Source: an uncultured Eubacteriales bacterium (GTDB taxonomy: Bacteria; Bacillota; Clostridia; Christensenellales; UBA1242). From it: a DNA stretch of 61,871 bases. The DNA is taken from the NCBI GenBank assembly GCA_949096025.1, contig CARXKP010000003.1, positions 1 through 61,871 on the forward strand, in the 5' to 3' direction. Positions 1 to 61,871 of this stretch are shown piece by piece. The notes under the pieces were generated by a model. It saw nothing but the letters and a program-made list of their open reading frames with translations, was not told where the DNA came from and made no database searches. The position numbers were made by a program, and so were the translations under genes. How positions within the stretch are numbered: the stretch's first letter is position 1; each line of letters opens with the position of its first letter.

Positions 1-1870
1 CTTCAACATTTCCATTATATTTTACATAGTATTTGTTATTTCGCCAGATTGCATAAAGTCTTTGCTCATCATCCTCATTTGATAATGTAAAGTTTGCACC
101 ATTTCCGTGTGTCACCTTTGCTTGTTGCGTTGCTAAATCATAATGATCACTTATATTACTTGTATCTAATATTAATGTTTGTTGCCAGTGCCAACCTACA
201 AAACTATATCCTGTTCGATAATATGTATTTAATGTTAGTGCTGTTGGCTGTCCATAAAAATACTTATTTCCTTCTGTTGTCATCGTTCCTAAACCACCAT
301 TTGGTAAATATACCATATTTGATGACTTTGGACTCCATTGAGCGGTAAGTGTAGGAGAACCATACTTGCCTTTTAAAGAAACTCCATCTGAATGTGTCGA
401 ATTATTTAACCACGAACCACTTGATGATGTTACTTTCCAGCCAGTAAAATTATATCCATATCTATGTGGTTTTGGCAATTCGGTTGTTGATGTTATATTA
501 TAACTTATATTTGATAAAGCATCTCCACCATTAGTCATTAAAGTTATTGTATAGGTATTTATTGTCCAATACGCATAAAGTGTTGTATTATTATTTGCTA
601 TATTCCAACTTCTAGCACTTGTTCCATTTGAATTATAATACTTTGTTCCTGAACCTCCAGTGCTTGAATAATATCCATTAAATGTATAGCCTGTTCTTGA
701 CGGAACTGAAATCGAAGGCATTGACGAATCATATGTTGCTGTCACACTACCATCTCCACCGCTTCCACTTTGCCTATCAAGTGTTACTGTATACTCATTT
801 GCCGTCCAATAAGCATAAAGTGTTTTATCTGAGGCATTATCCCAAGCTCTTGCACTTGTTCCATTTGAATTATAATATTTTGTTCCTGAACCGCCAGTAC
901 TAGAATAATATCCTTGAAAAGTATAACCGGCTCTTGATGGAACTGAGATTGTTGGCATTGACGAATTATAAGTTGCTGTAACTGAGCCATCTCCGCCACT
1001 ACCACTTTGTCTATCAAGTGTTACAGTATATTTTAAAGGCTCCCATACCGCATATAAATTTATTGTTCTTGCAGTGTCACCAGTTGTATCTTTAAAATTA
1101 TCACCACTTGCATAACTAGCATTAGTAGCAGAAGAACTTCTACTCCAACCTTTAAATTTATATCCTGAACGCGTTGGTGTAGAACTAGGAATAGTTACAC
1201 CACCAAGACCAGAATAAAAATTTATACTTGAAGGAGCATTACTCCCTCCATTTGCATTAAAAGCAAGATTATAGTACCATCTATAGATAACATAGCAATT
1301 ACCATACATTGTTTTTTCAGCAGCACCCTTTGGAGGCGAAGATGTCGAAGGGGCATTACTAGCCCATTTATAATAAGTGGTATTACCACTTAATGGAGAG
1401 CCTGCTGCATCAGATGAATCATACACTCCGTGACATCTCCACCAAGAAGGATAATAATTGGTAATATTAATTCTTCCGTGACGACGGACATAATGCAAAC
1501 CGCCATTAGAGTAATGATAATAAAATGTTGAGATGTTATTTAATTTTATTACATTATTCCCACTACGACTTGTACCATTATAGTATAATGTTGCATCAAA
1601 AGGCATACGATCACCATCACCAGTTTTTTCATCCTCATACCAAGAAACATCAAATAAACTACTTCCAACAATTGATGTGGATGTATAATCAGCAATAGAA
1701 CTAGTCCCCTCTCTATAAGCAACTGTTTTTACAATAAAATTAAAGTTAGTGGACGCTTCTGTTTTATCTTTTTTAGAAAAAGGATTGACAAGTAGAATTA
1801 TACCGCCAGTTAGCACAAGCAAGGCAACAATAATAAAAAAACTTTTTGTAATCAAAGAAAACTTTTTCAT
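1..1870 (-). CDS. Cell-surface protein, N-terminal 623 codons only (C-terminus beyond left window edge); signal/anchor helix followed by Listeria-Bacteroides type (Flg_new / InlB B-repeat-like) repeats
   Basis: Absent from the ORF track because it has no stop in the window. Hand translation of the reverse strand starts at ATG 1870-1868, with SD GGAGGGTGAT directly upstream. It gives MKKFSLITKSFFIIVALLVLTGG... and stays open to base 2 (...RLYAIWRNNKYYVKYNGNVE). Repeated modules Y-T-[VI]-T-L-D...G-Y-x-F-x-G-[WY]...LYA-x-W are the Flg_new signature. Confidence 0.8.
   Translation of the reverse strand, partial: MKKFSLITKSFFIIVALLVLTGGIILLVNPFSKKDKTEASTNFNFIVKTVAYREGTSSIADYTSTSIVGSSLFDVSWYEDEKTGDGDRMPFDATLYYNGTSRSGNNVIKLNNISTFYYHYSNGGLHYVRRHGRINITNYYPSWWRCHGVYDSSDAAGSPLSGNTTYYKWASNAPSTSSPPKGAAEKTMYGNCYVIYRWYYNLAFNANGGSNAPSSINFYSGLGGVTIPSSTPTRSGYKFKGWSRSSSATNASYASGDNFKDTTGDTARTINLYAVWEPLKYTVTLDRQSGSGGDGSVTATYNSSMPTISVPSRAGYTFQGYYSSTGGSGTKYYNSNGTSARAWDNASDKTLYAYWTANEYTVTLDRQSGSGGDGSVTATYDSSMPSISVPSRTGYTFNGYYSSTGGSGTKYYNSNGTSARSWNIANNNTTLYAYWTINTYTITLMTNGGDALSNISYNITSTTELPKPHRYGYNFTGWKVTSSSGSWLNNSTHSDGVSLKGKYGSPTLTAQWSPKSSNMVYLPNGGLGTMTTEGNKYFYGQPTALTLNTYYRTGYSFVGWHWQQTLILDTSNISDHYDLATQQAKVTHGNGANFTLSNEDDEQRLYAIWRNNKYYVKYNGNVE
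557..1030 (-). repeat. Two tandem 237-nt (79-codon) coding repeats inside the surface-protein gene
   Basis: The units are 794..1030 and 557..793. They encode YTVTLDRQSGSGGDGSVTATYNSSMPTISVPSRAGYTFQGYYSSTGGSGTKYYNSNGTSARAW... and YTVTLDRQSGSGGDGSVTATYDSSMPSISVPSRTGYTFNGYYSSTGGSGTKYYNSNGTSARSW... The offset between identical landmarks is exactly 237 nt. Confidence 0.65.
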
Positions 1871-1948
1871 ATCACCCTCCTTATTTATGTTTTATTTACT
1901 ACTATTGTTTCATCCTTTTATATTAGTATATTATTATTCTATACATCT

Positions 1949-1978
1949 ATTCTACCCCCCCCCACCAAATTTTGTCAA
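1949..1978 (-). promoter_or_regulatory. Sigma-A type promoter of the left-edge surface-protein gene with a G9 tract in the spacer
   Basis: On the minus strand the sequence reads TTGACA (1978-1973), aaatttggt, GGGGGGGGG (1963-1955), TAGAAT (1954-1949). The spacer is 18 nt. The promoter lies about 80 nt upstream of the ATG at 1870. Confidence 0.6.
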
Positions 1979-2021
1979 GAAAATTTATAATTTTTTCAGT
2001 CAAATATTGTGAATATATAAA

Positions 2022-2048
2022 TACAAAAAAAAAGACGGATTGCGTCTT
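2022..2048 (-). terminator. Rho-independent terminator after recO
   Basis: On the minus strand: AAGACG-caatc-CGTCTT followed by a T8 run. The stem overlaps the recO stop codon. Confidence 0.6.
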
Positions 2049-2751
2049 AAATCATATTGCAACTGTAACCCGTCCTAAATTGATAGTTTTTATTTAATAA
2101 ATTAAATGCCTGAATTTCTCCCATACCGCCTAGTTTTACGGTTGATAATTTTTCATAATCAGTTTTATCTAGAAGACGCATTGCACTAAAGCAAGCATCT
2201 GATATTTTTTCACAAAGAGAATTATGACAAGCAGGACAAACAATCTCTCCCACCTCATAATTCATATATTTAATTTCTAAGTTACTTCCACACGATGAGC
2301 ATTTATCATTTAAAAACCCATACCCCATCGCATTGAAAACTGAAAGCAAAAACTTATCAATAACATAATACTTTTTAGGGTTATCATAACAAAGAGTTTT
2401 TAAGGATTTTATAACCTCAACAAAAAGTTGTGGGTTGCTTTCGGTGGCAATCTTTGACACAATATCAAGTATTGCACAGCCCTCATAATATCTCTCAATA
2501 TTCTTTGAGATTTCATAGAAATTGTCAATAATATCTACAGCTGTTACGATATTCGTTTTGCCCTCTTCAACAATGAAATCTCCAAAACAAAAGATTTCCT
2601 TTGCTGATTTGAGTTTAGCCTTATCGCCTCTCACACCTCTCATTGTGACAGTCATTTTTCCTTTTTCAAGAGTAAAAAGGTTAATAAGCATATCTTTTTC
2701 TTTGAGTTTGGTGTTGCCTATAACAATCGCTTTAACTTTAGTAGAAGCCAT
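2047..2751 (-). CDS. recO: DNA repair protein RecO
   Basis: 234 aa. N-terminal OB-fold-like region (KAIVIGNTKLKEKDMLINLFT...) and C-terminal zinc motif CSSCGS...CPAC. The yqzL-recO synteny matches Bacillus. Confidence 0.85.
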   Translation of the reverse strand: MASTKVKAIVIGNTKLKEKDMLINLFTLEKGKMTVTMRGVRGDKAKLKSAKEIFCFGDFIVEEGKTNIVTAVDIIDNFYEISKNIERYYEGCAILDIVSKIATESNPQLFVEVIKSLKTLCYDNPKKYYVIDKFLLSVFNAMGYGFLNDKCSSCGSNLEIKYMNYEVGEIVCPACHNSLCEKISDACFSAMRLLDKTDYEKLSTVKLGGMGEIQAFNLLNKNYQFRTGYSCNMI

Positions 2752-2754
2752 AGA

Positions 2755-2907
2755 TTACAATTCTATCTCCTCTTCTTGAGCAAGGGCTGCATCATAAATC
2801 ATTGTTGAATGAATAAGTCCTCTTGCATCTTCAATGTTTCCAGTCATACTGAAAATTTCCCACCATTCGAGCATATTATCTCTAGCCACTTTAACATTCT
2901 CCTCCAC
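2755..2907 (-). CDS. yqzL: YqzL-family small protein (50 aa)
   Basis: Below the ORF-track length cutoff. GTG start at 2907 lies 8 nt after GGAGGG. Translation: VEENVKVARDNMLEWWEIFSMTGNIEDARGLIHSTMIYDAALAQEEEIEL. The W-x-x-F-S-x-TGNI-[ED] core and the position immediately upstream of recO match B. subtilis YqzL (era-yqzL-recO). Confidence 0.6.
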   Translation of the reverse strand: MEENVKVARDNMLEWWEIFSMTGNIEDARGLIHSTMIYDAALAQEEEIEL

Positions 2908-3084
2908 GATACTTTCCCTCCTTTGTAATAATAGTATATACCAAAACTTTCAAAACACGCAAACTTTTTTGATAAAAAAATTATAACTTTGTCGAGTTTC
3001 TTTTTGCCTTAGCAATATACTAATATGTTGAAAAAAGAAATAAAATTCAAATATTTACATATTATGAAAGAAAAAATAAAAAAA

Positions 3085-3231
3085 TTAAAAATTAAACACG
3101 GAAATTGGTGTTACAATTATGTTTGGTGAGTAATTATTTAAAAGCGCTCGAACTCTTTGCCAACCTGTACAAATAGGACAGGGATAATAACAACCAGTGT
3201 TACACTGATTGAAGTTACTATTAAAACACAT
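3085..3231 (-). CDS. Hypothetical 48-aa cysteine-rich peptide
   Basis: ATG at 3231 is preceded by AGGAGAAAAAT. Translation: MCFNSNFNQCNTGCYYPCPICTGWQRVRALLNNYSPNIIVTPISVFNF (5 Cys in the first 21 residues). No recognisable family and no clear terminator. Confidence 0.25.
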   Translation of the reverse strand: MCFNSNFNQCNTGCYYPCPICTGWQRVRALLNNYSPNIIVTPISVFNF

Positions 3232-3362
3232 ATTTTTCTCCTAGCACTAGACCCTCTATTACATTATATAAAAAAAAGTATAATAATGTAAAAAACAATT
3301 GATTTTTTGTTAAAGTTATTATAAAATAAAAACCGAAACAAATTTAATTAAAAGGAGAAAAT

Positions 3363-4001
3363 ATGAAAAAGTTTTTTAAGGATTTTAAAGCTTTTATCAG
3401 CAGAGGAAATATTCTTGATATGGCTGTCGGTGTAATTATTGGTAGCGCTTTCAGCGCTATCGTTACAGCACTTACTAATAAAATTATTATGCCACTTATC
3501 AATGCTCTTCTTGCAGGTGCTGGCGGTGGACTCGATTCTGCTTACACAATCTTAAGACCTGCTTATGTCATTGAAAATGGTGTTACTACCGATGTTTTAG
3601 ACCTTGCAAACAGTATTTATATTGATTGGGGTGCTTTCATAACAGCAGTCATAAATTTCCTTCTTATTGCTCTTGTGCTTTTTATAATGCTTAAAGTTGC
3701 TATGAAAAGTTCTTCACTTTTTAAAGAAACACGAAAGAAGATTAGTGACAACACACTTAATCACGCTGAAAGAAAAGAACTTAAAGCACACGGCATAAAT
3801 ATTAAAGACAAAGAAGCAGTAAAACAATACTTTGCTGACAAGCAAGCCGAAGAAGAAAGAGCCAAAGCTGAAGAAGAAGCTAAAGCACAAGCCGAAGCAG
3901 AAGAAAAGATGAAAAACTCAACAGAATATCTCTTAAAAGAAATAAGAGATTTGCTTCTTGAAAATGCAGAACTCAAAAAAAATCAAAAAAGCGAACAATA
4001 A
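3363..4001 (+). CDS. mscL: Large-conductance mechanosensitive channel MscL, with unusually long charged C-terminal extension
   Basis: N-terminus KDFKAFISRGNILDMAVGVIIGSAFSAIVTALTNKIIMPLI is the canonical MscL TM1 region. SD is AAAGGAGAAAAT. 212 aa, with a tail containing AEEERAKAEEEAKAQAEAEE. Confidence 0.9.
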   Translation: MKKFFKDFKAFISRGNILDMAVGVIIGSAFSAIVTALTNKIIMPLINALLAGAGGGLDSAYTILRPAYVIENGVTTDVLDLANSIYIDWGAFITAVINFLLIALVLFIMLKVAMKSSSLFKETRKKISDNTLNHAERKELKAHGINIKDKEAVKQYFADKQAEEERAKAEEEAKAQAEAEEKMKNSTEYLLKEIRDLLLENAELKKNQKSEQ

Positions 4002-4025
4002 TACATAACTCAACTAATTCGCAAT

Positions 4026-4060
4026 AAAAAAGTTTTCTTAAAATTAAGAAAACTTTTTTT
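4026..4060. terminator. Bidirectional rho-independent terminator (mscL / convergent membrane-protein gene)
   Basis: AAAAAGTTTTCTTAA-aa-TTAAGAAAACTTTTT, with T/A runs on both sides. Confidence 0.7.
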
Positions 4061-4101
4061 ATTTCATTTTTAATTTAGAAAACATTTAATAAATTTTATA
4101 A

Positions 4102-4761
4102 CTAACTTTTATTCTTTAATGAACGCCTATACAGATAATCAAATAATAAAAACAACGCTCCAATAATAGCCCAAACAACTATTATACAAACTCCAGCAGT
4201 TTTATTAATAATTACCCTACCTTCGGAATCAATAATACTCCAATCGTTCTGCTTAATTCCTAGATAAGTAATAAGTAAAACAGATAATACTGCCGAACAA
4301 ACACCAAATATCCATTTAAAAATTTTTAACACATTTCGATTCCACAATAATTTATAGTGCACATTTTCAGGCATTGATTTTTTCATTTTATTTTCAGTCA
4401 ATAATTTATGCCCCAACTTTTGCTTCTGCAAAGCTACCTGTTTCGATTTATATGCACAAGCGAGAGGATCTTTTCCTTCCATTATACTTGCATAAAAACT
4501 CTCGACAAAATCAATATCTGATTGCTTACAAAATTCTGATTCTATAGATACATCGTGAGCAAGTTGATTACGCATCCAACGCACGTGTTTTAATTCCTTA
4601 TATACAATATCCCAATCATTTATTACACTTCGTTCTACATAAGGCGTATTCTCCATATCTTTAATATAGGAGGATACTCCTTCATTTGACGAATAAATCT
4701 CTCTACAGAGCTTATCAAGTTTTTTATATTGTTCTTGAAATTCAATATTTTTTTCCTGCAT
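4102..4761 (-). CDS. Hypothetical membrane-anchored protein (219 aa): helical N-terminal domain with HEPN-like RNxxAH motif and two C-terminal TM helices
   Basis: Track ORF 4102..4926 was trimmed because its first 55 codons read through the tRNA. ATG at 4761 is preceded by GGGAGAAG. MQEKNIEFQEQYKKLDKLCREIY...KELKHVRWMRNQLAHDVS... The C-terminus has hydrophobic segments WIFGVCSAVLSVLLITYLGI and GVCIIVVWAIIGALFLLFDYL. Confidence 0.65.
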   Translation of the reverse strand: MQEKNIEFQEQYKKLDKLCREIYSSNEGVSSYIKDMENTPYVERSVINDWDIVYKELKHVRWMRNQLAHDVSIESEFCKQSDIDFVESFYASIMEGKDPLACAYKSKQVALQKQKLGHKLLTENKMKKSMPENVHYKLLWNRNVLKIFKWIFGVCSAVLSVLLITYLGIKQNDWSIIDSEGRVIINKTAGVCIIVVWAIIGALFLLFDYLYRRSLKNKS

Positions 4762-4829
4762 TAAATCTTCTCCCAATATAAAATAAAAATACCCCATAAA
4801 ACAAAAAATGTTTTCCTGAGGTATATCCT

Positions 4830-4905
4830 TGGTGGAAGTTATAGGGCTCGAACCTATGACCCTCTGCTTGTAAGGCAGATGCTCTCCCAGCTGAGCTAAA
4901 CTTCC
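4830..4905 (-). tRNA. tRNA-Val (anticodon TAC), CCA encoded
   Basis: The reverse strand reads GGAAGTTTAGCTCAGCTGGGAGAGCATCTGCCTTACAAGCAGAGGGTCATAGGTTCGAGCCCTATAACTTCCACCA. It folds as a clean cloverleaf with acceptor GGAAGTT/AACTTCC, anticodon stem TCTGC/GCAGA, loop CTTACAA and T-loop TTCGAGC. Confidence 0.95.
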
Positions 4906-4916
4906 ATTGCTCTTTA

Positions 4917-4945
4917 ATAATATCAAATTTATTTTTTTTTGTCAA
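4917..4945 (-). promoter_or_regulatory. Sigma-A type promoter of tRNA-Val
   Basis: On the minus strand: TTGACA (4945-4940), 17-nt spacer, TATTAT (4922-4917). The tRNA 5' end lies about 12 nt downstream. Confidence 0.55.
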
Positions 4946-5163
4946 CACTTTTTTAAAACTTTTTTTAATTTACCCGAATTTTATTGATAATGTAAAATTA
5001 AAAATCTTTCCTATACAAAAAATAACTTAAAATATAAAAATATTATCATAATTGTTTCCAAAGTGATAAAAATAATTATAAAATGTATATAAATGTTAAG
5101 TATTTGTTTATATATTTTTATTTTATTTGCTAAAATATAATTAATCATTTATAAGGAGGACTA

Positions 5164-6090
5164 ATGGAACAATTAGATTTTAAGACTTTTGATGATACAA
5201 TTATTAAGGGTTATTTGTTTCAACCTAAACAAGAAGCAAAAGGTATAGTTCAAATTGTACACGGTTTAGAAGAACACGGGATGCGATATGAAAACTTTGC
5301 TAAGTTTTTAAATAAAAATGGCTTTATTGTTTTTGCTTCAGATCAAAGACTTCACGGAAAAACTGCAGGCGATCATATTTCAAGCACGAGGTTTAAAAAT
5401 GTATTTCCTCGAATGGTAAAAGATCAAATGCTAATTTCTGATATGCTTATAGAAAAGTTTTCATTACCTCTAATTATTTTTGGCCATTCTTGCGGTTCAT
5501 TTATTACACAGATGTACATTCAGAATTATCATAAACACTCAGGTACTATACTTTCAGGAAGTGCTTATATGAAAAGAGCTGACACACTCGCCGGAGAGTG
5601 GCTGTCAAAAATCGTCGCAACATTTAATGGCGGAGAAAAGGACTCAAAAGTTCTAGAAGATTTAGTTCTGAATTCTTTTAATAGAAAATTTAACAAAGGA
5701 GAATCTTGGATAAGCCAAAATAAAGATAATGTAGAAAGATATAACGCAGACCCACTTTGCGGTAAACCCCTTTGCTCTAACTTTTATTACTCAATGTTTA
5801 AAAATACACGAAAACTTTATACACCAGAAGGTTTAAATAATATAGATAAAGATAAACTCATTTTTATAGCAAGTGGAAAAGATGATCCTGTAGGGAAAAT
5901 GGGAGAAAGTACTAAAAAACTTTACGAAACCTACCTTTCTCATAATATAAATGCTAAACTTAAACTATATGACAATCTTCGACACGAGATAATAAATGAA
6001 GAAAAACAAGAGGTTTTAGATGACATTCTTTCCGCTCTAAATGAAATAATAGAAAATTCATCTCAAAAGGTAATAGAATTTGAAGAATAA
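5164..6090 (+). CDS. Alpha/beta hydrolase (lysophospholipase / monoacylglycerol-lipase-like)
   Basis: 308 aa. HG oxyanion motif (IVHGLEEHGMRY), nucleophile elbow G-H-S-C-G (IIFGHSCGSF) and C-terminal D...H (GKDDPV, LRHEI). SD is AAGGAGGA. Confidence 0.8.
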   Translation: MEQLDFKTFDDTIIKGYLFQPKQEAKGIVQIVHGLEEHGMRYENFAKFLNKNGFIVFASDQRLHGKTAGDHISSTRFKNVFPRMVKDQMLISDMLIEKFSLPLIIFGHSCGSFITQMYIQNYHKHSGTILSGSAYMKRADTLAGEWLSKIVATFNGGEKDSKVLEDLVLNSFNRKFNKGESWISQNKDNVERYNADPLCGKPLCSNFYYSMFKNTRKLYTPEGLNNIDKDKLIFIASGKDDPVGKMGESTKKLYETYLSHNINAKLKLYDNLRHEIINEEKQEVLDDILSALNEIIENSSQKVIEFEE

Positions 6091-6218
6091 AATTTATTTT
6101 TCTCCTTATATTTGAAAGCTTGGCTATTATTTAATAAATTATGATATGTAATAACTATTTATTATTCTACATAATACAACAAAGAGTCATACAATATTGG
6201 TTATTTAATTAAAAAAAT

Positions 6219-6253
6219 AAAAAACACATTGATTGATTTCAATGTGTTTTTTG
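6219..6253. terminator. Bidirectional terminator between hydrolase gene and 849-aa membrane-protein gene
   Basis: AAAACACATTGA-ttgatt-TCAATGTGTTTT, flanked by A and T runs. Confidence 0.7.
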
Positions 6254-6262
6254 TTTAAGTAA

Positions 6263-8812
6263 TTAAGGTTTCTTGTATGTGCTTCCACCTGAATTTTCTG
6301 TAGCTCTCTTAATTTCCTTAGTATCTGAAACCAATTGTTTAAGTAACGCATTAGTTTCTTTCTGAAGATTTTGTTCAGCTTGAGAGTTGGCAACATCAGT
6401 AGCGTGATGTTCTCTACGCATTGCATCACCTTCAGACTTACGATCAAGAGAAGTGCCTTTCATAGTCATAGCAGGTCCTAATGAATCTTTTATGCCACCT
6501 AGAACCTTATCAAGTCCAAACGCACCGCCCATTTCTTTCATAGACTTAACGAATGCATCAGACATAGATTTACCTGCTTTCTTAGCATCAAATGTAACAT
6601 CAAGTGCTTTACCAGTTAATTTAACACCTTTCCATAAACCATTACTAATTGCAGAGATTTTATCTTTTGCTGAATCTTTTATTGACCTATTTTCCTTAGA
6701 ATACTCACCATTAGATCCTTTCTTATAGTGTAATTCACCTTTTTCCATTTTTTCTTTAACATTTTCAGCACGTTTATAAACTTTAGCAATTTCTTCTTTG
6801 CCACTATCACTATCATAGTTGACATTTTTCTTGCCTGTAATTCTTTCATACTCTGTTCTATTTCTAGTTTGTTCTTGCTCTAGGCTATCCATCATACTAT
6901 GTCCAGATCCAGCAGCAACCTTTTTGCCAGAAACATCTCTTTCAGAAAGTTCTTTTTCAATTGCTTTTTTGACGTCATCTTCACTACCGCCTGCACTTCT
7001 TACTTTTAATGCCGCAGTAGCAGCAGCCTTTTCAGCTCCCTCAAGACCTTTAATTCCTTCGGTAGACTTAGAGGCTTCCAACAATGAATTTACCTTATCT
7101 GCTTTTACATTGACATTTCCTGCTTTTTCAGCAATATCAAGAGCCTTTCTATCACCTTCTGCCCGAGCTCGTTTAGCGATTGCTTTACCACCTGCTTTAA
7201 TAGCACCACCTGTAAGTCTAGCCGCACCAACAGCCACTCTAGCAGTTCCGCCGGCCATAGCTGTCATAGTAGAGAAGCCTTTTTTAACAGTGGATTGAAC
7301 TTCACTCTTAAGACCATTACCGATAGAGTTAGCATCAGCACCACCAACAAATCCAGAAACAATAGCAATAAAGTCTTTCATCATAAGGATGCCGACAATT
7401 AGGATAATCATATTAACTATAGAGTTAATCATACCGAAAATTGTACCTGGACCAAACCATTGAATCGTCTGAACATAAGGTAGTATTAACATTATAATAT
7501 TCATACCGAGTATCGCACCGTAAGCCATAAGAACTTGTTGCATAAATTGTGTGCCCCAACTCTTAAATGCTTTAAAGTTATCTAGGGGTCCGAGTGAAAT
7601 AAGTGGAGGATAAATAATGAACAATGCAGCACCTTTTATAAGTCTAGACATAAGACCAAGGATAACTGACAGCATTACACCAACCATTGTAACACCACCA
7701 CCGAAGGCTACTATGAATTGGAATTGCCATAAGTCATAATGTAACCATACTGCAGTTAGGTTGTATTTTGAGAAAGAACTCATCGTGTTAATAGCCCCAG
7801 TAAAATCTGTCCCTCTTATATATCTAACATTTGGATACCAACTTTTAACTTCATTAATAGATTTAGAAACCTTTAATTTTATATTATTCATAAAAGCAAA
7901 ATCAATTTGATCTGCTATATAATTTTTTCTTTCTTCATCACTTTTACAATTACGGAAATCATTACAATCGTTACTTCCAAAAATTTGACTGCTTTGTGCA
8001 TTCCCTATTGTAATATTCTCTGTACGCACTCGATTTGCAGAAAATGCTGCCGCTTTGAACAACATACCACCCATTGTAGAGGTTGTTGTTGGAGAATAAG
8101 CTCCAAAGAAGTCATAATATGTATAGCAAAGCTTGCTAGTTGGGTCATCCTTAACAAGATAAGTTCCTTCAAATTTATCAGTAACAACAGTATTTCCATA
8201 CATTGCTTTAACTTTTTCCGCGTCAGTTCCAGCAGTAATTTGGTCAAGAATATTAAGTATAAAACTTGAAAGGTTAAGACCAATAACAACCATAACAGGC
8301 ATAATGAAGTAAGTAAGAATACCTTTAATAGCGGCATAAATATATTTCCAAGGATTAGTAGTTTGATAATCTTCGTTATAGTGAGATTTAATCATAGCTA
8401 TCATTGTAGCAAGTACTAACAATATTAACGCAAAGATTGATAACGATATGAAAACGGTATGTAATGCTCTATAAACAGAAGCTCTATCACCAATACCTAA
8501 TATTCCATAAATAAATTCTGAAAGAGGATCTCTACCAAAAATCTGAGTAAACTTTGTTCCTCCACCGCTAGCGGAACCACTTATCTGAACTCCATCAACA
8601 ATTGTTCCACCTTCAGAAGGTCCTGCCGATTCTAATCCAGACACCCAGTAGGAATCTAAACCGGCAAGTTTTCTCATTAGACATTGAAGAGCATCAATTC
8701 CACTTGCGAATGCCGCAAAGAAGAAATAAATAATTCGTGGAATATTATCAAGGATGGATAAGAACCAATCTTTGATACCATCAAACAATCCCAATAACAT
8801 CGATGTATTCAT
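6263..8812 (-). CDS. Large polytopic membrane protein (849 aa) with about 330-aa Gly/Ala/Lys/Glu-rich cytoplasmic tail; function unknown (TcpH/TrbL/VirB6-like architecture only)
   Basis: SD is AAAGGAGGGGATTT-ATG. There are many hydrophobic helices, e.g. IIYFFFAAFASGI, SLSIFALILLVLATMIAMI, GILTYFIMPVMVVIGLNL, FIVAFGGGVTMVGVMLSVILGL, AYGAILGMNIIMLILPYV and MIILIVGILMM. The low-complexity tail follows from about residue 515. The gene is monocistronic, with its own TGgTATAAT promoter and terminator. Confidence 0.8.
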   Translation of the reverse strand: MNTSMLLGLFDGIKDWFLSILDNIPRIIYFFFAAFASGIDALQCLMRKLAGLDSYWVSGLESAGPSEGGTIVDGVQISGSASGGGTKFTQIFGRDPLSEFIYGILGIGDRASVYRALHTVFISLSIFALILLVLATMIAMIKSHYNEDYQTTNPWKYIYAAIKGILTYFIMPVMVVIGLNLSSFILNILDQITAGTDAEKVKAMYGNTVVTDKFEGTYLVKDDPTSKLCYTYYDFFGAYSPTTTSTMGGMLFKAAAFSANRVRTENITIGNAQSSQIFGSNDCNDFRNCKSDEERKNYIADQIDFAFMNNIKLKVSKSINEVKSWYPNVRYIRGTDFTGAINTMSSFSKYNLTAVWLHYDLWQFQFIVAFGGGVTMVGVMLSVILGLMSRLIKGAALFIIYPPLISLGPLDNFKAFKSWGTQFMQQVLMAYGAILGMNIIMLILPYVQTIQWFGPGTIFGMINSIVNMIILIVGILMMKDFIAIVSGFVGGADANSIGNGLKSEVQSTVKKGFSTMTAMAGGTARVAVGAARLTGGAIKAGGKAIAKRARAEGDRKALDIAEKAGNVNVKADKVNSLLEASKSTEGIKGLEGAEKAAATAALKVRSAGGSEDDVKKAIEKELSERDVSGKKVAAGSGHSMMDSLEQEQTRNRTEYERITGKKNVNYDSDSGKEEIAKVYKRAENVKEKMEKGELHYKKGSNGEYSKENRSIKDSAKDKISAISNGLWKGVKLTGKALDVTFDAKKAGKSMSDAFVKSMKEMGGAFGLDKVLGGIKDSLGPAMTMKGTSLDRKSEGDAMRREHHATDVANSQAEQNLQKETNALLKQLVSDTKEIKRATENSGGSTYKKP

Positions 8813-8899
8813 AAATCCCCTCCTTTTAACAATCTTACAATCTTAGATTATACTTAAATATATAAGTTATACTATTTATCATTATCATTATACCAAATA

Positions 8900-8928
8900 A
8901 AAATTCAAATTACAACAAAAAGTTGTAA
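8900..8928 (-). terminator. Terminator after rsmA
   Basis: On the minus strand: TTACAAC-ttttt-GTTGTAA followed by a T-rich run. Confidence 0.5.
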
Positions 8929-8930
8929 AT

Positions 8931-9710
8931 TCAATTAAATAATTTTAAATAAATTTCCATAATTTCGTACAAATCAAACTCTTCTGCCCTTTTAGCTAGA
9001 GTATCTTCTCCTAACAAAGCAAGTTTTTCAGTGTTTACGCCAAATTTCGCAAGGTTATTTCTCAGAGTTTTTCTGCGCATAGCAAACATTCCACCAACAA
9101 ATTTATAGAACTTATCTCCGTTCTTTACCGTAGTTTTACCGTGATTTAGCGTAATATTAACTATAGCAGAATCAACATTTGGCTGTGGATAAAATAGTTT
9201 TCTTGAAACCACTCGCTTAATTTCTGCATTGCCGTAATATGCGGTCATTACCGACAACACACCGTAATTTTTACCGCCGGCTGTAGCAATCATTCTTTCA
9301 GCAACCTCTTTTTGCACCATAATGGTAAGTGATGTTAACTTTGTAGATTTAAGAAATTTAAATAATATTGGTGTAGTAATATAGTATGGCAAGTTGGCAA
9401 CCATTTTATAACCGTTTTTAAAATCCTTTTCGATCTCATCAAGAGAATAATTCATAACATCGTCAAAAAGAAATTCTACATTTTCTAAATTTAAAGATAG
9501 AAGATGATCTTTTAAATCATTATCTATCTCATAACTCACAACTCTCTTTGCCGACTCTGAAAGTGCCTCAGTCAAACTTCCACCACCTGCCCCAATTTCT
9601 AGAACCTCATCATCCTCATTGATGTCTGCATCATTGCAAATAGCTTTTAATAAATTTTTATCGCTTATAAAATTTTGTCCAAACTTTTTTTTAAAATTGT
9701 GATTTAACAT
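8931..9710 (-). CDS. rsmA: 16S rRNA (adenine1518/1519-N6)-dimethyltransferase RsmA/KsgA
   Basis: KKKFGQNFISDKNLLKAI... and the SAM motif VLEIGAGGGSLTEAL, plus NLPYYITTPI. Confidence 0.9.
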   Translation of the reverse strand: MLNHNFKKKFGQNFISDKNLLKAICNDADINEDDEVLEIGAGGGSLTEALSESAKRVVSYEIDNDLKDHLLSLNLENVEFLFDDVMNYSLDEIEKDFKNGYKMVANLPYYITTPILFKFLKSTKLTSLTIMVQKEVAERMIATAGGKNYGVLSVMTAYYGNAEIKRVVSRKLFYPQPNVDSAIVNITLNHGKTTVKNGDKFYKFVGGMFAMRRKTLRNNLAKFGVNTEKLALLGEDTLAKRAEEFDLYEIMEIYLKLFN

Positions 9711-10477
9711 AACCTAAAAAGCCTCCTTGCATTATCTGTAGTTATTCTTGCAATTTCTTCTACGCTAACACCTTTTACTTTTGCCAAATTTTCGGCAATA
9801 GTTGGTATATAACAAGGACTATTCCTTTGCCCTCTATAAGGATGAGGGGTAAGATAAGGACTATCGGTTTCTAAAAGTAATCTGTCTATCGGAACTGACT
9901 GTAATGTCTCTCTCAGATTTTCAGCATTTTTGAATGTTGACACCCCTCCGACTGATATATAAAATCCAAGTTTTAATAATTCCTTTGCAATCTCCTTACT
10001 TCCACTATAACAATGCATTGTTCCACCACTCGTTAAGAGATTCTTATTTGCTTTTAAAACTTCTATCATATCACCATAAGCATCTCTACAATGTATAACG
10101 ATAGGGAGGGACAAATCATTTGCCAATATTAATTGCCTAACCAACCCCTCTTTCTGTTCTTCTCGCGAAGGCATATTGTCGGTATACTGCAAACCTATCT
10201 CTCCTATAGCAACCACTTTTTTACTTTTAGCAAGAATCTTTAACGCAATTTCAAGGTCATCATTATAATCATTTATATATTCAGGATATATTCCAATAGA
10301 GGCAAAAACGCCATCATTATCTTCTGCAATTTTAACTGCCTCCACTGATGATAACTTATCAACCCCTGAGGTAATTATATATTTTACTCCACACTCTTGA
10401 CTTTTCTGTAAAACAGCTTGTCTATCATTTTTATAAACCTCGCTATCAAGATGTGCGTGGCAATCTACAAATTCCAT
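9704..10477 (-). CDS. tatD: TatD-family metal-dependent DNase/hydrolase
   Basis: MEFVDCHAHLD..., IGEIGLQY, IVIHCRDA, ETDSPYLTP. It overlaps the rsmA start by 7 nt. Confidence 0.85.
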   Translation of the reverse strand: MEFVDCHAHLDSEVYKNDRQAVLQKSQECGVKYIITSGVDKLSSVEAVKIAEDNDGVFASIGIYPEYINDYNDDLEIALKILAKSKKVVAIGEIGLQYTDNMPSREEQKEGLVRQLILANDLSLPIVIHCRDAYGDMIEVLKANKNLLTSGGTMHCYSGSKEIAKELLKLGFYISVGGVSTFKNAENLRETLQSVPIDRLLLETDSPYLTPHPYRGQRNSPCYIPTIAENLAKVKGVSVEEIARITTDNARRLFRLC

Positions 10478-10590
10478 CTCTTCCCCCTAAGAAAAAGTTT
10501 TTCTTTTATAATAATGATATAAATCATCAAAAAAGTCAATTATAATACATTTAAAATTCTAAAAGAGGACAAAAGAAAATAGATTATAAT

Positions 10591-11283
10591 ATGAATTTGA
10601 TATGGTTTTTAATGATTGTGATTTCAATTAGTTTTTTAATTTTCTCTAACCCCTCTCTTGTACTAAGTACAATGATAGATGCCTCTGATGGCGCTTTAAA
10701 ACTGGCAGTGGAACTATGCGCTGTATATGCGGTATGGTTAGGACTACTCGAACTTGTGGAAGAAAGCGGACTTAGCAGGAAACTCGCAAAGGTGCTTCAC
10801 CCAGTAATAAAATGGCTTTTTAAAATAGATGACCCAGAAACAGAAAAAATGATTGCTCTTAATATGTCCGCTAATATGCTTGGACTTGGCAATGCGGCAA
10901 CTCCTATGGGAATATCTGCAATGAAAAGACTTGATAATGGTAGCGGAATAGCAACTAATGCAATAATTATGTTAATAGTTCTTAACTCTACCTCTATTCA
11001 ACTTTTACCATCGACTATAATAGGTCTTAGAGCGGCGGCAGGCTCAACAAATCCAGCCGATATTATATTACCTACTCTAATATCCACTATTTGCACCTGC
11101 ATTGTTGGTGTAAGTTTAGTTAAGCTATGCGGATTAATAAGAAACAAATTAAAAAATAAAGATGATAAAAACAACAAGAAAAATATATTTTGCAAGAAAA
11201 ATAACTTTGTTATAGACAAATCCAATACTAGCAAGAATGGACAAACTATCAATCAGAAGATAACAAGAGGTGGCGGAAAATGA
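10591..11283 (+). CDS. spmA: Spore maturation protein A (nucleoside-recognition/Gate domain) with basic C-terminal tail
   Basis: Gate-domain membrane protein (GLLELVEESGL..., NMSANMLGLGNAATPMG). It is followed, with a 4-nt overlap, by spmB. The tail is extra K/N-rich. Confidence 0.75.
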   Translation: MNLIWFLMIVISISFLIFSNPSLVLSTMIDASDGALKLAVELCAVYAVWLGLLELVEESGLSRKLAKVLHPVIKWLFKIDDPETEKMIALNMSANMLGLGNAATPMGISAMKRLDNGSGIATNAIIMLIVLNSTSIQLLPSTIIGLRAAAGSTNPADIILPTLISTICTCIVGVSLVKLCGLIRNKLKNKDDKNNKKNIFCKKNNFVIDKSNTSKNGQTINQKITRGGGK

Positions 11284-11786
11284 GCGCTTATATAATTCCT
11301 GTACTATTCATTTCTCTTTTTTGTTATGCAAAATACAAAAAAATCAATGCCTATGATACTTTTGTTAAGGGGGCAAAAAAAGCAATTCCTCTTGTTATAG
11401 ATATATTCCCATTTATCGCTACCATAATGGTGGCGGTTGCCCTGCTAAGGACAAGCGGTGCCATATTACTTCTTGCTAAAGTCTTTTCCCCTGTTTTTTC
11501 GTTTCTCGGCATTCCAGGTGAGCTTATTGAACTTGTCCTACTTCGTCCATTTACTGGCTCTGGAAGTTATGCTCTTCTAAATGATGTACTACTTCAATAT
11601 GGATCAGATAGTTATATTTCAAGATGTGCCTGTGTAATACTTGGTTGCAGTGAAACAATTTTCTATGTAACCACGGTTTACACCTCGCAAACAAAAGTTA
11701 AAAGACTTTTGTATGCCATTCCTATTGCTTTGATTGCTTCCGTCGTTGGTTCGGTTGTTGCCTGTTTAATATGCAAGGTTATTTAA
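11280..11786 (+). CDS. spmB: Spore maturation protein B
   Basis: 168-aa membrane protein (LRPFTGSGSYALLNDVL, GCSETIFYV) that overlaps the spmA stop, the typical spmAB arrangement. Confidence 0.75.
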   Translation: MSAYIIPVLFISLFCYAKYKKINAYDTFVKGAKKAIPLVIDIFPFIATIMVAVALLRTSGAILLLAKVFSPVFSFLGIPGELIELVLLRPFTGSGSYALLNDVLLQYGSDSYISRCACVILGCSETIFYVTTVYTSQTKVKRLLYAIPIALIASVVGSVVACLICKVI

Positions 11787-11991
11787 TAAATTTATCTCTG
11801 TCGTGTTCTAAAATTGAAATATTAGTACAAATTGACGACAGGAGAGCCTTTATTTTTCTTAAATCATCCTTGCTATACTTTTTACACAAAAAAATTGATA
11901 TACTAGATGCAAGTGTAACAATCTCACATCCCGTTATATCAATTTTATTTTTTTCTTCGCAATCATTTTTGTCGTTATTATTTCTATCCAT
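11779..11991 (-). CDS. Hypothetical small protein (70 aa)
   Basis: ATG ORF 45 nt downstream of gltX, with no clear SD. The core CEIVTLASSISIFLCKKYSKDDLRKIKALLSSICTNISIL resembles a small-protein family common in Clostridia (C-E-[LI]...A..I...LS.DEL..L...), recalled from memory only. Confidence 0.35.
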   Translation of the reverse strand: MDRNNNDKNDCEEKNKIDITGCEIVTLASSISIFLCKKYSKDDLRKIKALLSSICTNISILEHDRDKFIK

Positions 11992-12036
11992 ATATTTATT
12001 TATGTTAATAAATATAATTATGCAAAATATATTGTT

Positions 12037-13674
12037 TTAAAATTTAATATTAAGTCTAGTCTTTACCTCATCCTCACCTAAAATTTCCATTATAGTAAAG
12101 AGTGTTGGCGAATCTTTTTCTCCAGTAATAGCAACTCTTATAAACTCGCAGGCTTTAGCAACATTACCTTTGTATGCAGAAGGATTTTCCTTATAAAGTT
12201 TATTGTCTGTTGCATATCCAAGTTCACCTGCAAGCAACTTCACGTCGTTAAACCATTCCTCATTTGTAGAAGGCATAGCAAATTTCTTTCTATATTCACT
12301 TAAGAGTTCATTTGCTTTTTCCCTGTCTTCACTATCAATATCAAATTTAGTTGGAGTATTAAAGAAATATGCAAATTTTTCTTTCATCATCTTATAGTTG
12401 TAAATATCTTTTCTTGGTTTCGGTCTACCATCCCTATCCATTTGGCAAACTTTAACAAATTTTTCTTTTTCACTTTCAAGGACACTTACAAGTTCGCTGT
12501 CATACTCCTTAGCAAATTTCAACCAATTTTCATAAAGAGTTCCACCACTCATAGTAGCAATAACATTTTTAGAAATATCATTTAACTTTACAAGGTCAAA
12601 TATTGGTGCAACTGTGGTAATTTCATTTGGTTTAAACTTAAACTCTCTCCAACTTTTATCAGGATTATTTTTACGCCAAATCTCAAAACCTGAGTTAACC
12701 ATATTTAGTAAATACTCATAAACGGCATCATTTGGATAACCATTTTCACAGAAATAAAGCATATTTGACTCTGGGTCATATCGTTTAGATATCTTTCTTC
12801 TATTTCCTTGTTCATTAAGTTTGTAAATTAATGGATTATGGCAGTATTGAATTTGTTTAAAGCCAAGCGCCTCAAAAAGTTCTACGTGGGCAGGAGTTGA
12901 AGCGATATACTCCTCTCCTCTTACTACAATATTAGTGCCCATAAGGGTATCATCAATAGCGTGAGCAAAAGGATATGGTGGGGTTCCATCACTTTTTAAA
13001 ATAATAAAGTCCTTAGCATTTGCTTTTGCTTCTAGGTCACCTTTAATAAGATCATTAAATTTTATTCTCTCTGTTCCTGTGTTCTTTGTCTTTAAACGAA
13101 TAGCAAAACTATCACCATTATCGATATGTTTTTTGATTTCTTCATAACTTAAATCACGGCAAGGATCATACTCTCTTTCGTCATTTTCCACAAACTTGCT
13201 TTCACGAAGTTTTAAAACATCCTCTTTTCCTTCTGTTTTTTTACAAAAGCAAGGAAAAGCCTTGCCTTCACTTACAAGTTTTTTAGCAAACACCTTATAA
13301 ATATCAACTCTTTGACTTTGAACATAAGGACCATATTCACCTATATCTTTTCCGTCTAATGTTTGATATTCATCAAAATTCATATCAAAACGTTTAAGTA
13401 CATCGTAAAGAACCTGTTTAGCAACAAGTTTTTCTCTCTTTCTATCTGTGTCTTCAATTCTTAAAAAGATAATTCCGTCGGTGTTTTTTGCAATGTTGTA
13501 ACTAATAAAAGCTTGAAAGAAATTTCCAATATGTACAAGTCCTGTTGGGCTTGGTGCAAATCTTGTAACCATTTGCCCCTCTTTCAAGTTTCTTTTTGGG
13601 TATTTTTTAAAGATGTCCTCTGGACTCTCTGTTACATCTGGAAATAATAACTGTGCAATATCATTGTAATTCAT
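12037..13674 (-). CDS. gltX: Glutamate--tRNA ligase (class I, long form)
   Basis: RFAPSPTGLVHIGN (HIGH motif), FLRIEDTDRKRE, KISKR (KMSKS) and C-terminal ITGEKDSPTLFTIMEILG. Confidence 0.85.
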   Translation of the reverse strand: MNYNDIAQLLFPDVTESPEDIFKKYPKRNLKEGQMVTRFAPSPTGLVHIGNFFQAFISYNIAKNTDGIIFLRIEDTDRKREKLVAKQVLYDVLKRFDMNFDEYQTLDGKDIGEYGPYVQSQRVDIYKVFAKKLVSEGKAFPCFCKKTEGKEDVLKLRESKFVENDEREYDPCRDLSYEEIKKHIDNGDSFAIRLKTKNTGTERIKFNDLIKGDLEAKANAKDFIILKSDGTPPYPFAHAIDDTLMGTNIVVRGEEYIASTPAHVELFEALGFKQIQYCHNPLIYKLNEQGNRRKISKRYDPESNMLYFCENGYPNDAVYEYLLNMVNSGFEIWRKNNPDKSWREFKFKPNEITTVAPIFDLVKLNDISKNVIATMSGGTLYENWLKFAKEYDSELVSVLESEKEKFVKVCQMDRDGRPKPRKDIYNYKMMKEKFAYFFNTPTKFDIDSEDREKANELLSEYRKKFAMPSTNEEWFNDVKLLAGELGYATDNKLYKENPSAYKGNVAKACEFIRVAITGEKDSPTLFTIMEILGEDEVKTRLNIKF

Positions 13675-13770
13675 AATTTCTCCTTATTTGTCTATATATT
13701 TATACCACTATTAAAAAATTTTTCAAAATGTTTTTATTGTTTTCTCAAATAAAATTCCTATAATTTAGCA

Positions 13771-13803
13771 AACAAAAAAGGCGTTATTAACACCTTTTTG
13801 TTT
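13771..13803 (-). terminator. Terminator after lipoprotein gene
   Basis: On the minus strand: AAAAAGG-tgttaataacg-CCTTTTTTG. Confidence 0.55.
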
Positions 13804-13808
13804 TATTA

Positions 13809-14840
13809 TTAATTACCTTTTACAGCAACAATTTTTAAATAATCAAGAACTTGAGTAAATGTAGTTGAAGTATAATAATCAATATTGTTTTTGAAAATTT
13901 TAGCATTTTCATTTACTTTGTTATAAGCAATAATTGAACCATCATAAGAATTTTCAAATTCGTGGTAAGAGAATCCCCACATTGCTTGTCTTAAATCATC
14001 TCTAGTATTCTTTAAAGTTCCTAAGAATTTGCTAAGACTAAGTGCAAGTTGAGGAGTCATATCAATATTTTTGTCTTTACTTGCAACTTCGCTTGAAAAT
14101 CTAACAAGAGCATTTTTTGTTGTTGTATATTCAGTACTATCTGATGGTATACCTTTATGGCTATCTAAGAAATAAATTCTGAAATCTTCAAAAATTCCAA
14201 GATACTGATAATCAAGATAAAATTCAAGGCCTGTAGCAGTCATTTTATCATTGCCAACATTTGCTGCAAGATTTACCTCTCTATCAAGATGATAAGCAAG
14301 TGAATTTGCGCAGTCATATACTCTTCCAATAAATGTAGACATAGCAGTCCTATAGTTATAGAAATATCCATTGTAAAGGTTATAATTAAGTCCTGAAACC
14401 TCTTTTGCTCCAGCAAGTTTACTATGTTCTGCTTTCACCCATTCATATTCTGACTTCATAGAGTTGACACTATTATTGAGTGATTTAAAGTTTACTTGAA
14501 CAGAAGAAGATTTTAATTGTGGATAATATTTTTCAATAAAGTTTAAGCCATAAGCCGCTAATAACTTATATTGATTATAATCGGTAGAATTATCTTGAGC
14601 ACTTGTTGAACTAACTTCTTTTTTATAAACAACATCATTAAGAATAAAGTTTGAAGTTAAGCCCTGCTCGCTTCCACTTGAGAAAGTAGAAGTATCCGCT
14701 TTCATAGCTGAAATTGTTTCATCAAATAACTGATATGTGTCAGCACTTGTTCCTTTCTTTCCACAACCAAACAACATAACACTTGTAAGAGCAAGGACGC
14801 AAATTAGAAAAACTGGTAAAATAATTTTCTTAACTTTCAT
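13809..14840 (-). CDS. Hypothetical lipoprotein (343 aa)
   Basis: Signal peptide with lipobox MKVKKIILPVFLICVLALTSVMLFGC. SD is AGGAGGTAACTAAT. There is a 1-nt gap to the upstream gene. Confidence 0.75.
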   Translation of the reverse strand: MKVKKIILPVFLICVLALTSVMLFGCGKKGTSADTYQLFDETISAMKADTSTFSSGSEQGLTSNFILNDVVYKKEVSSTSAQDNSTDYNQYKLLAAYGLNFIEKYYPQLKSSSVQVNFKSLNNSVNSMKSEYEWVKAEHSKLAGAKEVSGLNYNLYNGYFYNYRTAMSTFIGRVYDCANSLAYHLDREVNLAANVGNDKMTATGLEFYLDYQYLGIFEDFRIYFLDSHKGIPSDSTEYTTTKNALVRFSSEVASKDKNIDMTPQLALSLSKFLGTLKNTRDDLRQAMWGFSYHEFENSYDGSIIAYNKVNENAKIFKNNIDYYTSTTFTQVLDYLKIVAVKGN

Positions 14841-14841
14841 A

Positions 14842-15789
14842 TTAGTTACCTCCTAAAAATGCTGTAACGGCATTTTTTATGGTTTCATCATTGAAAGTAA
14901 ATTCAAAATAACCACTTTCAGTAATTGACTCAACTGCTTTTACAAAGTTTTTCTCAACACCTAAGAATGTTGATAAAACGTCAAACTTTGCTTGAATTGC
15001 ATCAGAGAAATAGTAACCAGCAATATTAGTTTTTCTAACAAGATTTACATCTACAAATTTTTTAAAGTTGTTAATCTTGCCAGCTCCTTTATAATTGTAC
15101 TCGCTTACATCAGTTGTTTTCTTATCGGTATCATTTGTCTTTTCAAAATCAGAAATAATAACACTAAGATAATTATCAACCGCATTAAGTACTGCACTTG
15201 TTGCTGGGTTGTTTTCAAGAATATCCCCCATAGAACCAAGGTAGGCATTCTTTAATGCAGAAATTGCACTTTGGTTACATTTAAGCCAATAAGTATATTC
15301 ACGTCTAAAGTCAATGAGTTTATAGCGATAAGGATCAGATGAAGTCTTTCCTTCAGTATTGATATCATTAATCATATTAACAAGTTTATCCTTGCTATCC
15401 TTAGCACTATTAAGATTATTTTTGATTGGTTTATAATTTCTTTTTAAGTTTTTATCTACATTTGCAAAAATCAATTTAGAATTATAGAATTCTAGAACTG
15501 CATTTACAGAATTTGTAAGCGTTTCAATACTTGCAAATTCATTGCTATACTTGCTAAATGCACTGCCTGAAATACTAAGTTCAGCCTCATTGAACTCATT
15601 CTTTTCTGCATCTCTAGCAAGGAATGTAGTTTCAGTCGCTCTGTTAAGAGTTTGTACAGCATTGTATGTATTTGGTGGAATGCAAAGAAGTATAATTACA
15701 ACGACAATAGCAACAAGCACAAACAAAGCAACACCGATAAGTGCTTTTTTGCCACCGCCTGTTGAGTATCCTTTTGAATTTTTACCCAT
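14842..15789 (-). CDS. Hypothetical N-terminally anchored extracytoplasmic protein (315 aa)
   Basis: SD is AAAGGAGGGGAGA. There is a single N-terminal TM (ALIGVALFVLVAIVVVIILLCI). The rest is helical and N/K/S-rich. Confidence 0.75.
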   Translation of the reverse strand: MGKNSKGYSTGGGKKALIGVALFVLVAIVVVIILLCIPPNTYNAVQTLNRATETTFLARDAEKNEFNEAELSISGSAFSKYSNEFASIETLTNSVNAVLEFYNSKLIFANVDKNLKRNYKPIKNNLNSAKDSKDKLVNMINDINTEGKTSSDPYRYKLIDFRREYTYWLKCNQSAISALKNAYLGSMGDILENNPATSAVLNAVDNYLSVIISDFEKTNDTDKKTTDVSEYNYKGAGKINNFKKFVDVNLVRKTNIAGYYFSDAIQAKFDVLSTFLGVEKNFVKAVESITESGYFEFTFNDETIKNAVTAFLGGN

Positions 15790-15906
15790 TCTCCCCTCCT
15801 TTAATTTTAAGATAGAATATATTAATATCTATTTCCTTAATTATATTCTAACTCATTTTGCCTCGCTATTCAAGTAAAATTTTATGAATAATTAAAATTT
15901 TTGATT

Positions 15907-17343
15907 TTAGTCGTCAAAAACATCAAGATTTTCAATGTTATCCACTGGAATTTCTTCGATTTTATCGGCTTCAATACCTTCTTTCTTCTTTCCTACATTC
16001 AATTTTTCACCCAAATTGACAAAAGTAGTATATTCACCTATCCAGCGAAGTTTAACTGTTCCAGTACCACCATTTCTATGTTTTGCTATAATTAGTTCAA
16101 CTGTACCAGGCTCATCTTCTTGAGCAACATCATTATATTTTTCTGGATTGTATAGGAAAAGTACAATATCAGCATCTTGCTCAATCGCACCTGAATCTCT
16201 AAGGTCTGAAAGCATAGGTCTATGATCGCCCTGTCTACTTTCAACTCCACGCGAAAGTTGTGAAAGTGCAATAATTGGAACATTAAGTTCCTTTGCTGCA
16301 ATTTTCAGATTTCTTGAAATATCACTTACTTCATTTTGTCGAGTATCACTCTTTCTATCACTTCCACTGCTCATAAGTTGAACATAGTCGATCATTACAA
16401 CATCAAGGTTATCTTTTGCTTTAAGTCTACGACATTTTGTCAGTACATCAGCAGGAGTTGTAAGAGATGAGTCGTCTATATATAGTCCGCTGGCTTCAAG
16501 TTGTTTTGCAGCCGTCCAAATCCTCTTCCACTCCTCACCGTCCATAGAACCATTAAGGGCTCGTGACATCGGAACTTTTGCAAGAGAACATATTGCTCTT
16601 TGCATAAGTTGGTCTCGACTCATTTCAAGTGAAAATATAGCACATTTTTTACCCTGTTCTACAGCTGCATTGACTAAGATATTCATTGAGAATGATGTTT
16701 TACCAACACCTGGACGAGCAGCAAGAAGAATAAGGTCACTGTTTTGAAGTCCATTTGTAATCTTATCAAAATCTCTATAGCCTGTTGGAATACCTTTAAT
16801 AGAAGTTGGGTCTTTTGCTATTTGGTCAAATTTATCAATGACGTGTTTAACAGCACCGTCTGGAGCACCTACGTGTTCAAGTGCTGAACGAGATTGCTTT
16901 TCAGCAATATCAAATATCTCTTTTTCAGCAAATTGAAGACTTTTTTCTTTATCTTCACTTTCATAAGCATTTTCAATAATCTTTTGTCCAGAATAAATTA
17001 ATTTGCGTTTTACAGAGTCCGCCTTGACGATATCACAATAAAACTTGAAATTTGCTGCTGATGGTACTACATTGGTAAGAGCAGTAATATATTCAATTCC
17101 GCCCACTTTGTCAAGAATTTTCTCTTGGTCAAGTTGGTCGGTAAGTGTGACAAAATCAACAGGGACTGAACGCTGATAAATCTTATTCATAACAGAATAA
17201 ATACTGCTGTGCGCCTGAGAATAAAAATCGTCCTCTTTCATCATTCCGAAGATATCAACTTGTGCTTGCAAGTCAATAAGAATTGCACCAAGCACTGCTT
17301 GTTCTGCTTCTATATTATGTGGCATAATCTTGTAGTCTGCCAT
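15907..17343 (-). CDS. dnaB: Replicative DNA helicase DnaB
   Basis: PHNIEAEQAVLGAIL, Walker A AARPGVGKTSF, Walker B VMIDYVQLM, and IIALSQLSR. Confidence 0.95.
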   Translation of the reverse strand: MADYKIMPHNIEAEQAVLGAILIDLQAQVDIFGMMKEDDFYSQAHSSIYSVMNKIYQRSVPVDFVTLTDQLDQEKILDKVGGIEYITALTNVVPSAANFKFYCDIVKADSVKRKLIYSGQKIIENAYESEDKEKSLQFAEKEIFDIAEKQSRSALEHVGAPDGAVKHVIDKFDQIAKDPTSIKGIPTGYRDFDKITNGLQNSDLILLAARPGVGKTSFSMNILVNAAVEQGKKCAIFSLEMSRDQLMQRAICSLAKVPMSRALNGSMDGEEWKRIWTAAKQLEASGLYIDDSSLTTPADVLTKCRRLKAKDNLDVVMIDYVQLMSSGSDRKSDTRQNEVSDISRNLKIAAKELNVPIIALSQLSRGVESRQGDHRPMLSDLRDSGAIEQDADIVLFLYNPEKYNDVAQEDEPGTVELIIAKHRNGGTGTVKLRWIGEYTTFVNLGEKLNVGKKKEGIEADKIEEIPVDNIENLDVFDD

Positions 17344-17385
17344 AATTTCTCCTTTTCAAATGTAAATTATAATGCAATATTGAAT

Positions 17386-17658
17386 TTATTTTTCCTTAGT
17401 AAATGGGTCCTTTTTACCAGATTCTTGCAATCTCTTTTCCTTTCTCTTATCTATTTTTGAACATAACAAGTTGTAGAATATATACAAAATTGTAGTAATG
17501 AGAATAACTAAAAATCCACAAAGCACTGGATGCATACTTGTATATTCAAAGAATAAAAATGCAATAAAGGCATCAAGTAAAAAAACGATAGCCAAAAAAA
17601 TCATCAATCTTTTAGTCGTCTTTTTTAAATCTTTCTTTTCGCCTGGGGTAATAAGCAT
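17386..17658 (-). CDS. Small two-TM membrane protein (90 aa)
   Basis: SD is TAGGAGGGCAATA-ATG. The helices are LMIFLAIVFLLDAFIAFLFF and VLCGFLVILITTILYIF. Confidence 0.65.
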   Translation of the reverse strand: MLITPGEKKDLKKTTKRLMIFLAIVFLLDAFIAFLFFEYTSMHPVLCGFLVILITTILYIFYNLLCSKIDKRKEKRLQESGKKDPFTKEK

Positions 17659-17740
17659 TATTGCCCTCCTAAAATTATAAAGTGATTAATTTAGATTATA
17701 ACATTAAATTAAAATTATTTCAATTAAATTATTAATATTA

Positions 17741-17781
17741 ACAAAAATTTGCCAGAAATCAAATTAGTGACCGCTGGCAAA
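17741..17781 (-). terminator. Terminator after typA
   Basis: On the minus strand: TTTGCCAG-18 nt loop-CTGGCAAA followed by TTTTTG. Confidence 0.55.
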
Positions 17782-17837
17782 TTATTATAAATTTAAAAGA
17801 AATTTTGAAAAACTCAATGTACTGCCAATAGGCTGTA

Positions 17838-19670
17838 TTAAATCTCTCCTCTTAAAATCTTTCCTCTCTCCCTATTTCTTAAGTTATGGTCGAGAATAAT
17901 CTTTCTAATTCTAAGGCTCTTTGGAGTAACCTCAAGAATTTCATCATCCGCTAAGAATTCAATGTCATCTTCAAGACTTAATCTTCTTGGTGGAGTAAGA
18001 CGAAGAGCATCATCTGAACCTGAAGCACGGCAGTTTGAAAGGTGTTTTTTCTTACAAACATTGACAACAATATCTCCGCCCTTAGGATTTGAACCTACAA
18101 CCATACCTGCGTAGACTGGAGTTCCGGCATCAATAAACAAATCCCCTCTTTCTTGTGCATTAAATAGTCCGTAAACTATCGCTTCTCCATTTTCGTGTGC
18201 GATAAGCGAGCCAACATCTCTTCTATTAATTTCACCCTTCCAAGGCTCATAGTCATAGAACACTGAGTTTATTACACCTTCACCTTTGGTATCGGTAAGA
18301 AGTTCGCTCTTAAATCCGAAAAGTCCTCTTGAAGGAATTAAAAATTCCATTTTAATTCTGCTTCCGTGAGGTGTCATTTGTACAAGTTCACCCTTTCTTA
18401 CACCCATTTTTTGCATAACAACACCAGTGCAATCATCAGGAACATCAAGAATGAGTCTATCAATAGGTTCGCATTTTTCACCATTAATCATCTTAATAAG
18501 AACTTTTGGCATAGAAACTTGAAATTCATAACCATCTCTTCTCATATTTTCAATAAGAATAGAAAGGTGCATTTCCCCTCTTCCGCTAACCTTAAATTGT
18601 TCAGCAGTTTCACCATCTGCAACCCTTAAAGAAAGGTCTTTTACAGCCTCTTTATAAAGTCTATCACGGAGATGTCTTGATGTAACATACTTGCCTTCTT
18701 TTCCAGCAAAAGGACTGTCATTTACCATAAAGGTCATTTCAACACTTGGCTCTGCAATCTTTACAAATTCAACTGGTTCAACTAAACTGCTATCGCAAAT
18801 TGTGTCACCAATTTGTACACCTTCAAGCCCTGCAATGCAGACAATTTCTCCAACAGTTGCACATTCTACTGGTACTTTCTTAAGACCTTCAAACACAAAT
18901 AAACTTACAACCTTTGCTCTTGTTTTCTTACTTTCATCGTGATAATTGCAAAGAGTTACACTTTGTCCAACTTTAATTGTACCTCTTGAGATCTTACCAA
19001 CCGCAAGTTTTCCTACATAATCATTATGTTCAGCTGAAGAAACAAGCATTTGAACAGGTTGTTCATTTTCCCCTTCTGGTGCTGGAATATACTCAATAAT
19101 CTTATTAAATAGAGCGCTCATATCCTTGCCCATTTCATCTTTGTTATCGCTTGAAACGCCAGTTCTGGCAGAGGCAAAAATGAATGGAGAATTAAGTTGC
19201 TCTTCGTTTGCATCAAGTTCAAGGAATAATTCAAGAACTTCATCTATAACCTCACTTATTCTAGCATCTGGTCTGTCAATCTTATTTACAACAACAATCA
19301 CCTTAAGTTGAAGCGCAAGTGCTCTTTCAAGTACAAAACGAGTTTGAGGCATTGGACCTTCATAAGCATCAACTACAAGAAGTACTCCATCAACCATTTT
19401 AAGTACTCTTTCAACTTCACCACCAAAATCAGCGTGTCCAGGAGTGTCAATAATGTTTATTTTTGTATCCCCATAAAGACAAGAGCAGTTTTTAGAAAGA
19501 ATGGTAATACCTCTTTCTCTTTCAAGGTCATTACTATCCATAACTCTGTCCATAACAACTTGATTTTCTCTAAAAACACTACCTTGCTTTAAAAGTTCAT
19601 TTACAAGCGAGGTTTTGCCGTGGTCAACGTGGGCAATTATCGCAATATTTCTAATTTTTTCGTTTTTCAT
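17838..19670 (-). CDS. typA: Translational GTPase TypA/BipA
   Basis: IRNIAIIAHVDHGKTSLV, DTPGHADFGGEV, NKIDR; 610 aa. Confidence 0.95.
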   Translation of the reverse strand: MKNEKIRNIAIIAHVDHGKTSLVNELLKQGSVFRENQVVMDRVMDSNDLERERGITILSKNCSCLYGDTKINIIDTPGHADFGGEVERVLKMVDGVLLVVDAYEGPMPQTRFVLERALALQLKVIVVVNKIDRPDARISEVIDEVLELFLELDANEEQLNSPFIFASARTGVSSDNKDEMGKDMSALFNKIIEYIPAPEGENEQPVQMLVSSAEHNDYVGKLAVGKISRGTIKVGQSVTLCNYHDESKKTRAKVVSLFVFEGLKKVPVECATVGEIVCIAGLEGVQIGDTICDSSLVEPVEFVKIAEPSVEMTFMVNDSPFAGKEGKYVTSRHLRDRLYKEAVKDLSLRVADGETAEQFKVSGRGEMHLSILIENMRRDGYEFQVSMPKVLIKMINGEKCEPIDRLILDVPDDCTGVVMQKMGVRKGELVQMTPHGSRIKMEFLIPSRGLFGFKSELLTDTKGEGVINSVFYDYEPWKGEINRRDVGSLIAHENGEAIVYGLFNAQERGDLFIDAGTPVYAGMVVGSNPKGGDIVVNVCKKKHLSNCRASGSDDALRLTPPRRLSLEDDIEFLADDEILEVTPKSLRIRKIILDHNLRNRERGKILRGEI

Positions 19671-19723
19671 TTTAATTTTCTTCCCTTTAATTTTTCGCTA
19701 TCCTCACAAATATAGCACAAATT

Positions 19724-19764
19724 TTAAAAAAACACAAGATTTCAACAAAAAAAATCTTGTGTTT
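19724..19764 (-). terminator. Terminator after the phosphopantetheinyl transferase gene
   Basis: On the minus strand: AAACACAAGAT-13 nt-ATCTTGTGTTT followed by TTTT. Confidence 0.65.
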
Positions 19765-19796
19765 AACAAAATAAAATATGGTTATATTCTATTCTC

Positions 19797-20360
19797 CTAT
19801 TCTAAATTCAATTTTTTACACAATGTCAGATAATGTTCCCCAATCCTTTTACACTTAAATTTATATTTAGTTTTATCCATATTAATCTTTTTTAGATCCT
19901 GTGCAAGCGATTGTCCTTCGCATTTAACTATACTTTCTTTAATCGTCCATAGTCTTGTCAGAAATTCATTTTTATTTTCTGCCCTTTTCAACTCTTCCAG
20001 TTCGCTTTCACTACATATTCTATTTGCAAGTCTTTCATCATAATCAAAGATTTTTTGAATATCAACCCCAACTTCTTGCCAAGAATAAGCGATTGCTATC
20101 ATATCACCAGAATTTGAGATATTAAAATATCTTCTTCCCTCAATATATGGCTTGCCATTTTCATTAAAAGTAATAAGTGGTAATGTTCTTCTTTTAATAA
20201 GTCTTTGTAACATAGCATAACCTATGATTGAAACCTTTCTCTTTTCTATATTCCCTTTTTTATCAATCCTCTCTTTCAAAACATTGGGGAAATTATTAAA
20301 CCATTTTTCAAGTTTATCTTCTGAAACACTTATTCTATTTATATTAAACACTCTTATCAT
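19797..20360 (-). CDS. 4'-phosphopantetheinyl transferase (Sfp type)
   Basis: GKPYI, FNISNSGDMIAIAYS..VGVDIQ, and WTIKESIVKCEG. Confidence 0.75.
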   Translation of the reverse strand: MIRVFNINRISVSEDKLEKWFNNFPNVLKERIDKKGNIEKRKVSIIGYAMLQRLIKRRTLPLITFNENGKPYIEGRRYFNISNSGDMIAIAYSWQEVGVDIQKIFDYDERLANRICSESELEELKRAENKNEFLTRLWTIKESIVKCEGQSLAQDLKKINMDKTKYKFKCKRIGEHYLTLCKKLNLE

Positions 20361-20367
20361 ATCTTAT

Positions 20368-20396
20368 ATTATATATAATTATAAAAATTAAGTCAA
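20368..20396 (-). promoter_or_regulatory. Consensus sigma-A promoter placed for a leaderless transcript of the PPTase gene
   Basis: On the minus strand: TTGACT (20396-20391), 17 nt, TATAAT (20373-20368), ataagat, then ATG (20360). There is no SD. Confidence 0.55.
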
Positions 20397-20401
20397 TAAA
20401 C

Positions 20402-20430
20402 AAAAAAAGATTAGAACATTTCCAATCTTT
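20402..20430 (-). terminator. Terminator after rpmE
   Basis: AAAGATT-11 nt-AATCTTT with flanking A/T runs. Confidence 0.6.
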
Positions 20431-20440
20431 TTTATTTTGA

Positions 20441-20647
20441 TTATTTTAAACCATATTTCTTGTTGAACTTTTCAACATTACCACTAGCATCAACAACCTT
20501 CTTCTTTCCAGTAAAGAAAGGGTGACATTTATTGCAAATATCAATACTTAACTTATCGCCTTTAGCACAAGATTTTGTCTTGAAAGTGTTTCCACAAGCG
20601 CAAGTTACAGTAACTTCGTGGTAATCAGGGTGAATTTCCTTTTGCAT
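20441..20647 (-). CDS. rpmE: 50S ribosomal protein L31 (zinc-binding type)
   Basis: [20 protein letters not shown]...[11 protein letters not shown]. Confidence 0.95.
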
Positions 20648-20692
20648 ATTTTCCTCCTATAATTTTCGCTTTTTGCCAAGATCGGCAAATAA

Positions 20693-20953
20693 TTAGTCAC
20701 CTACATAAGGTAAAAGTGCTATATTTCTTGCTCTTTTGATAGCAGTGCAAAGCATTCTTTGATGATAAGAGCAAACACCTGTTTGACGTCTAGGTAAAAT
20801 TTTACCTTTTTCAGTAATATATTTTCTTATTTTAGCAACATCTTTGTAGTCAATAGTCTTTTCACCTGCTACACAGAAAGCACAAACCTTTTTCTTTGAA
20901 GGTTTACGAAATTTCTTTACAACAACCTTCTCTTCAGTTTTTACTTCAGCCAT
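20693..20953 (-). CDS. rpsR: 30S ribosomal protein S18
   Basis: CAFC...[35 protein letters not shown]. Confidence 0.95.
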
Positions 20954-20969
20954 AATATTCTCCTTTTAA

Positions 20970-21374
20970 TTAAAATGGTAAGCTGTCATCGTCATCAATA
21001 GGTTCAAGTTCGCCAGTACCGCCAGTAGGTTTTGGCATATCAGAACCGCCATCACTGTTTTTAGTGCTTAAGAATTCAACATCGCTTGCAGTAATTTCAG
21101 TTGAATAGCGTTTAGTTCCGTCCTGTGCTTCATAAGAAACATTTTGTATTCTTCCTACAACACAGCATTTTGAACCTTTCTTTAAAAATTTATGACAATT
21201 TTCAGCAAGTCCTCTCCAAACTACGATATTAAAGAAATCTGCTTGAGGACCATTATCGTTGCTTGCAAATCCTCTTTGAACAGCAAGTGAGAATCTGCAT
21301 ACTGAAACACCACTATTAGTAGTAGTGATTTCAGGGTCTTTGGTTAAATTTCCAATTAAAAATACTTTATTCAT
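20970..21374 (-). CDS. ssb: Single-stranded DNA-binding protein
   Basis: MNKVFLIGNLTKDPE OB fold, with acidic tail DDDDSLPF. Confidence 0.9.
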   Translation of the reverse strand: MNKVFLIGNLTKDPEITTTNSGVSVCRFSLAVQRGFASNDNGPQADFFNIVVWRGLAENCHKFLKKGSKCCVVGRIQNVSYEAQDGTKRYSTEITASDVEFLSTKNSDGGSDMPKPTGGTGELEPIDDDDSLPF

Positions 21375-21415
21375 TATTTCTCTCCTTTTGAGATAAGCAA
21401 CTTGATTTATCGTAA

Positions 21416-21697
21416 TTATTTTCTAACAAACATTTGACGAACGATGCCTTCAGTAATGTTCATAAGTTTTGCCATAGCGTCAACTCCGTTAGGATCTAAA
21501 GTAATGTTCATAAGAACATAGAATCCTTCATTTTTAAAGTTGATTGGATAAGCAAGTTTTCTCATTCCCCATTTATCAATTCCTTCAACTGTGCCGCCTT
21601 TAGCTTCAACATAAGAAGAGAACTTAGCAATAAGTTCTTCTCTTTTTTCTTCAGCAACATCAGAAGCGATGATATAAAGAAGTTCATACTTATTCAT
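21416..21697 (-). CDS. rpsF: 30S ribosomal protein S6
   Basis: Track ORF 21416..21808 was trimmed to the ATG at 21697, preceded by GGAGGTAAAAAGT. MNKYELLYIIASDV...KWGMRKLAYPI. Confidence 0.9.
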   Translation of the reverse strand: MNKYELLYIIASDVAEEKREELIAKFSSYVEAKGGTVEGIDKWGMRKLAYPINFKNEGFYVLMNITLDPNGVDAMAKLMNITEGIVRQMFVRK

Positions 21698-21724
21698 ACT
21701 TTTTACCTCCTTTTGGACAAAATG

Positions 21725-21750
21725 GTCTTTCCTTCTTTTTATGGAAAGAC
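21725..21750 (-). promoter_or_regulatory. Stable hairpin in the rpsF-ssb-rpsR 5' leader (possible S6:S18 autoregulatory leader)
   Basis: On the minus strand: GTCTTTCC-ataaaaagaa-GGAAAGAC, lying between the TSS and the SD. Assigning it to the known rpsF leader motif is inference. Confidence 0.35.
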
Positions 21751-21779
21751 AAGGACAGTAAGATAATACTGCAAATGCA

Positions 21780-21808
21780 ATTATAATAAAATAATTTTTA
21801 TTTGTCAA
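21780..21808 (-). promoter_or_regulatory. Consensus sigma-A promoter of rpsF operon
   Basis: On the minus strand: TTGACA (21808-21803), 17 nt, TATAAT (21785-21780). Confidence 0.7.
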
Positions 21809-21904
21809 GCAATATTTTAATTAATAAATAATAAATATTAAAGTTAATAGCAATAATAAAGTCTAAACTTAATTTTTAACCTTATCTCATTACCTTGAAT
21901 AATC

Positions 21905-21933
21905 TTGACAAATTTTATATGACTAGTTATAAT
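21905..21933 (+). promoter_or_regulatory. Consensus sigma-A promoter of lipoprotein gene
   Basis: TTGACA (21905-21910), 17 nt, TATAAT (21928-21933). Confidence 0.65.
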
Positions 21934-21956
21934 TTTTTTAGGAGAAAAAAGAAAAT

Positions 21957-23024
21957 ATGAAATTTAAAAAACTTATTTTATTATTTTTATTTGTTATATG
22001 CCTAGGCACAGCATTTTGTCTAGTTGGTTGTGGAGATAAAACACCATCTTCAGATAACAACCCTAACCAGCCTCCAGAAAACCCATCAATTGAAACTACT
22101 TACAACGTGCATATCAACTTAAATAATTCATCTTACGGAAGCCTTATTGTAGACAATTTAAAGCCCAAATATGATGAAGGTGATGAGATAACAATTACTG
22201 TTGCACCAAATAAAGGTTACTATCTACGTGGATATTCTGATTGCGACAGTAAGGAACTCACAAGAACAATTACAGTTACTAAATCAGAAAACATTACTGT
22301 AAATCTTGTAGAAGGCGATGCTTGTACTTTCTATGGATACCACATCGCAGCAAACTGCCCTGTTGAACAAAAAATCTTAGGTGCAACAGAAAAAACTTCA
22401 ATCAACCAAGGTGGTTTAACTCAATTTGTTAAATATATGACTAATAAAAACATCACTTCTGGAAATCTAGCACTATTAGCACAAGATAACGACAATTTTG
22501 GTTATTGGGAAATAAGACAAAATGACAAAAGTGAAATTATCACTTTTCCTGAAACCTCATTTAATGATTATGATTATTTGATTAAAGAAGACTATTTAAT
22601 GCAAATATTTGGTGACAAAAAAACTGACTGGATTGATATAATTGAACACGATACTTATTGCGGAAATGCTTTTGTTCTTACTAGAAGCGATGTTGACAAA
22701 GATGATATTTGTTATGAAGATTTTGCAGAATTTAATATTTCACTATTTGCAAATACAAATTTATACTACATTTACTCATTAAACGGCAACTTAAACATTA
22801 AGGGTTTAGAAAAAATTGAAGAAACTTATAATGCCTCTCACTTAGCTGAAACAAATAAAAGTTGTTTTATACAAACATTTAGATTATTCACCGTAGATGA
22901 AAAAATATATTTTTCAACAAATTGGAAAAATGAATATATGATTAGAGTTGGACAAAAATATCAAGTAAATAAAACAATAAATGGAGAAAACATAACTATA
23001 CAATTTGTAACTCCACAAAATTAA
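21957..23024 (+). CDS. Hypothetical lipoprotein (355 aa) with a divergent InlB-B-repeat-like module
   Basis: Lipobox MKFKKLILLFLFVICLGTAFCLVGC. SD is TAGGAGAAAAAAG. The segment YNVHINLNNSSYGSLIV...ITVAPNKGYYLRGY resembles the divergent B-repeat. Confidence 0.7.
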   Translation: MKFKKLILLFLFVICLGTAFCLVGCGDKTPSSDNNPNQPPENPSIETTYNVHINLNNSSYGSLIVDNLKPKYDEGDEITITVAPNKGYYLRGYSDCDSKELTRTITVTKSENITVNLVEGDACTFYGYHIAANCPVEQKILGATEKTSINQGGLTQFVKYMTNKNITSGNLALLAQDNDNFGYWEIRQNDKSEIITFPETSFNDYDYLIKEDYLMQIFGDKKTDWIDIIEHDTYCGNAFVLTRSDVDKDDICYEDFAEFNISLFANTNLYYIYSLNGNLNIKGLEKIEETYNASHLAETNKSCFIQTFRLFTVDEKIYFSTNWKNEYMIRVGQKYQVNKTINGENITIQFVTPQN

Positions 23025-23037
23025 AAACTTAATAAAC

Positions 23038-23071
23038 AAAAAGAGATAACTTAAAATGTTACCTCTTTTTT
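23038..23071. terminator. Bidirectional terminator
   Basis: AAAAGAGATAAC-ttaaaat-GTTACCTCTTTT (one mismatch), followed by a T run. Confidence 0.55.
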
Positions 23072-23408
23072 ATTTTCTTATTATAATTGACTCAAAAAAT
23101 CTTTCTTGAAATTCTGTTAACGCCCTAATTTGGTCATCAGTATAATTTTTACCTTGTGGCACAACAATTAATTTATCGTCATTATCATTAATTCTATGAA
23201 TAATTGCTAGAACTTCCCCGTCATATTCATCACAAGGAGCAAATTCTCCAAGGACATAAGCATCAAGTTCTTCTCCATCGCCTGAAATTGTATTTGGTAA
23301 GTATCCATAATTCACCGGATAAATAAAACCGTGCTTTGGATGCTTTGAACCGAGCGGTCTATCCATTTTAACAGTTACAACCTTTCCAAGATATTCTTTA
23401 CTTTCCAT
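23070..23408 (-). CDS. Small inorganic-diphosphatase-family protein (112 aa)
   Basis: VKMDRPLGSKHP...YPVNYGYLPNT.SGDGEELDAYVLG resembles short PPase-domain proteins. Motif recognition only. Confidence 0.5.
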   Translation of the reverse strand: MESKEYLGKVVTVKMDRPLGSKHPKHGFIYPVNYGYLPNTISGDGEELDAYVLGEFAPCDEYDGEVLAIIHRINDNDDKLIVVPQGKNYTDDQIRALTEFQERFFESIIIRK

Positions 23409-23422
23409 AATCCACCTTTCTT

Positions 23423-24088
23423 TTACTTATTTTTTAATTTGTTAATCGCCTCTTCTCTATCTTCTGCTTTAAAAACAAAGTTTCCACTTACAAGTATATC
23501 TCCTCCAGCATTAATAATTTCTTCAGCATTTTCTTCACACACTCCACCATCGACCTCAATTTTATAGTTGTAATCATTTTCTTTTCTAAGAGCATCAAGT
23601 TGTTTTATCTTTTCAAGGGTTTGAGGAATAAATTTTTGTCCACTAGCCCCAGGCTCAACTCCAAGCACAAGAACAACATCAAAAGCATATAAAAACATCT
23701 TGATATGCTTTACTTCCGTTTCGGGCCTTATTGCTATTCCGCAAAGGGCATTAGCAAACTTAATTTTATTTACTGCAGAAATAATTTGATTTTTATCTGC
23801 AAAAGCCTCATAGTGAATAGTAACTATGTTTGCCCCTGATTTAAGATAAGAGTCAATCATCTTATAAGGCTCCTTACACATCAAGTGAACATCAAGCATT
23901 GTAAGGCAATTTGCATTAATGTTGCTTGCGAGGTCTGCATCAAAATTCTTACTGCTAACAAAAATACCATCTTTTACATCACAATGTATAAAATCTGCTA
24001 TTCCTTGCAAATTTTTTGCATATTCTACTACTTTTTGACGTTCTTGAACTGGGTCTGTTGATACAGAAATATAAACATCTTTCTTCAT
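23423..24088 (-). CDS. rpe: Ribulose-phosphate 3-epimerase
   Basis: DVHLM, VLVLGVEPGASGQKF, EVDGG. Confidence 0.9.
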   Translation of the reverse strand: MKKDVYISVSTDPVQERQKVVEYAKNLQGIADFIHCDVKDGIFVSSKNFDADLASNINANCLTMLDVHLMCKEPYKMIDSYLKSGANIVTIHYEAFADKNQIISAVNKIKFANALCGIAIRPETEVKHIKMFLYAFDVVLVLGVEPGASGQKFIPQTLEKIKQLDALRKENDYNYKIEVDGGVCEENAEEIINAGGDILVSGNFVFKAEDREEAINKLKNK

Positions 24089-24183
24089 AATTTCTCCTTA
24101 ATACTGGCAAATTTAATTAAATTTTGCTATATTTTTCCATTTTTTAATAAAATTTTTATTATTTTTATTAAATTTTCTTTTAA

Positions 24184-25041
24184 TTAATATCTTTTTCCAT
24201 TCCTTAACTCTTGTAAAATCTTTAAATAATTTTCATATCGAACCTGTGTTATCTCTCCATTTTCAAGCATCTTAATTACACCACACTCTCCTCCACCTTC
24301 GTGAAGACAGGAACGATATTTGCAGTTTTCCATACCTTTTAAAAACTCTGGATAATATGAACCTAGTTCTCTTTCGTTTAATGATGAAACCATAGAAAGG
24401 TCAAGTAAAGAAAATCCAGCGGTATCAGCAAGATACTCGCCATTTATCTTAAATAGTTTCACAAGTCTTGTTGTCTGTCTTCCCCTTTCAGTTCTTTTTG
24501 AAAGAGAGCCTACTTTTTCATCATTTCCAAGAATTGCATTTATTATTGACGACTTTCCAACCGCACTTTGCCCTGCCATAACGCAAAGCCCTGTAATTTG
24601 CTCTTTTAACTCTTCAACATCACCGTTTTTTGCACTTACTTTTACTATTTTATAGCTATGAGCATATTCTCTATCTATTTTATCAATAAACTCTTGAGAT
24701 GCTAAGTCTTTTTTATTTAATACAATTATAGGTTCTATAGCATTTAGCACACAGTAAATTATAATTTTATCTACAAGCACAAGGTCAGGTTTTGGGATAG
24801 GTGCAATTACAATGAAAATCCTATCTATGTTAGCAACTGGCGGTCTTATTAAAAGATTTCTTCTAGGCATTACGCCTGTTATAACATCACTAAATTCAAC
24901 TTTATCACCAACAAAGATTCCTTTGCCTTTTGTCTTGCCACTAGGTTTAACAGTAAAAATCTTATCATCACATTCAACTGAAAAAAGGTCAGCATTTTTG
25001 GTTATTACAAGCCCTTGCACTTTTCCTCCGCTTAAACTCAA
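24184..25041 (-). CDS. rsgA: Ribosome small-subunit biogenesis GTPase RsgA
   Basis: VLNKKDL, GQSAVGKSSIINA, C-terminal zinc motif C.YRSCLHEGGGECGV. The start is uncertain: the track start at 25041 is TTG without an SD, and an in-frame GTG at 25020 follows GGAGGAAAA. Confidence 0.85.
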   Translation of the reverse strand: MSLSGGKVQGLVITKNADLFSVECDDKIFTVKPSGKTKGKGIFVGDKVEFSDVITGVMPRRNLLIRPPVANIDRIFIVIAPIPKPDLVLVDKIIIYCVLNAIEPIIVLNKKDLASQEFIDKIDREYAHSYKIVKVSAKNGDVEELKEQITGLCVMAGQSAVGKSSIINAILGNDEKVGSLSKRTERGRQTTRLVKLFKINGEYLADTAGFSLLDLSMVSSLNERELGSYYPEFLKGMENCKYRSCLHEGGGECGVIKMLENGEITQVRYENYLKILQELRNGKRY

Positions 25042-25130
25042 ATTGAGATTTTCTTTTTTATATTTTAAATCTTTATTGACAAGAAAGTCAAGTTATTTAA
25101 TCTTAACTATATAAATATTTAATTTGAAAT

Positions 25131-25166
25131 AAAAAAGATGACTTTTAGAGAAGACATCTTTTTTAA
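25131..25166 (-). terminator. Terminator after rlmN
   Basis: AAAAGATG...CATCTTTT imperfect hairpin with flanking A/T runs. Confidence 0.5.
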
Positions 25167-25257
25167 ATGCTTGCATTGTTAAGATATAACTTATGAAATT
25201 TATAGTATTTTATCGTTTTTTACCATTTTTTATGACTTTTTATCAATTTTTGTTAAA

Positions 25258-26295
25258 TTATTGCTTTCTACTTTTTTCTCTTATGATTTTATTGCGAAGT
25301 TGTCCGCAAGCACCTTCTATATCTTCCCCCATAGTTCTACGAACTGTCGCACTGACCTTTGCCTCTTTTAAGTCATCTTCAAACTTATATGCTTCAAGTC
25401 TGCTGGTACCTTTTAAGTCACGCTCTTTAACTTCATTTAGAGGAATGATATTGACGTGAGCATTCAATCCCTTTAAAATATTTGATAGCCTTTTTACATC
25501 TTCCTTGCTATCATTAACACCTTTAATTAGAGTATATTCAAAATATATTCTTCTTCCTGTTTTATCATAATATCGTCTGCAAGCATCAACGATTTCTTTG
25601 ATTGAATATCTATTTGCAATCGGCATTACTTTCTTTCGCTTCTCATCAAGCGTTGCGTGTAAAGAGATTGTAAGAGAAATATTATAATTTTTGCTAGCAA
25701 GCAAGTCTATTTTATCTACAAGACCACAAGTAGAAAGTGATATATTTCTTTGGCTAATATTTAGGCCTTTATTTGCAGAAATTAAATCTATAAACTTACA
25801 AACATTATCAAAGTTATCAAGTGGTTCACCGCTTCCCATAAGCACAATATTAGTAATAAGCCGATTTTTTTCACTTCCACCAAGTTCTCTATTTATCAGT
25901 AGTACTTGACCAAGTATTTCACCTGCAGTCAAGTTTCTTGCAAGACCGTTAAGGGTTGAAGCACAAAATTTACATCCCATACGACAACCAACCTGAGTTG
26001 ATACGCAAAGTGTATAACCATACTTATATTTCATAAGAACACATTCAACAATATTTTTATCTGCAAATTCAACAATAAATTTTTGAGTTCCGTCACGACT
26101 AACTAATTTAGTCATTATTTTATAAGTTGGATAATCATCTGCAATTATTTCTTTAAGCGCTTTTGGAAGATTGCTAATCTCTTCCAAGGTTTTAGCGCTA
26201 TAGATTGCATTAAAAATTTGTTCGCCTCTAAACAAAGGCAAACCAATCTTTTTTACATAGGTCTGAATTTCAGAAAATGAATAATCACTAAGCAT
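25258..26295 (-). CDS. rlmN: 23S rRNA/tRNA (adenine-C2)-methyltransferase RlmN (radical SAM)
   Basis: CVSTQVGCRMGCKFCAS radical-SAM cluster, MGSGEPL, C-terminal GACGQL. Confidence 0.9.
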   Translation of the reverse strand: MLSDYSFSEIQTYVKKIGLPLFRGEQIFNAIYSAKTLEEISNLPKALKEIIADDYPTYKIMTKLVSRDGTQKFIVEFADKNIVECVLMKYKYGYTLCVSTQVGCRMGCKFCASTLNGLARNLTAGEILGQVLLINRELGGSEKNRLITNIVLMGSGEPLDNFDNVCKFIDLISANKGLNISQRNISLSTCGLVDKIDLLASKNYNISLTISLHATLDEKRKKVMPIANRYSIKEIVDACRRYYDKTGRRIYFEYTLIKGVNDSKEDVKRLSNILKGLNAHVNIIPLNEVKERDLKGTSRLEAYKFEDDLKEAKVSATVRRTMGEDIEGACGQLRNKIIREKSRKQ

Positions 26296-27205
26296 TATTT
26301 ACCTTCTTAGACAATAGATTATTGTGACCATTTATAAAATCACGCCCACTAACAGTTTTTCCTGATGGAGCCTTGCAAGAGCACACCTCAACCGCACCAT
26401 CTTTGCAACCAATAACGAAACGCTTTTTATTGTTTAAAATAAAACCTTGCTCAACCTGACATTCTCCGCTAACGTCTTGCAATCTTTCAACTTTTACTAG
26501 CATATCATCAATAAAGAAATATGTGCCTATTGTTTCAGATAGAGCCCTTACTCTATTTACTAAATCTTTTGGCAAGTTGCCAAAATCTAGTTTTCCATCT
26601 TCCTTATTAAATTTTTGAACCAAAATTGCTTTTTCGTGGTCTTGTGGAGTAAATTCTATTTTCCCTTTTTCGTAATTGTTAATTACCTCGCATATCATTT
26701 CTCCACCAAGAATACCTAATTTTTCTTCAAGTTCTTTGTAATACTCACCGTTTAATTCAATTCTTTTCTGAATTATAATATCACCAGAGTCAACAGCCTG
26801 AGCAACTTTCATAATAGTTACACCAGTTTCTTCGTCACCATTTAAAATAGTTGTCTGAATAGGCGACGCTCCTCTATATTTTGGAAGAAGAGAAGGATGA
26901 ACATTGATACAAAGTTTTAAATCCAAAAATGAATTTGGAAGTATTTGACCAAATGATGCAACAACAGAAATATCAAAATCAATCTCTTTTATCTCTTCAA
27001 TATGTAACTTAATTTTATCAAAAGTTTTTACATCAATTCCTTTTTCTCTAGCAAAAACATTTACCTCTGTTGGTAAAAACTTATGACCACGTCCAGAGGG
27101 TTTATCAGGCTGAGTAATAACACAAGAAACATTAATCCCGCTATCAAGCATCTTTTCAAGAACAACTTTTGAAAAATGAGAACTGCCCAAAAATAATACC
27201 TTCAT
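26288..27205 (-). CDS. fmt: Methionyl-tRNA formyltransferase
   Basis: Track ORF trimmed to the ATG at 27205, preceded by AAGGAGATTT. MKVLFLGSSHFS..., NVHPSLLPKYRGASPIQ. Confidence 0.9.
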   Translation of the reverse strand: MKVLFLGSSHFSKVVLEKMLDSGINVSCVITQPDKPSGRGHKFLPTEVNVFAREKGIDVKTFDKIKLHIEEIKEIDFDISVVASFGQILPNSFLDLKLCINVHPSLLPKYRGASPIQTTILNGDEETGVTIMKVAQAVDSGDIIIQKRIELNGEYYKELEEKLGILGGEMICEVINNYEKGKIEFTPQDHEKAILVQKFNKEDGKLDFGNLPKDLVNRVRALSETIGTYFFIDDMLVKVERLQDVSGECQVEQGFILNNKKRFVIGCKDGAVEVCSCKAPSGKTVSGRDFINGHNNLLSKKVNNA

Positions 27206-27299
27206 AAATCTCCTTAAAATAAAAACAATGTAAATAATTAATTTAAAAAACGCATTTTTCAGCATTTTTATCAATAATTTTGTTCATTTTTATTATATT

Positions 27300-27773
27300 T
27301 TATATTTTTCCACCATTTTTTATATACTTATCTTTATCTATACTCTTGTCTACAAATAATACCCCATCAAGGTGGTCGACTTCGTGACAAATACATCTCG
27401 CAAGCCATTTTTCTCCAGTTAATGTAAACTCATAGCCAAACCTATCTTGCGCTTTTACAGTAACTGTCATTGGTCTTTCAACTCGCCCTCTAAATTTTCC
27501 TACAGAAAGACATCCCTCTTCTTCAACATCTTTGCCCTTTGTTTTTATAATTTCTGGGTTAACAAGTTCATAAAAAGCATTATTAACTTCCATTACTACA
27601 ACTCGTCTTAACACTCCAACTTGAGGTGCTGCAAGCCCCATTCCATCACAATGAAACATTGTTTCTTTCATATCATCAAGAAGTTCCCAAAGCCCCACGT
27701 CAAAATCTTTTACTGGCTTAGACTTCTTTCTTAAGTTTTCTTCACCTATCTTTACTACATTTCTTATAGCCAT
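27300..27773 (-). CDS. def: Peptide deformylase
   Basis: GLAAPQVG, EGCLS, HEVDHLDG. Confidence 0.95.
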   Translation of the reverse strand: MAIRNVVKIGEENLRKKSKPVKDFDVGLWELLDDMKETMFHCDGMGLAAPQVGVLRRVVVMEVNNAFYELVNPEIIKTKGKDVEEEGCLSVGKFRGRVERPMTVTVKAQDRFGYEFTLTGEKWLARCICHEVDHLDGVLFVDKSIDKDKYIKNGGKI

Positions 27774-27797
27774 AGCATTTCTCCTTACTTTAATCCG

Positions 27798-29969
27798 TTA
27801 TGATAAATTTTGTGGATTAACCTCAAAAAACACTGAGGTTTTCGACGCCCTGTCCACGATCCTGAATATTCTATTTTCTATTTCATCCGCTTTTGCAAGT
27901 TTCATACGCATCATAATTTGATAACGATATTTATCTTGAATACGTTTAATCGGCGACTTCATAGCATCGAGATAAATAATCTCATCACCATATTCATTTT
28001 CAAAGCCTTCTATTTCAGTATAACATATTTTTAGTAGTTCTCGCACATAATTTTCATCATAATCACTAAAAAGAACTCTCAAAATGCGCGTAAAAGGCGG
28101 AAACTGTGCTGTTTGACGAATGTTAATCTCTTTTTTATAAAATCCCTTATAGTCATAATTTGCTGCAAACTTATATACATAATGTCTTGGACTATAAGTT
28201 TGCAAAACAACTTTGCCCTCATTTACACTTCTTCCAGCTCTGCCCGCAACCTGCGTTATAAGTTGAAAAGTACGCTCTGTTGAACGGTAATCAGTATGGT
28301 ATAAACTTTGATCAGCATCAACAATACCTACAAGCGTAACATCCTCAAAATCGTGTCCTTTAGCAATCATTTGTGTACCAACAAGTATTGCAGGTTTTGA
28401 AACTTTAAATTCATTCAAAATCTTTTGATGAGCATTTTTTGTTGAGGTTGTATCATTATCCATTCTTAAAATTTTTACTTCAGGAAAGTATTCTTTAAGT
28501 TTCGTTACAATTTGCTCAGTTCCAACAGCACCATACTTTATTTTATCACTTCCACAGTTTGGACACTTAGACAAAACCTTAAACTGTTTTCCACAATAGT
28601 GACATTTCAATCTGTTATCTTCTCTATGATAAACTAAACTTACATCACAATCACTACATTTTGCGATATAACCACAATCTCTACATCTCATAAAAGATGA
28701 GTAACCTCTACGATTTATAAAAATCATTGCCTGTTTTTTGCCATTTATTACATTTGCTAAATCTGCAAGAAGTTGATTTGAAAATATACTACTATTGCCT
28801 CTTCTTATTTCTTCCATCATATCCACAATCTGGACTGGCGGAAGAGGTCTACCATTGGCTCTAAGTGGAAGTTCTATAAGTTCAAATTCACCATCTTTTG
28901 CATTTTTATAAGTTTCTATAGAAGGAGTTGCACTACCAAGAACAAGTGGACAACCATTAAATCTCGCCCTAAACTGGGCAACATCGTGTGTATCATAACG
29001 AGGATTTGATTCGGAAATATAACTCGCCTCGTGCTCCTCATCAATAATAATCATCCCTAAGTTTTCAAGAGGCGCAAAAATGGCAGAGCGTGCTCCAATA
29101 GCAATCTTTGCTTCACCTGAAAAAAGCCTTTTCCATTCATCAAATCTCTCTCCTGCAGAAAGTCCACTATGAAGAAGTGCAACAGAATCTCCAAATCGCC
29201 CCTTAAAGTTGGACATTATTTGAGGCGTAAGCGATATTTCTGGCACAAGCATTATCGCATTTTTTCCCTCGGTAAGTGTTCTTTCTATAAGATTCATATA
29301 TATTTCAGTCTTTCCGCTACCTGTAACCCCGTGCAAAAGATATGTTTTATTTTCGCGTATTTTAGTAATCGCATCTTTTTGACTATCGTTAAGTTTAACT
29401 CTTTTATCTTTATCTACGATGATAAAAGGAGAGCGTTTTACCTCTTCATAACTTTTTTGTATGTAACCTTTCAAAAGCAAAGCCTTAATAGCGCTATAAC
29501 CAAATTTTTCTCCGAGTTCTATTGCCGACTGTTTTCCATTTTTTAAAGCCTCAACAATTTCAAATTGTTTTTTAGCAGATTTTGATAGTGTAATCTGAAC
29601 ATCTGGGACAAGTAAATAATATGTTTTAAAAAGTTCTTTAACCTTTCCTTCTCTCATTTCAGACGGTAAAAACAGCCTTAAAATAGACGCTAGTTTTAAA
29701 TGGTTTTTATCCGCCATAAATTCCATTAGTTTAAGCATTTCTGGCTTAATTGCTGAGAAATCTTCGATTTTACTAATTATACTTTTTAATTTTGCTTTAT
29801 CATATTCGCAGTTTTCATCAATGCCAATAATAAAACCCTGTAAAACACGACTGCCCAAAGGAACATAGACTCTCATTCCTATGCTTAAATCCATATCGTC
29901 TGGAATTATATATTCAAAAACCCTGTCAAGAGCTTTTGCATCTTGGTCAATGATTACTTGGGCGTACAC
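27798..29969 (-). CDS. priA: Primosomal replication-restart helicase PriA
   Basis: Walker A GVTGSGKTEIY, DEEH, and the Cys-rich zinc insertion (C.DCG....C..C...L..H......L.CHYCG). The likely start is the GTG at 29969, 5 nt after GGAGAA; the track start at 29996 is a GTG without an SD. Confidence 0.9.
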   Translation of the reverse strand: MYAQVIIDQDAKALDRVFEYIIPDDMDLSIGMRVYVPLGSRVLQGFIIGIDENCEYDKAKLKSIISKIEDFSAIKPEMLKLMEFMADKNHLKLASILRLFLPSEMREGKVKELFKTYYLLVPDVQITLSKSAKKQFEIVEALKNGKQSAIELGEKFGYSAIKALLLKGYIQKSYEEVKRSPFIIVDKDKRVKLNDSQKDAITKIRENKTYLLHGVTGSGKTEIYMNLIERTLTEGKNAIMLVPEISLTPQIMSNFKGRFGDSVALLHSGLSAGERFDEWKRLFSGEAKIAIGARSAIFAPLENLGMIIIDEEHEASYISESNPRYDTHDVAQFRARFNGCPLVLGSATPSIETYKNAKDGEFELIELPLRANGRPLPPVQIVDMMEEIRRGNSSIFSNQLLADLANVINGKKQAMIFINRRGYSSFMRCRDCGYIAKCSDCDVSLVYHREDNRLKCHYCGKQFKVLSKCPNCGSDKIKYGAVGTEQIVTKLKEYFPEVKILRMDNDTTSTKNAHQKILNEFKVSKPAILVGTQMIAKGHDFEDVTLVGIVDADQSLYHTDYRSTERTFQLITQVAGRAGRSVNEGKVVLQTYSPRHYVYKFAANYDYKGFYKKEINIRQTAQFPPFTRILRVLFSDYDENYVRELLKICYTEIEGFENEYGDEIIYLDAMKSPIKRIQDKYRYQIMMRMKLAKADEIENRIFRIVDRASKTSVFFEVNPQNLS

Positions 29970-30021
29970 TAAATTTCTCCAAGCAAAGTTTATCACATAA
30001 AAAATAAAAAAGCAACCAAAT

Positions 30022-30049
30022 AAAAAAGGCCGAACAAGTCCAGCCTTTT
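30022..30049 (-). terminator. Terminator after the 1340-aa surface-protein gene
   Basis: On the minus strand: AAAAGGC-12 nt-GCCTTTT followed by TTATTT. Confidence 0.6.
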
Positions 30050-30057
30050 AAAATTCT

Positions 30058-33000
30058 TTAATCCCTTTTATTGTAATCACTGCCAAGAGTAAAAGGTTCA
30101 TTATCAAGTATAAGTCCGCCTATCCAAGTAAGTCCATTTGGAAGAGGTTTTCCATTATACATTGTCCAATTTGAAAAATCCGCTCCTCCTTCATAATAAT
30201 ACTTATTTCCACCTGCAATATAAATAGTACTTATAACCTTGCTTACAGAATTATATAGAGAAATATCGGAATTACATTCAGCATAACAATCAGTGATAGT
30301 TGTAGTACTACCAGAACCTAATAAAATTTTACCATTTGTTATCGAACCGATAAAAGCACTATTTTTTATGCTTGATGCTAAACTGCTATACCCCATAATT
30401 CCTGCAATCAACGTTCCGTCAGCGCCATTATTTCCAACAATATTACATTGAGATATACAATCTGTTATAGTTGATGCAACATCGTCTGCTCCACCAATTA
30501 TGCCTCCAACATTTTCTCTGCCTGTGATGTTGCCGTGATTATAACATTTATTTACTGTAACACCATCACCTTGTCCAATCATTCCACACGATTGGTCGCC
30601 TATTACATTTACATAACTTACGCAGTTTTCAATAAGTCCAGTACTTGCAAATCCTACAAGTCCACCTATACGTTTGTATCCTGTCACGCTTCCAGTTGAA
30701 AGATTGACATTTTTTATAGTCGCTCCAACGGTATAACCAAATAAACCTACATTATTAAATAACTGCCTTCCACTTGCATTTATCTGAGAGTAAAATTTTA
30801 TTCCTGAGATTGAGTACCTTTGTCCGTCATAAACTCCTCTAAATGCCTTTTGTCGATCTCCTTCTGGGTTTGTTTCTATAGTATTTCCTCCGATTGGTAA
30901 CCAGTAATGTGCCGATAAATTTATATGCGCGGTTTGTTTATAAAAAGCATTTGTATAGTGTCCATTTACATTTTCTTCTTGAACCTTTAATGAAAGGAAT
31001 GCTAAATCTCCAGCAGTTGCAATTATGTATGGATTCGACTCAGTTCCTTCTCCAGCTAAACTGATTGAAGCATAGTCAGCCCAAGTTGTCTGCCATTGAG
31101 CTGTTAATATAATATCTTCAGCATATCTCGATGACGGAACCGTTCCTCCATCTTTATATGTATAACCATTCTTATTATCTGTCCAATACATAAATATCTT
31201 GCCAGGTCTTATAAATGTACAGGAAGGAAGTGTAACAGAATTTGGAAAAGTATATTCAATTTCACTCATCGAACCGCCATTTCCACCATTATTGTCAAAG
31301 TTAATCTTATACTTGTTAGCTTCCCACTTAGCATACAAGATTGTAACAGTTGTTTCCTTCCAAACTTGAGCACCTTTTGCTATATTCTCCCTTGCTTCTT
31401 TGCCGTTATAATACTGTTTCCCATTACCATTTGTTTGAGTGAAATATCCTCTAAATGTATAGCCTCTTCTTGTTGGTGGTGTAATATTAGGAGGCATTGC
31501 ATCATAAGCTATGTCTACACTCGTTGTTCCTGCAGTTGTAGCAGATTGATTATCAAGTGTAACCTTGTAAGTATTTGGTGTCCAAATAGCAGAAAATACT
31601 TTCTTAGAACTATCATCTCCGAGATATGAAACTGTCATACTTAACTTTCCGTTTGTTGCTACATACGTTGTTCCATTATGTTCCCAACCAACTAATGTAT
31701 AACCTGTTCTTGTTGCAACAGGGAATTCAAATATCGAACCCACTTCAATACCGTTTTGTTGACCTAAGGGACCTTCGCCACCATTATAGTTAAATTCAAA
31801 ATCATATTTCAATCCTGCAAGCATATATAAATTTAAATGTAATGCTGGACGAACGGCAGCTGAAGATGACACTGTTAATGAAGAAACATAATCTCCTTTT
31901 ACCGACAAATTACGAGTAGAGATAAAATCTGTATTGCTTGCAGAACGTATCATTGAACTATTATACAAAATATTATCAGTATTAGAGGTTCCAACTTTAG
32001 CAGATATGCTACTTGTCGAACCATTAAAGTTTGCTCTTTGGTTATTGTTTAAACCCCATAAACCAGCATTTCCATCATATCCCACCTCATAACGACTAGG
32101 AAGCCAAAGTTTATCATATTTCCAAATATCATTATTCGATTTATGTGCATAGTTATATAAACTTGAATAAAAGCCGTCGTCACTTACACCTGTAGACCAG
32201 TTTTCATTTGAACAATTATAATTAGTACCAGTACCTTTTGAATTTTGTCCGCTTTCTTGCCAAGACACTTGTTCTGGAGTGACTATATATTTAGTTACAT
32301 TACCAGCAACAGAATCATTTGTAAAAATTGCAAATGGGCTTGATATTTTATTCCCTCCCGAAGTAGCATTTGTTCCATCACTTGTATAGTATCCATTTTG
32401 ACTATTTAATGTTACATATCGCACATAACTTTTTCCATACATATTTGAAGGACCACTTAATGTCGCATCTGAACTTAACCAATTTGCTGACCAATCTGAA
32501 TATAATCCTCCATTGTAGAATCCGTGATATTGACCCAAACTATCATTTCTTCCTAACCAAGCCTCTTGATAATTATTATCAAGCCAAAGAGTAAGTATTG
32601 GTTGACCTAGTTTATCTGTTGAAAGATACATCACCTGCCAATCAAGTCCACCAAATCTTACAATAATGTCTTGACCGCTTGATTTTAATGTTGTACCAGT
32701 TCTCATATCGGCTGAAGTTCTTATACTTGTTGCTTGAGAAACAAGCGTTGTTAAATTTGTTGTTGATGACGAACTATTATCAGTCACCATTTGTAAAAGT
32801 CTATTTGCATTCGTTGTCTTTATTTCACTTCCTGTCCATATTTCATCTACTTTAGCAGCATTTTTGTTGACAAGATTAATGGTATTCGCCGCCGCTTCTT
32901 TTAAATTTAAGTGCAATGCGGGACGAACGGCAGCTGAAGATGACACTGTTAATGAAGAAACATAATCTCCTTTTACCGACAAATTACGAGTAGAGATAAA

Positions 33001-34080
33001 ATCTGTATTGCTTGCAGAACGTATCATTGAACTATTATACAAAATATTATCAGTATTAGAGGTTCCAACTTTAGCAGATATGCTACTTGTCGAACCATTA
33101 AAGTTTGCTCTTTGGTTATTGTTTAAACCCCATAAACCAGCATTTCCATCATATCCCACCTCATAACGACTAGGAAGCCAAAGTTTATCATATTTCCAAA
33201 TATCATTATTCGATTTATGTGCATAGTTATATAAACTTGAATAAAAGCCGTCGTCACTTACACCTGTAGACCAGTTTTCATTTGAACAATTATAATTAGT
33301 ACCAGTACCTTTTGAATTTTGTCCGCTTTCTTGCCAAGACACTTGTTCTGGAGTGACTATATATTGGGTCACATTTTCTGCGACTCTACTCATAGTAAAT
33401 TTTGCGAAAGGACTTGATGAAGTTTGAGATGCACTTGCAGAAGAAGTTCCTGTTGAATAATTAAACCACATTGAATTTGCATTATTCAAAGTAACCATCT
33501 TTACATAACTTCTTCCATACATATTGGAAGGATATAAACCTGACACACTAGTGCTTGACCAATTTGCAGAAAAATCTGAATATAATCCTCCATTGTAGAA
33601 TCCGTGATATTGACCCAAACTATCATTTCTTCCCGCCCAAGCTTTTTGATAGTTGTTTGTAAGCCATAAGGTTAAAATTGGATTGCCTGACTTATCTGTT
33701 GAAAGGTACACAACTTCCCAGTCAAGCCCAGCAAATCTGACAACTATATCTTTGCCACTTGTCTTTCCTGTCGTTCCGCTACGCATCGCCTCTGCCGTTC
33801 GCTTGCTTGATGCTAGTGAGTTTATCATTGACATATTTGTGCTTGAAACCGAACTATTATTTGCAACCATTCGCAAGAGTTGATTAAAGTTTAAGCCATC
33901 AAAAGCACTGCCATTCCAGATTTCGTCCACTTTTACAAAGCTTAATGTATCGATATTTGTTATGGCATTAGTGGAAGTTCTTTTTATTAGACCAAACATA
34001 TCAAGGCCAAGCAATAAACTTGACATAGCAAAAAGGATGCAACAGATTATTACAGATATTTTTCTTATTAATTTCATCAT
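30058..34080 (-). CDS. Large secreted/surface protein (1340 aa): signal peptide, two tandem about 358-aa modules ending in a DUF6273-like ...VRPALHLNL segment, three Listeria-Bacteroides (Flg_new) repeats, C-terminal GLUG-motif repeats
   Basis: SD is GAGGGAGGTGA-ATG. The signal sequence is MMKLIRKISVIICCILFAMSSLLLG. Flg_new modules include TRTGYTLVGW, RRGYTFRGYF and YKINFDNNGGNG. GLUG-like segments include GLFGYTVGATIKN, IGGLVGFASTGLIENC and VGGIIGG. Domain names are from motif memory. Confidence 0.85.
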   Translation of the reverse strand: MMKLIRKISVIICCILFAMSSLLLGLDMFGLIKRTSTNAITNIDTLSFVKVDEIWNGSAFDGLNFNQLLRMVANNSSVSSTNMSMINSLASSKRTAEAMRSGTTGKTSGKDIVVRFAGLDWEVVYLSTDKSGNPILTLWLTNNYQKAWAGRNDSLGQYHGFYNGGLYSDFSANWSSTSVSGLYPSNMYGRSYVKMVTLNNANSMWFNYSTGTSSASASQTSSSPFAKFTMSRVAENVTQYIVTPEQVSWQESGQNSKGTGTNYNCSNENWSTGVSDDGFYSSLYNYAHKSNNDIWKYDKLWLPSRYEVGYDGNAGLWGLNNNQRANFNGSTSSISAKVGTSNTDNILYNSSMIRSASNTDFISTRNLSVKGDYVSSLTVSSSAAVRPALHLNLKEAAANTINLVNKNAAKVDEIWTGSEIKTTNANRLLQMVTDNSSSSTTNLTTLVSQATSIRTSADMRTGTTLKSSGQDIIVRFGGLDWQVMYLSTDKLGQPILTLWLDNNYQEAWLGRNDSLGQYHGFYNGGLYSDWSANWLSSDATLSGPSNMYGKSYVRYVTLNSQNGYYTSDGTNATSGGNKISSPFAIFTNDSVAGNVTKYIVTPEQVSWQESGQNSKGTGTNYNCSNENWSTGVSDDGFYSSLYNYAHKSNNDIWKYDKLWLPSRYEVGYDGNAGLWGLNNNQRANFNGSTSSISAKVGTSNTDNILYNSSMIRSASNTDFISTRNLSVKGDYVSSLTVSSSAAVRPALHLNLYMLAGLKYDFEFNYNGGEGPLGQQNGIEVGSIFEFPVATRTGYTLVGWEHNGTTYVATNGKLSMTVSYLGDDSSKKVFSAIWTPNTYKVTLDNQSATTAGTTSVDIAYDAMPPNITPPTRRGYTFRGYFTQTNGNGKQYYNGKEARENIAKGAQVWKETTVTILYAKWEANKYKINFDNNGGNGGSMSEIEYTFPNSVTLPSCTFIRPGKIFMYWTDNKNGYTYKDGGTVPSSRYAEDIILTAQWQTTWADYASISLAGEGTESNPYIIATAGDLAFLSLKVQEENVNGHYTNAFYKQTAHINLSAHYWLPIGGNTIETNPEGDRQKAFRGVYDGQRYSISGIKFYSQINASGRQLFNNVGLFGYTVGATIKNVNLSTGSVTGYKRIGGLVGFASTGLIENCVSYVNVIGDQSCGMIGQGDGVTVNKCYNHGNITGRENVGGIIGGADDVASTITDCISQCNIVGNNGADGTLIAGIMGYSSLASSIKNSAFIGSITNGKILLGSGSTTTITDCYAECNSDISLYNSVSKVISTIYIAGGNKYYYEGGADFSNWTMYNGKPLPNGLTWIGGLILDNEPFTLGSDYNKRD
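31847..32291 (-). repeat. Copy 1 of a 445-bp perfect direct repeat (coding)
   Basis: Checked line by line and found identical to 32921..33365. The offset is 1074 nt, which is 358 codons. It encodes YIVTPEQVSWQESGQNSKGTGTNYNCSNENW...SSAAVRPA. Confidence 0.85.
32921..33365 (-). repeat. Copy 2 of the 445-bp perfect direct repeat (coding)
   Basis: See 31847..32291. The flanks diverge sharply at both ends. Confidence 0.85.
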
Positions 34081-34303
34081 TCACCTCCCTCAAGCCTTAC
34101 GCTTGGCGACTATCGTATATTAATTTACATACTCTAAATACTTAGCATTCCCCAAACCTTACACTTAGCGAGCAAGTAAATGTTGCACGACTGTCGTTAA
34201 GTTCGCTATAAACGCTATAAATTAGTTTGTTTATTTTAGGTTTTTTTATTAAAATATATAGCCTGTCACCTCCGCCTAAATTACACTATATATTTATACC
34301 TTA

Positions 34304-34333
34304 ATTTTACCCCCCCCCACGACTTTTTGTCAA
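34304..34333 (-). promoter_or_regulatory. Sigma-A type promoter of the 1340-aa surface-protein gene with a G9 tract in the spacer
   Basis: On the minus strand: TTGACA (34333-34328), aaaagtcgt, GGGGGGGGG (34318-34310), TAAAAT (34309-34304). The spacer is 18 nt. Confidence 0.6.
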
Positions 34334-34387
34334 ATATTTACAATAAATAATTAATTATTTAATAAAAAAACATACTTTTATAAAAAA

Positions 34388-34407
34388 TAAACGCATATTT
34401 GCGTTTA
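34388..34407 (-). terminator. Terminator after kdgK
   Basis: TAAACGCA-tat-TGCGTTTA overlaps the kdgK stop and is followed on the minus strand by TTTTTTAT. Confidence 0.55.
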
Positions 34408-35436
34408 TCTTTGTATCCTCCCCGAAGTATCACCGCCCATAAGAGCAAAAACTTCATCTTCATTTACGAGGTTATAATCTCCAGTAATGGTATGTTTTAA
34501 TGCACTTGCTGCGATAGCAAATTCAAGTGCTTTTTGTTTATCATTTGGATACTTTAAGAATGAATGTATCATCGCTCCGCAAAAGGAGTCACCTCCTCCG
34601 ACCCTATCTACAATAGGATTAATATCATATTCCTTAGTAAGCAAAATTTCATTTTTATCAGCATCGTACATAGATGCCCTAAGACCATTGTGAGAAGCAC
34701 TATAAGATGTTCTTGTAGTCGAGAAAATATATTTAAAATCATATTCTTTCGCGATTTGCTTTAACACCATTTTTTCTCTTTCAAGAGGAGTTTTCCCTTT
34801 AAATTGACTTTCATCAATTTTAAAACCTAGACTTTGGACTGCGGTATTTTCATTTCCGAAAAACACATCAACATATTGCATAAGAGGCTTTAATACCTTA
34901 ATCGCTTTTTCTTCTGACCAAAGTTTTTTTCTATAATTAATTTCACAAGATACAAGAACATTGTGTTTTTTAGCAGAAATAAGCGCCTGACGCATTACCT
35001 CTGCTGCTTTATCACTAATTGCTGTTGTTATTCCTATCCAATGAAACCAATCTGTGCCTTCAAAAATTTTATCAAAATCAAAGTCCTCGACATCTGCTTC
35101 TGCCATAGCAGAGCCTGCTCTATCATAAATAACTTTACTTGCACGCATTGATGCACCAATTTCAAGATAATATATTCCAAGTCTATCTCCACCGCGAGCA
35201 ACAAAATCGGTATTCACTCCATATTTTCTAAGTTCATTTATAGCACATTGTCCTATTTCGTGTGCTGGTACTTTTGATACATAAACTGCCTCATCACCAT
35301 AATTGGCAAGCGAAATTGCAACATTTGCTTCACTTCCTCCATAAAGAGAATCAAAACCACTTGCCTGAACAAATCTTTGATTGCCTGAAGTTGACAATCT
35401 CAACATAATTTCGCCCATTGTTACAATTTTTGCCAT
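34405..35436 (-). CDS. kdgK: 2-dehydro-3-deoxygluconokinase (PfkB family)
   Basis: MAKIVTMGEIMLRLS..., GGSEANVA, C-terminal GGGDSFCGA. Confidence 0.85.
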   Translation of the reverse strand: MAKIVTMGEIMLRLSTSGNQRFVQASGFDSLYGGSEANVAISLANYGDEAVYVSKVPAHEIGQCAINELRKYGVNTDFVARGGDRLGIYYLEIGASMRASKVIYDRAGSAMAEADVEDFDFDKIFEGTDWFHWIGITTAISDKAAEVMRQALISAKKHNVLVSCEINYRKKLWSEEKAIKVLKPLMQYVDVFFGNENTAVQSLGFKIDESQFKGKTPLEREKMVLKQIAKEYDFKYIFSTTRTSYSASHNGLRASMYDADKNEILLTKEYDINPIVDRVGGGDSFCGAMIHSFLKYPNDKQKALEFAIAASALKHTITGDYNLVNEDEVFALMGGDTSGRIQR

Positions 35437-35437
35437 A

Positions 35438-36052
35438 TTAGTTTTCTCCTTTGATTATTTTTCTAGTTTTTAAACATTTTTCTTTGATTTCTTCTGGCGT
35501 GCCCTTAACCATCCAAGAACCGCCACAGGCAAATATCTTATCAAATTCCAAAAATTCTTTTATATTTTCATCACTTACACCACCTGTTGGCATAAATCTA
35601 ACTGCAGGAAAGGCAGAACTTAATGCTTTAATTGCCTTTAGCCCTCCATAAATGGATGCAGGGAAAAACTTAAGATTAGTAAGACCAAGTTCAAGTGCCT
35701 GCATAATTTCAGTAGGAGTTGCAACACCTGGGAAATATGGAATATTATTTTTCTGGCACTCTTTTGCCACACTTTCGCTAAGCCCAGGAGAAACTATAAA
35801 TTTAGCACCCACTTCAATCGCCTGCTTGCACTGCTCTGCATTTATAACAGTTCCCGCACCAATCAGCATTTGTGGAAAATTTTTTACTGCAAGTTTTATA
35901 CATTCTCTTGCACAATCTGTTCTAAAGCAAATTTCAGCAACAGGAATATCCCCTTCATTTAGGGCATTAAGCATTGGAATTGTCTGGTCTATATTGTTAA
36001 AAACTACAACTGGAACAACTTTTATATTTTCAATCACTTCACAAGCGTTCAT
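35438..36052 (-). CDS. eda: KDPG / 4-hydroxy-2-oxoglutarate aldolase
   Basis: Track ORF (TTG at 36073) trimmed to the ATG at 36052, preceded by AAGGAGAA. VVPVVV, AGTV, KFFPA, PTGGV. Confidence 0.85.
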   Translation of the reverse strand: MNACEVIENIKVVPVVVFNNIDQTIPMLNALNEGDIPVAEICFRTDCARECIKLAVKNFPQMLIGAGTVINAEQCKQAIEVGAKFIVSPGLSESVAKECQKNNIPYFPGVATPTEIMQALELGLTNLKFFPASIYGGLKAIKALSSAFPAVRFMPTGGVSDENIKEFLEFDKIFACGGSWMVKGTPEEIKEKCLKTRKIIKGEN

Positions 36053-36138
36053 ACATAATTCTCCTTTTGACAAAATACATTAACTATTTTAGTTTAGTAC
36101 AAATTAGTTTTTAAGTCAAAAGTTTAAAGGTAAATAAA

Positions 36139-36168
36139 CAAAAAAGGAAACAATTATGTCCCTTTTTT
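36139..36168 (-). terminator. Terminator after ypeB
   Basis: On the minus strand: AAGGGACA-taatt-TGTTTCCTT (G-U wobble) followed by TTTTG. Confidence 0.5.
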
Positions 36169-36176
36169 TATTTTTA

Positions 36177-37577
36177 TTACATTAACAGACTTCCGTCATC
36201 AGTATTGATTACTTTAAGTACATTTTCAAGTTCACCACTTTCAGCATTGAAATAGAAGTAGTAAGTACTTCCCTTGCTATCCGCTTCAACTTCAACGCAG
36301 ACAACCTCACGATTATAATCAAGTGGAGAAAGAACAAGTCTTTTTTGTACTATCTCAAAAGTTGAAGGCACTCTACCCACTGCGTCATCTAAAGATAAAC
36401 TTCCCTTGGATAAAGTTCTTGAAATATGATTTGTAAAATAAGTAGTCGCATCATAACCAACAATAGTTCCGCTTGTTAGATTAACTTTTACTTTTACAAG
36501 GTCTGGGTAAAGAATAATTCCATTTGATTTTGGTGCTATATTGAGATAAAAATCATTTTCAATACTATCACTCCAAACAATCTCTCCGTCCTCTATACCA
36601 TTATCGCTTGCAAACTTTAAGGCAATCTCTTTAGCATCGTCTTTTTCAACTGCACTTTCACCATTTTCGCCTACACCACTTATGGTAAGGATATGTCCAC
36701 CAATTTTTGTTACCTGTACAAACAACTTTTCACCGTCAGTATTAGTAACACGGAAATTATAAGTTTCAAATCTTCCGTTTGTTTCTCCTTCATAAGCAAT
36801 TTCCGCTCCATTTTTAAAAGTCTTTTCAAGATTATTAGAGGCCTCTTCTTTAGATACCGTTTTCCCTTGTAAGCCTTTGACTTTACTGTTTACAACTGAA
36901 TCTGAGAAAGGTCCATCATAAATCATTGAAGGATATTCAATATTGTTATTTTTAAGAGAGGTAATAGACCTTGTAAATTCGTTTGTTCCCTCATCTATAT
37001 CAAGACTTCCGTCTAAAATAGAATAACCACCGTTAAGTCTTTTTTCAAAATCATTGAGTTGTTGTTTTAAATCAAGCACGCTATAATGAATTTTTTCAAG
37101 AGTACTCATTTCACTTTCGGTTAGTTTATGACCCTCAGCCATTTTTGTAGCAAGAGTTGAGGTATATCCTGAAATTTGATTGACAAGTTTAATTGTATCT
37201 TGAATTTCACTTTGAGATAATGGAAGTTGTGAAACTGATATTTCTGCTTCACTTGCGTTTTTTGATGCTTCCAAGAGCATCTTTCTTTGATAGGTAGAAC
37301 CACTACTTGATGATAATGTTTTAGATAATTTATTTTCTAGATTGTTTACACTGTCAAGAAGGTTATAAAAGTTGTTATTATAAACATTTTCAAGATCAGT
37401 TTTATAATTCATTGAATTATGTTCACTTATTCCCAACCCTATACCAAGACCAACTGTAGAAAGAGCTAAAACTCCTGTGGTTATAGACAAAGCGATTATT
37501 GCCGCTGTCTTCTTTTTTCTTTTTTTCTTTTCACTTGCAAGTACGCTTCCCTTGCTATTTTTATTATTTTCACTCAT
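36177..37577 (-). CDS. ypeB: Germination protein YpeB (PepSY domains)
   Basis: N-terminal TM, 466 aa, C-terminal PepSY-like repeats. It lies immediately downstream of sleB, the conserved sleB-ypeB operon. Confidence 0.75.
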   Translation of the reverse strand: MSENNKNSKGSVLASEKKKRKKKTAAIIALSITTGVLALSTVGLGIGLGISEHNSMNYKTDLENVYNNNFYNLLDSVNNLENKLSKTLSSSSGSTYQRKMLLEASKNASEAEISVSQLPLSQSEIQDTIKLVNQISGYTSTLATKMAEGHKLTESEMSTLEKIHYSVLDLKQQLNDFEKRLNGGYSILDGSLDIDEGTNEFTRSITSLKNNNIEYPSMIYDGPFSDSVVNSKVKGLQGKTVSKEEASNNLEKTFKNGAEIAYEGETNGRFETYNFRVTNTDGEKLFVQVTKIGGHILTISGVGENGESAVEKDDAKEIALKFASDNGIEDGEIVWSDSIENDFYLNIAPKSNGIILYPDLVKVKVNLTSGTIVGYDATTYFTNHISRTLSKGSLSLDDAVGRVPSTFEIVQKRLVLSPLDYNREVVCVEVEADSKGSTYYFYFNAESGELENVLKVINTDDGSLLM

Positions 37578-37592
37578 AACTCTCTCCTTTTA

Positions 37593-38297
37593 TTACAACG
37601 CAAAAATGTGATTTCCTATTGTGACAACTGTCTGTCTTGACCAAATCCAAGAACTTGTTGCTGTTTTTGGGTTGTAATAATAAAGACAACCATAAGTTGG
37701 ATCCCAACCATTTAAAGCATCTTGAGCCGCCTTATAGGCAGAAGAATTTGGGGATAAGTTTATCTGACCATCATTAACAGCAGTAAAAGCATAAGGTTGA
37801 TAAATTACACCTGCGATAGTATTTGGAAAAGATGAACTCTTTACCCTGTTAAGTATTACCGCCGCAACAGCCACTTGTCCAGTATAAGGCTCACCGCGAG
37901 CCTCTGCGTGAACACACTTAGCAAGAAGGTGCAAATCATTTGATGATTGCGTAGTAGATGATGAACCGCTCTTTATAGTCATACCAAGAGCAGCTGCTGT
38001 CTTAGGACCGACAATACCATCAGCAGTAAGACCATTTTTCCTTTGGAAATTCTTTACTGCAGTTTTTGTTTGATTGCCATAAATACCGTCAATTGCACCT
38101 TTATAGTAACCCCATCTTTTGAGTTTTGTTTGAACTGTTTTGTTCTCTGCTGAAGTGAGTGTAGCAACAGAAATGTCTTGTTCTATTTCATCTGCTTTTT
38201 TATGTGAGGCAAGGCTTACTCCAGTCATTCCTAGCCCGACTCCTGAAATGGCAAATATAAAAACAAATGCCAAAATAATTAAAAATCTATTCTTCAC
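37593..38297 (-). CDS. sleB: Spore cortex-lytic enzyme SleB
   Basis: PG-binding repeat (LKRWGYYKGAIDGIYGNQTKTAVKNFQRKNGLTADGIVGPKT) plus Hydrolase_2 domain (AEARGEPYTGQVAVAAVILNRV, QPYAF). Confidence 0.85.
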   Translation of the reverse strand: MKNRFLIILAFVFIFAISGVGLGMTGVSLASHKKADEIEQDISVATLTSAENKTVQTKLKRWGYYKGAIDGIYGNQTKTAVKNFQRKNGLTADGIVGPKTAAALGMTIKSGSSSTTQSSNDLHLLAKCVHAEARGEPYTGQVAVAAVILNRVKSSSFPNTIAGVIYQPYAFTAVNDGQINLSPNSSAYKAAQDALNGWDPTYGCLYYYNPKTATSSWIWSRQTVVTIGNHIFAL

Positions 38298-38833
38298 AAT
38301 TTCCTCCTAGAATACACTTTTAATTTTTCCCAAATTTTAGAAATATATACAATTCTATCAGAATTTGTCGAACTAGTGAAACAGAAGGCAGGATAAACAA
38401 GGCACCACCAGTTGTCACCCTCACCACTGCCGAGTCTTAAAATAAGTGCATCATAATATCCTTCTTCAAGTGTAAGATCATCATAAGTTCTTGTAGGAAA
38501 ATACTCGTTATCAATTCCCGCTCTACTTTTATAAGAAAAGCCTTCCGCTTTTAAAATGTCATCAGCCACCTTTTCTATTAGTCTTAAATTTTGTGACATA
38601 ACTTTCTTTGCCTCTTCAAAACTATCAATATCTGCAAGCATTGGAATAAGAGCATCTACCACTCCGTCCTTGACTTTATATTTAACATTTTGGTCAACTT
38701 GAGAATTTGAGTTTGCTCTAATATGTATTCTTAAATATTCATTTTGAGTTTTTGCGCCAATGCCATTCATTGGGCAAAATATAAAAATAAGCACCATTCC
38801 TAAAACTGCAATAAAACCTAAAAAATATTTCAT
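38294..38833 (-). CDS. spoIIR: Stage II sporulation protein R
   Basis: YLRIHIRANSNSQVDQNVKYKVKD, GEGDNWWCLVYP. Confidence 0.8.
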   Translation of the reverse strand: MKYFLGFIAVLGMVLIFIFCPMNGIGAKTQNEYLRIHIRANSNSQVDQNVKYKVKDGVVDALIPMLADIDSFEEAKKVMSQNLRLIEKVADDILKAEGFSYKSRAGIDNEYFPTRTYDDLTLEEGYYDALILRLGSGEGDNWWCLVYPAFCFTSSTNSDRIVYISKIWEKLKVYSRRKL

Positions 38834-38877
38834 TCTTCACCTTCTATGAATATTTTTGACCATAAATTATATAAAAA

Positions 38878-38910
38878 ATAAAAAAAATAGGCATTTTTTA
38901 GCCTATTTTA
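38878..38910 (-). terminator. Terminator after the SPOCS/LysM gene
   Basis: AAAATAGGC-8 nt-GCCTATTTT with flanking A/T runs. Confidence 0.65.
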
Positions 38911-38948
38911 TCATTTTTTCATATATTATTCTCTTAACTCTGTAATTT

Positions 38949-40463
38949 TTACTGCAGTCTTTGATAGAAGAGTACAAGCGGAACATTATCTTCAACAGGG
39001 AAAGCAACTTCTGGGTTTTGAGAAAGAATTTGCTCTTCCTTTACCTTTGCCTCTTTTGCGATATCCCAAAGTTGTTTGCCAGCAGGAGCAAAAATAACTT
39101 CCATTGCATAATCTTTCTTTTTATATTCTTCAAGTAAAGTTGCCTCTGAAATAACTCCTTCACTTAATGAGCGAGAATAAGAAATTGAAGCCTTTACTTT
39201 CGCATCAAAATAGATTTCTCTACCTTTCTTTACAACTACATCAACATCATTAAGAAGAGCATTAACATAAAGCACTCCGCCCTCATCTGCAACATATTTA
39301 TCTGAAATAACAAATGGAACATCTAATTGAACGCTATGCAAAGATGAATCTTCATCATTTAGGTACACAGCTGTAGTTTTTGCAATTCCCTCTACTGTAA
39401 CCTCTCCATCTTTTAAGTAAGAGTTTGTAACAGCTATTTCACTTCCACCACTAAACAAAAGTTTATCAACTCTTGGACTAGTTTCATCCAATGTTAGCGA
39501 ACCTTCAATCTTGCCTTCGGCAACTTCAAGACCACTAATTGAAGTCATACTGAATGATGATGTTGTTACATTAAGATCATTATTTGTGCTGTAAAGATCT
39601 TTAATAACACTAAGAGTTGCCTCTTCAAATGCTCTAACTACAAGTACAAGCGGAGTTTTAACAATAATCTTTCCTCCTTTTTCATCTTGTACTATTTCAG
39701 TAAGAACAGCTTCTTGTCTTACAAAACTTTCACCTTCAACAAAACTTTCTCTTGTCACCCCAGCAAGTTCAACTTCTTCTTTAAAGGTATCATTTATATA
39801 ACCACTTTCAAATTTGTCATTTTCATTAATATAAAGCACTCTTGTAATTACATCACCACTAATAGTAACAAAACCTGCTCCGGCATCAACATTTCTTACA
39901 ATAGAATGACTTTGGGTAAGAAGCACTTTTTTAATATTTTCTCTAAGGTTAATTTCACTTTCAACTGTAACTTCAGTTTTTGCCGAACCTATATACTTAA
40001 TGATTGTCATTTCATCTTTTTTAAAGCATACATCATCATCGTTGCAAGCAATTGTGTTAACATCATAATTTCCTACAACAAATCCGTCTTGCTCTAGCAC
40101 AACAGCAAGCTTAACCATATCGCCACTTACACTGTCAATATTATGGTCTATAACCTTGACACTTACAAAAGCATCTTTTCCACCTTCAATATCCTCTCCT
40201 TCAAATTTTGATGAAAAAGGACAGGTAGAGCAAACAGTGTTAATTTGACCGTCATCTGCCATAACCATAACTTTGGTGTCAATAGCACCTGAATAATTTA
40301 CAACCCCATTTAATGTTTCAACAGTTTGTACATTGCCTTCCACCGATACTGACAATATCTTTGACACATTAAATCCTGCCGAAATATTACATTCGACTGT
40401 AATATCGCCCTTTGTAAGAGGCGACTTTTTAGCCACACTAAAACTTTCTCTTTCAAATGCCAT
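38949..40463 (-). CDS. SPOCS (DUF3794) domain protein with C-terminal LysM-like segment; SipL-like spore-coat morphogenetic protein candidate
   Basis: 504 aa made of repetitive beta-rich modules (VEGNVQTVETLNGVVNYSGAIDTKVM..., GDVITRVLY...). The C-terminus QLWDIAKEAKVKEEQILSQNPEV is LysM-like. It sits next to veg and sporulation genes. Family assignment is by resemblance only. Confidence 0.5.
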   Translation of the reverse strand: MAFERESFSVAKKSPLTKGDITVECNISAGFNVSKILSVSVEGNVQTVETLNGVVNYSGAIDTKVMVMADDGQINTVCSTCPFSSKFEGEDIEGGKDAFVSVKVIDHNIDSVSGDMVKLAVVLEQDGFVVGNYDVNTIACNDDDVCFKKDEMTIIKYIGSAKTEVTVESEINLRENIKKVLLTQSHSIVRNVDAGAGFVTISGDVITRVLYINENDKFESGYINDTFKEEVELAGVTRESFVEGESFVRQEAVLTEIVQDEKGGKIIVKTPLVLVVRAFEEATLSVIKDLYSTNNDLNVTTSSFSMTSISGLEVAEGKIEGSLTLDETSPRVDKLLFSGGSEIAVTNSYLKDGEVTVEGIAKTTAVYLNDEDSSLHSVQLDVPFVISDKYVADEGGVLYVNALLNDVDVVVKKGREIYFDAKVKASISYSRSLSEGVISEATLLEEYKKKDYAMEVIFAPAGKQLWDIAKEAKVKEEQILSQNPEVAFPVEDNVPLVLFYQRLQ

Positions 40464-40600
40464 TTTTACCCTCCAAACATTTACACGATATATTTACGAG
40501 CCAACTTTAATAAATATTACAAAAATGTTTAAAAAGTTAAAACTTAGTCAATTATTATTTGAAGGAGTATAAATAAATATATTTTCTTTTAGGAGGGAAA

Positions 40601-40837
40601 ATGAGAAAGGCAGGAATGAGTATAAATGAAGTTAAGGAAAAAATACTTTCACTAAAAGGTAGAGAGGTTGAAATGAATATAAATCGTGGCCGCAAAAAGT
40701 TTGAATCTTTAAGTGGAATTATAAAAGATGTTTATCCAAGTGTATTTACCGTTGAAACAGGCGAAAGCAAATCAAGTGTTCAAACTTTTTCGTACTATGA
40801 TGTCCTATGCGGTAATGTAATTTTTGTTGGAGAATAA
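40601..40837 (+). CDS. veg: Veg protein
   Basis: SD is TAGGAGGGAAA. ...LKGREVEMNINRGRKKFESLSGIIKDVYPSVFTV......FSYYDVLCGNV. Confidence 0.85.
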   Translation: MRKAGMSINEVKEKILSLKGREVEMNINRGRKKFESLSGIIKDVYPSVFTVETGESKSSVQTFSYYDVLCGNVIFVGE

Positions 40838-40887
40838 AGATTTTACCTAAATTTTTATCATATTTTAAAATATAACTTTTATACAAT

Positions 40888-40922
40888 CAAAAAACACTTT
40901 ATTTTTCATAAAGTGTTTTTTA
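40888..40922. terminator. Bidirectional terminator (veg / coupling-ATPase gene)
   Basis: AAAAACACTTTAT-ttttc-ATAAAGTGTTTTT. Confidence 0.75.
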
Positions 40923-40932
40923 TTTTTACTTA

Positions 40933-42948
40933 TTAATCGTCATAAGCATTCTTTGGCTTCATAACAATTTGATTTCTTCTATCTATATCATAGAAGATTT
41001 CTTCAATATTAAGTTGTTTTGAAAGAGCCATTGGATCTGGTTTCTTAAGTTTTTCCATACATTTTGCTTGGAAGAATGGTGTCATAACATCCATCATAAT
41101 CGCCTTTCTGAAAATCTTTGCAATAATTGTCCAACGTTCAAGTTGACGAAGTTTTTGCTTATCAAGAAGTGGCTTACGAGTTCTTTGAGTAGAAGTTGTA
41201 ATATTTTCACCGCCAGTTGCAATATCTCTATTAGTTTGACGAGATCTTGAAATTTCCTCGTGGAATACTGTAGTTTCACCGCAGGCTTCTGAGAAAGCTT
41301 GAATTGTTGATGGGTCTTCTGAACCAAGGAATACTTCCATCTGGAAGTTACCACGAATATTTTGTGCTTCATCTTGACCATATTTAATATCAAGTTGCTT
41401 ATAAGATTGTAAGATTATTTCAAAGAATATTTTTCTTGAACGAGAAACTGTAACCATTGTACCAAAGTTTGGAACGGCAGGCATATTACCAAATTCATCA
41501 AGAATAAAGTAAACTGGGCGTGGCAATGTTCCTTTACCATTCTTGTTTGCAACATCAACGAGTACCTTATAAAGCTGACTGATACAAAGTACACCAAGTG
41601 GGTGTCTTTCAGTTTTGTGGTCAGGTATTCTGATAAAGAAGGCTGTTGGCACTTCTGGAATCTTTGTAAAGTCAATATCTGTACCACTTGTAAGGAATAA
41701 GATACCTTCATCACCAAGGGTTTTACCAATAGAAGATGATAGAGTTGAAAGGAATGATCTTTGAGTTACACCACTGGCAAGACATACACCACTCATAAGT
41801 TGATATACGTTACCTCTTACCTTATCTCTTCCGTCAGCATAGGTTGTAAGAGTTTTAAGTGCGCTTTCTCTATCGCCGGCTGGGTCACGTCTCATACAAA
41901 TTTTATAAAGGTTAAAGAAATTAAATTTATCAATAGTCATTCCAAGACGAGGATCTCTTGAGTCCTCAAGCATAGCATACATAATACCAGTAATAAAGTC
42001 ACGACAACCATTTGACCAAGTAGGGTCTTTACTATTTGGGTCATCAGGAATAAGAGAAAGACCTATGTTTTTAATATCACTTTTTGCTTCATCTTCAAGT
42101 TGAATCTTTCTTGATTCAAGTTCTTGTTGAAGTAGTTCTTTTGTTGGGAATGCCTTTCCTTCAAAGCCATACCAAACATTGCCATATTCAGCACCTTGCA
42201 AAACATCTGCACCAAACCTCTTGTGTTTTGCGTCTTCTGGCTTAACATCTGTATATTTTTTAACTTCCTTAGCAAGTTCCCCTGCTCTTTGATAAGTTCT
42301 ATACGCAATTTCCATTGGGTTCCACATAGAAGAAGCATAAGGATCATTTAAGTTAAGCACTATACATTTATATCCTTCCTTTTCAAGAACAGCAGCATTA
42401 TCTGCATAAAGTTCTCCCTTAGGGTCGGTCATAACCATACTAGGTTTTTGTCCTGAGTGTGCCAAAATTCTAATAGTTGGGTTAGCAAGAAGTTGTGTTT
42501 TACCAGTACCAGTAGTACCCAAAACAAGTGCGTGTGTTTCAGGCTTCATATTAACTTCAAAATGTCCCATATTTTGTTTCATTCTAAAAACAAATCCTGT
42601 TTTTTGAAGAGAAGGGAGATTATTCCAAGTTGAATAAATAAGTTCTTTATCCCTCTTCATTTCTTCAGGTGTGATAAACTTAGAGTCAAAGTTAACTTCA
42701 GTTTCATCACCTTCAGCAGTTGTACCCACATTGCTTGCCGAACTTATTTTTCTACGACTGAAAAGTCCCATTCCAAGACCAGTCAAAGCACCAACAATGG
42801 TACATACAATAGCATAAACACCAGTAGCAGCTTCAGAGGCTTCACTTCCAGTCGCGAAAAGACCAACTGCAAAACCGATGCCGTAACCAACTAAGCCTAG
42901 TATCACCATAAAAATTAAGCCTAGTTTAATTCTTCTCCCCATTCCCAT
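40933..42948 (-). CDS. VirD4/TraG-family type IV coupling ATPase-like protein (671 aa)
   Basis: Track ORF trimmed to the ATG at 42948, preceded by AAGGAGATAATT. Two N-terminal TM helices (LGLIFMVILGLVGYGIGFAVGLF, VYAIVCTIVGALTGLGMGLF), Walker A VLGTTGTGKTQ and Walker B VYFILDEFGNM. Confidence 0.75.
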   Translation of the reverse strand: MGMGRRIKLGLIFMVILGLVGYGIGFAVGLFATGSEASEAATGVYAIVCTIVGALTGLGMGLFSRRKISSASNVGTTAEGDETEVNFDSKFITPEEMKRDKELIYSTWNNLPSLQKTGFVFRMKQNMGHFEVNMKPETHALVLGTTGTGKTQLLANPTIRILAHSGQKPSMVMTDPKGELYADNAAVLEKEGYKCIVLNLNDPYASSMWNPMEIAYRTYQRAGELAKEVKKYTDVKPEDAKHKRFGADVLQGAEYGNVWYGFEGKAFPTKELLQQELESRKIQLEDEAKSDIKNIGLSLIPDDPNSKDPTWSNGCRDFITGIMYAMLEDSRDPRLGMTIDKFNFFNLYKICMRRDPAGDRESALKTLTTYADGRDKVRGNVYQLMSGVCLASGVTQRSFLSTLSSSIGKTLGDEGILFLTSGTDIDFTKIPEVPTAFFIRIPDHKTERHPLGVLCISQLYKVLVDVANKNGKGTLPRPVYFILDEFGNMPAVPNFGTMVTVSRSRKIFFEIILQSYKQLDIKYGQDEAQNIRGNFQMEVFLGSEDPSTIQAFSEACGETTVFHEEISRSRQTNRDIATGGENITTSTQRTRKPLLDKQKLRQLERWTIIAKIFRKAIMMDVMTPFFQAKCMEKLKKPDPMALSKQLNIEEIFYDIDRRNQIVMKPKNAYDD

Positions 42949-43002
42949 AATTATCTCCTTTATTTTTTTGTAGGGCAATAAAAGACGCCCTTTTACAAAT
43001 TA

Positions 43003-43032
43003 ATCTTAGCATTTTTTAATAAGATATGTCAA
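43003..43032 (-). promoter_or_regulatory. Putative promoter of the coupling-ATPase gene
   Basis: On the minus strand: TTGACA (43032-43027), 18 nt, TAAGAT (43008-43003). Confidence 0.45.
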
Positions 43033-43081
43033 ATAAGTTTAAAAGTTTTTTAAATTAAAATATTATATATCTTAAATAATC

Positions 43082-43113
43082 AAAAAATCGCAAAGTTTTT
43101 GCTATGCGATTTT
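43082..43113 (-). terminator. Terminator after glmS
   Basis: AAAATCGCA...TGCGATTTT, followed on the minus strand by TTTGATT. Confidence 0.6.
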
Positions 43114-43121
43114 AATAAATT

Positions 43122-44951
43122 CTACTCCACTGTCACCGATTTAGCAAGAGAGCGAGGTTTATCTGGATTATTTCCAAGCCTAACTGAGGTATAATAAGAG
43201 ATCAGTTGCATATAAACAACCGCTATGAGTGGCATATATTTTTCTTCCACTTCAGGCAAGCTTAACTGCATAAAAGCATTGTTTTCTTCAAATTGAGTCA
43301 ACTTAATTATCTTTCCTCCGCGAGCAGAGATTTCTTTTTCACTGCTTTGAGTCTTGTCTTTTACCATTTTTTGCGTAATAAATGAAAATACAAATGTTTT
43401 GTCATCAATAAGCGATATTGTACCGTGTTTTAATTCTCCTGCCGGGTATGCTTCACAGTGAATGTATGAAATTTCTTTAAGTTTTAAACTCGCCTCTCGT
43501 GCAAGGTCATAATCTAAGCCTCTGCCTATCATATAAATACTTTTCGACTGATAAATCTCATCTGCCACCTTTTGACAAATAGGTTTGATTTTATTGTGAC
43601 TGATAACTTTAGCCACATCTAGTAATTTTACAACCTCTCTATCAAAATCTTTAGCATTATCATCTAAAACTGATTTAAAATAAGATGAAATTAGATAAAA
43701 CAGTGCTACTTGAGAGTTATAAGCCTTTGTGCTAGCAACACCAATTTCAGCGCCCGCACTTGTATATATCACCCTATCTGCTACAAAACAAATGGAACTG
43801 TTTTTAACATTTGTCATAGCAAGGGTTAGCAAATTATTTTCCTTACACTTTGATAGAGCTTTTATGGTATCTGCCGTTTCTCCACTTTGACTTACAAAAA
43901 TAGCAAGGGTGTTTTTCTCTGGAATAAAGGTATTATACCTAAACTCTGATGCAATTTCCACCTCCGACTTTATTCCAATTTCTTCAAAAAGCCTTTTTCC
44001 AATAAGTCCTGCGTGATAGGCTGTTCCACAACCAATTATTAAAATCTTTTTAATCTTTCTTACAACATTTAATGGCAAAACTGTTCTCATTTTTTCGTAA
44101 CTGTTGTACTGTTCTATCGTTCTTGTTATCGCTCTTGGAATTTCATCTATCTCCTTTAACATAAAATGAGAATAATTCCCAAGATTTCCTCTTTCCTCTC
44201 TGTGACAGTCTGCCATATTTTTTAATTTCTTAGGCTTTAAGTTTTCGTCATAAACACTAACGTTTCCCTTTTCAACAACAGCAAACTGATTATCTTCAAG
44301 AATAAATGCACACTTTCCAACTTTTATACTGTTAAGGTCAGAACAAACAACACCTGCTTCTTCGTCACATCCAACTACTACAGGACTTCCATATTTTGCT
44401 ACTAAAATTTTATCCTTTTCGTAAGTCGTCAATACCGCTAAAGCGAAACTGCCTTTAATCATTCTACAAACTTTATTTAATGTGCTTAAAGCACTTCCGT
44501 CATAATATTTTTCAAGTAGATGAGCAACAACTTCACTATCTGTATCACTCACAAAACGCTTTGGAGAGAACTGTTTTTTTAACTCTTCAAAGTTTTCTAT
44601 TATTCCATTATGTACAATTACCCATTTCCCATTTTTACTAATATGAGGATGAGCATTCGCAACACTAGGCTTGCCGTGGGTAGCCCAACGAGTATGACCA
44701 ATTGCAATATCCCCTATAGGAAGGCATTTATTAATAACTTCCTCAAGACAAGACATCTGACCTTCGCTTTTTATAACAGTTAAGTTTTTAAATCTCTTAA
44801 TATGCTCATTATTATCAGCATACTCACAATCTAGATTATCTCCAATAAAAGCAATGCCCGCACTATCATAGCCTCGATATTCAAGTCTTTTAAGCCCACC
44901 CATAACTTCATTAATACTGTTTCTTCCTATGTAACCATAAATTCCACACAT
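43122..44951 (-). CDS. glmS: Glutamine--fructose-6-phosphate aminotransferase
   Basis: MCGIYGYIG N-terminal nucleophile, two SIS domains, C-terminal LAKSVTVE. Confidence 0.95.
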   Translation of the reverse strand: MCGIYGYIGRNSINEVMGGLKRLEYRGYDSAGIAFIGDNLDCEYADNNEHIKRFKNLTVIKSEGQMSCLEEVINKCLPIGDIAIGHTRWATHGKPSVANAHPHISKNGKWVIVHNGIIENFEELKKQFSPKRFVSDTDSEVVAHLLEKYYDGSALSTLNKVCRMIKGSFALAVLTTYEKDKILVAKYGSPVVVGCDEEAGVVCSDLNSIKVGKCAFILEDNQFAVVEKGNVSVYDENLKPKKLKNMADCHREERGNLGNYSHFMLKEIDEIPRAITRTIEQYNSYEKMRTVLPLNVVRKIKKILIIGCGTAYHAGLIGKRLFEEIGIKSEVEIASEFRYNTFIPEKNTLAIFVSQSGETADTIKALSKCKENNLLTLAMTNVKNSSICFVADRVIYTSAGAEIGVASTKAYNSQVALFYLISSYFKSVLDDNAKDFDREVVKLLDVAKVISHNKIKPICQKVADEIYQSKSIYMIGRGLDYDLAREASLKLKEISYIHCEAYPAGELKHGTISLIDDKTFVFSFITQKMVKDKTQSSEKEISARGGKIIKLTQFEENNAFMQLSLPEVEEKYMPLIAVVYMQLISYYTSVRLGNNPDKPRSLAKSVTVE

Positions 44952-45051
44952 AAATTTTTCTCCTAAATTGCATTCTCAGCACAATACAATTTATGAAATA
45001 ATAGATAGTTGTGATAGTCAAAAGAAAAATTAGCCCTCCTTAAGTAATAAC

Positions 45052-45080
45052 CAAACAAAAAACGCCTCAATAATTGAGGC
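45052..45080 (-). terminator. Terminator after spoIIP
   Basis: On the minus strand: GCCTCAAT-t-ATTGAGGC followed by GTTTTTTGTTTGG. Confidence 0.7.
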
Positions 45081-45088
45081 ATTTAAAG

Positions 45089-46246
45089 TTATTTATTTGT
45101 ATTTTCTTTATCTTCCTTTCTCTTTAAAATTATTCCACCTACTCCTAATAGGAAAACAGTGAAAATAGATAATGCGAGGGCAGCAATCCATCCTTTACTT
45201 GATGCTTTAGGAAGTTCTTTTTCTGTAATTGTTTGATTATTATCAGTTAAACTATCATTATTATTTTCAAAATTAGGTGGTTTAACTCCGACCACATCAT
45301 TTGGCTTTACAGTTTCATCTACTATAATGTTTCCCTCTTCATCAACCTTGCTACCAAATAATGATGTATCAACAACTTCGGCAAGCAGTGGCAAAGAATT
45401 TAAAACATATTCCTTTTCAATAAGGTAAGTCCCCATTTCAAAAAGAAGTGCTGTAGGTTGAAGTGCTTGATTATAATGACCTTTACCTAAATATATATCA
45501 GAGAATAAAAATGGATATTTATCATTACCAAGAGCAAAAAGAGTTTGGGCAAATTCAAAATTTTCATTAAAATTAGGATTTGACTTACCGAGAACCATTC
45601 TTATCTTGCTGTAACTTTTTCCGTTGTTTGTGACATAGTAGTAACTCTTGCTTACTCCGTCGCGATGAACATCAAACATAGCATCAGGTCGTTGTTCATT
45701 CAAAAGTCTTTGAGCGGTAACAGCTGATCTAGAATAGGCAGTGTTATTGTGAGGAATATGTAACGATTCATCAAGAATTACTTGTATCCCTTTCTTTTCG
45801 AGCTGTTCTTTAAAGTCCTTAGCAACATCGTGTATTCCACCCTTCCCATAAATACTATCATAACCGTCCGTTGGAGTATAACTTTCATCATTATGGGTCA
45901 TATAAAGACAAATTTTCTTTTTTAACTCGCCACGCTGTGACATCTTATCCTTCGCAACATCTTTTTTAGTCGAAATCTTAGGTGGCTGTTTTTTCTCGAC
46001 GAGGACAGCATAACCTTTGTGATTATCTATATGAGTTATTTTATATAAAGAAAAGTCAGCAGTGATAAATTCGTCCCCTATTTCAATCTGGCTTTTTTCA
46101 CAAATGATATCTCCGTTTTCATTATAGATAACATAATTTTCATAAGGCAGTCCATCAGCATAAACAAATAGACTAACCCCTGCGATTTGACAACCAGAAA
46201 AAATCATTAGCGAAAAAATTAACATTAGGATAATTTTATTTTTCAT
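45089..46246 (-). CDS. spoIIP: Stage II sporulation protein P (amidase-like), with an extra C-terminal TM anchor
   Basis: ICLYMTHNDESYTP, IHDVAKDF..., FDVHRDG, and RMVLGKSNPNF. The C-terminus is WIAALALSIFTVFLLGVGGIILKRKEDK. Confidence 0.8.
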   Translation of the reverse strand: MKNKIILMLIFSLMIFSGCQIAGVSLFVYADGLPYENYVIYNENGDIICEKSQIEIGDEFITADFSLYKITHIDNHKGYAVLVEKKQPPKISTKKDVAKDKMSQRGELKKKICLYMTHNDESYTPTDGYDSIYGKGGIHDVAKDFKEQLEKKGIQVILDESLHIPHNNTAYSRSAVTAQRLLNEQRPDAMFDVHRDGVSKSYYYVTNNGKSYSKIRMVLGKSNPNFNENFEFAQTLFALGNDKYPFLFSDIYLGKGHYNQALQPTALLFEMGTYLIEKEYVLNSLPLLAEVVDTSLFGSKVDEEGNIIVDETVKPNDVVGVKPPNFENNNDSLTDNNQTITEKELPKASSKGWIAALALSIFTVFLLGVGGIILKRKEDKENTNK

Positions 46247-46319
46247 ATGTTTATTGTGTCACAAATATGTGAAATAATACATTTTATCACTTAAAAACGC
46301 AAATTTTGATATTTTCAAC

Positions 46320-46341
46320 AAAAAAAGATGCAAATTGCACC
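46320..46341 (-). terminator. Weak terminator after the PIN-operon
   Basis: On the minus strand: GGTGCA-att-TGCATC followed by a T7 run. Confidence 0.45.
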
Positions 46342-46342
46342 T

Positions 46343-47362
46343 TTAATTCATTTCATATTCATCTTTAAATCTTTCACTTTCGCTTTCTATATGTTCAAGC
46401 TTAACAAGCGAACTTTCCCTTTCAGATTGATAATAGCACCTCTTTGAAATCTCTTCAGGCGAATATGCAAGAGTAAATGTAAAACCTTTATCCTTATATA
46501 ATGAAATAATGTCAATCATATTATCCCTTCTTCTTTCATTCCAAGGACTCTCTTCTTTATCACAAATAAAATCTTGAAGATTGAAGGATACTAAAGGAAT
46601 TCCCGCTAAAATGGCTTCTGCCATAATCTGCACATCGCCATACTCATCAACAGAATTAAATTCTTTTTTCATTGGAGATGTATCTTCTCTTGATTTTATC
46701 TGTAATTTTTCAACCACATCATCTCTAATCTGTAAAACTTTCTCATCTTCAATTTTAATTAATGTTATATATTCCTTTAGAAAACGATCAACATCTTCTT
46801 CAAGCAATAACATTCCTTTTGTTTTTCCATTTGTTTTCTCTTCAATATGATTTTCTACTTCTTTTAAAGTTGAACTTGTTATACATAAGTCAACATTTCC
46901 TGATAGGCTTTCAAGCAATAATTGTCCTGCCTGATATATTTGAGAAACTTTTGAATATTCTTCCTTTAGCCAATTTAAAAAATCCTCATCATATTTAGAT
47001 TCATTTACCTCATCAACAAAATTCTTGCCTCTTTGATATTCTTCCTCAGTTGGTTTTTTAACAAAGTAACCATTAGGTGCAACGAAATCACCCTTTTCAT
47101 AGTCTTTTAGAACTTTACTTTCTTTTTGAAATCTTTTATTAATATATTGAATATATTCTTCAACCATATTATCAATCGGACTATTCTTTGAAGGAGTAAA
47201 ACTTTTTATCATTGCACCTTTAATTTTTTCTTCCAAGAAATCCTTTTCTAATTTTCTTTCATAAAGGTAAGCCTCATATTTTTTATAGCCTCTTTCTTTA
47301 AATTTATTGTTTTCTGACACAAGTCTTAAAACAACACAGGTATCAACGGATAGCTTTTTCAT
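46343..47362 (-). CDS. PIN-domain nuclease-like protein with about 150-aa insertion (339 aa)
   Basis: PIN acidic residues lie in their usual local contexts: D7 (LSVDTCVVL), E168 (ITSSTLKEVE), D243 (YGDVQIMAEAILAGIPLVS) and D264 (NLQDF). The SD GGAGGAATAGT sits inside the upstream gene's end, with a 1-nt gap. Confidence 0.55.
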   Translation of the reverse strand: MKKLSVDTCVVLRLVSENNKFKERGYKKYEAYLYERKLEKDFLEEKIKGAMIKSFTPSKNSPIDNMVEEYIQYINKRFQKESKVLKDYEKGDFVAPNGYFVKKPTEEEYQRGKNFVDEVNESKYDEDFLNWLKEEYSKVSQIYQAGQLLLESLSGNVDLCITSSTLKEVENHIEEKTNGKTKGMLLLEEDVDRFLKEYITLIKIEDEKVLQIRDDVVEKLQIKSREDTSPMKKEFNSVDEYGDVQIMAEAILAGIPLVSFNLQDFICDKEESPWNERRRDNMIDIISLYKDKGFTFTLAYSPEEISKRCYYQSERESSLVKLEHIESESERFKDEYEMN

Positions 47363-47363
47363 A

Positions 47364-47957
47364 CTATTCCTCCTCTTCCGTTGACCTAACTTCTACAACG
47401 CTCTTAAATTTGCCTTTATATTTTTCGTGAATTCGCCTGTCTTCTTCTCTGAGAAATTTTTTTCTTTCCTCTTCTGTCATTGCAGAAAGCATTTTTACTC
47501 TCTCCCGACGAGATTCTTCAATTTGTTTTTGAATTAATTTAAAATTTTGATATTCCCTCTCGTCCCGTTCGTCCCATTCTTTTCTTATACGATCTCTTTC
47601 TTCTTTTGGGTATTTAGATAGACTCTCTCCACTTAGAACCACTTTCTGATTGAAACTTACAACCCATAAGTTTTCTAATATTTCAATACGATTGTTTAAA
47701 AAGTCAACAACCTTGTCACCGCTTTTTTTTATTACTTCTTCGACTTCTTTTCTAAAGTCTTTTTGCCCTAGCATATCCGCCAATTTATTGTTTTCTTCAA
47801 CCAAAAAAGTAATCCTTTCTAATCCTTGAAGGTTTTTGAGAGATTCTTCTCTTTCTTTATGGATTTTTTCAAGTTTTTCAAGAGCCTCTGCTTGTGCTTT
47901 TGCATTCTTTGCATCTCTTTCAGCATACCTTGCTTTTAAGTCTTTAGGGATTTCCAC
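47364..47957 (-). CDS. Hypothetical highly charged coiled-coil protein (197 aa)
   Basis: The GTG start is preceded by AGGAGGGTAAGGAAA. K/E/R-rich heptad-like sequence ending in TEEEE. No recognisable domain. Confidence 0.7.
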   Translation of the reverse strand: MEIPKDLKARYAERDAKNAKAQAEALEKLEKIHKEREESLKNLQGLERITFLVEENNKLADMLGQKDFRKEVEEVIKKSGDKVVDFLNNRIEILENLWVVSFNQKVVLSGESLSKYPKEERDRIRKEWDERDEREYQNFKLIQKQIEESRRERVKMLSAMTEEERKKFLREEDRRIHEKYKGKFKSVVEVRSTEEEE

Positions 47958-47985
47958 TTTCCTTACCCTCCTAGAAATGGATATT

Positions 47986-48789
47986 CTACTCTTTTTCTCC
48001 GTTTAAATTTAGATTATCTTTATATTCTTGAGTTTCTTTGGAAAGTTCTCTGCTGGCAAGGTTTTTAAGTAAGAGATTTCCAAGGGCTTTCTCTTTATCA
48101 GAGCCTCTAAACATTAAAAGGTTTTTTCCAAGGGCAAATTGCACTAATGTATCTTCCTTATCTTTTTTATAAGCTTTCATTAGTCCCTTTCTTGTTATTT
48201 TAACGCATTTTCTAAGATCGGCAAGATCAAACATTGGCATACTTCGTTGGAGTTCTACCGCCCTTTCACAGAAAAGTGGATTCTTTGTTTGAAGTCCTAT
48301 ATTCCAGTATTCTCCAATACATTCCTTTTTAAGTTTTATAAATGAAATATTATAAAAGTCCTTTTCAAGTTCCTTCTTTTGTTCAAATTTTCGGTTTGCC
48401 TGTCTTTCTATATCTCTTTGTTCAGCGTACTCTACAATAAGAGTGTTATCATATTTTCTCTGTAATTCGTTAATATCATCTTCAATTTCAGAAATAGCCA
48501 AAATAAGTTTGTCTACTTTTACAATATCTTCTGCTTTGTCAAAACGAAGTTTATTTGCTTTAGCAAAGTCCTCATCTGGATTGATACCCTTATAATTTTC
48601 TACAATTTCATCAACCTTAGGGCTTCTATCTTTACGAAAAAAGAATAGATAAAATGATTGTACTGCATTTATCTGTCCCATTTCAGCAAGAGCTTTTAAA
48701 GCATCTTTATCAATCTCGCGGTAAAGCATATAATTTGACCAAATTGTAATAAAATCATTATCTAGTTTTGTTAAATTTCCTTGTAACAT
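47986..48789 (-). CDS. Hypothetical helical protein (267 aa)
   Basis: Track ORF trimmed to the ATG at 48789, preceded by TGGAGGCAAAA. No recognisable domain. Confidence 0.7.
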   Translation of the reverse strand: MLQGNLTKLDNDFITIWSNYMLYREIDKDALKALAEMGQINAVQSFYLFFFRKDRSPKVDEIVENYKGINPDEDFAKANKLRFDKAEDIVKVDKLILAISEIEDDINELQRKYDNTLIVEYAEQRDIERQANRKFEQKKELEKDFYNISFIKLKKECIGEYWNIGLQTKNPLFCERAVELQRSMPMFDLADLRKCVKITRKGLMKAYKKDKEDTLVQFALGKNLLMFRGSDKEKALGNLLLKNLASRELSKETQEYKDNLNLNGEKE

Positions 48790-48854
48790 TTTTGCCTCCA
48801 TTTTTTCTTTATAAGTATACATTACTTCACTTTGAAAGTCAATACAAACCTTTG

Positions 48855-48883
48855 TTGACTATTTGATAAATATATTATATAAT
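48855..48883 (+). promoter_or_regulatory. Consensus-like sigma-A promoter of HD-domain gene
   Basis: TTGACT (48855-48860), 17 nt, TATAAT (48878-48883). Confidence 0.6.
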
Positions 48884-48900
48884 AATTTAGTGAGGACAAT

Positions 48901-49545
48901 ATGAAAGATATAAACACCAATTTAAAAAAGTATATTGAGAAAAATATACTCCCTTGCTACGACACATTTGACCACGGTCACGATAGCAGACATATCAACG
49001 CGGTTATTGAAAGAGCCCTTGAATTTGCAAAAGAGTTAAATAACCCAAAAATTAATATGAACATAGTTTATACTTCCGCTGCCTATCACGACATTGGTAT
49101 GATTGTTGCAAGAAAGGGTCACGCAAAACATTCACACGATTATGTTCTTTCTGATAAAGGTTTAAAAGATTTTTTCAATAATGAAGAAATAACTCTTATT
49201 GCTGAGGCTTGCGAGGACCATTCAACCTCAACTGGCAGAACTCCCCGCTCAATTTATGGTAAAATAGTGTCAGACGCAGATAAAGATAATGATATGGATA
49301 TATCTCTAATGAGAGCCTGGGATTATTCTATTCATAATTTCCCTAATTTAACCGAAGAGGAACACATTAATGATATTCATAAGGAAATTGTAAAAAGATT
49401 TGGTGAAGGAGGATCTGTTAAATTTTATCTACCTGCTGAAAAAATACAATCCTTTTTAAAACAGATGAGACACTATGCAGAAAACAAAGAAGATTTTGCT
49501 GATGCTATGAGAGAGCTTCTTTCAAGACAGCAAGAAAAAGATTAA
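48901..49545 (+). CDS. HD-domain phosphohydrolase
   Basis: HGHDSRHI, AAYHDIGM, EDHS, SDADK. Confidence 0.75.
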   Translation: MKDINTNLKKYIEKNILPCYDTFDHGHDSRHINAVIERALEFAKELNNPKINMNIVYTSAAYHDIGMIVARKGHAKHSHDYVLSDKGLKDFFNNEEITLIAEACEDHSTSTGRTPRSIYGKIVSDADKDNDMDISLMRAWDYSIHNFPNLTEEEHINDIHKEIVKRFGEGGSVKFYLPAEKIQSFLKQMRHYAENKEDFADAMRELLSRQQEKD

Positions 49546-49554
49546 TTTAAGAAT

Positions 49555-49583
49555 ACGCAATCAATTATTGGTTGCGTTTTTTG
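49555..49583 (+). terminator. Terminator after HD-domain gene
   Basis: ACGCAATCA-attat-TGGTTGCGT followed by TTTTTG. Confidence 0.65.
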
Positions 49584-49640
49584 TTAAGAATGGTTTCACA
49601 AAAATAAGATTTACATCATATTAAAAAGAAGGAGGATACA

Positions 49641-50210
49641 ATGAATATTGTTCAAAAATTAAGTGATAACACTAAAGAATATATAGATAATTTTTATAAA
49701 ATTTTAGATGAAATGACAGAAAATATGAGGGCTGTTTCACCAAACGCCAGCATTTCTGACACCTTTATTCGTCAAATGATTCCTCATCACGAAGCAGCAA
49801 TTAAAATGAGTGAAAATATCTTAAATTTTACTACAGACACTGCCATTGAAGAACTAGCAAAAAACATAATAACCGACCAAACAAAAGAAATTTCTAAAAT
49901 GCAATATATGCTTGAGGACTGTTCTGCTATAACCAATAGTGAAGTGGATATCAATCTTTATATGCGAGAATACAATGTTATATTTGACAATATGATTAAA
50001 AAAATGAATAATTCAAGTTCAACCAATAATCTTAACGCAAACTTTTTGACAGAAATGATTCCACACCACGAAAGTACAATTAATATGGCAAAAAATGTAC
50101 TCAAATATGAAATTTGTCAAGACCTTAAAAAACTTGCTGAAAATATAGTTGTTTCTCAGTCAGCACAGCTTACACTAATGCAAAATCTACTTAGAGGAAG
50201 AATGTTTTAA
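49641..50210 (+). CDS. DUF305-family (ferritin-like four-helix) protein
   Basis: Duplicated FIRQMIPHHEAAIKMSE and FLTEMIPHHESTINMAK motifs. SD is AAGGAGGA. Confidence 0.75.
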   Translation: MNIVQKLSDNTKEYIDNFYKILDEMTENMRAVSPNASISDTFIRQMIPHHEAAIKMSENILNFTTDTAIEELAKNIITDQTKEISKMQYMLEDCSAITNSEVDINLYMREYNVIFDNMIKKMNNSSSTNNLNANFLTEMIPHHESTINMAKNVLKYEICQDLKKLAENIVVSQSAQLTLMQNLLRGRMF

Positions 50211-50267
50211 TTAATAATAATAAAAAGCATTTTGATTTTATATTTTACAACATTTCTTAATACAAAC

Positions 50268-50295
50268 AAAAACAAGTCTTTGTAGACTTGTTTTT
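50268..50295. terminator. Bidirectional terminator
   Basis: AAAAACAAGTCT-ttgt-AGACTTGTTTTT. Confidence 0.75.
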
Positions 50296-50298
50296 AGT

Positions 50299-51054
50299 TT
50301 AATATTTATAATAATCATCAATGCCATCTAGAACTATTTCATCTTCACTTAAATCTAATTTTTCTTCTATTTTTCTTAATGAAAACTTTCTATTAAGTTC
50401 TTCAATAAATGCAATCTGCCCCGTATTCGCAGCTCTTCCAAGAGGAATGGCATAAGAAGGCTTACCTCTAGCATAATCTTGTTTATCTCTGATTATTTTA
50501 GTCACATCTTTAACAAGTTGTTCATCACCTTGTTTTACAACCATATCAACAAATTCATCAAAAATATAAAATCCTGGTGCACAAGTACGGTAACCACGAG
50601 CATTACTTGCAAGTTCAGTGATTGCTTCTGCATCTTTGGTTTTAACAACAGCATCAACAAGTTTTAAGAACTGCTTTCTATCTATGCTATAAACGTGCAT
50701 TGCAAATAATGCCATTCCCGTACTATCTTTAGTTTCAAGTTCAGCCTCAAAGAGCCCCTCTAAAAACTCTGGGTGTTCTTTATTTGTAAGGTTTGCACAT
50801 CTATAAATCTTTTCACCATCTTTCGACTCTATTGCAAGATTGACATAGTCATTTAAATCTTTTTGATTTAAACCTTCTACAACCTCGCTTCCCCAAAACA
50901 TATCAGCAAACAGAAATATATTATTAAAGTCGATTTCAAGTGCTCTAGCAACTGCTTCTTTTAAATATGGTGAATACCCACCTCTATTCCCATTGTTAGC
51001 ACTAGTTCTAGTATAATGTTCATCAAGTTTTTTTAAAGTCTCTTTTGATAACAT
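50299..51054 (-). CDS. Hypothetical protein (251 aa)
   Basis: ATG is preceded by AAAGGAGATAAAA. No recognisable domain. Confidence 0.7.
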   Translation of the reverse strand: MLSKETLKKLDEHYTRTSANNGNRGGYSPYLKEAVARALEIDFNNIFLFADMFWGSEVVEGLNQKDLNDYVNLAIESKDGEKIYRCANLTNKEHPEFLEGLFEAELETKDSTGMALFAMHVYSIDRKQFLKLVDAVVKTKDAEAITELASNARGYRTCAPGFYIFDEFVDMVVKQGDEQLVKDVTKIIRDKQDYARGKPSYAIPLGRAANTGQIAFIEELNRKFSLRKIEEKLDLSEDEIVLDGIDDYYKY

Positions 51055-51325
51055 TTTTATCTCCTTTTTAAATTATAGCATCTTAATTCTGTTTGTCAAG
51101 ATAAGAATTTTGGTTTTATGTAATTTGTCATTTTCTTTCAATTACTACTACTCTTAAATATTTATTTTCTTTAAGTAAATTAAGTTCCTTTTTACCTATT
51201 TCTTTCATATTTAAAAATTTAATTAAAAATTCATCTAAACTTATTTTTTCAAATTTCTCCTTTAAAATATTACAAAAAATTTAGAAGTAGACACTTAAGA
51301 CCTTTGCATATAAACCTCGCATACT

Positions 51326-51408
51326 AAAAATCCTTGTAAAAACAAAATTTTAATTTTAAGACAATCTTAAACTTGCAGGTTGATGAAATCAACTTATTAT
51401 AAAGTATT
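51326..51408 (+). repeat. Unit A of a tandem about 85-nt structured repeat (candidate ncRNA element)
   Basis: aaaaatCCTTGT...TTAATTTTAAGACAATC...hairpin AGGTTGAT-gaa-ATCAACTT...AAAGTATT. It aligns with unit B 130 nt downstream. Confidence 0.5.
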
Positions 51409-51455
51409 ATTACAAAAATGCAAACCTACTTGTATAAGTAAATACAACACAACAA

Positions 51456-51540
51456 AAAAATACTTGTGAGAAGTAAAATCTTTAATTTTAGAACAATCGC
51501 AAGATAGTCAGTTGGCTTCAGCCAACTTCTTACAAGTATT
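51456..51540 (+). repeat. Unit B of the tandem structured repeat (candidate ncRNA element)
   Basis: aaaaatACTTGT...TTAATTTTAGAACAATC...hairpin AGTTGGC-ttca-GCCAACT. It is enclosed by an 11-13 bp outer stem, TACTTGTGAGAAG/CTTCTTACAAGTA, with one G-T pair on the plus strand. Confidence 0.5.
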
Positions 51541-51600
51541 AAAACTTTTTCTTATTATTTTTTCAACATTAAAAAATAATTATGAAAGTTAAATCTATTT

Positions 51601-51638
51601 AAAAAAAAGAGAAATATCTAAAAGATAAATCTCTTTTT
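51601..51638 (-). terminator. Terminator after the 774-aa gene
   Basis: On the minus strand: AAAAGAGA-17 nt-TCTCTTTT followed by TTTTAAAT. Confidence 0.55.
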
Positions 51639-51642
51639 AAAA

Positions 51643-53967
51643 TTAATCATTTCCATTTAATGAAGCAATGCTATTAATAAGGTCCTCAATTCTCTTGTTG
51701 AGTTCTGCAAGTTCTTCGCCAGCATTCTCACTTGATTCAAGAGCCTTTGCCTGCTCCTTTAGCGATTCAACTTCAGCAATAAGTGACTCTCTTGCTTTTT
51801 CAACGGCATTTAATTCAATTGACTCGTCAATATTATCAAGCGAATTTTTAATCTCGTCAAGTTTGCCCTCTTCTTCACTAATAAGTTCATTTATTTTTGC
51901 AATGTCAACCTCTTTATTTTCAGTTGCCTTTTTTCTCGGTTTGCTAGTTTTTTTAGTGGCATCTCCACTGTCAGTTGATTTTTTTGTTGTAGTCTTTTTG
52001 GCTGGAGTTTTCTTAGAAGTTGTCTTTTTCTTTGGCTCGGTTACTTCAGTTTGATCTACTATTGATTCTTCAGGTTGAGCCTCTTGTTGTACAGGTTCTT
52101 CAGGTTTTACTTCTTCAACAGGTTCTACAACAGTAGCAACTGGTTCTTCTTTCACCTCATTTTCAACTACAGCTTCAGCATTTTCTTCCTTAGGCTGAGC
52201 CTCAACTTCTTCACTAAGAGTTTCCACTTCGTGATTTAGCATTTTTTCAACCTCTTTAAGGTCTTGTTCTGCTATTTCGTCTTCTTTTTTGCCTTCGTCA
52301 AATATATCACCAAATCGTTTTGCCTGTTCTCTTAAAAGATCCTCTTCTTTAATTTCACTTTCTTCTCTTTGGTCTTTTTCTTTAATAAGTGAACCATTTA
52401 AGTCATAGATGTTTCCATTAATATCGTGGAATAAACCTTGAGTATCGTGATATGAGCCATCTTCATAAACAAAGTTTCCTTGCTCATCATATTCGCCTTT
52501 TGGCTTTTCTTCTTCCGCCTTAGCTGCAGCCTCCGCATCAGCCTTCGCTTGAGCCTCGGCAATAGTAGCATTTGCTTCATCAAGCCTTGATCTTAAAGTA
52601 ACATTTTCGTCAAGCAAACGTTTAATTTGAGTTTGAACATTGATAAGTTCTTGTTCAATGAAATCTCTATCATCTTCAAGAGCTTTCTTTTCTGCTTTAA
52701 CCTTATTATCCGCAACAGCATAAGCAGACTTCATAACTTTCTTTACAAAAGATTGATATTCTGCATTCATACCCTTTTCTGCGTGGTCAAGACTTTCAAC
52801 CATAACAAGACTAAGTTTTTCAATTTCTTTATCAAGTTCAGCCTTAGAATTTTGGAACTTAGCTTCTTCGTGATTATAATCTGATTGAAGTTGTTCTTGT
52901 CTCTTAACTTCCTTATCCTGTCTTTCTCTTAAACGACCGATTTCAAATCTATTTGTTGTAGTAGTTTGTTGTTCAACAAGTTTTTCGATATTTTCTTTAG
53001 AAGCTTGCAACTTTCTTTGTAAGTCCATTTGCACTTCTTCATAATTCTTTCTAAGTGCTTCTTTTTGAGCATCAATTTGTGCAATTTGAGAAAGTGTAGA
53101 ACTCTTTGTCGCAATATATGCTTCACTTTCTTTCATTGCTCTTTCAAGTAGTAATGCACCATCAACGCCAACATCCTTAAAATTATAATCAAGCGTACCA
53201 CCCTCGCTCTTTTGTGCTTCTTCAAATTCTTCCTTTGCTTTTCTTGCCATCATTTCATAATATTCACGAATTTGAGCATTTCCATTTTCAATTTCCTTTG
53301 GGGTAAATAAAAGGTTGAAATCAATATATGGAGGGAGAGCATCACACGCATTTGTAACAAATCGTGCAAAGATATGGTATAAGTGATAAATGTTATCAAG
53401 ATTTAAAACTCTAATACCCTTTATTGCAATGATTGAAGCAACACCAATAATCATTACAGTTGCTGGGAATACAAGCGATACAGCAAATGCTTGGAAAGAA
53501 ATTGATTGATTTGCTTGGGAAGCAAGTCCTAAAAGAAAGGATATAACAGCCCAAACGGTTGTCAAAATACTTAAAGATTTAACATTACTTTGCCAACTAC
53601 TTGTGCGAAGAGGTTTTTCAATAATATTTTCTTCAGTCATATAAGCAGTAGGTCCGCCATCACGATTAAGAATAAATTGTTGCCAATAGTATGCAAAACG
53701 CTTTGGCCCTTTTTTCACAATTTCATTAAAACTTTTAATATTGTTTGTATCTATTTTTTTGTTTTTGAAAATCCAGTCATTACACTTATCAAGGCGTCTT
53801 TTAAGACGAGCTTCATATGATAAGTAAGATTTAATACCAAAAATCAACACAAATAAAACTTCAACTGCAATGATTATACCAAAATAACCACCAAAACCAA
53901 CAGCTTCAGTAAGTTGGTTAAAGAAAGTTTTAAGAGATTTGTCCATAGTTAATAAAGTTTCTAACAT
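51643..53967 (-). CDS. Hypothetical membrane protein (774 aa) with about 550-aa cytoplasmic coiled-coil tail and a lysine-rich AKKT-type basic tract
   Basis: SD is AAAGGGGAAGATT. TM segments are FGGYFGIIIAVEVLFVLIFGI, LSILTTVWAVISFLLGLA and AFAVSLVFPATVMIIGVASIIAI, followed by long E/K/Q/A heptad regions. The basic tract is KKKTTSKKTPAKKTTTKKSTDSGDATKKTSKPRKK. Confidence 0.8.
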   Translation of the reverse strand: MLETLLTMDKSLKTFFNQLTEAVGFGGYFGIIIAVEVLFVLIFGIKSYLSYEARLKRRLDKCNDWIFKNKKIDTNNIKSFNEIVKKGPKRFAYYWQQFILNRDGGPTAYMTEENIIEKPLRTSSWQSNVKSLSILTTVWAVISFLLGLASQANQSISFQAFAVSLVFPATVMIIGVASIIAIKGIRVLNLDNIYHLYHIFARFVTNACDALPPYIDFNLLFTPKEIENGNAQIREYYEMMARKAKEEFEEAQKSEGGTLDYNFKDVGVDGALLLERAMKESEAYIATKSSTLSQIAQIDAQKEALRKNYEEVQMDLQRKLQASKENIEKLVEQQTTTTNRFEIGRLRERQDKEVKRQEQLQSDYNHEEAKFQNSKAELDKEIEKLSLVMVESLDHAEKGMNAEYQSFVKKVMKSAYAVADNKVKAEKKALEDDRDFIEQELINVQTQIKRLLDENVTLRSRLDEANATIAEAQAKADAEAAAKAEEEKPKGEYDEQGNFVYEDGSYHDTQGLFHDINGNIYDLNGSLIKEKDQREESEIKEEDLLREQAKRFGDIFDEGKKEDEIAEQDLKEVEKMLNHEVETLSEEVEAQPKEENAEAVVENEVKEEPVATVVEPVEEVKPEEPVQQEAQPEESIVDQTEVTEPKKKTTSKKTPAKKTTTKKSTDSGDATKKTSKPRKKATENKEVDIAKINELISEEEGKLDEIKNSLDNIDESIELNAVEKARESLIAEVESLKEQAKALESSENAGEELAELNKRIEDLINSIASLNGND

Positions 53968-54082
53968 AATCTTCCCCTTTTGATTTAGTATATCATATAT
54001 TAAAAAAAATTACTAATAAAATAAGACTTTTTTTTACTTTTTTAAAATATTTTTTTAGTTTATTTTACCAGTAATTTTTTAG

Positions 54083-57000
54083 TTAATTTAACTTAATTAA
54101 ATGGCCTTCCTTAAGCGAAAGAAGATATTTATCTATTTCCTTGCCACCAAAAGCCTTAGAAAGAGCAAGGCTATACAACTCTATTTGGCGAGAATATCTT
54201 TCCTTTAAAATTTCATCATTTTGACAAGATGTATATTTATAATCAATTAATACAATTTTTTCGCCAAGAGCAAATAGGTCAACAATACCTTGAATAATCA
54301 AACTATTATCTTTTCTATCTTTTGCATTACTATCCTGCTTGCTTTTTGACATATAACCCATCTCTTGTGGCGATGAAAGCATTATAAACTCTCTTTCTTT
54401 AATTAACTTCATATCTTTAGTTTTGTCTTTTATGACTGAAATGTTTTTATATAATAAATCAAAATCAAGCAAGTCAAAATATCCCTCAGTCATTTTTTCT
54501 TTTAAAGACTCTTTACTAATTTCTAGATCGTCACGACTATTAACTACATTAAAATCTAAAATTTTTAAGGCTTCGTGATATGCGTTTCCAGTCAAAATGG
54601 CAAGTTCACGAGAAACCACCTTTGGTGTAAAAATTTCCTTCTCTTCTGGTAAAAGTTCCCTTTCTTTTTCGTTAATCTTCATAATGCCGGTTACAGAATT
54701 TTTATAACTTAACTTGCACTCATCTTCCCCAGGGTAAACAAAATCTACATACTTTTGCAAGTCATCACTAAGATTTTCATCATTATTATAAATAATATCT
54801 TCCTGATAGCGCTCTTTTATTTCTTTACTCTCAGCATTTTTTATTTTAAACAAAAAGTTTTCTGTCTTTATCTGTCCTTGATTAAATAATTGTTTAGTAA
54901 AATTTTCACCAAAAGCAAAGAAAATAAATTTAAGATAACTATTTTGCTCGTCTAATATATCAAATGAAAAATCCTTTTCCTTTCCGCTTCCTATTATATA
55001 TAGATGATTTTGAGCCCTTGTTAAAGCAACATAAAAAATCATTATCTCATCAATAAATTCCCTTTTTTCCATTTCTAACCGACTTGCAAGAAATATAGGA
55101 GAAGGAATGCGTGTCATACTTTCAAAATCATTTAAAGTAGTGCCAATACCGAATTTGGTAGAGAAAGTATAATTTTTATTATAAACTTTTTTTAAACCTT
55201 CGCCAGCATCACATAATATAACTATCGGGTACTCTAGCCCCTTTGTTGCGTGAATGGTTACAACATTTATCGCATTGCTTCCCCCCTCACCGCCTCTAAT
55301 TTCCGTTGAGCCTTCTAGCATTGAGATAATTCCTGGCACATTATAGTCAAGGTCGGCACTTTTAATGAGTTTATACAATGAATTTATATTCGCTATCTTT
55401 TCTCGAGCATTGTTAAATTCGTCCAAATAACTATAATAATCTACTCGGTTAAAAAGTCTACAAAGTGATTTCACCACTCCAAATATTTGAATATCAAATT
55501 TAAATTTATCAATCTCTTCATTAAACTTTACTAATTTCTCATCATCACCATTTAAAACAATATCATAAAATTTACTTTCTCTATTATTAAATCGGAGTTC
55601 AGCAAGTTCATCAATAGAAAATCCGCCAAATATTGAAGCCATTACCGATGCAAGAGAAATATCATCTTTTTTGTTAAGAGTTAATTTAAGTAAAGCACAA
55701 ATTACCGCAATATTACAGTCCTCAATAAGCGACTGCTTTAAATCAGCTTCAACAGATAAGCCTAAATTTCTAAGCCTTCTTACAACCTCATTCATCAAAG
55801 GACTTCTTCCTCTAAATAATAAAGCAATATCGTTTTGCTGAACTCGTCTAAACTTCTTTAATTTAGCATCATAAATCTCTCTATCCAGCACTTCTTCAAT
55901 TCTTTCAATAATAGTACAAACTTCTGCTTCTTGAGAATCATCACCTAAAAGTTTGTCTTTTGTAATGTCATAAACTTCTCTTGGCTCCTGCTCACACTCA
56001 TTTTCTTCATTATCTAAAGCCTTTTTATTCTCTTGTACAATCACATCTACTGTTACTGGAGGTAATTCATCACGGATAAATTCTTGTAAACCTAAAAGCA
56101 TTGAATTATCCTTATAATCAATTCCAACGCTTTCAGTAGTCATAATTTTTTCAAATATTATATTTACAAAAGAAAGAATCCCTTTTTCTGTTCTAAAATT
56201 ACCATTGAGGTAAAGCGCCTCTCCATCCAAGTTTTTAGAAAAGTTTTTAATATCAGAAAGCATAATTTCCATATTGGCATTTCTAAAACCATAGATTCCC
56301 TGTTTAATATCTCCAACAGCAGTAAAGTAGCCACCCTCACTAATTGGCTTTAGAATACTTTCCTGTAATCTATTTGTATCTTGATATTCATCTATAAAAA
56401 TATAATCGTATCTCTCTTGTAAAGCTTTTTTCACCTCATCATCTTGTAAAAGTTTTTTAGCATAACTTTCTATATCGGCAAAGTCTAAGGCAGAACGCTT
56501 TAATTTTAAATCATTATAATAATTTATGAAGTGCCTATAAAAAGCAATTATTGATTTAACAAGCATTCCGCTATCGGCTTTATCTTTTGCATTATTAGGA
56601 ATATATCTGTATTTGGCGGCTATATCAAAAGCCTTTTTAATATAATACTTGGCATTTGAAAATGAATATCGAACCTCTTCTTTATGTCTACCTTTTAAAC
56701 TTGGTAATGCAATATTGTTTATATTTTGACAGACTAAAAAAATATTTCCCCGCAAATCCAACTTAACAATTTCATTCAAAAGAGCAAAAGCATCTTTCTC
56801 AGATTGAGTTAAAATGCCGTCATCAACACTTTCCAGTATTGTTTTGGATATATCAAAACACTGCTTAAAATAACTAATAAGACTTTCTTGGGCTAAATCA
56901 TTCAATTTTCCCGCATCTTTTTCAAATGTTTGCAAAAGCTCATCTCCTTCACTTAAAGAAGAAAACTTATCTTGTAATGCCATAACACAATCTTCTACAG

Positions 57001-57499
57001 CATCTTTATTCTTTTTAAAAGCAAAATAAATTTCATCAAACTTTTCTTTCTCATTTTGAGAAAAGTGTTGATATGTATTTAAAAATGCTATTTTTTTAAG
57101 TTTTAACGCGGTTTTTTCATCCAAAATCGTAAAATTTTCACTAATATTTAATTTATTAATATTTCTTTTAATTATTTTTTCACAAAAAGAGTCAATAGTT
57201 GAAATATCACTCAAAGGCAGAACATCTAGACTTTCTATTAACTCTTTGGTTGGTTTTTGCGATAAAATAGCATTCGTAAGTCGTGACTTAATTTCTTCCG
57301 CTGCAACCTTAGTAAAGGTAAGCACCAACAACTTTTCAACTTTAACTTTATTTTCACAGATAAGATTTTTTATTTTTTCAATTAAAATAAAAGTTTTCCC
57401 ACTTCCGGCAGACGCAGAAATAACAAGGTTCTTAGCCTTGCTATCCAAAATTTTTTGTTGTTCCGCCGTTGGCGAATTCTTCTTTTTATCTTCTGCCAT
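54083..57499 (-). CDS. addA: ATP-dependent helicase/nuclease AddA
   Basis: UvrD-like Walker A ISASAGSGKTF, FIDEYQDTN, and C-terminal PD-(D/E)xK nuclease GIVDLFALGEKIVLIDYKYT. Confidence 0.9.
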   Translation of the reverse strand: MAEDKKKNSPTAEQQKILDSKAKNLVISASAGSGKTFILIEKIKNLICENKVKVEKLLVLTFTKVAAEEIKSRLTNAILSQKPTKELIESLDVLPLSDISTIDSFCEKIIKRNINKLNISENFTILDEKTALKLKKIAFLNTYQHFSQNEKEKFDEIYFAFKKNKDAVEDCVMALQDKFSSLSEGDELLQTFEKDAGKLNDLAQESLISYFKQCFDISKTILESVDDGILTQSEKDAFALLNEIVKLDLRGNIFLVCQNINNIALPSLKGRHKEEVRYSFSNAKYYIKKAFDIAAKYRYIPNNAKDKADSGMLVKSIIAFYRHFINYYNDLKLKRSALDFADIESYAKKLLQDDEVKKALQERYDYIFIDEYQDTNRLQESILKPISEGGYFTAVGDIKQGIYGFRNANMEIMLSDIKNFSKNLDGEALYLNGNFRTEKGILSFVNIIFEKIMTTESVGIDYKDNSMLLGLQEFIRDELPPVTVDVIVQENKKALDNEENECEQEPREVYDITKDKLLGDDSQEAEVCTIIERIEEVLDREIYDAKLKKFRRVQQNDIALLFRGRSPLMNEVVRRLRNLGLSVEADLKQSLIEDCNIAVICALLKLTLNKKDDISLASVMASIFGGFSIDELAELRFNNRESKFYDIVLNGDDEKLVKFNEEIDKFKFDIQIFGVVKSLCRLFNRVDYYSYLDEFNNAREKIANINSLYKLIKSADLDYNVPGIISMLEGSTEIRGGEGGSNAINVVTIHATKGLEYPIVILCDAGEGLKKVYNKNYTFSTKFGIGTTLNDFESMTRIPSPIFLASRLEMEKREFIDEIMIFYVALTRAQNHLYIIGSGKEKDFSFDILDEQNSYLKFIFFAFGENFTKQLFNQGQIKTENFLFKIKNAESKEIKERYQEDIIYNNDENLSDDLQKYVDFVYPGEDECKLSYKNSVTGIMKINEKERELLPEEKEIFTPKVVSRELAILTGNAYHEALKILDFNVVNSRDDLEISKESLKEKMTEGYFDLLDFDLLYKNISVIKDKTKDMKLIKEREFIMLSSPQEMGYMSKSKQDSNAKDRKDNSLIIQGIVDLFALGEKIVLIDYKYTSCQNDEILKERYSRQIELYSLALSKAFGGKEIDKYLLSLKEGHLIKLN

Positions 57500-57593
57500 A
57501 TTTCTTTTCCCTAACTTAAAAGTTTTAAATAATTAGTTAATTTATTAAAAGTCTGAGTTTTTAGCAAAATTTCAACATTTTTATTTACTTTTA

Positions 57594-60593
57594 CTAAAAT
57601 TTTACATTGCTAGAGTTGTTTTTTCTTACACCTTCTGATTTTTCATAACCGCATAAACTACTAAGTTTACAATACTTGCAACTATTAGAATGTGGCATAG
57701 GTCTTATAAACCCTCTTTTTATTTTCTCTATTCCCTTTCTTGCAATATCGACAGAGTATTCCTCTAATTGGTCTAATTTATACTCGCAAATTGAACTCCC
57801 CTTATTTTCACCATCCTTATTTTTATAAAGCGATAAAATATTACTAGTTCCGCTTGCCTTAAAATCTTCATCAATAAGCGATAGAACTTCGTCATCATTT
57901 GGAGCAATACCTTTTAATATAACTTTATCATCTTCATTTGAAGAATACTCAAGTTTTGCATTGAAATAATAGCCTCCAGCAGACTTTTTGTTTAATTGTA
58001 ATTCTGCAATTTTTTGATATAAAAATAGTTGCAATTTTTCTCCATAATATAATTCTTTTAAAATGGTACCAGTTTTGCCAGTTTTGTAATCAATAATTCT
58101 AAAGTAGTTTCCGCATTCGTCTATTCTATCTGCTCTGCCATTTATAATATAATTTTCATCTTTTACATTAAGCACAAAAGGTTTAAAACTTTTTTCAATA
58201 TATTTAGGTTTAAAAGATGATTTACTTAATTCTCTTACAATATTTTGAAGATTTGATTTTATCTGTCTCTTAAGGTATCTTGTAAAAGCATCTTTTTCAT
58301 CTAAAACTTCTAGTTTTTCCTTTAAATTTTCCCTATCTAAAATATAATCAAAATTCTTTTCTATAAAATCGTCTATATCAGTTTTTAAATCATAATTTTG
58401 TTTTTGGAGCGATTTTATAAATAGTTCAGCACCACTATGGCAAACGTTTCCTATATCCCTTTGGTCAAACTCTTCAATTTCTTGTTCTTTTAATCTAAGA
58501 CCGTAACTTGCAAAATGAGCAAATGGACAACTATAGAATTTTTCAAGTTGCGACACGCTTACCAAATCTTCTTTAAACATCAATTTATCTGGCATAAAAT
58601 TTAATAATTTACGATTTTTAAAGTTATTTTTGATATTTTTCTCAATTTTATCGTCTGTTTTCTTAAATTTCTTATAATCTAAGGATAAAAGTAATAATTC
58701 TTTATCCTTAGCCTTTCTATTAAAAAAGATATTTCCGCATCGCAGTTCCATCTGCCCAAAGATATCATTAAGACAAGTAATGAAGGAAGGCAAACTATTC
58801 TTTTTTCCCTCATCTCCAAGTAATTGATAAAATATAGTAAGTTGATTTGTCGCCATAGTTAAAAGCGTAAAAACTTTAAATCTATTTCTTCTATTTATCA
58901 TTCTAATTGTAGGGTCAATCTCTTTTAAATTTGCACCAAGGTCATCATCGCTTAAAATACCATTGTCCTGACTGGTTTGAGGCAGAGCCTGGCCACCCAT
59001 TATTATCAACGTATTAGTTTCAGTAAAGAAACTTGAAGTTGCATCGCCTATCATTACACCATCAACATAACTTGGAACTGTTGAAACCTCTTTAAAAGAC
59101 AAAAGTAATTTTAATTTTCTAATATACTCGTCAATTTCAATTTCACCCTCATCATACTTATTGATAAGTTCTATCGTTTCTTTTAAAATATCAACAACTT
59201 GCAGGTTTATATTCTTTTCCTTGATTTCAGACATATCCTCAAGTCTTCGCATAACTTCATCAAATGAAGCAAGCACTCTTCCAATAAGTTCTAAAACTTT
59301 CTCGCCATATTCTCTTCCTGTTTTACATTTTTCTATTTGGACAGCAAAATCGGCAAAAGGGAAATCCTTTTCAACAAATCTTTTGTATTTATATTTATTA
59401 TCAATGTTAAACCGCTCACATCTTTCAATAAGTTCACTATTATCACCTATTAGGCTATTTGAAAGTATATTTAAAAGTCTATCTCCGCTGAAACCATAAC
59501 TTACACCTTCCAAAAATTCCAAAACAAATCTTCCTAGCAAAGTATTATCGGCAGATCTAGAACTATCTATATAATAAGGTATATTATATCTTTCAAATAT
59601 ATTTTCTATTTGGGTTTCGTATTTGTCTACATTGCTAATAGCAATTTGAATATCTTTGAATTTAAGTCCGTTAAACACCTTATATCGTATAAGTTTTGCA
59701 ACCGCTTCAACTTCTTCTGATAAATTAAATGCAGAATAAAGATTGTAAAAACCATTATTTTCCTTTCTTACCTTGCCATAACTATACAACCCTCTTACAA
59801 TACCACTCTTTGGATCAGACATTTGTCTTTTGCCATTAAAAACGCTGATACTGATAGATAAATCTTCAGCAAGATGCTTTATATTATTCTCTATATCTTT
59901 ATCATAAATATAATCATTTCCACTATCTAAACTTTTAGCAATGGTAAAATTAACCTCTCTTGAAGAGGAAATGAGATGACTAATAAGCCCATATGCTTCT
60001 TTCGTAAAAGCATCAAAACCAGCAAAATATAGTTTAGTGTTTTCAAGTAAAAGGTTCTCTTTAAACTCTTTATTTAATAATGACAACCTTTCATTCGCAT
60101 CAAGCCTGCCATTTAACAATTTTTGATATTCACTATAAATAAGTTTTAAATCGTGATACTTTGCTCCAGCACTTCCACCAGCATTTTCGTTTAAATCCTC
60201 AGGTGCCACGCCAGAACTTTTTAATTGTGAAATCAGTTTGTTGATTTCATAAGCAAATGCAATCTTATTTTTTTTAAAGATAGAAAGATTATCCTTAACA
60301 TTATCAATCGCTTTTTGAGTAAGAAGCAAGGTCTCTCCGCTAGATAATATCTCGGCAGATTTTATACCTAATTTTTCAAGAAGTTCCATAGAAAAACTAG
60401 TCAAATTTTCAACCCTAACATTAAATAATGCCCTACTTGGCAATGTTTCAAGAAGCAGTCTTTCACATAAAAGAGAGTATCTATCTGGAACTAAAACAAT
60501 ATGATCGTAAAAAATATCGCCATTATCAATAGCGCAAAACATATCTTTTACGGCATCCTGCCAAGTAACATTTTGATAAAGATTAATTTTCAC
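57594..60593 (-). CDS. addB: ATP-dependent helicase/nuclease subunit AddB (RexB-like)
   Basis: 999 aa, lying upstream of addA. C-terminal nuclease plus Fe-S cysteines (CPFAHF...RIDECGNYFRIIDYKTG...SCKYCKLSSLCG). GTG start without an SD. No N-terminal GxGKT. Confidence 0.85.
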   Translation of the reverse strand: MKINLYQNVTWQDAVKDMFCAIDNGDIFYDHIVLVPDRYSLLCERLLLETLPSRALFNVRVENLTSFSMELLEKLGIKSAEILSSGETLLLTQKAIDNVKDNLSIFKKNKIAFAYEINKLISQLKSSGVAPEDLNENAGGSAGAKYHDLKLIYSEYQKLLNGRLDANERLSLLNKEFKENLLLENTKLYFAGFDAFTKEAYGLISHLISSSREVNFTIAKSLDSGNDYIYDKDIENNIKHLAEDLSISISVFNGKRQMSDPKSGIVRGLYSYGKVRKENNGFYNLYSAFNLSEEVEAVAKLIRYKVFNGLKFKDIQIAISNVDKYETQIENIFERYNIPYYIDSSRSADNTLLGRFVLEFLEGVSYGFSGDRLLNILSNSLIGDNSELIERCERFNIDNKYKYKRFVEKDFPFADFAVQIEKCKTGREYGEKVLELIGRVLASFDEVMRRLEDMSEIKEKNINLQVVDILKETIELINKYDEGEIEIDEYIRKLKLLLSFKEVSTVPSYVDGVMIGDATSSFFTETNTLIIMGGQALPQTSQDNGILSDDDLGANLKEIDPTIRMINRRNRFKVFTLLTMATNQLTIFYQLLGDEGKKNSLPSFITCLNDIFGQMELRCGNIFFNRKAKDKELLLLSLDYKKFKKTDDKIEKNIKNNFKNRKLLNFMPDKLMFKEDLVSVSQLEKFYSCPFAHFASYGLRLKEQEIEEFDQRDIGNVCHSGAELFIKSLQKQNYDLKTDIDDFIEKNFDYILDRENLKEKLEVLDEKDAFTRYLKRQIKSNLQNIVRELSKSSFKPKYIEKSFKPFVLNVKDENYIINGRADRIDECGNYFRIIDYKTGKTGTILKELYYGEKLQLFLYQKIAELQLNKKSAGGYYFNAKLEYSSNEDDKVILKGIAPNDDEVLSLIDEDFKASGTSNILSLYKNKDGENKGSSICEYKLDQLEEYSVDIARKGIEKIKRGFIRPMPHSNSCKYCKLSSLCGYEKSEGVRKNNSSNVKF

Positions 60594-60618
60594 AAATTTA
60601 TTTTATCATATTTAATAA

Positions 60619-60653
60619 AAAAACAAAAGGGTTTTTAAATCCTTTTGTTTTTT
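60619..60653 (-). terminator. Terminator upstream of addB (after the 258-aa gene)
   Basis: AAAACAAAAGG-10 nt-CCTTTTGTTTT. Confidence 0.7.
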
Positions 60654-60721
60654 CATATTATTTTTTACCTTTTATGAGATATAAAAGAGAAACTATAAAA
60701 AAATATAAGTTATCCATAATT

Positions 60722-61498
60722 TTATTTTCCTTTTTCGCTAGTTTGCATTATCTTATCTTTTAATTCCTTTGCCTTATCGCAACGAAGTTGGAAATTAAGG
60801 TTTAAAAGTCTTGAATTTTCGTTTTTCACCACATTCAATTCTTCTTTTAATTTTTCAAACTCACGCTCTTTTCCGTCAAGTTTTGAAATCATCTGCCTTA
60901 AACTATTGTTTGCAGATTCAAGTTTTTCTCGATACAGATATTCACTCTCCTCAAGTGCTGTGCGTTTTACAAGCCTTACAAGTCCCATAAATAGTGACTG
61001 AACTTCACTATCCGTCAATGTTTTACTCATTTTTTTAAAAGTTACAACATTGCTCGGCATTACTTTTTCTTCAGTTTGCAAATTTGTTTCATATTCTTTT
61101 TTATTTTTTGCCAAATAATTGCGATATTTATTTTGAAATCTTAACATTTGATTAATGTCACCGCCTGACAAAGTAAGACAAGCCTTTCTGACAGAAACTC
61201 CCTTTTTTACCATTTCATCAATATCATTTAAGAGTTCCTCTTCCTCTTCTGGAGAAAAATAAACCACATTTGTTTTTTCGTGAAGTTGCAAATTTATTCC
61301 GAGAGAAGATAGTCTTTTATCATCCGACTTTAAATTATCTACCTCGTGATAATAATAATTTCTTACACTATTTGGCTTTCTTCCATATTTTTGTGCGTGA
61401 ATAGCAAAGGCTAATTTAAGCGATTTGTTTTTAGTTTTATAATCTTCAACTACATCAAACAATTCTTTTACTTCACTATTATCCCAAATTCCTTTCAT
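60722..61498 (-). CDS. Hypothetical protein (258 aa) with N-terminal Myb/SANT-like (RsfA-like) segment and C-terminal coiled coil
   Basis: SD is GAGGTGA. WDNSEVKELFDVVEDYKTKNKSLKLAFAIHAQKYGRKPNSVRNYYYHEV resembles a Myb-like repeat. The C-terminal coiled coil is KLDGKEREFEKLKEELNVVKNENSRLLNLN. The product call is tentative. Confidence 0.6.
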   Translation of the reverse strand: MKGIWDNSEVKELFDVVEDYKTKNKSLKLAFAIHAQKYGRKPNSVRNYYYHEVDNLKSDDKRLSSLGINLQLHEKTNVVYFSPEEEEELLNDIDEMVKKGVSVRKACLTLSGGDINQMLRFQNKYRNYLAKNKKEYETNLQTEEKVMPSNVVTFKKMSKTLTDSEVQSLFMGLVRLVKRTALEESEYLYREKLESANNSLRQMISKLDGKEREFEKLKEELNVVKNENSRLLNLNFQLRCDKAKELKDKIMQTSEKGK

Positions 61499-61596
61499 AA
61501 TGTCACCTCGAAAAGATTATAGACAACATAAAATTTTTTATACCATAAAAATAAATATTTGTGAATTTATGATATAACGGACTCATATTCTATTAT

Positions 61597-61871
61597 ATGA
61601 AAATGATAATTTACACCTCTTTTCCCTGTACTGTTCTTGCTGGCAAAGAAAAAGAAAACCTGGATATTAATGAGCATCTAATTCTTGAAAGTGACGACAG
61701 CCCAATATTAATCTATCCAAATAATAAGAAAAATTCATTTTTTGAAATAGACTTAAACAATCAATCTCCTCTTTATAGAGTAATTAAAAAAGAAGATAAA
61801 ATTCTTATATTTTTATTAGATGGCATTCTTATAGAAAATAAGACCTGTCACAATTTTAATTATGATGGAAT
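61597..61871 (+). CDS. Hypothetical protein, N-terminal fragment (continues beyond right window edge)
   Basis: Open frame from the ATG at 61597 to the window end: MKMIIYTSFPCTVLAGKEKENLDINEHLILESDDSPILIYPNNKK... No clear SD. Not in the ORF track because no stop lies in the window. Confidence 0.35.
   Translation, partial: MKMIIYTSFPCTVLAGKEKENLDINEHLILESDDSPILIYPNNKKNSFFEIDLNNQSPLYRVIKKEDKILIFLLDGILIENKTCHNFNYDG

Follow-up and report, generated by a model that had tools for sequence, protein, structure and literature searches.

Two genes for large surface proteins, carried by a 62-kb stretch of DNA from an uncultured Eubacteriales bacterium, are each preceded by a promoter whose spacer ends in a run of nine Gs. 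This raises the question of whether the runs act as slippage-type switches of surface-protein expression, or are instead fixed promoter elements, bystanders of some other switch, or products of chance or error. Slippage-type promoter switches are known from pathogens and are barely documented in gut Clostridia, where, to our knowledge, phase variation is known almost only from invertible promoters. In one recent review the only switches mentioned for Clostridia are of the inversion type (PMC11868660), and a literature search found no paper linking proteins with Listeria-Bacteroides (Flg_new) repeats to homopolymer switches. We refer below to the whole stretch analysed, 61,871 nt in length, as the window.

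Two promoters and the genes they precede

The features of the two loci are as follows.

Locus 1
1..1870, minus strand: 5' part (623 codons) of the surface-protein gene, which continues beyond the window
1871..1948, minus strand: predicted 5' leader of ~70 nt, with a predicted transcription start and the ribosome binding site GGAGGG at 1880-1875
1949..1954, minus strand: -10 hexamer TAGAAT
1955..1963, minus strand: G9 homopolymer adjoining the -10; G7, G9 or G10 across assemblies of the species
1964..1972, minus strand: fixed 9-nt part of the spacer, AAATTTGGT, the same in 16 assemblies
1973..1978, minus strand: -35 hexamer TTGACA
2023..2048, minus strand: intrinsic terminator of recO, a hairpin and a T9 run; T8 or T9 between lineages
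2047..2751, minus strand: recO, the upstream gene and an anchor for fetching orthologous loci

Locus 2
30058..34080, minus strand: surface-protein gene, 1340 aa
34081..34303, minus strand: 5' leader of ~215 nt, containing the palindrome ACGACAGTCGT
34304..34309, minus strand: -10 hexamer TAAAAT
34310..34318, minus strand: G9 homopolymer adjoining the -10; G8, G9 or G10 in other assemblies
34319..34327, minus strand: fixed 9-nt part of the spacer, AAAAGTCGT; AAAAGCCGT in one lineage
34328..34333, minus strand: -35 hexamer TTGACA
34383..34412, minus strand: terminator hairpin of the upstream PfkB-family sugar kinase gene (34405-35436)

On the minus strand the promoters read TTGACA-AAATTTGGT-GGGGGGGGG-TAGAAT at locus 1 (1978..1949) and TTGACA-AAAAGTCGT-GGGGGGGGG-TAAAAT at locus 2 (34333..34304), where GGGGGGGGG is the G9 tract. 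Direct reading confirms the claim of the initial annotation that both loci share one TTGACA-N9-G9-TAnAAT design, with nine fixed nucleotides followed by a G9 that touches the -10 hexamer in an 18-nt spacer. The distance from the end of the locus-1 -10 to the ATG at 1870, first put at about 80 nt, measures 78 nt, and the G tract ends 84 nt upstream of the start codon at locus 1 and 229 nt upstream of it at locus 2. A consensus scan scores both promoters at 11/12 and finds each to be the sole strong sigma-A-type site in its own intergenic region. The other near-consensus promoters within the window have spacers of 16-17 nt, so that by this measure each G9 promoter carries exactly one G in excess.

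The window has a GC content of 32%, and its only runs of six or more G or C over 62 kb are one C6, at 55281, and the two G9 tracts; at seven or more, the G9 tracts stand alone. A search for G8 or longer gives four overlapping matches, all of them from the two tracts, compared with 0.13 expected, and none of 100 shuffles reaches four. The full promoter pattern occurs twice, compared with 0.00 per shuffle in 100 shuffles.

Both genes are predicted to encode surface proteins, with an N-terminal signal or anchor and Flg_new repeats (PF09479) that score above the gathering cut-off of 27 bits. The locus-1 protein has a basic-hydrophobic signal/anchor, a unique N-terminal domain and repeats detected at E = 1.3e-31 (108.9 bits for the partial protein, 148.6 bits for the full-length allele of assembly L001); full-length alleles in other assemblies (L007 and L001) have 1056-1070 aa. 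The locus-2 protein combines a signal/anchor with two tandem DUF6273-like modules, Flg_new repeats (E = 3.2e-13, 50 bits) and a GLUG-like C-terminal domain that is common to both proteins. Their C-terminal ~580 aa are 34% identical (E = 6e-71), so the two are old, distant paralogues with different N-terminal domains. Neighbouring genes for SpoIIP, SpoIIR, SipL, YpeB and Spo0A_C place the host among endospore-forming, Clostridia-like Bacillota known from metagenomes only.

This paralogy bears on how the shared promoter design arose. In an alignment of the two promoter regions, similarity outside the hexamers, the G run and a few adjacent bases is that expected of AT-rich DNA, in keeping with the original proposal that the design is shared and is not a duplicated segment. 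The second half of that proposal needs softening, however, because the genes are paralogous and an ancient common origin of gene and promoter together is possible. The design would have been either acquired twice, or reduced to functional elements that alone outlasted the divergence, and either origin implies constraint on the tract.

The recO terminator is predicted to insulate the locus-1 promoter from upstream transcription. In one assembly (L136 3690-3740, ERZ28621934; window ~2015-2050) a 32-nt deletion removes this terminator and extends RecO to 239 aa, and there transcription reading through from recO could drive the surface gene whatever the length of the G tract.

Several further observations concern the coding regions. 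The 3' part of the locus-1 gene (window 1-600; from ~1300 nt into the gene in L001/L007) is highly divergent and mosaic between strains, unlike the promoter and the 5' part of the gene, which are nearly identical. The locus-2 gene contains an internal tandem duplication of ~1074-1080 nt (window 31828-33853), one 300-nt stretch of which is 99% identical, and its alleles of 983 aa (L154, L159) and 1339-1342 aa fit one and two DUF6273-like modules, respectively. Elsewhere in the window, a tRNA gene (4833-4905, minus strand) overlaps the 5' end of a listed 274-aa open reading frame at 4102-4926, where the real gene encodes a 219-aa DUF6548 protein, as called in related contigs. An 849-aa protein (6263-8812, minus strand; 847-857 aa across strains) has no Pfam match and no signal peptide.

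Tract length among strains of the species

Orthologous loci were fetched by exact matches to RecO, the PfkB kinase and near-identical cluster variants, and a scan of metagenome contigs with a pattern specific for both loci contributed one extra locus (L134, G9). Sixteen independent assemblies, including the window, cover the locus-1 tract, with G7 in two, G9 in twelve and G10 in two; the locus-2 tract, covered by 24 assemblies, is G8 in two, G9 in 21 and G10 in one. G9 is thus the consensus in 33 of the 40 assemblies, these lengths being assembly consensus in which G9 runs at 4-14x coverage could hold some error. Length heterogeneity, which the initial annotation had predicted, is therefore found between assemblies at both loci (7/9/10 and 8/9/10), and because the tract is present in 40 independent assemblies it is not the assembly artefact that had been allowed for.

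The non-modal alleles lie close to G9 strains, differing from one by 0-5 SNPs over 2-3.7 kb. The G10 allele of L157 shows no difference from the G9 allele of L155 in 2825 nt, and the two G8 alleles (L012 and L013) are 2-3 SNPs from the window in ~3.5 kb, compared with a mean of 13 SNP/kb over all pairs. The two lineages with G10 at locus 1 are 232 SNPs apart, so that G10 arose there twice, separately. Replicate samples of the same strain agree on the non-modal allele (L001 and L007, G7; L012 and L013, G8), which argues against random assembly error.

Homopolymers of A or T in the same alignments served as controls. All 59 A/T6 runs and all 18 A/T7 runs keep their length over ~890 observations, and two of six A/T8-9 runs vary, each with a single allele restricted to one lineage. 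The two biallelic runs are an A8/A7 run at 3270-3277, 93 nt upstream of mscL, and the T9/T8 run at 2025-2033 in the tail of the recO terminator.

The remainder of each promoter is constant. The hexamers and the nine fixed nucleotides are the same in all assemblies, bar one lineage-specific SNP at locus 2 and a possible lesion of the -10 in L147 (~3610-3640, Logan DRR865656; window 34304-34318). There the locus-2 -10 reads G9-AAAAT and lacks the T of TAAAAT, the result of a mutation that weakens the promoter or of faulty assembly.

Where one assembly contains both loci, the (locus 1, locus 2) states are (9,9) in three cases, (9,8), (7,9) and, in two cases, (10,9). The tracts thus change independently, as first proposed. 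G9 meanwhile remains unbroken and the commonest length even where the flanks have diverged by as much as 46-73 SNP/kb. Rapid change together with lasting retention is what a contingency tract would be expected to show. The independent appearance of G10 on two occasions and the persistence of G9 across deep divergence are, at the level of assembly consensus, compatible with changes back and forth.

By analogy with characterized systems, we think it probable that each G9 is a hypermutable homopolymer in the spacer of a strong sigma-A-type promoter, and that the two genes are subject to phase variation, or 'volume control', at the level of transcription, as porA and tp0126 are. Slipped-strand mispairing at replication would add or remove Gs, setting the distance between -35 and -10 at 16 nt with G7, 17 nt with G8, 18 nt with G9 and 19 nt with G10, and changing their rotational register as well. 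Both effects would alter promoter strength, in a manner that is heritable and probably reversible. Each promoter would serve one large Flg_new-repeat surface protein and be insulated by an upstream terminator, so that the two genes could be set independently. If the canonical 17 nt is optimal, promoter strength would peak at G8, fall to an intermediate level at G7 and G9 and be lowest at G10, leaving the prevailing G9 one step from maximal expression.

In this proposal high-rate slippage within the population, reversibility and the control of transcription by tract length are steps that we infer, the last of them from the spacers of 16-19 nt that the alleles would produce and the 16-17 nt of the other strong promoters in the window. 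What had been described as ON/OFF states may in fact be graded. The two loci do show defining features of phase variation of the porA, tp0126 or vlp type: a simple-sequence tract of about 7 nt or more between recognisable hexamers, length polymorphism between strains and a predicted surface product. Counting against a switch are the predominance of G9 and the fact that the tract is not wildly unstable. Spacers of 18 nt are often functional, and G9 may therefore simply be the working state.

The same design in other genomes and in phages

Species-representative genomes were scanned with the pattern TTGACA-N7-11-G(7 or more)-N0-4-TAnAAT, yielding at least 120 loci (L014-L133), with the window's own species not among them. 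Among the matches listed, the G run adjoins the -10 in 85 of 121 and its commonest length is G9; the sources are mostly gut metagenome-assembled genomes with some isolates, and the taxa include Clostridia, Lachnospiraceae, Christensenellaceae, Bacilli, Treponema, Saccharibacteria, Lentisphaerae, Sellimonas and Streptococcus rupicaprae. Starts resembling those of secreted proteins, lipoproteins or membrane-anchored proteins, called by a crude hydrophobicity rule, are found in 54 of 79 downstream open reading frames of at least 100 aa among these listed matches, compared with a background of 26% for all long open reading frames in the same loci (p ~2e-15). The Pfam families BspA-type LRR, DUF6273, Flg_new and Big_2 recur in the downstream proteins of the matches listed. 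Taken at face value, these listed matches suggest that the same design precedes secreted proteins in many commensal lineages.

Two of the loci have features of their own. A Lentisphaerae metagenome-assembled genome (L083) carries two tandem paralogous genes for secreted proteins, each with its own G10 or G9 promoter (3239-3268 and 7721-7750). The isolate Streptococcus rupicaprae DSM 28303 (L020 7100-7130) has a G12 before a protein whose N-terminus looks, by eye, like a YSIRK-type signal peptide.

One match belongs to a homologue of the locus-1 protein. In another species, represented by a mouse-gut metagenome-assembled genome (L046), the promoter TTGACA-ATAAATC-G9-TAAAAT again has G9, here within a 16-nt spacer, and the downstream gene encodes a protein homologous to that of locus 1, N-terminal domain included (4e-42). 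A search for homologues of the first 200 aa of the locus-1 protein gave one match only, too few for a family-wide comparison of promoters. The initial annotation had read the shared design as a sign of selection on the tract, and the retention of G9 across divergent strains, its presence before this homologue in another species and the enrichment of secreted products among the matches listed all support that reading.

The spacer lengths of the adjoining-type sites are uneven. Among the matches listed, 17 sites have 16 nt, 4 have 17 nt, 15 have 18 nt and 25 have 19 nt, a depletion of 17 nt relative to neighbouring lengths (p ~0.002), and G9 is the commonest run however long the remainder of the spacer. 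This mode among the listed matches, together with a G9 at 16-nt spacing in the mouse-gut species, is not expected if total spacing alone were selected. The depletion and the G9 mode could mean that populations are usually parked off the optimum; alternatively, G-rich spacers could have another optimum, or the run itself could be a recognised element.

The design also occurs in viral sequences. IMG/VR contains 81 distinct sites matching the G pattern, 30 of which adjoin the -10, compared with 10 sites and one adjoining when C replaces G. The design is thus strand-specific, on a comparison drawn from the adjoining class only, since the non-adjoining class is confounded by one phage promoter family. 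The members of that family read TTGACA-ACAGRACGA-G7-C-TATAAT-ATAGACAAGAGGTAAGG, with a 17-18-nt spacer, and occur several per contig in many related viral contigs (L163, L165, L171, L176, L179 and ~30 other IMG/VR loci). A 208-kb viral contig (IMGVR_UViG_3300015214_000001; L174, L211, L230 and L235) has 13 promoters of the form TTGACA-N7-10-G8-9-TAGAAT/TAAAAT before non-secreted proteins, which suggests a phage promoter class with the G run as a fixed feature. A G run beside the -10 is therefore not always a switch.

A broader interpretation, which we put forward tentatively and think rather unlikely, is that a run of about nine Gs adjoining the -10 on the non-template strand is a widespread, convergent promoter architecture of gut bacteria and some phages, in which the G run itself, and not the total spacer length alone, is maintained and 17-nt spacing is almost never found in reference genomes. 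It may extend through Clostridia, Lachnospiraceae, Bacilli, Treponema, Saccharibacteria and Lentisphaerae. If true, this would imply either a general rule by which commensal surface proteins are 'parked one or two steps from ON', or a G-tract promoter element, not described so far, that has a spacing optimum of its own.

The first alternative to a switch at the two loci is that the G run is a fixed promoter element, with the 18-nt G9 form as the working configuration and G7, G8 and G10 as incidental slippage mutants of little adaptive role. Such a run might stand in for an extended -10 (G at -14), form a rigid spacer needing supercoiling or an activator, or serve as a binding site for a factor. 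The modal G9 retained across deep strain divergence would be accounted for, as would the G9 of the mouse-gut homologue despite a spacer remainder 2 nt shorter, the constant mode of the run among the matches listed, the strand specificity in IMG/VR, and the use of G8-9 at promoters of non-surface genes in the 208-kb contig. We nonetheless consider a fixed element unlikely, because in the window the run is found on surface-protein genes only and the other strong promoters do without it, because length changes recur among near-identical strains far above the A/T controls, and because, among the matches listed, secreted-protein genes of other taxa are strongly over-represented behind the design, a bias typical of contingency loci. 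We also know of no sigma-A element that requires a run of nine Gs.

Other possible switches, and comparison with known systems

A second alternative is that the loci are switched by other means, by inversion of the promoter or by a regulator acting on the long leader, with the G run as a bystander. A 17-nt AT-rich inverted repeat (34237-34253 / 34358-34374) does bracket the locus-2 promoter, but the orientation of that promoter is the same in 24 of 24 assemblies, no recombinase domain is found among the annotated neighbours, and the locus-1 promoter has no flanking inverted repeat; an inverton was accordingly rejected. The long locus-2 leader with its palindrome, duplicated in some strains, could suggest a regulator, although an Rfam scan of the whole window found one tRNA only and no family in either leader, and the predicted fold of the locus-2 leader is no more stable than those of shuffled sequences (z = -0.79). 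A leader regulator could in any case coexist with a G-tract switch and need not replace it, and overall we regard this alternative as very improbable. The second copy of the palindrome ACGACAGTCGT, possibly an operator, lies in a 61-nt insertion just before the ribosome binding site in three assemblies (L156, L161 and L162). A frameshift switch within the coding region was also considered and set aside: the tracts are upstream of the genes, whose longest open reading frames start at 1870 and 34080.

That the tracts or their length differences reflect chance or technical error, through coincidental G runs or faulty sequencing and assembly of homopolymers, is hardly credible: homopolymers are error-prone, some contigs have a low coverage of 3.6-14x and the two long A/T runs likewise differ across assemblies, but shuffled sequences yield neither the G8-or-longer count nor the full pattern, the tract recurs in data from several studies and assemblers, replicates match, and none of the 77 A/T6-7 runs differs.

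Slippage in the promoter spacer remains the favoured reading. It appears that an uncultured gut spore-former, too, places large surface proteins under slippage-type promoter tracts. If this is confirmed, tract length in metagenomic reads would offer an easy way to tell which surface proteins a strain is making in a given host, and such tracts would need special care in the polishing of metagenome-assembled genomes and in strain tracking.

The architecture resembles that of porA in Neisseria meningitidis, where, in the account given by one source (PMC7864442), a poly-G tract between -35 and -10 sets transcription with an optimum at 17 nt. Common to both is a sigma-70-type promoter of a surface-protein gene with a G homopolymer in its spacer. 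The loci described here differ in that the host is a Gram-positive-type, endospore-forming gut commensal and not a proteobacterial pathogen, the products carry Flg_new repeats and are not porins, and the modal spacer is 18 nt; the effect on expression is proposed here by analogy.

Treponema pallidum offers further parallels. Its tp0126, encoding an OmpW homologue, has a poly-G between -35 and -10 for which 17-nt spacing is optimal, and its surface-antigen promoters more generally carry poly-G tracts of 7-11, with eight or fewer Gs permissive at tprE/G/J (PMC7864442). In vivo, tprL tracts range over 7-11 and G9 predominates (PMC7864442). The G9 majority in the tracts reported here is similar, whereas the tprL tract overlaps the -10 region and leaves hexamer spacing unchanged. 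The genomic settings also differ, since T. pallidum has 53% GC and many G tracts, compared with 32% GC and two tracts only in 62 kb here.

Among Firmicutes, the intergenic homopolymer between Spy1336/R28 and Spy1337 of Streptococcus pyogenes M28 is polymorphic in natural populations, and 1-nt indels in it alter transcript levels of a surface-protein gene (PMC7098570). It shares with the present loci a Firmicute host, an intergenic position and a surface-protein gene, but it is a poly-T between divergent genes that acts via a regulator gene, and is not described as a -35/-10 spacer. In a gut commensal, Bifidobacterium breve, slippage in a G tract switches a sortase-dependent pilus, and minority lengths were detected by error-corrected sequencing (PMC9187656). 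That tract is intragenic and its effect is a translational one, by frameshift, whereas the tracts described here lie in promoter spacers and would act on transcription.

The vlp system of Mycoplasma hyorhinis has several paralogous surface-protein genes, each with a poly-A of its own between -35 and -10, so that they go ON and OFF independently and in combination. Its products are lipoproteins of a wall-less organism and its tracts are poly-A, whereas the loci described here have poly-G tracts, and two members only within the 62-kb window.

Follow-up and report, generated by a model that had tools for sequence, protein, structure and literature searches.

Length-variable poly-G tracts in two putative surface-protein promoters of an uncultured gut Eubacteriales bacterium: a candidate slipped-strand switch

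Two large genes of an uncultured Eubacteriales bacterium, predicted to encode surface proteins, are each preceded by a promoter-like site in which a run of nine G residues directly abuts the -10 hexamer. The length of this run differs between assembled contigs that share the same flanking DNA, and the same arrangement recurs in front of surface-protein genes in other species. We consider it probable that the two sites, here called promoters A and B, are slipped-strand spacer switches or rheostats, in which a hypermutable G tract would tune the expression of the two surface proteins.

Promoter anatomy and downstream genes

Both sites lie within what we call the window, the whole 61.9-kb stretch of DNA that was analysed, and they share a common layout of TTGACA, nine nucleotides, G9 and TA(A/G)AAT with a spacer of 18 nt (Table 1). 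Each scores 11 out of 12 against the sigma-70 consensus, and no second strong promoter-like site is present on the coding strand of either intergenic region. The initial annotation had described site A as TTGACA, an 18-nt spacer with a 9-nt G run and TAAAAT on the minus strand, and the sequence reads as claimed. It had also placed this site about 220 nt upstream of the ATG of the largest adhesin-like gene; the measured distance is 223 nt and no ORF in the window is longer.

Table 1. Coordinates of promoter elements, genes and neighbouring features in the window.
Feature	Position	Strand	Remark
Promoter A	34333..34304	-	reads TTGACA-AAAAGTCGT-GGGGGGGGG-TAAAAT
-35 hexamer TTGACA, promoter A	34328..34333	-	
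Non-G half-spacer AAAAGTCGT, promoter A	34319..34327	-	9 nt
G9 homopolymer abutting -10, promoter A	34310..34318	-	length-polymorphic, 24 contigs
-10 hexamer TAAAAT, promoter A	34304..34309	-	
Leader, promoter A to ATG	34081..34303	-	about 217-223 nt; -10 end to ATG 223 nt
1340-aa ORF behind promoter A	30058-34080	-	longest ORF in the window
Terminator-like hairpin ending the upstream pfkB-family kinase gene	34387..34408	-	locus A
Promoter B	1978..1949	-	reads TTGACA-AAATTTGGT-GGGGGGGGG-TAGAAT
-35 hexamer TTGACA, promoter B	1973..1978	-	
G9 homopolymer, promoter B	1955..1963	-	length-polymorphic, 11 contigs
-10 hexamer TAGAAT, promoter B	1949..1954	-	
5' part of the protein B gene, runs off the window	1..1870	-	at least 623 aa
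Terminator-like hairpin after recO, upstream of promoter B	2032..2048	-	

The two tracts are conspicuous in DNA of 32.3% G+C. A run-length census of the window returned a single G/C run of 6 nt and two of 9 nt, with nothing at 7 or 8 nt; both 9-nt runs are C on the plus strand and G on the minus strand. The earlier count by eye, which had given just two 9-nt runs in 61.9 kb and assigned both to the same promoter position, is thus exact: no other G/C run exceeds 6 nt, and the second tract repeats the layout of nine nucleotides followed by G9. Four overlapping G8 words were observed where dinucleotide shuffles of the window predict 0.13, and the full 30-nt pattern TTGACA-N9-G9-TANAAT occurs twice against a shuffle expectation of 0.00; a chance origin of the G9 promoters is therefore excluded. 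A poly-G artefact of two-colour sequencing was likewise rejected, the tract being internal, 9 nt long and found at the same place in contigs from many projects. Across the whole window the plus strand carries 11837 C versus 8142 G and the long ORFs lie nearly all on the minus strand, which places the G tracts on the G-rich, presumably leading, strand and on the coding strand.

Each site follows a terminator-like hairpin that closes a housekeeping gene, a pfkB-family kinase gene at locus A and recO at locus B; at locus A the hairpin sets promoter A apart as the beginning of a separate transcription unit. The 1340-aa protein encoded behind it has a signal peptide or anchor, Flg_new repeats, two tandem DUF6273-like repeats of about 400 aa each and a Glug-like C-terminal region. 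Protein B, which measures 1056-1070 aa in contigs that contain the complete gene, begins with an N-terminal membrane anchor or signal and also carries Flg_new (Listeria-Bacteroides) repeats. Both genes are accordingly predicted, from their domain content, to encode surface-exposed products of the kind that would meet the host, and the adhesin-like character first assigned to the 1340-aa protein agrees with its signal or anchor and repeat domains. The neighbouring genes include those for SpoIIR, SipL, YpeB, a SleB-like hydrolase and Spo0A_C, which mark the organism as a spore former, as had been supposed.

The leader of the 1340-aa gene was considered as a regulatory element in its own right. 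A search of the whole window against Rfam at the gathering threshold detected one tRNA and no riboswitch or leader RNA family, and a permissive search (E up to 10) with the locus A leader gave matches at chance level. With a leader that matches no known RNA family, a riboswitch- or leader-controlled adhesin gene, for example one under a c-di-GMP riboswitch, was rejected as an explanation. A comparison of the leaders of five G-tract loci found no element common to them. Within the locus A leader, the segment TCGCCAAGCGTAAGGCTTGAGGG... stands directly before the start codon and has a diverged duplicate, TCGCTAAGTGTAAGGTTTGGGG..., about 60 nt upstream (window 34100-34190, minus strand); a third RBS-like segment, GGCGGAGGTGA, lies near the 5' end of the leader.

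Tract-length variation within the species and at homologous loci

Tract lengths were compared among contigs chosen because their neighbouring proteins are identical to those of the window or are cluster variants of these, all lengths being those of consensus assemblies with one length per contig. Locus A was recovered in 26 contigs including the window, and 24 of them read through the tract: 22 carry G9, L003 has G8 and L173 has G10. Over 650 nt of flank, L003 and L173 have a haplotype that also occurs among G9 contigs, and a haplotype bearing a T>C SNP in the non-G half-spacer has kept G9. Two Logan contigs of locus A are irregular at the tract: L163 (about 2605-2635) reads G9 followed by AAAAT, the first T of the -10 being lost, and the 3' end of L166 falls inside the tract, which is at most a hint of heterogeneity.

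At locus B, eight of 11 contigs have G9, two have G7 (L004 and L010, of the same lineage) and one has G10 (L006). These contigs form five lineages separated by 0-25 SNPs in 2.7 kb, whose tracts are G9, G9, G7, G9 and G10, and the G7 lineage is only 4 SNPs away from the window. A T8 and a T9 run near locus B have each changed once, along lineage lines. Both the contig with G7 at locus B and the contig with G10 at locus B have G9 at locus A, so the two loci vary independently. Length variants of 8, 9 and 10 G in related genomes had been named beforehand as the test of the slippage idea; they were found as G8, G9 and G10 at locus A and as G7, G9 and G10 at locus B. The anticipated shifting of the spacer among 17, 18 and 19 nt is present in the assemblies in full, together with spacers of 16 nt.

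The cleanest case of length change comes from a homologous gene in mouse-gut MAGs (the P0011 locus), whose protein is 39% identical over part of the protein. Its promoter reads TTGACA-TTTTTC-G9/G10-TAAAAT, and a leader of 673 nt that holds no ORF separates it from the gene. The G9 contigs (L147 and L148) and the G10 contigs (L150 and L151) show 0 SNPs over 6.0-6.4 kb, and a single-G indel in the tract is their sole difference, while that stretch also contains one A9 run and eight A7/T7 runs, none of which varies. Indels on shared or identical flanks next to stable A/T runs identify the tract as the fastest-changing site of these loci. Another contig of the P0011 locus, L146, contains a perfect 11-bp hairpin at 794-822 (CCCCGAAAAAT / ATTTTTCGGGG) that encloses the -35 hexamer and whose 3' arm runs into the G tract; a similar inverted pair, C9...G10, surrounds the -35 in L137.

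Five homologous gene lineages were compared. A G tract occupies this position of the promoter in window A, L145 (G8, 17-nt spacer) and P0011, and none was found at the P0003 and P0026 loci, indicating that the tract is common in the gene family and not universal. A homologue of protein B in another mouse-gut species (L032; 32% identity, E = 4e-54) is likewise preceded by a promoter with its own G9, joined to a different half-spacer, ATAAATC. Judging from these homologues, the G run persists while the surrounding spacer sequence diverges. L032 harbours a second G9 tract at about 4496-4504 (plus-strand coordinates), roughly 1.9 kb from the first, in front of a small ORF and a tyrosine-recombinase-like gene that adjoins a tRNA gene 96% identical to window 4829-4971.

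Overall, the comparative length variation supports the slipped-strand interpretation put forward in the initial annotation; the function of the tract is our inference.

Recurrence across genomes and alternative readings of the tract

We searched one genome per species for the pattern TTGACA-N7-12-G8-TANAAT and obtained at least 120 matching species genomes. Among the matches listed, about 85 are Bacillota as classed by record title, mostly gut MAGs of Clostridia, Lachnospiraceae, Christensenellaceae, Oscillospiraceae and Bacilli but also streptococci; Treponema and other spirochaetes account for nine matches and Saccharibacteria for three. Tract lengths among these matches are G8 in 22, G9 in 54, G10 in 29 and G11-14 in 17. 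The first downstream ORF is signal-peptide-like in 62 of 89 cases among the matches listed, versus 102 of 394 controls, for which we took the remaining ORFs of 200 aa or more at these loci (Fisher p = 2e-14). The commonest downstream Pfam families, again among the matches listed, are BspA-type LRR_5 (7), ABC_tran (5), DUF6273 (4), Flg_new (2) and YSIRK (2). Five of the 89 downstream ORFs thus encode ABC-transporter ATPases (L014, L026, L029, L058 and L116) and not secreted proteins, which sits poorly with a pure spacer-length device.

A scan of metagenomes, in which only the -35, the half-spacer and G7 were fixed, returned mostly unrelated loci. In 7 of the 10 non-orthologous matches a -10-like hexamer follows directly after the tract, and every identifiable downstream ORF at those loci is signal-peptide or lipoprotein-like, in DNA of 32-58% G+C. 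The same scan yielded just one orthologue, L133, which has G9.

A strict rule of strand and position governs these tracts: without exception, the non-template strand carries the G residues and the run is directly adjacent to the -10. Within the bacterial loci that were fetched (L013-L132, 835 kb) there are 12 further G/C runs of at least 8 nt, about 7 of which lie between -35-like and -10-like hexamers with G on the non-template strand; none of the 12 occupies that position in the opposite orientation. Viral contigs, on which a C-tract control was run, gave 24 matches to TTGACA-N-G8-TANAAT in 12 contigs and 0 to the C8 version. Such strictness suggests that more than spacer length matters, as a pure spacer-length device does not predict it. 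Plausibly, one G of the run would fall at -14 and make a partial extended -10 contact, which might keep the promoter usable while the -35 shifts register.

It is quite possible, although we put it forward as tentative, that a poly-G of about 8-11 nt abutting the -10 on the non-template strand defines a widespread and unrecognised class of contingency promoters, in which the G residues would also have a sequence-specific role. Within commensal gut Bacillota such a class would cover surface and secreted proteins of spore-forming Clostridia, Lachnospiraceae and Christensenellales-like lineages and streptococcal YSIRK proteins, and would take in Treponema, Saccharibacteria and some phages as well.

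The main rival to a switch is a fixed sequence element: the G run would be a constant part of one class of promoters and be held at about 9 nt by stabilising selection, with the length variants as unselected mutational noise. The run could then act through the G at -14, through rigidity of this part of the spacer, or as a binding site for a regulator or for a factor from phage or host. Several observations favour such an element. G9 is the modal length among the matches listed whatever the length of the non-G half-spacer (6-10 nt), over total spacers of 15 to 20 nt, and so looks like a preferred tract length and not a preferred total spacing; G9 also prevails across haplotypes at locus A. The absence of C-tract counterparts in viral contigs and the strict adjacency to the -10 point the same way, as do 12 such promoters that stand before ordinary phage genes on one phage contig. 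Counted against the switch is also that any G9 run would be polymorphic whatever its function. However, variants of +/-1 and -2 nt appear at consensus level in independent populations with identical flanks, and the distance between the consensus -35 and the -10 necessarily changes with them. The association with secreted and surface proteins is a hallmark of contingency loci and is unexpected for a generic promoter element. Moreover, the optimal total spacing of 17 nt is depleted, not enriched, among the 122 promoters in the matches listed (13 observed versus 24.3 +/- 4.2 expected), and 19 nt is enriched (35 versus 23.3 +/- 3.7), in a post hoc test that takes the two spacer halves as independent and includes loci that are not all independent of one another. 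This distribution is compatible with promoters that are weakly active or off most of the time. On balance we regard the fixed element as unlikely to be the whole explanation of the tract, and the two readings are compatible with each other. Given the strong dominance of G9, the tracts at A and B may work as rheostats resting in a low state rather than as clean ON/OFF switches.

The phage contig just mentioned is a 208-kb viral contig (IMGVR_UViG_3300015214_000001; L181, L190, L192 and L193). Its 12 near-identical G8/G9 promoters have the form TTGACA-AATAWTC-G8/9-TA(G/A)AAT with spacers of 15-16 nt, also written TTGACAAATAWTC-G8/9-TAGAAT, and precede small non-secreted proteins; there the G run looks like part of a phage promoter consensus.

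That the length differences are homopolymer sequencing or assembly errors around a tract of constant length is very improbable. Homopolymers are error-prone, and the two irregular Logan contigs, one ending inside the tract and one with an odd -10 deletion, would suit such an account. The contigs, however, are short-read assemblies (with SPAdes/MEGAHIT-style names) from many projects, and a 2-nt difference such as G7 versus G9 is atypical of consensus error. The A/T runs of 7-9 nt in these contigs either keep their length or change by lineage, and the same variant recurs within a lineage (G7 in L004 and L010, G10 in L150 and L151), which makes error unlikely.

We give as little credence to the possibility that promoter A sits on an invertible segment of the cwpV type and that its G tract is incidental. 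A 17-nt inverted repeat with 16 of 17 positions complementary does flank it (34237-34253 / 34358-34374, with 104 nt between the arms); only three repeats of this quality exist in the window and none arose in 300 Markov shuffles of the intergenic region. The divergent haplotype L168 has a different 19-nt repeat at the same place (2568-2586 / 2676-2694). Against inversion, the arms are pure A/T of low complexity (T7/A7) in an AT-rich spacer, and no recombinase gene was found nearby. Promoter A has one orientation in 26 of 26 contigs and locus B lacks a flanking repeat, so inversion is unlikely.

Proposed mechanism and relation to known switches

Promoters of the sigma-70 type work best with a spacer of 17 +/- 1 nt. 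From their sequences, sites A and B are probably functional promoters of the housekeeping-sigma (sigma-A/sigma-70) type, whose spacers would consist of nine ordinary bases plus the G tract. In the slipped-strand mechanism that we propose, replication slippage would gain or lose G residues, the consensus -35 would thereby shift relative to the -10, and promoter use by RNA polymerase would change heritably and reversibly. G8, with a spacer of 17 nt, is expected to be the strongest allele, and the common G9, at 18 nt, a weaker one. Cells in each population would consequently differ in the amounts of the two large Flg_new-repeat surface proteins, loci A and B varying independently. That tract-length changes alter transcription is likely by analogy with the known spacer-length dependence of sigma-70-type promoters, and the mutability of the tract is presumably what selection maintains. 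This spacer-length reading draws on the 17 +/- 1 nt optimum and on the precedents of tp0126 and porA.

A close relative is found in Treponema pallidum, where the tp0126 promoter has a poly-G between the -35 and the -10 and is transcribed best at a total spacing of 17 nt (PMC7864442). The poly-G promoters of this species (tp0126, tprE/G/J and tprL) have G9 as the majority length, with minor variants of 7-11 within isolates, and the poly-G promoter spacer of Neisseria porA behaves like that of tp0126 (PMC7864442). Like these treponemal promoters, sites A and B combine a poly-G of about 7-11 nt with a gene for a surface or outer-membrane protein. Unlike the spirochaete pathogen, the host here is a Gram-positive, spore-forming gut commensal, and the target proteins are unrelated. 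In T. pallidum both the effect on transcription and the heterogeneity within strains have been measured, whereas the variation described here is known from consensus sequences. Treponema MAGs are themselves among the promoter-pattern matches listed.

Other promoters are set by repeat length in a comparable manner. In N. meningitidis, a homopolymer fixes the strength of a surface-protein promoter in steps, through the poly-G in the spacer of porA and the poly-C at the -35 of opc (summarised in PMC7864442). Sites A and B share with them a homopolymer in or beside the -35/-10 spacer of a surface-protein gene; they differ in that the proteobacterial pathogen uses G or C tracts and here we see only non-template G abutting the -10. 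Repeat-length switches also operate in the promoters of Bordetella pertussis fim2/fim3 (poly-C), Mycoplasma hyorhinis vlp (poly-A) and Haemophilus influenzae hifA/B (TA repeats). There, too, the length of a repeat between or near promoter elements matters and the genes encode fimbriae or surface lipoproteins, but the repeat unit or base, the dependence on an activator (BvgA for fim) and the phyla are different.

Among spore-forming Clostridium-like organisms, Clostridioides difficile varies the phase of cwpV, flgB and cmrRST by recombinase-driven site-specific inversion (PMC11868660). The likeness to the present case is phase variation of surface structures in such an organism; the difference is that the variable element here is a homopolymer, with no inversion in 26 contigs. 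Homopolymer switches in coding regions are represented by the poly-A of swrA in Bacillus subtilis, itself an endospore former. Further examples are the poly-A of Listeria inlA (PMC2831843) and the poly-C of mga in Streptococcus pyogenes (PMC11868660). All three resemble promoters A and B in undergoing slipped-strand length changes in Gram-positive bacteria, yet they act through ORF frameshifts, whereas the tract here is in a promoter spacer and would act, if at all, on transcription initiation. To our knowledge, the switches described in Clostridia are DNA inversions and the homopolymer switches described in Bacillota are coding-region frameshifts.

Repeat-mediated phase variation is textbook biology for mucosal pathogens. 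According to a 2025 review, genomes with many repeat-mediated loci seem to be restricted to pathogens, perhaps through database bias (PMC11868660). A full-text literature search, with most subscription journals outside its coverage, found no promoter-spacer homopolymer switching in Clostridia or Lachnospiraceae, in keeping with the earlier statement that the mechanism was not known to have been described in endospore-forming Firmicutes. The class of mechanism is thus well known, and its occurrence in commensal, spore-forming gut Clostridia with Flg_new and DUF6273 targets appears to be new. The cross-taxon pattern with its strand and position rule is the more novel lead.

If the poly-G promoters do form a contingency class, multi-locus repeat-mediated phase variation would extend from pathogens to dominant commensal clades. 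The surface variability of gut commensals bears on IgA targeting, phage receptors and adhesion. If tract length does govern transcription, this variability would have a simple, genome-readable mutational source, and the expression state could be read from homopolymer lengths in metagenomic data. The strand and position rule could then also tell us something about how RNA polymerase recognises the -10-proximal part of the spacer.

Two further features of the window concern its other genes. An 849-aa ORF at 6263-8812 has no Pfam match and a middle part that looks membrane-spanning; its protein is strongly divergent between otherwise near-identical strains, and when L004-L009 are aligned the differences appear as blocks of substitutions and indels. 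A gene for a TraG/VirD4-type coupling protein of type IV secretion (40933-42978) lies amid sporulation and housekeeping genes, in the same arrangement in all strains fetched.
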